DNA from: a virus
Taxonomy: Duplodnaviria > Heunggongvirae > Uroviricota > Caudoviricetes
IMG/VR virus record: IMGVR_UViG_2671180296_000011
Coordinates: 1 to 23,719 of that record
Length of the DNA stretch: 23,719 nt
Direction: 5' to 3' (one strand)
Shown: positions 1 to 23,719 of the stretch, one piece after another
Numbering within the stretch: position 1 is the stretch's first letter
How the letters are laid out: each line of letters begins with the position of its first letter
Program-made: the position numbers and the translations under genes
The notes under the pieces: model-generated
The model's input: the letters and a program-made list of their open reading frames with translations, nothing else
Told to the model about the DNA's origin: nothing
Databases searched by the model: none

Positions 1-7552: not shown

Positions 7553-8272
7553 TTAACGCACCCTGACAATGTTAATTTCAAAATCATCAATATGTCCGCT
7601 ATTAAGTATAACGAATTTCGTACTCCCACTTCTGTACGATTTTGATAACACAAGACGATCATCATAGCGTGCAAGAACGTAATACCAGACATTATCATAG
7701 TGGATCGACTGATATTCCCTCTTAAACTGGGGTTTGTACCAACCGGCAATAAGAGAGAATGTCCAGAAATAAATCATGAATCCAGCCATCATGAACTCAA
7801 TTCGGTGATGGCGAATAAAAGATACTTCCGAAAAGCATTTGACTGAAATAAGTTTTCTTCCTGACCTGACAAAAAGCGTAATTATAAAGACAGCAATAAC
7901 ACAAAAAATAAGCACATCTGGCTCAACGTACTGATGAATGACCGAAAATTCCAGAACAGGTGGAATAAAAAGCAGCAATATTGCCAGAAAAAGTCTGATA
8001 AAACTCAAATTCTGTATATTGTTTTTTTGTTTTATGCCTAAAAAGAAAACAATACCAACACCCCATCCAGTAAGGAATATAACGATAACGGTCACAGCAT
8101 AAAACAAACTTCGGGCCACATCATCAACGCCAGCTCCGACAACCCACCATGGAAAGCCATAGTAAAAGGAAGTACCCCATCCATAGAAATAAGCGCTTCC
8201 CCATCCAAGACAGCCCATATAAGCAATAAAAAGTGAAGAGTTCCTCAGTAGAGTACTGTCATCCATACCCAT
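7553..8272 (-). CDS. hypothetical polytopic membrane protein (239 aa) in AT-rich moron
   Basis: Long ORF in strongly AT-rich DNA. Aromatic/Gly-rich hydrophobic segments (YFYGWGTSFYYGFPWWVVGAG, VTVIVIFLTGWGVGIVFFLGI, LFLAILLLFIPPVL, LIFCVIAVFIITLF, MMAGFMIYFWTFSLIAGW) and a ~60-aa C-terminal soluble tail. Confidence 0.5.
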   Translation of the reverse strand: MGMDDSTLLRNSSLFIAYMGCLGWGSAYFYGWGTSFYYGFPWWVVGAGVDDVARSLFYAVTVIVIFLTGWGVGIVFFLGIKQKNNIQNLSFIRLFLAILLLFIPPVLEFSVIHQYVEPDVLIFCVIAVFIITLFVRSGRKLISVKCFSEVSFIRHHRIEFMMAGFMIYFWTFSLIAGWYKPQFKREYQSIHYDNVWYYVLARYDDRLVLSKSYRSGSTKFVILNSGHIDDFEINIVRVR

Positions 8273-8407
8273 CTCTCTAACAATTTAAAAACATTGACTC
8301 ACCTTACATAACAAAGGAGATTCCATGCAGTCAAGAGACTTCAGAGCAGGAGAAACTCATTGCACAATCGCCATCACGTTTAACGTTATGCACCGCTTTC
8401 CAGATAT

Positions 8408-8436
8408 AAAAAACCCGCTCGATGGCGGGCTGTAAA
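8408..8436 (-). terminator. rho-independent terminator, tR'-like, downstream of candidate late promoter
   Basis: Minus-strand GCCCGC-CATCGA-GCGGGT stem followed by TTTTTTATAT. About 40-70 nt downstream of the candidate promoter. Confidence 0.55.
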
Positions 8437-8478
8437 AATCCTTCTAACGTCAGGCATAAAACGCCCATCGTTAGAGCA

Positions 8479-8506
8479 AATTTACCACAGATTCGGGAAA
8501 AATCAA
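8479..8506 (-). promoter_or_regulatory. candidate late promoter (pR'-like) just downstream of the Q-like gene
   Basis: Minus-strand TTGATT - 16 nt - TAAATT immediately after the Q-like stop. Position matches the lambda pR'-qut-tR' layout. Approximate coordinates. Confidence 0.35.
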
Positions 8507-8511
8507 CAACA

Positions 8512-9333
8512 CTATCGCGTTACCCTCTTTAACTGCCGCTCCGCCCATGCCTCTTCAATGTCAAACCGAACCACCAACGTATCGTAAAAGCGTTTCACTG
8601 ATTTTTTCCATGTATCAAGCGTGATAGCACTCGTCACTTTGCATATGGCATTAAATGCCTCCGTTGATGGCAGTCTTTCATAGCCACGACCGCCACAACG
8701 CCGGCAGTCCCTGATAACAGGCATACCCCGTTTTTCTGACTCTTCACGATGAATGGCAACACCACGCCCACGGCAGTCTTTACAGGCAGTGGAGATCTCT
8801 CCCTTCCCTTTACATTCAGGACAGGAAACTTTCACCACCTCCCGGATTTTTTTCCATTCTTCCCAATAAGACGGATACACGCCTTTTGTGCACTTTGCCC
8901 ATACTGGCGGCTTACCATCCGGATACTGAACCTTGTTTGTAAAAACTTCGCTTTCAATAAATTTTTCCCCACGGCAACAAGAACACTGCTTTTTACTCGC
9001 TGCACTGCGGGCATAATCCTCAAAAGCATACGAAGCCATAATGCGCATCACTGCCGGTTTTATTTCTGCCGGAAGTTTTCTTAACGCCGCCACGCGATCG
9101 CACTGACTTAATGCATAATCTGCCAGTAATTCTGTTGCCCGCGCCCTGTCGTTCATACTAATGCCCATTTTCCCCAGGAACGCAGAAAATCCCATCTCAG
9201 CCCAGTTCTGTGTCATGCCCTGTGCAGCCATCACATCAGTGATACTCAGTGCATCTTTTGATGTCGAGGCGGATGCATCAGTCAGGCCTGGCGATTTCGG
9301 GGAATAGTATTTCGGTAAATCTTCCAGTTTCAT
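8512..9333 (-). CDS. putative late-gene antiterminator (Q position) with four DnaJ-type CxxCxGxG zinc-finger repeats
   Basis: 273 aa with CSCCRGEK, CPECKGKG, CKDCRGRG, CRRCGGRG. Start overlaps the rusA stop (ATGA). Sits between rusA and the pR'/tR'-like elements, as Q does in lambdoid phages. Confidence 0.5.
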   Translation of the reverse strand: MKLEDLPKYYSPKSPGLTDASASTSKDALSITDVMAAQGMTQNWAEMGFSAFLGKMGISMNDRARATELLADYALSQCDRVAALRKLPAEIKPAVMRIMASYAFEDYARSAASKKQCSCCRGEKFIESEVFTNKVQYPDGKPPVWAKCTKGVYPSYWEEWKKIREVVKVSCPECKGKGEISTACKDCRGRGVAIHREESEKRGMPVIRDCRRCGGRGYERLPSTEAFNAICKVTSAITLDTWKKSVKRFYDTLVVRFDIEEAWAERQLKRVTR

Positions 9334-9710
9334 TTTTGGACCTGCCCGTCATGCATTATTTCGTAAATCTTCACGCCCAGCCGACCACCAGGAACGACCT
9401 GACCTCGCACAATATTGATTTCATCAAACTGCTCGTCGTCGATAAGCAACCCCGCATGTGTCAGTGCATCCAGTGGTGCCTTCAGGATATTGTCCAGGTC
9501 ACGACGGCGCTTATCCGGCGGCTCTGCAATAATCTTTATCGCCAGCCTCCCGGACAGGTTTAATTTCAACCGCTGCTGGCGAACAATTAGTGCCACATCA
9601 CGGCGATAACGCTTTCCGGCCTCCGAGATGAAATACGTATTGCCATGACGTCGCCAGTAGGTATTCACCGTCGGCGGGTAAGGCAAAACAAATTCTATGC
9701 GTTCAGTCAT
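9330..9710 (-). CDS. rusA: RusA-family Holliday junction resolvase
   Basis: 126 aa: ...LPYPPTVNTYWRRHG...EAGKRYRRDVA...PPDKRRRDLDNILKAPLDALTHAGLLIDDEQ... matches RusA conserved acidic residues and motifs. Confidence 0.85.
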   Translation of the reverse strand: MTERIEFVLPYPPTVNTYWRRHGNTYFISEAGKRYRRDVALIVRQQRLKLNLSGRLAIKIIAEPPDKRRRDLDNILKAPLDALTHAGLLIDDEQFDEINIVRGQVVPGGRLGVKIYEIMHDGQVQK

Positions 9711-10766
9711 TCATGCTTTCCACTTCAGGACACCCGAATTTCTCGCGTGCATTAAAAAACGAATCAGCAACAACAGCTGGCTGCCGTGTTTTTCTTCAAA
9801 ATCTTTTACCCCGGCGTGCAGTTCGTTATGACATTTACGGCACAGCGGAATAACAAACAAATCATCAGCCTTTGTTCCCATCCCTCCCAGTCCATGACCA
9901 ATGATGTGATGCGGATCATCTGCCTGATTACCGCACGTCATGCATTTCTGCGTTTTTACCCAACGCGTGTATACAGGCATCTCTTCCCGTTGTGGTTTCT
10001 GGCGCTGGAGATATTGAGCCGGTGACTGCGGATCAACGGCAATGCTGACCACCGTCTTTTCCTGTGGCGGGTTTTGCTGGTGGGCGTGAGGCAGCGGCGC
10101 AAGATTTTTTGTGCGCTGCTTCAGTATGCTGGTGGCGGTCTGCTCTCCCGGTACGATGTCGCTTTCACGGTACATTGAGCGGATTTTTTCCGCACGCAAC
10201 CCCAGCGAACGACGTAATACCGCTTCCGGTAGCGCGTCCGCCACCTGATTGCGGACCGCCCACCAGGATAATTCAGCCAAAGATAATTCACGCTCCTGCG
10301 TACCGCTTATTGCGTGACCGATGACGTCAATCATCCATGCTGACAGGTTTTGATGAGCAAGTTGCTCGAGTGATTCGGATGTCTGGTCACGCAGCTGGTT
10401 GTCGCAGTGCCAGCACAACACCATTGCGCCGGTACCATAACGGTGAATGACGGTTTCGCTGTGATGATAATCGCCGTGTGGCCACTGGCAGGATTTAATA
10501 TGGCGCAACAGCCAGTCAGACAATGCACCAGCACCACCAGCAGCACGAATCACCCGTGCGTTACTGAAAAACGGCAGCAATGTTTTGTCTTCCACCAGCG
10601 GCTGGCGAACGGCAGGAACGACCCCGGACGGCAGATTACGCATGCTTTTCGGTTCCGGCTCCACCAATACCCGGGTATTGTGGAATACCGGCATGGATTC
10701 ACGGCCCGGCTTAACGATCACCAGCCCTAGTTCCGGTACCAGAACAGGTCGAAGTAATACCCGCAC
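9711..10766 (-). CDS. YdfU-like (DUF968-type) prophage protein with C-terminal HNH/zinc-binding-like motif
   Basis: 351 aa with C-terminal CMTCGNQADDPHHIIGHGLGGMGTKADDLFVIPLCRKCHNELH. Size and position match Qin YdfU as recalled. Confidence 0.55.
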   Translation of the reverse strand: MRVLLRPVLVPELGLVIVKPGRESMPVFHNTRVLVEPEPKSMRNLPSGVVPAVRQPLVEDKTLLPFFSNARVIRAAGGAGALSDWLLRHIKSCQWPHGDYHHSETVIHRYGTGAMVLCWHCDNQLRDQTSESLEQLAHQNLSAWMIDVIGHAISGTQERELSLAELSWWAVRNQVADALPEAVLRRSLGLRAEKIRSMYRESDIVPGEQTATSILKQRTKNLAPLPHAHQQNPPQEKTVVSIAVDPQSPAQYLQRQKPQREEMPVYTRWVKTQKCMTCGNQADDPHHIIGHGLGGMGTKADDLFVIPLCRKCHNELHAGVKDFEEKHGSQLLLLIRFLMHARNSGVLKWKA

Positions 10767-10767
10767 G

Positions 10768-11046
10768 TTACCTCCAGATGCGTTGCTGGAATGTGCGAGA
10801 CGGACGCGGTGGGCGCTCGGAGTACGGCAGCCTGACGTAGATTATCCAGAGACGATAATCGAGGCTGAGGGATTTCTTAATCTCGTATCCACGTCTGCGG
10901 TAGTTCTGAATCAGCCATTCGGCCTGTTCTTCAGTGCATGGATCATGCTGGAACCAGTCAGATTTGAATGTGAGAAAACGCCGCCCGTGCCTGCTGGCAA
11001 AGACGGCTGAATTATCAGAATTATGTAGTCTGGAATTTTGCGCCAT
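10768..11046 (-). CDS. hypothetical protein (92 aa), nin-region
   Basis: ORF tightly packed with the downstream gene (stop 10768, next start 10766). GGAGAAAG RBS. Confidence 0.4.
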   Translation of the reverse strand: MAQNSRLHNSDNSAVFASRHGRRFLTFKSDWFQHDPCTEEQAEWLIQNYRRRGYEIKKSLSLDYRLWIIYVRLPYSERPPRPSRTFQQRIWR

Positions 11047-11112
11047 CGGCTTTCTCCGCTGGCACAGTGTTACTCAACAGGGGTTCAGCCCTGCGCTGAA
11101 TTGTAGTTGAAT

Positions 11113-11376
11113 TCACTCATATTCAAAAGCAGAAAAACCAGCCTTAAGCTCAGCTTCTTTCAGAGACTGCAATGATGTGACAAATTCATTTTCACGCAAA
11201 ATAAAACCATCCGTCACAAATCCATCCACAAAATAAATTAACGCAGCTCCACTCTTCCCTTGTTGAGACTGTAAACATTTAATACGGCAGTGACTGACAA
11301 TAGAGCCATTCTCAACGCGCGCAGTGTAGAGGCCATCTTCACTAAAAATTTCACGTAATTCTTCGATTTTCATCAA
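11113..11376 (-). CDS. hypothetical protein (87 aa), nin-region
   Basis: ORF MMKIEELREIFSEDGLYTARVENG... with GGAAGGA RBS about 10 nt upstream. Confidence 0.4.
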   Translation of the reverse strand: MMKIEELREIFSEDGLYTARVENGSIVSHCRIKCLQSQQGKSGAALIYFVDGFVTDGFILRENEFVTSLQSLKEAELKAGFSAFEYE

Positions 11377-11532
11377 CAGAATCCTTCCAGATAAATAGCA
11401 CTCCCCTGTTCGGGGTCCATCCCTCTTCTCCCTGCGCGCTAACTAAGTAATATGATTCTATTTACCCCAAACGCCCCCTCAAGAACCGCAACCAATGGAG
11501 TACACAAAAAGCTAATCAGCTACGCTACGCAA

Positions 11533-11556
11533 TAAAAAACCCGCCGAAGCGGGTTA
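11533..11556 (-). terminator. rho-independent terminator downstream of hok (minus strand)
   Basis: Minus-strand AACCCGC-TTCG-GCGGGTT stem followed by TTTTTTATT. Confidence 0.55.
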
Positions 11557-11625
11557 AGTGCGGGCGCGTTGAGGATGCCTGACACATCAGAGGTGGCGAG
11601 GGATTTCTCCCTCGCCAGGTCACTC

Positions 11626-11781
11626 TTACTCCTCAGATTCGTAAGCTGTGAAGACAGCGACCTCCGTCTGGCCGGTTCGGATTCGCACCTCGCAGAGGTC
11701 TTTCCTCGTTACCAGTGCCGTCACTATGACGGTTAAACAGATGACGATCAGGGCGATTAGCATCGCCTTTTGCTGCTTCAT
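11626..11781 (-). CDS. hok: Hok-family type I toxin (51 aa)
   Basis: MKQQKAMLIALIVICLTVIVTALVTRKDLCEVRIRTGQTEVAVFTAYESEE has the Hok/Gef pattern (TM helix, conserved Cys, RxxxxEVAxFxAYES). The in-frame upstream extension in the ORF track is not part of Hok. Confidence 0.8.
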   Translation of the reverse strand: MKQQKAMLIALIVICLTVIVTALVTRKDLCEVRIRTGQTEVAVFTAYESEE

Positions 11782-12206
11782 AGCCTGCTTCTCCTTGCCT
11801 TTCGGCACGTAAGAGGCTAACCTACGTGTGTAGAGCATAGATATGGCCTCAGATTAATGTTAAGCGTCTTGCCGGACGCGTAATGTTAACTGGGGCTTTT
11901 CTCTGTCTGCCTTACGGCGGCATGCCCGAGGCAGACAGCCTCAAGCACCCGCAGCAATTCTACTTAACTATCCTTTTCCCGCAAATCGTTTCTATCATGT
12001 GCACCTTATGTCCCCGTCCTTTAGGACTCGGAGGAGGTCAAGTAACAATGACTTGATCAAGATATATACTATATGTATTCTAAAAAGAATTAATGCTTGT
12101 ACCGTTCAATATGGACTTTAACGTTGAATATTTCTCAAGCGCAAGGAATTTCAAATATATTTAAACCAGAATTACGTTTATACAGGATTAGATAAGGATT
12201 TCATCT

Positions 12207-12791
12207 ATGTACATGCACGGTAGTTTGTCAAATCGCTTAGATGTCATAATTCGAGATGGCAACAAAATGGCATTACTTGTTATTGATGAGCATGATGACG
12301 CAGTGTTACCTAAAAAATTCGAATCAGGTAACGTTATTGGGTCTCTTCTTCCGAAGTCTTCTTCAGTTACTGCGTACCAACAACGCTTGCTTATGTTTAT
12401 GCAACGAATGGAAATACCTGTGTGGTGTATCAAACAACGCTCTAACATGTATGGGCCACTTCGCGTCCAATTAAGAGGACTTTATAATGGAACACAAAAA
12501 ATGATTACCAAAACAGGATATAATGCCTTTAAAAATACCACATTACATTCAGATTTACAGAGTCAAGGTATAACTCATTTAGTTGCCATGGGATGGAACG
12601 CGAATGTATGCGTCGCTGCAACATTAGGCGTTTTCACTCCAAGAAATAAACTGGAAGATGAAAATCATGGTCCAGGAGCATTACAACTAGGATACAAAAT
12701 ATTATCAACAGGCGATATATTACATGGCAATGGTGTTATTTCATGGGCATACCACCCATCAAGGATGATTGAATTTTTTGAACGTTTTTGA
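12207..12791 (+). CDS. isochorismatase-family (cysteine hydrolase/nicotinamidase-like) protein in low-GC island
   Basis: 194 aa. MALLVIDEHDD resembles the N-terminal Asp motif and THLVAMGWNANVCVAATL the G-x-x-[TA]-N-x-C-V catalytic Cys motif. AAGGA RBS 8 nt upstream. Plus strand among minus-strand neighbours. Confidence 0.5.
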   Translation: MYMHGSLSNRLDVIIRDGNKMALLVIDEHDDAVLPKKFESGNVIGSLLPKSSSVTAYQQRLLMFMQRMEIPVWCIKQRSNMYGPLRVQLRGLYNGTQKMITKTGYNAFKNTTLHSDLQSQGITHLVAMGWNANVCVAATLGVFTPRNKLEDENHGPGALQLGYKILSTGDILHGNGVISWAYHPSRMIEFFERF

Positions 12792-13085
12792 TAAGAATCG
12801 TTGAATATTGGAGTTACTGAGATTAATAAAGAACATTTCGCCTCGCCATATTACTTTCCCAATTTTGCATCATCACTGACTTCAAATGCGTCTGCATGCA
12901 TTCCAAATTCAATACCCGTTTTTATTAGCCATTTCTGGCGGTCTCCTGATGTTTTGAGGGTCGAAAATCCATCCAGTTGGTAAACAGGCTCTACCGTTAA
13001 GGATTTAATAAAAATCACTTTTGATTTAAATTTTCAGTATTTTGTCATCTGTGCTCACTGTATTGCCCCCTGAAAAATCACCTCA

Positions 13086-13352
13086 TTACCCCAGTTTTTC
13101 TGCCAGTGCCAGCTCAGCCCTTGCACCTGCTGACTGGAACCAGTTTCGAAGCATGTAAACCGCATCCGCGCTACGGAGCATTTCCATGCAGATATCCATG
13201 TAGTGCGACTGAGTCAGTCCGTCCGGAAGAACTGCCGGGTTTAAAACGGTATGCCCTTCCCGTTTTAGCTCCTCTTCCGCCTTGTGAAACGCCTCGCGGT
13301 TGAAATTTTCATACCCGGTCATCGGACCGGCGATATAAACCCTCACCCTCAC
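13086..13352 (-). CDS. DUF4406-like (nucleoside 2-deoxyribosyltransferase-like) small protein
   Basis: 88 aa MRVRVYIAGPMTGYENFNREAFHKAEEELKREGHTVLNPA... The YIAGPMTG motif is characteristic of this family as recalled. Confidence 0.45.
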   Translation of the reverse strand: MRVRVYIAGPMTGYENFNREAFHKAEEELKREGHTVLNPAVLPDGLTQSHYMDICMEMLRSADAVYMLRNWFQSAGARAELALAEKLG

Positions 13353-13786
13353 TCCATCACCTCCTGAAAATTACCCCGATAGAACGCCAGCACTCGCTGC
13401 ATAACCTCACTCTTCCGGCACTCGCGACAGATTATGTTCTGTTGTCTGTCGTAGCGGCGTATTTCTCCATCAGGTAATATCCTGATAAGGTCCGGATCAA
13501 CCACAGCAGGTTTCTTCACCTTTACCCTCGATAGTTTTTTGCGGGCGTTTTGCCAGTCCTTACGAGCCTGTTCAGACGGGAATAACCCGTAGCCAGAGTT
13601 GTATAAATCGCCACTGGCAACCAGCTCTCTGGCAAGAACACTCATCAGATATCTTGTCGCACCTGTTTTCGCTTCCGGTTGCCGTAACGTCTCGCGCCCG
13701 CTCAGACGCACAAGTTCAACAACCTGTACCTTAATTTTTTCCCGCTCTTCTTGTGTAAATACTTTTGCCATAAGCGCCTCCGGCAA
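13349..13786 (-). CDS. hypothetical protein (145 aa), nin-region
   Basis: ORF overlapping the downstream gene by 4 nt. Contains CRECRK. No family recognised. Confidence 0.4.
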   Translation of the reverse strand: MPEALMAKVFTQEEREKIKVQVVELVRLSGRETLRQPEAKTGATRYLMSVLARELVASGDLYNSGYGLFPSEQARKDWQNARKKLSRVKVKKPAVVDPDLIRILPDGEIRRYDRQQNIICRECRKSEVMQRVLAFYRGNFQEVME

Positions 13787-14557
13787 TCACTTTTCCGATG
13801 CAACACTGCGGGAAGAATCAGTAATCTGTCGAACAATATCCCGGTGCTTGTTCAGCTCCCGCAGCGCGGCGCAGACACGCTCCCACTTCTGGACATGACT
13901 TTTCGCCCGACGCAGTTCGCGGTTTGCCATATGCAGTGATGGTAAAATCAGGTCATTCGCACGCGTTTCGGTAAACGATGGCAACGACTGCACAATGTCC
14001 GCCACAGTTTTTGTTTTAATATCTTCCTGTGTTGCAGCTTCCTGTACCGGTAACGCAACACCTGCTGGCTGAGGAAAGGCGTTACCATCGGTTTCCGCTA
14101 CCGATGCGACTTTCAGCTCTGCTGGTAAATTATCTCCCGGCATGCAGTAGCGAAATTTACCGTTCTGGTTTACGCGTGCCAGCCGCCCCGTTGCGGTTAC
14201 TACTGCCAGCGTGGAAGCAACCTTGCGAGTGCTGACACAGAACTTACCCGCCAGTTCCTCACACGTTTTAGCTCCCTCCTGACCGATAAACTCAATCATC
14301 ATGTCAGCGGTAACTTTTCGTTCGACCGCCCTGGTTAGCACATCCGGTACTTCAGATTGTGCTGGCTGCTCTTCGGTTACCCCGGATTCACCTTCGCCAG
14401 CCAGAAACCAGGTGTGACCCGTTTTATCAACGACGCCATTTCTTTTCAGTTCCCACAGATCGTTCAGCACTTCTTCACGACTGATATCAAGTCGCGCAGC
14501 CAGTTCTGTCGACGTGGCTTTCCCCATTGCTTTCAGTGCGTCAAAAACAGTCTCCAT
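13787..14557 (-). CDS. hypothetical protein (256 aa) with N-terminal winged-helix-like segment
   Basis: Start set at internal Met [41 protein letters not shown]... with GGAGG RBS 9 nt upstream. The ORF-track N-terminal extension would overlap the P-like gene. Confidence 0.45.
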
Positions 14558-14591
14558 TAAAATTTCCTCCCGGTAAAAATCACTTCTCAAC

Positions 14592-15053
14592 TCAAACAAA
14601 ACCAGCCGCTTTCCGGCGTTCATACTCCCGTTTCAGCAACTCAATTGGTGTTGGCCCCGACGGGCGTTTTGGTGCTGCCAGTTGCCGCCGGACTGGCGGA
14701 ACACTCAGGCCCATACCAACATGCTTTGCCCATTTCGTCAGTTGCCGTTCTGCAAGTCGTTTTAACTCCCCTTCGGTCATCTGACGTTCAATCCCCTTTG
14801 AACGCATCTCGAGGCAAATGTGATACAGCACAGGCTGAGACCACGGATATTTATCGCTTCCGTCGTATCGCCAGGACTCATTACGCCAGCGTCGGTACTC
14901 CTCCATCACGGTATCCACCGTCAGACCAAATGGATTTGCCCCGCTCTCCGAAATCAGCGCCACAAACTCAGCCAGGTCCGGAGGCCATGTTTCACCCGCC
15001 CGGCAGCGGTCCATGCACTGGCGGCAGACCTGCCGGATTTGCTGCTCAGTCAT
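14592..15053 (-). CDS. lambda P-like replication protein (helicase loader)
   Basis: 153 aa. ...[13 protein letters not shown]...[13 protein letters not shown]...[18 protein letters not shown]...[10 protein letters not shown]... parallels the lambda P C-terminal region as recalled. Overlaps the O-like stop. Confidence 0.6.
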
Positions 15054-16086
15054 CGCGCCAATCTGTGCAATCCAGAGCTTCGAAGGTGCTGCCCCGTTTT
15101 TCTAGGTCCAGCGGTTCGAATAAACCTCCCCCATGAGTTCCCACAGCTTCCAGGCCGTTTCCGTCGCTGATAAATCCGTTTTCACGTTCCCACTGCTCAC
15201 GTGCTGCCCGAATTTCCTGAACTGCCCGTGATGCGGTGCCACCTGGTGCTGCTGCATGGCTCACCCCCTTGCTGACTGGTTTAACCTGCGCCCTGACATG
15301 ATTTACGTGACGGGCGAATTTCTGCTCCCACTGAACCTGCGTGAAAACTTTACCCTCCTCAGTCCAGTAATCCCTGAATGCGGCAAGTTCAGCAGGTGTA
15401 AATTCCGGCTCTGGCAGAGCCATCCCCCACAACGCAGCCCGTCGTCGAAAATCCCGTGACGGATACCAGCTATCGGTCATCGGAAATTTTCCGATGGGTT
15501 CGTTCACGCCGTCCAGGAGCACGGGGGATGTTGTCTGTAGCGACAAAACTCCCTGCTCACTGGTCGGAGCACTCTCACGTGCGTTATGTGTGGGGTTTAG
15601 ATCTTTGGGTTCCTTTGGGTTCCGTGATCCGTTTTTGGGTGTCTTTGATGGAAAATTTGGGTGTCTTTGGTTATTTTCCATGCAGCAAAGAGTTCCGTTT
15701 TTGGGGCTGTTTTGTGCTGAAACATAACCGTTTTCGGTACTGTTTTTATTAACAGCACCAATTTTACCCACCTTTAAAGACACCCGTTTTTGGGTGTATT
15801 CAGGCTCGGCAACACTTTCTTCTACACCGATAAGTCGGTACACCACAATTTGCTTTGTTCTGCCTTTTCTCTCACCGGTATCAATAATTAACCCAATCTC
15901 CATCAGGTGTCGTAAGCTGTCCTGCACAGTCTTTTTGTTCAGTTCCGTTACTTCTGCCAGTGCAGATACAGACGGGTATGCACACAAATCGGCACCGCAC
16001 ATATCAGCAAGCCAGGTCAATACTGACTTACTGGATGAACTGCCGGTTTTCACCTTTTTAGCCCACCGTAGTGCATCGATACTCAT
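15046..16086 (-). CDS. replication initiator (O-like) with N-terminal HTH and iteron-encoded linker
   Basis: Start set at MSIDALRWAKK... (GAGG RBS). Low-complexity KNG/PKN linker coincides with the iteron DNA repeats. Directly upstream of the P-like gene. Confidence 0.55.
   Translation of the reverse strand: MSIDALRWAKKVKTGSSSSKSVLTWLADMCGADLCAYPSVSALAEVTELNKKTVQDSLRHLMEIGLIIDTGERKGRTKQIVVYRLIGVEESVAEPEYTQKRVSLKVGKIGAVNKNSTENGYVSAQNSPKNGTLCCMENNQRHPNFPSKTPKNGSRNPKEPKDLNPTHNARESAPTSEQGVLSLQTTSPVLLDGVNEPIGKFPMTDSWYPSRDFRRRAALWGMALPEPEFTPAELAAFRDYWTEEGKVFTQVQWEQKFARHVNHVRAQVKPVSKGVSHAAAPGGTASRAVQEIRAAREQWERENGFISDGNGLEAVGTHGGGLFEPLDLEKRGSTFEALDCTDWRDD
15600..15805. repeat. iteron cluster plus AT-rich segment: candidate replication origin inside O-like gene
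   Basis: Tandem TTTGGGTTCC x2 (15604-15623). Copies of (G)TTTTTGGGTGTCTTTG near 15630-15647, 15654-15670, 15686-15704 and 15784-15801, one inverted (AAAGACACCC at 15776-15785). AT-rich stretch at 15720-15775. Confidence 0.55.

Positions 16087-23719: not shown

Follow-up and report, generated by a model that had tools for sequence, protein, structure and literature searches.

What gene occupies the first position behind the candidate late promoter and terminator of this lambdoid prophage, and what might its product do? In the window, by which we mean the whole 23,719-nt stretch analysed, the place is taken by an ORF at 7553..8272 (minus strand, like all features positioned below), which the ORF listing translates into 239 amino acids from the first ATG. 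The ORF is a real, conserved gene under purifying selection, with dN/dS of 0.14-0.15 against copies that are 79-90% identical and the strongest constraint at residues 1-60 (omega 0.04-0.16). The exact window protein was found on 444 contigs, and the ORF was matched in 1197 of 5426 complete E. coli genomes (~22%), with at least 80% of the ORF covered in 460 of those 1197; genomes with family matches carry them in up to 4 places. Conservation in related prophages, on which the sequence-only reading had made its proposal depend, was thus observed. The reading frame of its 239-aa ORF also stands, but the start probably does not. Translation most likely begins at the second ATG (8266), so that a 237-aa protein is encoded at 7553..8266 (stop codon TAA, 7553-7555). 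RefSeq/PGAP uses this start in an identical prophage (WP_024166254.1), a Shine-Dalgarno-like AGAGAG run lies 6 nt 5' of it, and a copy on an enterotoxigenic E. coli (ETEC) plasmid has GTG at the same place. The first ATG (8272) is not conserved and has no counterpart in the ETEC-plasmid copy. The gene is AT-rich, as had been proposed: the GC content of the ORF is 0.383, compared with 0.484 for Q, 0.515 for the methylase gene and 0.478 for the whole window, and its flanks are at ~0.50 versus 0.38 for the gene.

The gene lies directly downstream of Q, the antiterminator gene (8512..9333), which encodes 273 amino acids with a PF03589 Antiterm domain (E = 1.6e-49) and a DnaJ-type zinc finger and is named 'antitermination protein' in the identical RefSeq prophage. 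A candidate pR' follows at 8479..8506, with a -35 element TTGATT (8506..8501), a 16-nt spacer and an extended -10 element TGgTAAATT (8487..8479). Because it falls under the threshold of the consensus scanner, it is assigned from its position only; the same region is kept in the Stx2a phage Stx2_EH1910. The late leader (8402..8475) consists of a hairpin (8475..8442) followed by the intrinsic terminator tR', recovered by the terminator scan, with a G+C-rich stem (8431..8412) and a T-run. RNA from 8484-8400 folds at -28.6 kcal/mol (z = -3.7 versus shuffled controls), and a terminator is annotated at the equivalent place in phage 434. Rfam returned no family for the pR'-tR' leader. The earlier description of the gene as the first coding sequence after pR' and tR' therefore holds for its position and for an intact tR', while pR' is still a candidate.

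Comparison with Stx2_EH1910 showed that the gene is an insertion. This phage has the same Q, a single tR', the same 65-aa gene and the methylase gene, with no ORF between; its backbone here matches the window and the cassette is absent. The suggestion that the Q-to-lysis interval carries cargo is thus supported by a homologous Stx2a phage lacking the gene at exactly the same site. In the window, an insert of ~0.9 kb separates the intact tR' region from a decayed copy of it. These form direct repeats around the cassette (repeat families D1 and D2), spaced 906-907 nt apart and 71-80% identical: the upstream copy A (8366..8443) is the functional tR' region, and the downstream copy B (7460..7536) is its relic. 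From ~7482 downstream, the sequence is 93% identical to the empty-site phage. Copy B has lost both tR' hairpins (fold z = +0.18) and is therefore probably not a terminator.

The cassette also appears to travel with a promoter-like element. A motif at 8305..8334 comprises TTGACT (8334..8329), an 18-nt spacer and TGT-TATGTA (8313..8305), and the pattern TTGACT-18-TGTTATGTA is kept upstream of the gene in six contexts, including the ETEC plasmid and phage 434. The consensus promoter scan did not call the motif, which is below threshold and has a poor -10 (TATGTA). Homology to the ETEC plasmid is limited to ~8337..7543, that is, the promoter motif and the ORF, and the sequence further upstream is unrelated. 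Two features of morons, presence or absence at one site and deviant GC, were found. As to the third, a promoter and terminator of its own, the cassette has the putative promoter motif below scan threshold and the downstream relic at z = +0.18, which no longer folds and so leaves the cassette without its own terminator. Taken together, the gene is almost certainly a single-gene accessory cassette ('moron') of ~0.8-0.9 kb and TfpB/STM1630 identity, inserted just downstream of a lambdoid tR'.

Downstream of the cassette, the window continues with a 65-aa gene, a methylase gene and tRNAs. The 65-aa hypothetical protein (7181..7378 at PGAP length; phrog_331) lies outside the cassette, is present at the empty site and gives a weak winged-helix signal (Pfam TrmB, E = 0.0026). 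We rejected a 106-aa ORF at 7181..7501 as a possible partner, since it belongs to the backbone, occurs in the empty-site phage as well, has a true length of 65 aa and is over-extended into repeat copy B. The first terminator-like hairpin downstream of the cassette, at 7177..7194 past the 65-aa gene, folds weakly (-9.5 kcal/mol, z = -0.4).

The window gene belongs to the already catalogued TfpB/STM1630 family and is therefore a known kind of gene. All 100 of 100 homologues carry a precomputed PF27470 (TfpB) assignment, among them P0003, which is 90% identical and represents the 90% cluster holding the exact window protein; the assignment of the window protein thus passes through its homologues and P0003, not through its own score against the profile. 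A 90%-identical E. coli copy that follows Q is called 'STM1630 family protein' in RefSeq, and PHROG 1521 was matched (E = 3.7e-84; 221 of 222 profile positions covered) under the label 'unknown function'. Scans of the window protein against NCBIfam and a local Pfam-A release older than PF27470 returned nothing, and remote relatives (E = 1e-6 to 1e-3) were unnamed and matched no Pfam family. A TfpB-family ORF was reportedly first seen decades ago in the Moraxella pilin inversion region. Using the window protein in tblastn, we recovered such an ORF from Moraxella bovis (27.8% identical over 234 aa, E = 5e-21), where it sits between two inverted pilin C-terminal segments. Literature searches for PF27470, and for TfpB combined with Moraxella or pilin, yielded no paper on this protein; where 'TfpB' appears in recent work, it stands for a chemical or for an Acinetobacter ATPase of no relation. 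Nor did a literature search yield a paper on the phage 434 genome annotation.

The sequence-only reading had described a membrane protein that is polytopic and ends in a small soluble domain, and three approaches agree with it. Kyte-Doolittle windows gave at least four strongly hydrophobic segments and a weakly hydrophobic, Trp/Tyr/Gly-rich N-terminal segment. An AlphaFold2 model built from an alignment of 47 homologues (pLDDT 80.8, pTM 0.73) has five long helices (5-38, 49-81, 86-113, 118-141 and 157-183), followed by a five-strand beta domain (189-234). By their Lys and Arg counts in the 47 homologues, loops 81-93 and 137-159 are assigned to the cytoplasm, which puts the N-terminus inside and the C-terminal domain in the periplasm. 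The protein is thus predicted to have five transmembrane (TM) helices, the feature whose lack would have spoken against the earlier description, and a ~55-aa C-terminal beta domain. Full-length family alignments (~235-260 aa) have the same plan: TM1 is rich in aromatic residues and Gly, four more TM helices come after it, and a small beta domain forms the C-terminus. TM1 and loop 1 are the best-conserved part, nearly invariant across bacterial families, and the central TM helices are variable. A search of these alignments for an invariant set of Asp, Glu, His and Ser residues found only S12-S13. The lack of invariant catalytic-type residues counts against an envelope-modifying enzyme, and we dropped this reading. 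Fold searches with the model against PDB and BFVD gave no significant match, and a PDB sequence profile search was empty.

We compared the gene with its best-described relatives. M. bovis TfpB is homologous over its full length and similar in size (~258 aa versus 237 aa). The two share an N-terminal motif, SS..A(Y/F)L....W..AY.YGWG...Y(Y/H)GYPWW.V followed by (N/D)(I/V)ARSL, and a C-terminal block, Y(K/R)P...Y....YY(V/I)L. They differ in setting: the M. bovis gene lies between pilin segments and inverts with them, whereas the window gene has a phage late terminator in front of it. The D-D pair in loop 1 and E108 in TM3 are present in enterobacterial members and absent from Moraxella, Neisseria and Pasteurellaceae members. 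STM1630 of Salmonella Typhimurium (SL1344_1560) is ~47-49% identical, 238 aa long and likewise AT-rich, solitary and in horizontally acquired DNA; unlike the window gene, it is chromosomal, lying between sseJ and the steB/frmR region with another upstream region, not in a prophage. The Salmonella gene is transcribed from a start site of its own, with a -10 box (bioRxiv 10.1101/689075). Transposon insertions are nearly absent around it, a pattern that the authors attribute to H-NS in neighbouring genes (PMC3632133).

Phage 434 offers the closest parallel in gene order. Its CPT_434_68 ('putative membrane protein') is 56% identical to the window protein, and an O157:H7 prophage copy is 100% identical to CPT_434_68. 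Phage 434 and the window share the order of Q, terminator and gene as the first late-region ORF, with TTGAC...TGTTATG upstream, and the O157:H7 prophage has the same arrangement. However, the Q of both relatives is Q82-like; that of phage 434 is unrelated to the Q of the window and has LpxR upstream of it. Downstream in phage 434 are DUF3927 'TciB', a small membrane protein and a SASA esterase instead of the 65-aa gene, methylase and tRNAs. More generally, the window gene resembles morons and membrane genes of lysogenic conversion such as bor and lom in being dispensable, AT-rich, present or absent at a fixed site and equipped with a promoter-like element. P22 SieA, T4 Imm and HK97 gp15 are inner-membrane exclusion proteins suitable for comparison. 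No sequence or fold similarity to bor, lom, SieA, Imm or gp15 was detected. In contrast to lambda-type morons and exclusion genes, the window gene sits inside the late operon, not in an early/immunity or tail-fibre region, and is without a terminator.

We then considered where the family occurs. Among 78 IMG/VR loci, 68 (87%) had a co-oriented Q upstream, at a median gap of 234 nt and from two unrelated Q families. The family is as common outside prophages, on plasmids, in chromosomal islets and in the Moraxella pilin locus, and copies outside E. coli are mostly not in phages; its function therefore cannot be phage-specific. Relatives adjoin the heat-labile toxin (LT) genes eltAB on ETEC plasmids and also occur on the Shigella virulence plasmid pINV, in the sseJ islet of Salmonella, in the LpxR islet of Citrobacter rodentium, next to papX in uropathogenic E. 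coli (UPEC), beside cdt in Glaesserella and inside the pilin inversion segment of Moraxella. Housekeeping neighbourhoods surround them in Neisseria, Actinobacillus and Mannheimia, and strains of A. actinomycetemcomitans have two loci of the family. We found no partner gene conserved across these contexts. The neighbours change every time, and an operon-partner reading was dropped on this ground. Broken copies, truncated or frameshifted, occur in UTI89, in PHROG fragment families and in Moraxella lacunata, equi and oblonga, which indicates that the gene is frequently dispensable.

These contexts bear on how the gene might be expressed. Its own putative sigma-70-like promoter motif suggests that it can be expressed in the lysogen, where it would probably be subject to H-NS silencing and condition-dependent induction, like the AT-rich STM1630 orthologue. 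Because it stands behind pR' and tR' without a working terminator of its own, Q-modified polymerase would also read through it at a high level late in lytic growth. We give even odds to this combined model of lysogenic expression from its own promoter and late read-through.

As for the role of the protein, the conserved parts, namely the Trp/Tyr/Gly-rich TM1, the loop with D-D/N-x-A-R-S at its end and the beta domain, would be displayed at the periplasmic face. With neither invariant catalytic-type residues nor a conserved partner gene, the protein most likely acts alone and non-enzymatically, and it would do so by binding a conserved host envelope component. Such binding would keep foreign DNA or phage from crossing the inner membrane, that is, it would cause superinfection exclusion. 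This role, which the sequence-only reading had named alongside envelope modification, is our leading guess and a speculative one. PADLOC returned no match, and we found no homology to a described exclusion or defence protein. Several observations stand against our explanation. No diversifying selection was found in the periplasmic C-terminal domain (omega ~0.2), where an arms-race protein might show it, many copies reside in stable chromosomal islets of non-phage origin, broken copies are frequent, the promoter motif has a poor -10, and Salmonella mutants deleted for STM1630 show no confirmed phenotype. Overall, we give a probability of about 0.4 to the whole of our best explanation, a mobile membrane protein of lysogenic conversion with its own promoter and exclusion as its leading role.

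Several other readings draw on the same contexts. The gene may instead encode an envelope factor for host adaptation or virulence, controlled by virulence regulators, with phage competition not its purpose; it would change a property of the envelope of importance in the animal host, such as stress tolerance, surface structures or motility. We regard this as doubtful, even though copies adjoin virulence genes widely: in the Stx2g prophage, with eltAB on ETEC plasmids, on Shigella pINV, with sseJ/steB in Salmonella, with LpxR in C. rodentium, phage 434 and O157, with papX in UPEC, with cdtCB in G. parasuis and with Moraxella pilin genes. Orientation and distance vary in this adjacency: the gene is co-directional with stx, diverges from elt and converges with cdt. 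The adjacency may only mirror shared AT-rich, horizontally acquired DNA and the toxin-cargo hotspot of prophages. Commensal-type strains have members of the family as well, and so does phage 434, which came from sewage. The Salmonella data point both ways: STM1630 is co-regulated with SPI-2 (PMC2639726) and up-regulated in macrophages, but its deletion left macrophage replication unaltered (both 10.1101/689075); the deletion was 1.7-fold hypermotile in a screen (PMC4219756), but this effect is missing from the phenotypes that clean deletions confirmed (PMC4534456). A purely late phage function, such as lysis timing, holin preparation or protection of the infected cell, with expression by Q antitermination only, is very improbable. 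In its favour, 87% of viral loci have the gene at the head of the late transcript, and, for want of its own terminator, it would be co-transcribed with the downstream late genes. Against it, functional Stx phages that are closely related lack the gene, and copies are common on plasmids and chromosomal islets without phage genes. Moreover, a conserved promoter-like motif travels with the gene, and the Salmonella orthologue has its own promoter (10.1101/689075).

The Moraxella locus raises the idea that the protein is an accessory of type IV pilins or pseudopilins, its aromatic TM1 binding the pilin N-terminal helix and modulating pili or type II secretion. LT is exported by a type II system that contains pseudopilins, and the ETEC copy adjoins the LT genes. 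The founding M. bovis member lies between pilin segments, co-oriented downstream of one, and the taxa in which relatives are mainly found (Neisseriaceae, Pasteurellaceae and Moraxella) are piliated and naturally competent. However, the pilin N-terminal motif was found at Moraxella loci only, with no pilin gene within 6 kb of the other homologues examined and no pilin among the ORFs examined around the window gene, and the copies of M. lacunata, equi and oblonga are frameshifted or stopped beside intact pilin genes. The TfpY, TfpX, TfpZ and FimB-like proteins share with the window protein a length of 235-245 aa, an inner-membrane location and a periplasmic C-terminus (PMC11841053). A terminator-proximal position is common as well: TfpY-type genes lie downstream of a terminator after pilA and the window gene after tR', while the M. 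bovis gene follows a pilin segment. TfpY/FimB-like proteins nevertheless span the membrane with three helices and carry a large alpha/beta domain in the periplasm (PMC11841053), compared with five helices and a ~55-residue beta domain in the AlphaFold2 model, and on this architecture we set membership of that group aside. Overall, the pilin-accessory reading is improbable. We consider slightly less probable still that the gene is an orphan immunity gene against a membrane-targeting toxin (a pore-forming bacteriocin, a CDI effector or a T6SS effector) that spreads alone. A solitary, mobile, polytopic inner-membrane protein without a partner in many unrelated contexts, with several alleles per genome (up to 4 places in E. 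coli, two loci in A. actinomycetemcomitans) and variable central TM helices, would fit such a role. Yet no cognate toxin gene was seen beside any copy, no Pfam immunity family was matched apart from a sub-threshold Imm61 hit in one remote relative (E = 0.18), and a near-invariant TM1 and loop 1 are unusual for toxin-specific immunity.

Exclusion remains our leading guess for the window gene; for the family as a whole, a broader and less probable proposal is that it forms an unrecognised class of one-gene mobile inner-membrane effectors that bind a conserved envelope machine at its periplasmic face. One conceivable target is the platform in the inner membrane that serves incoming phage DNA, or pilin/pseudopilin assembly. 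If true, this proposal would explain the Moraxella pilin-switch site, the first-late-gene slot and the neighbouring periplasmic AB toxins (Stx2g, LT and CDT). In a bolder variant, the family would aid the assembly or release of periplasmic AB toxins.

The family is widespread, occurring in about a fifth of complete E. coli genomes (the ~22% above), phage 434, O157:H7 prophages, ETEC LT plasmids, Shigella virulence plasmids and Salmonella, and this one-gene unit with its promoter-like element has repeatedly come to lie next to genes for toxins and effectors. Natural filled and empty sites are available in phage 434 and the Stx2g-type prophage backbone, which makes a clean functional test easy to design. 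With a function assigned to the family, thousands of 'hypothetical protein' entries across pathogen genomes could be annotated.

The AT-rich gene behind Q is a mobile single-gene cassette for a conserved polytopic membrane protein, inserted just behind the late terminator tR'. The sequence-only reading had proposed a 239-aa AT-rich ORF (7553..8272), and both features were recovered: the ORF appeared on the minus strand in the ORF listing of the window, and its GC content was 0.383, compared with 0.484 for the flanking Q and 0.515 for the methylase. Translation almost certainly starts at the second ATG (8266), yielding 237 aa, because the PGAP annotation places the start there, AGAGAG lies 6 nt upstream, and the ETEC plasmid copy carries a GTG aligned to this codon and no counterpart of the first ATG. 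The gene is under selection, with dN/dS of 0.14-0.15 against copies 79-90% identical. Residues 1-60 were the most constrained (omega 0.04-0.16), and the C-terminal domain showed no sign of diversifying selection (omega ~0.2).

The gene lies in a lambdoid late-control region on the minus strand, comprising a DUF968/HNH gene (9711..10766), RusA (9330..9710) and the Q antiterminator (8512..9333, stop codon 8514-8512; PF03589, E = 1.6e-49). It is followed by a small hypothetical gene, an N6/N4 DNA methyltransferase (5972..7030) and two ARAGORN-predicted tRNAs (anticodons CAT and TCT). Between the tRNAs and the holin lie a TerB-family gene (5073-5504, minus strand; PF05099, E = 2e-16), after which the lysis genes come, and a minus-strand match to the STnc100 sRNA (4648-4846; Rfam, 148.7 bits). 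The small gene spans 65 aa in RefSeq/PGAP (7181..7378, minus strand), with a weak winged-helix (TrmB) signal (E = 0.003); a 106-aa version (7181..7501, minus strand) was rejected, its N-terminal extra probably being an over-extension into the decayed tR' repeat.

The gene had been described as the first after a pR'/tR' pair. This position is correct, as judged from the leader and terminator fold and from phage 434, which has an annotated terminator at the equivalent position after its Q. A leader hairpin (8475..8442) precedes the G+C-rich tR' hairpin with its T-run (8431..8412, terminator scan), both on the minus strand, and the pR'-tR' leader folds at -28.6 kcal/mol (z = -3.7 versus shuffles). 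The candidate pR' (TTGATT 8506..8501, 16-nt spacer, TGgTAAATT 8487..8479, minus strand) fell below the threshold of the promoter scanner, and its role as a promoter is suggested by its position. The leader (8402-8484, minus strand), about 75 nt with two hairpins, is a positional analogue of StxS, a regulatory sRNA of Sakai Stx phages that arises when transcription ends early at tR' (PMC7547250). The two belong to different Q/pR' alleles, and an Rfam search of the window leader gave no match.

We compared this site with the Stx2a phage Stx2_EH1910, which encodes a 92% identical Q, a single tR' region, the 65-aa gene, the methylase, tRNAs and stx2AB. There, tR' is followed directly by the 65-aa gene with nothing in between, whereas the window carries an insert of about 906 nt; the absence of this insert from an otherwise homologous phage substantiates the earlier view of the gene as cargo. 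On either side of the insert lies a copy of the tR' region, the pair forming a diverged direct repeat (8366-8443 and 7460-7536, 71-80% identity). Terminator function resides in the upstream copy; both hairpins are gone from the downstream one (fold z = +0.18), leaving the cassette without a terminator of its own. Transcription should therefore continue through the 65-aa gene up to a weak hairpin (7194..7177, minus strand), the first terminator-like one past the cassette.

A promoter-like element moves with the gene. The motif CTCTTGAC(T/G), 17-18 nt, TTTGTTATG(T/A) was common to six upstream contexts (the window, an ETEC plasmid, phage 434, E. albertii, another Escherichia genome and a metagenomic contig). 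The window version reads TTGACT (8334..8329), an 18-nt spacer and TGT-TATGTA (8313..8305) on the minus strand. This conserved, putative promoter resembles the extended -10 type, and its -10 is weak. BLAST homology between the window and the ETEC plasmid was limited to 8316..7543, and the plasmid DNA farther upstream of the motif is unrelated to the window.

Across IMG/VR, a co-oriented Q preceded the gene at 68 of the 78 evaluable loci, with a median spacing of 234 nt. Phage 434 and an O157:H7 prophage share the order LpxR, YlcG, Q82-like Q, terminator, a 56%-identical homologue, DUF3927 and, farther on, holin. Strain A35 has a 90%-identical allele after a Q82-like Q, and strain N66 a window-type Q followed by the gene, four tRNAs and holin. 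No similarity was detected between the two Q families, and the alleles are shuffled between them. Outside phages, homologues occur on ETEC plasmids (divergent from eltAB, flanked by IS elements), on 106 Shigella plasmids, pWR501 among them (with IS remnants on both sides), and on a Salmonella IncFII plasmid. They adjoin sseJ on the Salmonella chromosome, LpxR in C. rodentium and papX in UPEC; a decayed homologue lies near iroBC in UTI89, and the Glaesserella parasuis copy faces cdtC and cdtB in convergent orientation. The neighbourhoods in Neisseria, Actinobacillus, Mannheimia and Aggregatibacter are housekeeping ones. No neighbour was conserved across phage and non-phage loci, suggesting that the gene works alone.

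Several local features were also observed. The E. coli chromosome NZ_CP169399.1 matches window 7400-8550 at 100% identity; the matching segment belongs to an Stx2g-converting prophage, whose stx2g is located between tRNAs and holin. The TerB gene and STnc100 occupy the exact place of the stx2g A/B genes of this otherwise near-identical prophage, so the window is a toxin-less sibling of an Stx2g phage. That prophage has a third tRNA ("tRNA-OTHER") between the CAT and TCT tRNAs, versus two found by ARAGORN in the window. The CAT tRNA (5856-5931, minus strand), Met in ARAGORN versus Ile in RefSeq, is presumably an Ile2 tRNA carrying lysidine, like ileZ in Stx phages. Rfam gathering-level matches included sok of a hok/sok-type module (11776-11950, minus strand; 116 bits) and DicF (18914-18965, plus strand; 73.8 bits). 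In a viral contig subgroup (L104-L108, L120), no Q was found upstream of the gene; instead, some 1 kb of apparently non-coding DNA separates the gene from a Hok-family toxin ORF (L104 1782-1994) located about 1 kb upstream. LpxR, a lipid A deacylase, lies just upstream of Q on the opposite strand in phage 434 and the O157:H7 prophage (L040 2866-3825, L044 1172-2131). In C. rodentium (L032 4863-5823), a split LpxR directly adjoins the homologue without a Q, so this islet looks like a remnant of an LpxR-Q prophage segment.

Family genes also lie 0.3-2 kb from three periplasmic AB-toxin loci: convergent with cdtC/cdtB (L014 6982-8355, G. parasuis), divergent from eltAB (L033-L037 2987-4134, ETEC plasmids) and co-directional with stx2g (L001 8947-10188), where the methylase and tRNAs intervene. 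The orientation is not fixed across the three. Either these genes hitch-hike within a cargo hotspot or the proximity has a further meaning; we give it little weight because a prophage cargo hotspot may suffice to explain it.

The protein belongs to the TfpB/STM1630 family. Local Pfam-A and NCBIfam scans of the protein gave no match, and PF27470 ("TfpB") is precomputed on every homologue in a large protein collection. The exact 237-aa protein occurs there on 444 contigs, and its 90% cluster representative bears PF27470. PHROG 1521 ("unknown function") matched at E = 4e-84, and RefSeq labels a 90%-identical copy "STM1630 family protein". The gene itself is thus already known, as a catalogued family with an identical protein in RefSeq. 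A profile search of 1.84 billion representatives returned only 74 relatives; distant full-length ones came from Neisseria, Actinobacillus, Avibacterium, Gallibacterium and Pasteurella, and a genome scan added Moraxella bovis, lacunata, equi and oblonga.

A structure model built from 47 diverse homologues (pLDDT 80.8, pTM 0.73) agreed with the proposed polytopic protein with a small C-terminal domain, containing five long helices (5-38, 49-81, 86-113, 118-141, 157-183) and a beta domain (189-234). Family loops 81-93 (net +2.8) and 137-159 (net +2.2) are K/R-rich, and loops 39-50 and 114-119 neutral or acidic, a pattern that points to an N-in/C-out topology with a periplasmic functional surface. 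The most conserved elements, TM1 (GWGSAYFYGWG..(F/Y)YYGFPWW), loop 1 with its ending D-D/N-(V/I)-A-R-S-L and a C-terminal block (YKP...Y....WYYVLAR), are all predicted to meet on the periplasmic face. The invariant residues (S12, S13, A17, Y28, Y30, W32, G39, W42, W43, A53, R54, F169, G177, F220) do not form a catalytic signature. A BFVD structure search found no significant neighbour (E at least 0.33), and a PDB sequence search found no match.

The Salmonella gene beside sseJ is STM1630 (SL1344_1560), based on gene order, the 717-bp length of SL1560 (PMC3632133) and the RefSeq family name. Regulator-mutant profiling places STM1630 in a cluster with virulence genes, those of SPI-2 among them (PMC2639726). 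It was studied on the strength of macrophage-infection RNA-seq, which showed lower expression in ST313 D23580 than in 4/74; a -10 box of its own is disrupted in ST313, silencing the gene there, and its deletion left intramacrophage replication unchanged (10.1101/689075; 10.1101/450098). It is nearly free of transposon insertions, a pattern ascribed in the neighbouring sseJ to H-NS occlusion (PMC3632133). In a screen, its deletion gave 1.7-fold hypermotility (PMC4219756), but it is absent from the motility phenotypes confirmed by clean deletions (PMC4534456). No function is assigned to STM1630 in the literature.

Solitary inner-membrane proteins carried by prophages most commonly serve to exclude phages or DNA. 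We propose dual expression, from a cassette promoter that would probably be H-NS-silenced and condition-responsive as in Salmonella, and by Q-dependent read-through late in infection. The predicted N-in/C-out protein, with its periplasmic surface, would act alone and non-enzymatically on a conserved host component, a proposal that rests on the near-invariance of TM1 and loop 1 between Moraxella and E. coli. The outcome may, speculatively, be exclusion of incoming phage or DNA.

Rival readings would make the protein an envelope factor in host adaptation, an immunity protein without its toxin partner (orphan), a phage protein with a purely late function, or an accessory factor for pilins or pseudopilins. 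Bearing on the last, a 1.9-kb M. bovis contig (L006) has the intact homologue flanked by two pilin C-terminal segments in inverted orientation; the name TfpB derives from this pilin inversion region. In M. lacunata (L007 6001-6733), M. equi (L011 6001-6734) and M. oblonga (L025 4037-4722), the homologue is frameshifted or has several stops beside intact pilin genes, which argues that it is dispensable for piliation.

As far as we found, the apparently new elements are the filled and empty sites with a duplicated tR' region, the conserved promoter-like element moving with the gene, the strong bias towards the position immediately after Q in two unrelated Q families, and the recurrence beside three different periplasmic AB-toxin loci. 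Rather than a new kind of system, these genes constitute a well-defined, readily testable orphan family in important pathogens.

Follow-up and report, generated by a model that had tools for sequence, protein, structure and literature searches.

The hok/sok locus (parB) of plasmid R1, the paradigm for the mechanism of such modules, contains tac, ucb, a target hairpin, the mok Shine-Dalgarno (SD) sequence, dcb, the hok SD, a 3' stem-loop, fbi and a terminator, all as in the locus described here, with the Sok promoter likewise positioned over dcb, an overlap that has been described previously (PMC9841398). In R1, toxicity is lost when mutations weaken the final stem-loop of the truncated mRNA (PMC9841398), and the YUNR U-turn motif is decisive for the fast binding of Sok (PMC6562991). 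A phage-borne relative, hokW-mokW-sokW, is found in the Stx2 phage 933W and the Sakai prophage Sp5 (AF125520; PMC8621323). HokW is 44% identical to R1 Hok (PMC8621323), and both HokW and HokD of Escherichia coli K-12 have been reported to be toxic (PMC8621323; bioRxiv 10.1101/2025.08.07.668861). In Sp5, mutation of the sokW promoter abolished the antitoxin activity (PMC8621323).

We analyzed a locus in a 23,719-nucleotide stretch of DNA from a virus of the class Caudoviricetes (IMG/VR record IMGVR_UViG_2671180296_000011; the entire stretch is hereafter referred to as the window), which shows 92.2% DNA identity to hokW-mokW-sokW over positions 11552-11996. This locus is, with high probability, a complete, sequence-intact hok/mok/sok type I toxin-antitoxin module of the hokD/hokW lineage, for which a mechanism on the R1 model is proposed. 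It belongs to a lambdoid prophage of the Qin/Rac-like type, within the early-right (nin-like) region. Modules of this kind are already well known, and this is an ordinary copy that implies no new biology.

The hok and mok reading frames and their surroundings

The initial annotation described the hok locus as stand-alone and its leader as structured, and both points hold, the toxin gene being recognized by Pfam HOK_GEF (E=2.9e-23) and the leader by Rfam RF01794 (116.3 bits). The toxin gene can now be assigned to the minus strand, with an in-frame mok frame, as follows:

11531-11984, minus strand (Sok gene on the plus strand): hok/mok/sok module
11626-11781, minus strand: hok coding sequence, 51 amino acids, MKQQKAMLIALIVICLTVIVTALVTRKDLCEVRIRTGQTEVAVFTAYESEE
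11796-11791, minus strand: hok SD, AAGGAG
11626-11838, minus strand: mok open reading frame, 70 amino acids, in the frame of hok, with which it has the stop codon in common
11836-11850, minus strand: mok translation initiation region, with SD GAGG at 11850-11847 and AUG at 11838-11836
11640-11643, minus strand: TACG motif in the hok Tyr47 codon, a potential TadA A-to-I editing site (Tyr to Cys)

The match of the Hok frame to PF01848 scores 81.6 bits against a cut-off of 22, and the same frame matches PHROG 251, "MokW-like host killing" (E=6.4e-33). The toxin is identical to K-12 HokD at 50 of 51 residues and to HokW of phage 933W at 48 of 51. The mok frame has the same length and the same register relative to hok as the annotated mokW (213 nt) and mokC, and its SD, 8 nt upstream of the mok AUG, is laid out as in mokW (933W) and mokC (K-12). 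The source assembly (NCBI GCA_001264195.1), traced through an exact protein match, annotates the same 70-residue mok product, with a PF01848 match, and its contig LFZI01000022.1 carries the hok locus and positions 7700-13700 of the window without any difference. A search of the GTDB species-representative genomes for an exact 50-nt pattern gave no match. On the R1 model, hok is proposed to be translated through mok by coupling. The TACG motif at Tyr47 is unchanged in 11 homologues, and editing of about 6% has been reported for the corresponding Tyr codon of K-12 hokD (PMC5630033, PMC12214031).

The locus occupies the interval from the replication region to rem-ydfU-rusA-Q and has their orientation, a layout that recurs in E. 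coli ES5 and phage Rac 442/2. The genes initially described as nin genes are functional equivalents, namely, a rem-like gene, a DUF968 (ydfU-like) gene, RusA and antiterminator Q. The reported lack of relBE was borne out by a tblastn search of the whole window with K-12 RelB and RelE (best E=0.73), and Pfam and NCBIfam scans of the open reading frames called around the locus found no relBE. Several plus-strand open reading frames overlap the leader or the rest of the locus (11883-12056, 57 amino acids; 11999-12121, 40 amino acids; 11569-11736; 11648-11812) and were treated as chance frames.

Elements of the hok mRNA and their predicted folding

The match of the leader to RF01794 spans the full length of the model (positions 1-157 of 157, covering the tac stem, the target hairpin and the SD/dcb stem), runs from 11950 to 11776 on the minus strand and scores 116.3 bits against a gathering score of 59 (E=3.3e-26). 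The start of the model coincides exactly with G11950, the inferred hok transcription start. With the definitions of ucb and related elements taken from PMC9841398, the following features were assigned:

11957-11984, minus strand: putative hok promoter, -35 TTGCGG (11984-11979), 16-nt spacer, -10 TAGAAT (11962-11957)
11533-11950, minus strand: predicted full-length hok mRNA of about 418 nt, extending from the first position of the Rfam model to the intrinsic terminator
11939-11950, minus strand: tac (translational activator element), mRNA nt 1-12, GGGUGCUUGAGG
11903-11938, minus strand: 5' hairpin, nt 13-22 paired with nt 39-48, the upper part of the tac stem
11892-11898, minus strand: ucb (anti-SD box), mRNA nt 53-59, AAGCCCC
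11813-11817, minus strand: dcb (downstream complementary box), GCCUC, from the Rfam structure alignment
11594-11617, minus strand: 3' stem-loop with a perfect 10-bp stem (11594-11603/11608-11617)
11562-11574, minus strand: fbi (fold-back inhibitory element), mRNA nt 377-389, CCUCAACGCGCCC
11531-11555 (hairpin 11538-11555), minus strand: intrinsic terminator, AACCCGC-TTCG-GCGGGTT followed by TTTTTATT (T-run)

The -10 and +1 regions of hok are the same as those of 933W hokW, with two substitutions in the approximately 35 nt upstream of the -10 element. A scan with a generic sigma-70 consensus listed neither the hok promoter, because of its weak -35 element, nor the sok promoter described below, both being missed because of weak matches at -35 or -10. 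The scan did list a minus-strand site within the target hairpin (11863-11834, TTAACA-18-TATGCT), which we regard as a chance match in a sequence conserved for RNA structure. The terminator is the only terminator-like site detected in 11400-12250, and it is common to K-12 hokD and other Qin/Rac-type copies.

The surroundings of the promoter also bear on the idea that hok is mainly a passenger of the early-right transcript, such that read-through during induction would produce hok RNA and at the same time silence the convergent sok promoter, with the tac/fbi pairing being secondary. The replication, DUF977, DUF4406, rem, ydfU, rusA and Q genes all lie on the strand of hok, and a crude terminator scan found no terminator-like site on either strand in 11950-13400. 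Moreover, RecA-dependent induction of Sp5 is followed by disappearance of the sokW RNA and appearance of HokW, the cause of which was left unexplained (PMC8621323). However, in 933W/Sp5, the module is located elsewhere, near attR and in a different neighborhood, and its activation still depends on induction. Furthermore, the block of homology that defines the module begins about 45 nt upstream of +1, and therefore the module carries its own -10 and +1, and a low-GC gene in the opposite orientation separates the early genes from hok. On balance, we consider the passenger reading distinctly unlikely and favor transcription of hok from its own promoter.

A 10-bp inverted repeat noted upstream of hok in the initial annotation is indeed present and perfect, with the arms CTGTCTGCCT and AGGCAGACAG at 11903-11912 and 11929-11938; among 1000 shuffles of a 561-bp region, a perfect 10-bp repeat with a loop of 3 to 40 nt appeared in 12. 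This repeat forms the 5' hairpin, two of whose pairs have undergone compensatory changes of both bases in the homologues (A-U/G-C and C-G/U-A). A role as a protein operator or a terminator was considered for this repeat and rejected given its position as the upper tac-stem hairpin and the compensatory changes. The two downstream hairpins that had been reported are likewise present, although their reading changes: they are the 3' stem-loop and the transcription terminator of the hok mRNA, with fbi located between them. Each of these three structures corresponds to a defined part of the program by which the hok mRNA folds, and none is a generic terminator or operator. The 3' stem-loop shows a compensatory series at one pair (A-U, G-U and G-C) among homologues and, by analogy with R1, is predicted to protect the 3' end of the processed hok mRNA.

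The minimum free energy (MFE) structure of the full-length 418-nt RNA (-178.4 kcal/mol) is closed from 5' to 3' end, with tac (nt 1-12) and fbi (nt 377-389) predicted to form 12 pairs and with ucb (G55-C57) paired to the mok SD (G103-C105). When 45 or 60 nt were removed from the 3' end, tac nt 1-8 were predicted to switch to ucb (A53-C59). The MFE switch is not clean at every truncation length tried: removal of 36-40 nt yielded an alternative 3' pairing, and removal of 50 nt yielded the 5' hairpin. In the processed mRNA, dcb pairs with the mok SD (GAGGC), and this SD/dcb stem-loop is predicted in all 11 homologues; on the opposite strand, dcb overlaps the -10 region of sok. Folded alone, nt 1-175 are predicted to form a 5' hairpin with tac paired to the sequence immediately downstream of it, a structure resembling the described metastable nascent structure. 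Applied to an R1-type control locus, the same procedure recovered tac/fbi and then the pairs G4-C72, C5-G71 and U6-A70, which are those reported experimentally for R1 (PMC9841398).

Conservation was assessed across 11 loci of the hokD/hokW type that are 87-97% identical. The tac sequence is invariant in these 11 homologues, and in those 10 that still have fbi, pairing of the tac/fbi helix is complete (100%), an agreement inflated by the close relatedness of the set and by the derivation of the tested structure from the window itself. The helix of the window carries a U4-G wobble at a position where the other homologues have U-A. In pHFQ1, an IS421 element truncates the locus within the 3' stem-loop, directly beyond its 5' half, so that fbi is lost.

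The predicted Sok antisense RNA and its promoter

In the initial annotation, the antisense RNA could not be placed. The position of Sok and its promoter can now be predicted through homology to sokW of 933W, from the annotation of which (L001 3277-3347) the Sok ends were transferred:

11795-11823, plus strand: sok promoter, -35 TTGCCT (11795-11800), 17-nt spacer, -10 TAACCT (11818-11823)
11830-11900, plus strand: predicted Sok antisense RNA, about 71 nt, with ends taken from the 933W sokW annotation

The promoter, from -35 through -10, is identical, base for base, to the region upstream of the annotated sokW. The predicted Sok RNA matches sokW at 65 of 71 nt, with all six differences located in the first 16 nt. 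It is complementary to nt 51-121 of the hok mRNA, including ucb, the target hairpin, the mok SD and the mok AUG, and its 5' end lies 9 nt inside mok, the same geometry as in K-12 sokC. In the predicted fold (-29.4 kcal/mol, z=-4.3), a single-stranded 5' tail precedes a long hairpin, and the end is rich in U; none of 200 shuffled sequences was as stable. Judging from these features, a cis-encoded antisense Sok with a promoter of its own appears to cover the mok initiation region. The Rfam "sok" match was considered as a candidate for the Sok gene and rejected, being on the hok-sense strand and ending at the hok AUG. The Rfam comparison proposed for this locus thus matches the leader in the hok sense and, because RF01794 models the hok-sense leader, the match gives neither the strand of the antitoxin nor its ends.

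The predicted Sok-target loop of the window hok mRNA, CUCUACACA, contains no YUNR U-turn motif. YUNR is present in eight of the 11 relatives and is also missing from GPT24 and phage 689R5. This allele is common: the exact 60-nt form of the window, taking in the greater part of the sok promoter together with the Sok 5' end and the target loop, was matched at no less than 99% identity in 540 complete E. coli records. Strains with the identical allele include E. coli O157:H7 TR01 and E2865.

For every element of the module, presence, integrity, conservation and predicted folding were established in this analysis. The tac, fbi, ucb and dcb elements, the mok SD and the mok frame were all found, and the locus is uninterrupted, with neither an IS element nor a rearrangement. 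Absent or disrupted leader elements would have pointed to an inactive relic; tac, fbi, ucb, dcb and the sok promoter are all undisrupted, and therefore such a relic is not what is observed. A subtler form of decay would be a locus that looks complete but is unexpressed or does not kill, and persists only by hitch-hiking with the prophage. This has been proposed for several chromosomal hok loci, and bioRxiv 10.1101/2025.08.07.668861 cites earlier tests of chromosomal hokA, hokB and hokC without post-segregational killing or activation by rifampicin. The weak hok -35 element (TTGCGG), along with the absence of this promoter from the scan list, and the target loop lacking YUNR would also fit silence. 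Conversely, all the regulatory elements are intact, with pairings kept by compensatory changes across different prophage and plasmid backgrounds, and IS insertions or rearrangements of the kind found at K-12 loci and in pHFQ1 are lacking. Furthermore, the closest tested relative, hokW-sokW, at 92% DNA identity, is functional and expressed from its native locus (PMC8621323), and a single residue separates the window toxin from the toxic HokD. Silence of the locus is considered very unlikely.

Proposed mechanism, prevalence and relation to known loci

Transcription of an unstable Sok RNA, toxicity of Hok and killing upon loss of Sok have been shown for the relatives hokW-sokW (PMC8621323) and R1. 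On the R1 model, we infer the transcript ends, processing, toxicity and Sok activity of the window copy, which would operate as follows. The weak promoter (-10 TAGAAT) would yield the hok mRNA of about 418 nt from G11950, in which the 5' tac and the 3' fbi would be paired and ucb would hide the mok SD, such that the full-length RNA would be neither translated nor bound by Sok. Slow 3' trimming to the stable stem-loop at 11594-11617 would remove fbi, whereupon tac would pair with ucb and the mok SD would enter the SD/dcb stem-loop, making mok translatable and hok as well, via coupling. The short, unstable Sok, transcribed from TTGCCT-17-TAACCT on the plus strand (approximately 11830-11900), would anneal to the processed mRNA across the mok initiation region, so as to block it and set off decay. 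Once the supply of Sok stops, the stored hok mRNA would give rise to the 51-residue membrane toxin.

Drawing on the closest tested relative, hokW-sokW, the role of the module is most likely to aid host lysis and phage release upon induction and/or to penalize prophage loss. Alternatively, a functional module might mainly serve abortive infection, that is, exclusion of superinfecting lytic phages, rather than prophage maintenance or lysis. R1 hok/sok on a high-copy plasmid lowered the plating efficiency and plaque size of T4, according to the citation of this work in PMC8621323, and hok genes are about four-fold enriched in prophages, for which defense has been suggested (bioRxiv 10.1101/2025.08.07.668861). 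However, hok is not enriched near defense systems (bioRxiv 10.1101/2025.08.07.668861), no PADLOC model matches Hok or its neighbors here, and the only tested prophage homologue promoted phage release and did not block phages (PMC8621323). Exclusion as the main function thus appears unlikely, and a contribution to lysis or prophage maintenance remains our preferred reading. Given the loss of YUNR and an early-right transcript path without a detectable upstream terminator, induction might switch on Hok in that convergent read-through would turn off the sok promoter, while a slower pairing of Sok would adjust the delay; editing at the retained TACG site (Tyr47 to Cys) could place a further growth-phase gate on toxicity. 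This is a long shot; if true, it would specify how SokW is lost upon RecA-dependent induction of Sp5, which was left unexplained.

Full-length, leader-containing loci were identified in 2590 of the 5426 complete E. coli genomes, and the K-12-type relE-hokD junction in 1167, so that the intact form is more than twice as frequent as the K-12 arrangement. At these loci, PGAP gives a name to the toxin alone ("hokD" or "Hok/Gef family protein"), with no annotation of mok or sok, and the practical value of the present assignment lies in annotation.

The positional counterpart of the locus is K-12 hokD (relF) in Qin, with Rem and YdfU/DUF968 encoded downstream at 70% and 80% amino acid identity, respectively. 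The K-12 3' UTR (3' stem-loop, fbi and terminator) is homologous to that of the window, whereas upstream the homology runs only a few nucleotides past the hok SD and ends about 15-20 nt from the hok ATG. As stated in the initial annotation, hokD adjoins relBE in Qin: relE-relB occupy the place where the window, which lacks relBE, has the promoter, tac, ucb, mok and sok. K-12 hokD is leaderless and RF01794 finds nothing there, whereas the leader of the window is full. The window copy shows the form of the K-12 hokD/relF remnant before relBE replaced the leader.

K-12 hokC/mokC/sokC (gef) is about 76% identical in DNA over 364 nt, with 42 of 50 Hok residues identical and with mokC in frame with hokC, as mok is with hok in the window. 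In K-12, IS186 lies directly downstream of the hokC reading frame, in contrast to the uninterrupted 3' UTR of the window. RF01794 matches the hok-sense strand at K-12 hokC/sokC and 933W hokW/sokW too, and does so, with 87 bits, at an R1-type plasmid locus.

The R1 module, which is carried by a plasmid rather than by a prophage, undergoes the same conformational switch in silico, although the Hok protein of the window is only distantly similar to that of R1, the target loop of the window lacks YUNR, and a 16-nt insertion relative to the Rfam consensus lengthens the Sok/target hairpin.

The hokW-mokW-sokW module of 933W differs in place, being near attR, whereas that of the window lies between the replication genes and rem, ydfU, rusA and Q. 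Downstream of fbi, the window has a canonical terminator hairpin where 933W diverges. The loop CUGAACA of 933W corresponds to CUCUACACA in the window, and six substitutions in the Sok 5' tail and the target loop remove YUNR. Nevertheless, the two modules share the same order of elements, and folding predicts the same switch from tac/fbi to tac/ucb in both.

Toxin gene and structured leader

The Hok toxin gene reported in the initial annotation is present on the minus strand, together with a longer reading frame:

11626-11781 (-): hok CDS, 51 aa
start 11838 (-): mok ORF, 70 aa, in frame with hok

The 70-aa product matches Pfam HOK_GEF (E=2.9e-23), and the 51-aa product matches PHROG 251, “MokW-like host killing” (E=6.4e-33). 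The toxin ORF differs from HokD by one residue and from HokW by three, and toxicity has been reported for both HokD (bioRxiv 10.1101/2025.08.07.668861) and HokW (PMC8621323). The TadA recognition motif TACG is located at the hok Tyr47 codon (11640-11643 (-)) and is invariant in 11 related hokD/hokW-type loci; the equivalent Tyr codon of K-12 hokD is reported to undergo low-level A-to-I editing that changes Tyr to Cys (PMC5630033, PMC12214031).

The structured leader postulated upstream of hok was confirmed by an Rfam search, which yielded a full-length match to RF01794 (“sok”) at 11950..11776 (-), with a score of 116.3 bits (E=3.3e-26) against a gathering score of 59 bits. The match is on the hok strand and ends at the hok AUG. 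When the strand relation of this family was checked at loci with explicit sok annotation, the matches at K-12 hokC/sokC (L006 1602-1754) and phage 933W hokW/sokW (L001 3223-3397) were both found on the hok-sense strand, opposite the annotated sok, and therefore the model describes the 5' leader of the hok mRNA, covering the tac stem, the Sok-target hairpin, the SD/dcb stem and the hok SD hairpin. Thus, although the family is named “sok antitoxin”, the match marks the hok leader rather than the antitoxin gene, and proves the presence of a hok/sok leader without locating Sok. Equating the match with the Sok gene itself is ruled out by its hok-sense strand and its end at the hok AUG.

The inverted repeat noted in this region is real and perfect over 10 bp (arms 11903-11912 and 11929-11938); when the 561-bp region was shuffled 1000 times, any such repeat with a 3-40 nt loop arose in only 12 cases. 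The target hairpin also contains a promoter-like sequence in hok orientation, TTAACA-18-TATGCT (9/12) at 11834-11863 (-); the resemblance is probably fortuitous, the sequence there being under structural constraint.

Predicted position of sok and the target loop

The tac, fbi, ucb and sok promoter elements of characterised hok/sok loci are all present. The locus shares 92.2% identity with phage 933W across 11552-11996, and mokW, hokW and sokW are all annotated in the 933W record. The initial annotation had not identified sok and could not place its promoter with confidence; the gene can be placed by homology on the plus strand:

11830-11900 (+): predicted Sok RNA, 71 nt, sokW coordinates transferred
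11795-11800 and 11818-11823 (+): sok promoter by homology to sokW, -35 TTGCCT and -10 TAACCT, 17-nt spacer

From -35 through -10, the sequence upstream of the predicted Sok is identical to that of 933W base for base, and the predicted Sok differs from SokW in 6 of the 71 positions, all within the first 16 nt. Its 5' end is 9 nt inside mok, a geometry common to sokW/mokW and K-12 sokC/mokC. In the predicted fold (-29.4 kcal/mol; z=-4.3, none of the 200 shuffles being as stable), the 5' tail is single-stranded and leads into a long hairpin, which is followed by a U-rich end. Being encoded in cis, Sok would be a perfect complement of hok mRNA nt 51-121, that is, ucb, the target hairpin, the mok SD and the mok AUG. 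In Sp5/933W, HokW is toxic and is neutralised by sokW expressed from its own promoter (Takada et al., PMC8621323); promoter mutations abolish this neutralisation, and both hokW and sokW RNAs are detectable from the native locus by northern blot (PMC8621323). The location of sok is settled by homology, and the initial reading of the locus is supported.

Relative to the Rfam consensus, a 16-nt insertion, cgcguccggcaagacg, is present in the target/Sok hairpin, 11851-11891 (-). It forms a G+C-rich stem extension, is found in all 11 hokD/hokW-type loci, and brings the predicted Sok to 71 nt, compared with the 59 nt annotated for K-12 sokC.

The YUNR U-turn motif, which in R1 is decisive for rapid Sok binding (PMC6562991), is missing from the predicted Sok-target loop, CUCUACACA (11827-11835 (-), hok mRNA nt 116-124). 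Eight of the 11 relatives contain it, among them 933W (CUGAACA); GPT24 shares the target-loop allele of the window, and phage 689R5 also lacks YUNR. The exact 60-nt window sequence that contains the target loop, the 5' end of Sok and the greater part of its promoter was found at ≥99% identity in 540 complete E. coli records, including O157:H7 strains, with no feature annotated beneath its matches. Because this allele is common, the loss of YUNR is probably tolerated. In the E. coli RefSeq hits H96-H103 and in L002, L007, L008 and L011, the only PGAP feature at such loci is the 51-aa toxin, named “hokD” or “Hok/Gef family protein”, mok and sok being left unannotated.

Predicted folding of the hok mRNA and its conservation

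Element definitions were taken from PMC9841398, and the transcript was assigned the following start:

11962-11957 (-): putative hok promoter -10, TAGAAT, with +1 at G11950, 7 nt downstream

The predicted full-length RNA, from +1 to the terminator, is 418 nt long (MFE -178.4 kcal/mol). In this fold, tac (nt 1-12, GGGUGCUUGAGG) pairs with fbi (nt 377-389, CCUCAACGCGCCC, 11574-11562), and ucb G55-C57 with mok SD G103-C105. When the 3' end is shortened by 45 or 60 nt, nt 1-8 are predicted to move onto ucb A53-C59, giving the tac stem, the upper part of which is the 10-bp inverted repeat. For 3' truncations of 36-40 nt and 50 nt, other folds were predicted, so that certain lengths do not show a clean switch. 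Folded alone, nt 1-175 are predicted to form a 5' hairpin through pairing of tac with the immediately downstream sequence, matching the described metastable nascent structure. As a positive control, an R1-type plasmid locus analysed by the same procedure gave tac/fbi pairing in the full-length RNA and, less 45-55 nt, the pairs G4-C72, C5-G71 and U6-A70, exactly those supported by mutagenesis (PMC9841398).

Both hairpins described downstream of hok are present, one a perfect 10-bp stem (11594-11617), the other an intrinsic terminator (11538-11555) followed by a T-run, and the predicted folding programme assigns them distinct roles. The distal hairpin is the terminator, the proximal stem-loop would be where 3' trimming halts and would shield the processed hok RNA, and fbi is located between the two.

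The 11 aligned hokD/hokW-type loci come from different prophages and plasmids (87-97% identity) and are collinear from +1 to fbi. On the window full-length structure, 93.4% of cells are standard pairs, compared with 33-42% after displacement of the partners by 1-3 columns, an agreement favoured by the close relatedness of the sequences and by derivation of the structure from the window itself. Pairing in the tac/fbi helix is 100% for the 10 sequences still containing fbi, and all 11 loci are predicted to form the SD/dcb stem-loop (GAGGC with GCCUC, 11817-11813). Compensatory double changes are found in the 5' hairpin (A-U 7 / G-C 3 / G-U 1; C-G 8 / U-A 3), and one pair of the 3' stem-loop forms the series A-U 3 / G-C 3 / G-U 3.

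In the hokD-type copy on plasmid pHFQ1 (NZ_AP023428.1, about 300-330), the 3' stem-loop retains only its 5' half, the rest of the locus, with fbi and the terminator, having been cut off by IS421 (IS186-family). The lesion is of the same kind as in K-12 hokC, where IS186 adjoins the reading frame; the window locus has no such IS lesion.

Prophage context, probable activity and comparison with K-12 hokD

Over the two stretches compared, the hok locus and 7700-13700, the window is identical to contig LFZI01000022.1 of NCBI assembly GCA_001264195.1. It represents part of a lambdoid prophage of the Qin/Rac-like type, with the following features:

22424-23719: integrase
18914-18965 (+): DicF RNA, 73.8 bits
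16898-17305: DicA-type repressor
in the window: exonuclease-domain protein
in the window: replication genes and DUF1627, DUF977 and DUF4406 genes
12207-12791 (+): isochorismatase/cysteine-hydrolase-like ORF, 194 aa, PF00857, E=1.4e-9
10768-11046 (-): 92-aa ORF between the rem-like and ydfU-like genes, PHROG 1212, unknown function
5856-5931 (-): tRNA-Met(cat)
5678-5754 (-): tRNA-Arg(tct)
4648-4846 (-): STnc100, 148.7 bits

The 194-aa ORF, oriented opposite to hok and without a PHROG or PADLOC match, belongs to a low-GC insert (12000-13080; 0.34-0.40 vs about 0.5 in the flanks) that looks like a moron, and E. coli ES5 has the same hok and cysteine-hydrolase neighbourhood. After the insert come hok/sok and rem, then the 92-aa ORF, in a position where no gene is annotated in K-12 Qin, and further on ydfU, rusA, Q, a DNA methylase, the two tRNAs and STnc100.

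An inactive relic, with leader elements absent or disrupted, is argued against by the presence of both promoters, both SDs, mok and all pairing partners, and, as far as the sequence goes, nothing in the locus is broken. We consider it very probable that the hok/mok/sok module is intact and that Sok lies at about 11830-11900, and likely that the locus would function as a toxin-antitoxin pair; caution is advised by earlier work, cited in bioRxiv 10.1101/2025.08.07.668861, in which some chromosomal hok loci failed functional tests. The nearest tested relative, hokW-sokW, contributes to host lysis and, on mitomycin C induction, raises phage release twofold, with RecA-dependent loss of Sok and production of HokW (PMC8621323). 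Instead of aiding lysis, the module might serve in maintaining the prophage or in excluding other phages. In 11950-13400, between the early genes (DUF4406, DUF977) and the hok promoter, neither strand yielded a terminator-like site, so early-right read-through across hok/sok during induction is conceivable and, speculatively, could disturb the sok promoter, which is convergent.

The window hok occupies the same prophage slot as K-12 hokD, and the genes downstream of it encode homologues of Rem (70% identity) and YdfU/DUF968 (80%), then RusA and antiterminator Q. As initially stated, relBE is absent (tblastn of K-12 RelB/RelE against the whole window, best E=0.73). K-12 hokD and the window copy have homologous 3' UTRs, stem-loop, fbi and terminator included, whereas upstream the homology ends in K-12 a few nt before the hok SD, relE-relB replacing the leader; a search of the K-12 Qin hokD region with RF01794 gave no match. 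Given that K-12 is without the leader and the window retains it in full, the window carries the intact form of the K-12 remnant. Among 5426 complete E. coli genomes, the full locus was found in 2590 (counting leader-containing loci that span 80% or more of the 561-bp query) and the K-12-type relE-hokD junction in 1167. The locus is a known kind of element, close to annotated, characterised loci and very common in E. coli prophages.

Follow-up and report, generated by a model that had tools for sequence, protein, structure and literature searches.

The window analysed here is a stretch of 23,719 nucleotides that makes up positions 1 to 23,719 of IMG/VR record IMGVR_UViG_2671180296_000011, and the element that it represents is a lambdoid (lambda-like) E. 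coli prophage. Between P and Q in the minus-strand early operon of this prophage lies a gene for an isochorismatase-like cysteine hydrolase. A sequence-only reading of the same DNA had described a lone plus-strand gene in a minus-strand array and had placed it in the nin region, and both descriptions hold: the gene occupies 12207-12791, its neighbors are all on the minus strand, and it is flanked by lambdoid early genes of the P side and the Q side. The features of the locus are as follows.

8512-9333, minus strand: Q, on the Q side of the island
9330-9710, minus strand: RusA, on the Q side of the island
between RusA and Hok, minus strand: DUF968 gene, on the Q side of the island (neighbor listing)
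11626-11838, minus strand: mok/hok type I toxin gene, the left-hand phage-backbone neighbor, outside the island (Pfam HOK_GEF, 81.6 bits; PHROG 251 "MokW-like host killing", E 1.8e-32)
11776-11996, minus strand: hok mRNA leader and sok antisense region (Rfam RF01794 sok; 933W homology)
11997-12206, plus strand: AT-rich non-coding upstream part of the insert, with promoter-like hexamers and a Shine-Dalgarno sequence
12207-12791, plus strand: coding sequence of the 194-aa isochorismatase-like cysteine hydrolase, the only long plus-strand ORF in the block
12792-12865, plus strand: short AT-rich 3' flank of the insert (no site in the terminator scan; backbone homology only farther on)
12851-13018, minus strand: 55-aa ORF, the 5' remnant of a DUF7167-like nin-region gene, at the right junction (partial DUF7167 homology)
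13086-13352, minus strand: DUF4406 (nucleoside 2-deoxyribosyltransferase-like) gene, the right-hand phage-backbone neighbor (Pfam DUF4406, 118.7 bits; PHROG 355)
13349-13786, minus strand: DUF977 gene, on the P side of the island
beside DUF977, minus strand: DUF1627 gene, on the P side of the island (neighbor listing)
14592-15053, minus strand: P, on the P side of the island
16898-17305, plus strand: repressor-like HTH_3 gene, on the strand opposite to the lytic genes

The composition of the DNA around the hydrolase gene departs sharply from that of the rest of the window. GC content is 0.36-0.39 over 12000-12999, with flanks of 0.49-0.56 on both sides; the kilobase 12000-13000 is the GC minimum of the window, and the 1069-nt block 11997-13065, at 0.366 where the window averages 0.478 (sd 0.037 among same-size blocks), is the lowest in GC of all blocks of its size, about 3 sd below the mean. 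The GC3 of the coding sequence is 0.29, and values for the neighboring minus-strand genes range from 0.50 to 0.69. The AT-rich island had earlier been drawn from 11840 to 13080; its low GC stands and its extent does not, since the hok/sok leader fills the left end of that interval and phage backbone the right end, and the foreign DNA is the narrower segment of about 11997-12865, or ~0.87 kb. Positions 11840-11996 (157 nt of normal GC) lie outside the island because their sequence is that of the hok/sok regulatory leader, 92-98% identical to the phage 933W sokW region and to thousands of E. coli prophages. The Rfam RF01794 sok match covers 11776-11950 and scores 116 bits (gathering score 59), and homology of the leader to other prophages ends at 11996.

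Backbone homology on the right starts past 12865, and about 12866-13085 is phage backbone, consisting of the truncated DUF7167-like ORF and of DNA that is found upstream of DUF7167-type genes in prophages elsewhere. Residues 29-51 of the 55-aa ORF share 57% identity with the E. coli GB089 DUF7167 protein (its residues 5-27), positions 12928-12978 are 81% identical to the DNA immediately upstream of the GB089 DUF7167 gene, and distant homology to ~770 E. coli genomes is limited to 12920-13045 of this right flank. The DUF7167-like gene has been truncated where the foreign DNA starts, and its end marks the right-hand junction. Compared with E. coli ES5, the 55-aa ORF carries 4 non-synonymous differences, and a 1-nt indel at 13086 leaves the DUF4406 product next to it shorter than its ES5 counterpart (88 aa versus 98 aa). 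In related prophages the same slot is occupied by co-oriented small genes. GC content, strand and the slot contents of other prophages thus agree with the separate acquisition that had been proposed from composition and inversion. An 11-nt direct repeat, CGTTGAATATT, at 12122 and 12799 on either side of the gene was considered as an insertion signature and rejected; it is about at chance level in 1.6 kb of AT-rich DNA, and its upstream copy is absent from ES5. The plus-strand ORF at 12801-12983 was rejected as coding, with 9 of its 9 differences from ES5 being non-synonymous.

The start of the hydrolase gene is best placed at 12207, giving 194 aa, rather than at the RefSeq M21 codon at 12267, which would be 20 residues late (174 aa), because the N-terminal 20 residues are conserved in the family. 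Sequence and predicted structure show the product to be a cysteine hydrolase of the isochorismatase fold whose Asp-Lys-Cys triad is intact. This identification is not new, as NCBI already names the exact protein "isochorismatase family protein" or "cysteine hydrolase family protein". Its residues 22-139 match PF00857 with 38.7 bits (gathering score 27, E 1.4e-9), and the family profile matched 40 isochorismatase-like sequences of the PDB, the best at 8.6e-12. Structure prediction with a 6-sequence alignment alone was not usable (pLDDT 50.6) and needed 37 sequences, with which a three-layer alpha/beta fold of the isochorismatase-like family was predicted (pLDDT 88.5, pTM 0.87); a Foldseek search of the PDB with this model gave E values of about 1e-7 to N-carbamoylsarcosine amidase, PncA, YecD, TrtA and NicF. 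The triad is encoded by codons 12285-12287 (D27), 12510-12512 (K102) and 12609-12611 (C135), and all three residues are invariant in the 37-sequence family alignment, in which mean column identity is 25%. They align with the catalytic Asp, Lys and Cys of RutB and TrtA, and C135 also with the Cys segment of PncA. The sequence-only reading was accordingly right about the Asp and Cys motifs, D27 within LLVIDE and C135 within NANVCVA, except that the latter lies in the middle of the protein and not at its C-terminal end. The protein belongs to a rare, deeply divergent and uncharacterised clade of the isochorismatase-like superfamily.

Judging by allele comparison, the hydrolase gene is under purifying selection: it differs from the E. 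coli ES5 allele by 14 synonymous and 2 non-synonymous codon changes, with ~3.6% of positions in the coding sequence affected. A 12-nt indel relative to ES5 is found at 12119-12130, in the upstream non-coding part. A Shine-Dalgarno sequence, TAAGGA, can be read at 12193-12198, 8 nt before the ATG, and promoter-like hexamers occur at 12042-12070 and 12132-12161, the scan finding 5 such sites versus 4.2 expected in shuffled sequence. The scan of the insert for intrinsic terminators gave no site, and no riboswitch or other RNA feature was found upstream of 12 homologous loci. The hydrolase gene shares the plus strand with the repressor-like HTH gene, and the lytic early operon is antisense to it; for this reason lysogen expression fits better than the role "during infection" that had been entertained earlier, and the gene most likely would be expressed in the lysogen and serve the lysogen rather than lytic replication. 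AT-rich foreign genes in E. coli may be silenced (H-NS).

Relatives of this gene are few and scattered, with 67 representatives of the family at E<=1e-10. Of 5426 complete E. coli genomes, 4 carry the gene; a tblastn search of 50,697 GenBank phages gave no relative, an IMG/VR locus search with the 6-sequence alignment gave no confirmed one, plasmids yielded no more than two generic isochorismatases, both remote, and at E<=1e-3 just 2 BFVD structures matched. A second, word-indexed search with the profile returned 8 proteins, and little was gained from it. Relatives in other Enterobacteriaceae also lie in low-GC islets, and Psychromonas genomes (~35% GC) hold several paralogs. Elsewhere the gene occurs as solitary cargo of mobile elements, in some cases near defence genes: in Enterobacter mori, one relative shares its contig with transposases and a resolvase, and some copies are IS-flanked. 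The possibility of an integron cassette was considered and rejected: a search for attC core-site patterns was unconvincing, at the integron locus the homolog lies behind intI and not in the array, and the six-gene series on one contig is a tandem duplication of ~1.1-kb units. Some copies on chromosomes are found beside unrelated genes, and remote relatives (~25% identity) lie between mazG and an amino-acid ABC transporter; since this position is apparently a housekeeping one, the family is not exclusively mobile or conflict-linked. There is no conserved partner gene, neighbors of equal length at different loci (264 aa, 151 aa and about 220 aa) being unrelated, and most neighbors of the relatives have no Pfam, PHROG or PADLOC match. 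No study of an isochorismatase-like protein from a phage or prophage turned up in our literature search.

We consider it probable that the locus is a single-gene moron, in which ~0.87 kb of AT-rich foreign DNA has taken the place of the small genes that, in the P-to-Q (nin) region, normally separate DUF4406/DUF7167 from hok/sok, and which encodes a predicted, catalytically competent amidohydrolase that would be expressed in the lysogen. If the enzyme follows the chemistry of its family, Asp27 would activate Cys135, Cys135 would attack a small molecule at the carbonyl of its amide, ureido or carbamoyl group while Lys102 stabilises the intermediate, ammonia or an amine would depart, and the thioester acyl-enzyme would then be hydrolysed. 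The gene's own ribosome-binding site and promoter-like sites would provide for expression in the lysogen. As for biological role, our leading guess, which we offer tentatively, is that a small molecule is destroyed or converted in a conflict or detoxification setting.

Other accounts of the locus can be weighed against the single-gene moron. Hardly credible is the idea of an inert, decaying remnant without current function, to which the rarity among E. coli genomes, the lack of a terminator in the scan, the weak promoter evidence and the damage to the adjacent DUF7167-like and DUF4406 genes might seem to point, since the 194-codon frame has stayed intact despite the AT-rich DNA, synonymous changes predominate between alleles, and every catalytic and family-invariant residue has been kept. 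It is also very improbable that the enzyme is a PncA-like nicotinamidase that converts nicotinamide to nicotinate, feeds NAD salvage and aids the phage or lysogen against NAD-depleting defences, a role of the kind suggested by the earlier reading. Nicotinamidases do have the same fold and triad, PncA would share thioester chemistry with the hydrolase and aligns with it in the C-terminal half (hhalign probability 95%), and just two viral structures match significantly, one of them a giant-virus protein that bears the name nicotinamidase. The family, however, does not conserve the Asp/His/His metal site by which nicotinamidases are defined, because the 37-sequence alignment contains no invariant or nearly invariant His, nor a second Asp; E. 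coli PncA aligns in hhalign only with residues 104-166, and its N-terminal, metal-site half does not; and the NCBIfam PncA equivalog PRK11609 scores 12.3 bits, far under its cut-off of 174. Moreover, pncA is already present in E. coli, the lytic operon runs antisense to the gene, and no phage nicotinamidase linked to counter-defence was found in the literature search. An isochorismatase proper (EntB/PhzD type), in which a vinyl ether is hydrolysed without a Cys nucleophile, does not fit the invariant Cys135 or the surroundings of the gene, where no siderophore or phenazine genes (ent, vib, phz) occur, and EntB itself gives only a weak match (19 bits, E 6.6e-3). The substrate is probably neither nicotinamide nor isochorismate, and the label of nicotinamidase is best avoided.

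Harder to set aside are two accounts of what a functional enzyme might do. Ordinary accessory metabolism or detoxification cargo, acting on a dietary, xenobiotic or antibiotic amide and landed by chance in a permissive slot with no phage role, is possible if rather doubtful: the characterised fold relatives are catabolic or detoxifying (RutB, TrtA/biuret hydrolase, N-carbamoylsarcosine amidase, maleamate amidohydrolase), chromosomal copies sit beside such genes as brkB/LysR/SDR, mazG/ABC transporter and an acetyltransferase, and the family is rare in viruses, yet the enterobacterial copies have no transporter, regulator or pathway partner, and scores fall far under the cut-off for every characterised equivalog. 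A dedicated conflict enzyme, that is, a single-gene prophage anti-phage defence or anti-defence function that hydrolyses a nucleotide-derived signal, a phage-specific metabolite or a competitor toxin, we regard as unlikely. In its favor, the slot is near hok/sok and a gene of the PHROG "Ren-like exclusion" kind, where prophages commonly keep exclusion genes; one relative lies beside tail-fibre genes in the accessory locus of a P2-like prophage; one copy adjoins an integron integrase and a Lamassu system (LmuA/LmuB) and another a PADLOC candidate PDC-S05 gene; paralogs have expanded (six tandem copies, and at least 4 in one Psychromonas genome); and the triad is fixed while loops vary, as expected for diversifying specificity. 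Against this, defence genes are neighbors in only 2 of ~10 contexts, which is anecdotal, the hydrolase protein matched no PADLOC family at E<=1 and no PHROG family at E<=0.01, no partner gene is conserved, the literature search for isochorismatase-like proteins in anti-phage or anti-defence roles gave nothing relevant, and remote members occur in housekeeping-like contexts. The broader proposal that the clade is an unrecognised class of mobile single-gene conflict enzymes, carried by lysogens, integrons and IS-borne islets and destroying a small-molecule weapon or signal, is quite improbable. If it were true, the candidate targets would be an immune nucleotide signal, a phage-made metabolite or a competitor's amide toxin, and the variable loops, six-gene arrays and multi-paralog genomes would reflect an arms race over substrate specificity.

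For the present, the gain is mainly one of annotation, with the boundaries of the island redrawn and the start codon corrected (194 aa instead of 174 aa). Viruses rarely encode enzymes of the isochorismatase fold, and here a selected and, by its residues, catalytically intact copy occupies a prophage accessory slot; as a single gene of 194 aa with clear active-site mutants, it would be inexpensive to test for a possible role in lysogenic conversion or conflict. Should the substrate prove to be an immune signal, toxin or antibiotic, an enzyme class would be added to phage-host conflict biology.

Among PF00857 members of solved structure, the profile comes closest to 2a67 (E. faecalis) and 3lqy (Oleispira), both uncharacterised. 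The hydrolase shares just 15-24% identity with solved structures (Foldseek TM about 0.5-0.64), and it has ~50 residues beyond the common core of PF00857 members. The clade has a family-specific, conserved N-terminal strand and helix (residues 1-20), a QQ(R/K) motif at 58-60, an invariant Trp180, a conserved C-terminal (I/L)xF(Y/F) strand, and a Glu28 directly after the catalytic Asp that is invariant in the 37 sequences, giving "IDE" versus the usual "VDxQ" of the superfamily. One of the six tandem paralogs, outside that alignment, has IDT instead of IDE. The best single-sequence PDB matches are RutB and triuret-biuret hydrolases (8bkd, E 1e-4; 6xix, E 1e-3), and the catalytic Lys and Cys segments of RutB, TrtA and BiuH align well, with similarity confined to residues of about 77-123. 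The equivalogs for RutB (TIGR03614, 29.2 bits against a cut-off of 378) and biuret hydrolase (BiuH; NF050097, 20.4 bits against 370) do not claim the protein, and no rut or biuret pathway genes surround the gene.

At the level of the locus, the system to which it can be compared is that of the lambdoid morons or lysogenic-conversion genes, of which bor and lom of lambda are examples. Unlike these, the hydrolase gene has no detected terminator, and the evidence for its promoter is weak. Like them, it is a single gene of foreign origin and deviant composition that occupies a variable slot in an otherwise conserved operon, and it is oriented for transcription that would be independent of the lytic program.

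Across 12000-12999, GC content in 400-nt windows drops from 0.52-0.56 to 0.36-0.39 and then returns to ~0.5, and the block at 11997-13065 (1069 nt; GC 0.366 against a window mean of 0.478, sd 0.037 for blocks of equal size) is the GC minimum of the entire window, which bears out the low-GC island of the sequence-only reading. The sole long open reading frame (ORF) in this block, the 194-aa hydrolase gene on the plus strand at 12207-12791, has a GC3 of 0.29 as compared to 0.50-0.69 in flanking minus-strand genes, and its surroundings are the minus-strand early-right operon of a lambdoid prophage.

Genes around the AT-rich island and in a second low-GC block (window position, strand, identity)
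16898-17305, plus: repressor-like HTH_3 gene, sharing its strand with the hydrolase gene
before P, minus: DnaT-like O-type replication gene of the early-right operon
14592-15053, minus: P, early-right operon
between P and DUF977, minus: DUF1627
13349-13786, minus: DUF977
13086-13352, minus: DUF4406, right-hand neighbour of the island
11626-11838, minus: mok/hok, left-hand neighbour of the island
between mok/hok and RusA, minus: two small PHROG families, then DUF968
9330-9710, minus: RusA
8512-9333, minus: antiterminator Q
7553-8272, minus: 239-aa ORF without a Pfam match, second low-GC block
7181-7501: 106-aa ORF with weak TrmB/MarR-like similarity, second low-GC block

The order P, island, hok, RusA and Q makes "nin region" a fair label, and the hydrolase gene is, as first described, a lone plus-strand gene among the minus-strand genes from P to Q. 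The second low-GC block (6931-8900, minimum 0.39) lies between a DNA methylase gene and Q.

The interval originally assigned to the island, 11840-13080, does contain it, but the true boundaries are narrower. We rejected the left 157 nt (11840-11996), which are the hok mRNA leader and sok region: Rfam sok matches 11776-11950 with 116 bits, and this flank aligns with the sokW RNA annotated in phage 933W and with thousands of E. coli prophages, the homology ending at 11996. On the right-hand side, ordinary DUF4406-bearing prophages match from ~13066 onward, yet phage backbone reaches further inward. The minus strand carries a 55-aa ORF (12851-13018) that resembles the N-terminal 27 residues of a DUF7167 nin-region protein, 23 aa aligning at 57% identity. 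Just upstream of the DUF7167 gene in E. coli GB089 lies a stretch to which 12928-12978 is 81% identical, and sensitive blastn places 12920-13045 in ~770 E. coli genomes. The ORF is what remains of the 5' end of a DUF7167-like nin gene, which the arriving insert truncated at the foreign-DNA junction. With the sok region extending to 11996 and backbone lying to the right of ~12865, the foreign segment spans ~11997-12865, roughly 0.87 kb. Other prophages carry co-oriented small genes, e.g., DUF4752, Ea22-like and DUF551, in the same hok-to-DUF4406 slot, and this, with the low GC of the insert, upholds the earlier suggestion of separate acquisition. Among smaller features of the flanks, an Rfam isrK match below threshold (11534-11621, minus; 31 bits, gathering score 50, E 2.6e-4) just downstream of hok could belong either to the 3' structure of the hok mRNA or to a prophage sRNA. 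The 55-aa ORF is a hypothetical protein in one RefSeq genome, with 4 non-synonymous differences from E. coli ES5, a strain with a second allele of the island; a 1-nt indel at 13086, the 3' end of the DUF4406 gene, leaves 88 aa here versus 98 aa in ES5.

Relative to the ES5 allele, 14 codons of the hydrolase CDS differ synonymously and 2 non-synonymously, without any indel, a pattern indicating an intact gene under purifying selection. RefSeq/PGAP places the start at Met21, giving 174 aa (WP_171821335.1, WP_157921589.1), while GenBank KOA33354.1 is the 194-aa form. Residues 1-20 (M-x-x-x-G-S-L ... K) show family-wide conservation and are modelled as a strand plus helix (pLDDT 96-97), and a Shine-Dalgarno TAAGGA lies 8 nt upstream of the ATG at 12207; the 194-aa form is thus the likely product, and the RefSeq start is likely mis-called, affecting window positions 12207-12269.

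Membership of the isochorismatase family, as had been proposed, is borne out by a Pfam PF00857 score of 38.7 bits (curated cut-off 27), by an AlphaFold2 model built on a 37-sequence alignment (pLDDT 88.5, pTM 0.87; a model from a 6-sequence alignment reached only 50.6 pLDDT) and by Foldseek matches to the fold (E about 1e-7, TM 0.5-0.64). In the 37-sequence alignment, with a mean column identity of 25%, the invariant residues are D27, E28, K102, F108, L113, L117, G129, C135, G141, G157 and W180, and D27, K102 and C135 occupy the positions of the catalytic Asp, Lys and Cys in RutB and TrtA; fold match and triad, the two features whose absence would have refuted the sequence-only reading, are therefore both present. 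The protein is very divergent: searched singly against the PDB, it matched no more than the stretch of RutB from Lys to Cys (E 1e-4), and its scores against the NCBIfam equivalogs RutB, BiuH and PncA all fell far below cut-offs. Five relatives came from a word-indexed search across 5.8 billion proteins; profile searching, run exhaustively against 1.84 billion representatives, gave 14 at E<=1e-30 and 67 at E<=1e-10.

The exact E. coli protein is already in NCBI as "isochorismatase family protein" or "cysteine hydrolase family protein"; it is a new, uncharacterised, divergent member of a known superfamily, so named in databases. Among 5426 complete E. coli genomes, only 4 carry the island (94.6% identity), always in the identical position between hok and DUF4406, and the hydrolase's 90% cluster comprises 28 distinct sequences on a few hundred contigs. 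Searches of GenBank phages and IMG/VR found no relatives, PHROG gave no match, and only two BFVD viral structures matched at E<=1e-3.

Among the relatives' loci that we inspected, no neighbour gene is conserved. Relatives occur in an accessory locus adjoining tail-fibre genes of a P2-like prophage, on a contig of Enterobacter mori that also has transposases and a resolvase, in a low-GC islet adjoining brkB, and flanked by IS elements in Sedimenticola and Psychromonas. One Psychromonas MAG, GCA_023145575.1, has at least four divergent paralogs, and in this MAG and related metagenome contigs (L010, L011, L020, L023, L024, L025) the paralogs mostly adjoin IS/transposase genes. Several of these loci share a ~100-nt conserved element directly after the stop codon (consensus ...CCTRAGCTTGGGTTAATTAACA...), possibly a terminator or a recombination site. 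Psychromonas gene GC (0.39-0.42) is near the 0.38 of the E. coli island, and on composition its source is compatible with a low-GC gammaproteobacterium. The most striking context is that of hydrothermal-vent metagenome contigs (L029:195-6282; also L030, L031), where six tandem same-strand paralogs of 205-212 aa each form an array of duplicated ~1.1-kb units, intergenic DNA included; Asp, Lys, Cys and Trp180 are kept in all six, the loops differ, and one has IDT, not IDE.

In the mechanism that we propose, Asp27 would activate Cys135, and with help from Lys102 this Cys would attack a small molecule at an amide, ureido or carbamoyl bond and hydrolyse it by way of a thioester. The gene is oriented antisense to the lytic operon and shares its direction with the repressor-like gene; it would be driven by its own promoter in the lysogen and read antisense during lytic growth, which would make the lysogen the beneficiary. 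Promoter-like sites lie at 12042-12070 and 12132-12161, in a number not above shuffled expectation, and a scan found no terminator for the gene. Immediately upstream of the better site, a 12-nt indel relative to ES5 (12119-12130) removes one copy of an 11-nt repeat, CGTTGAATATT.

What such hydrolysis would serve can be weighed against the relatives' settings. Plain accessory metabolism or detoxification is possible though doubtful; remote members (~25% identity; L014:4913-6654, L017:4602-6678) have mazG on one side and an amino-acid ABC transporter on the other, an arrangement conserved in two high-GC metagenomic lineages, where the tandem-domain mazG is divergently paired with the hydrolase relative. 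Hydrolysis related to conflict is rather unlikely. On a Psychromonas chromosome (OY821666.1; L009:7935-13026) a relative and a genuine integron integrase gene (TIGR02249, 447 bits) are arranged tail-to-tail, the far side of intI being occupied by LmuA and LmuB of a Lamassu system (PADLOC 471 and 786 bits), and another relative is 0.7 kb from a PLD-like gene matching the PADLOC candidate PDC-S05; integrons are reported carriers of defence cassettes (10.1101/2024.07.02.601719). That the gene is inert seems very improbable beside its pattern of codon changes. Rarity among phages, a mobile single-gene lifestyle and tandem paralog arrays elsewhere make the enzyme a reasonable, not a compelling, experimental target.

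Fold, triad and separate acquisition thus stand from the first interpretation, and its nicotinamide/NAD role does not. No His is invariant or nearly so in the 37-sequence alignment, which means that the nicotinamidase metal site (Asp/His/His) is not conserved; hhalign pairs only hydrolase residues 104-166 with E. coli PncA (MG1655 sequence), and the score against the PncA equivalog model is 12 bits versus a cut-off of 174. By these comparisons the enzyme is probably not a nicotinamidase, and that activity is very unlikely. Isochorismatases proper are not known to use a Cys nucleophile, and the invariant Cys sets the hydrolase apart from them. A Cys-thioester amidohydrolase is a fair inference as to chemistry, one that does not extend to the substrate. 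In fold, the hydrolase is equally distant from ureido/amide hydrolases and from uncharacterised members of the superfamily.
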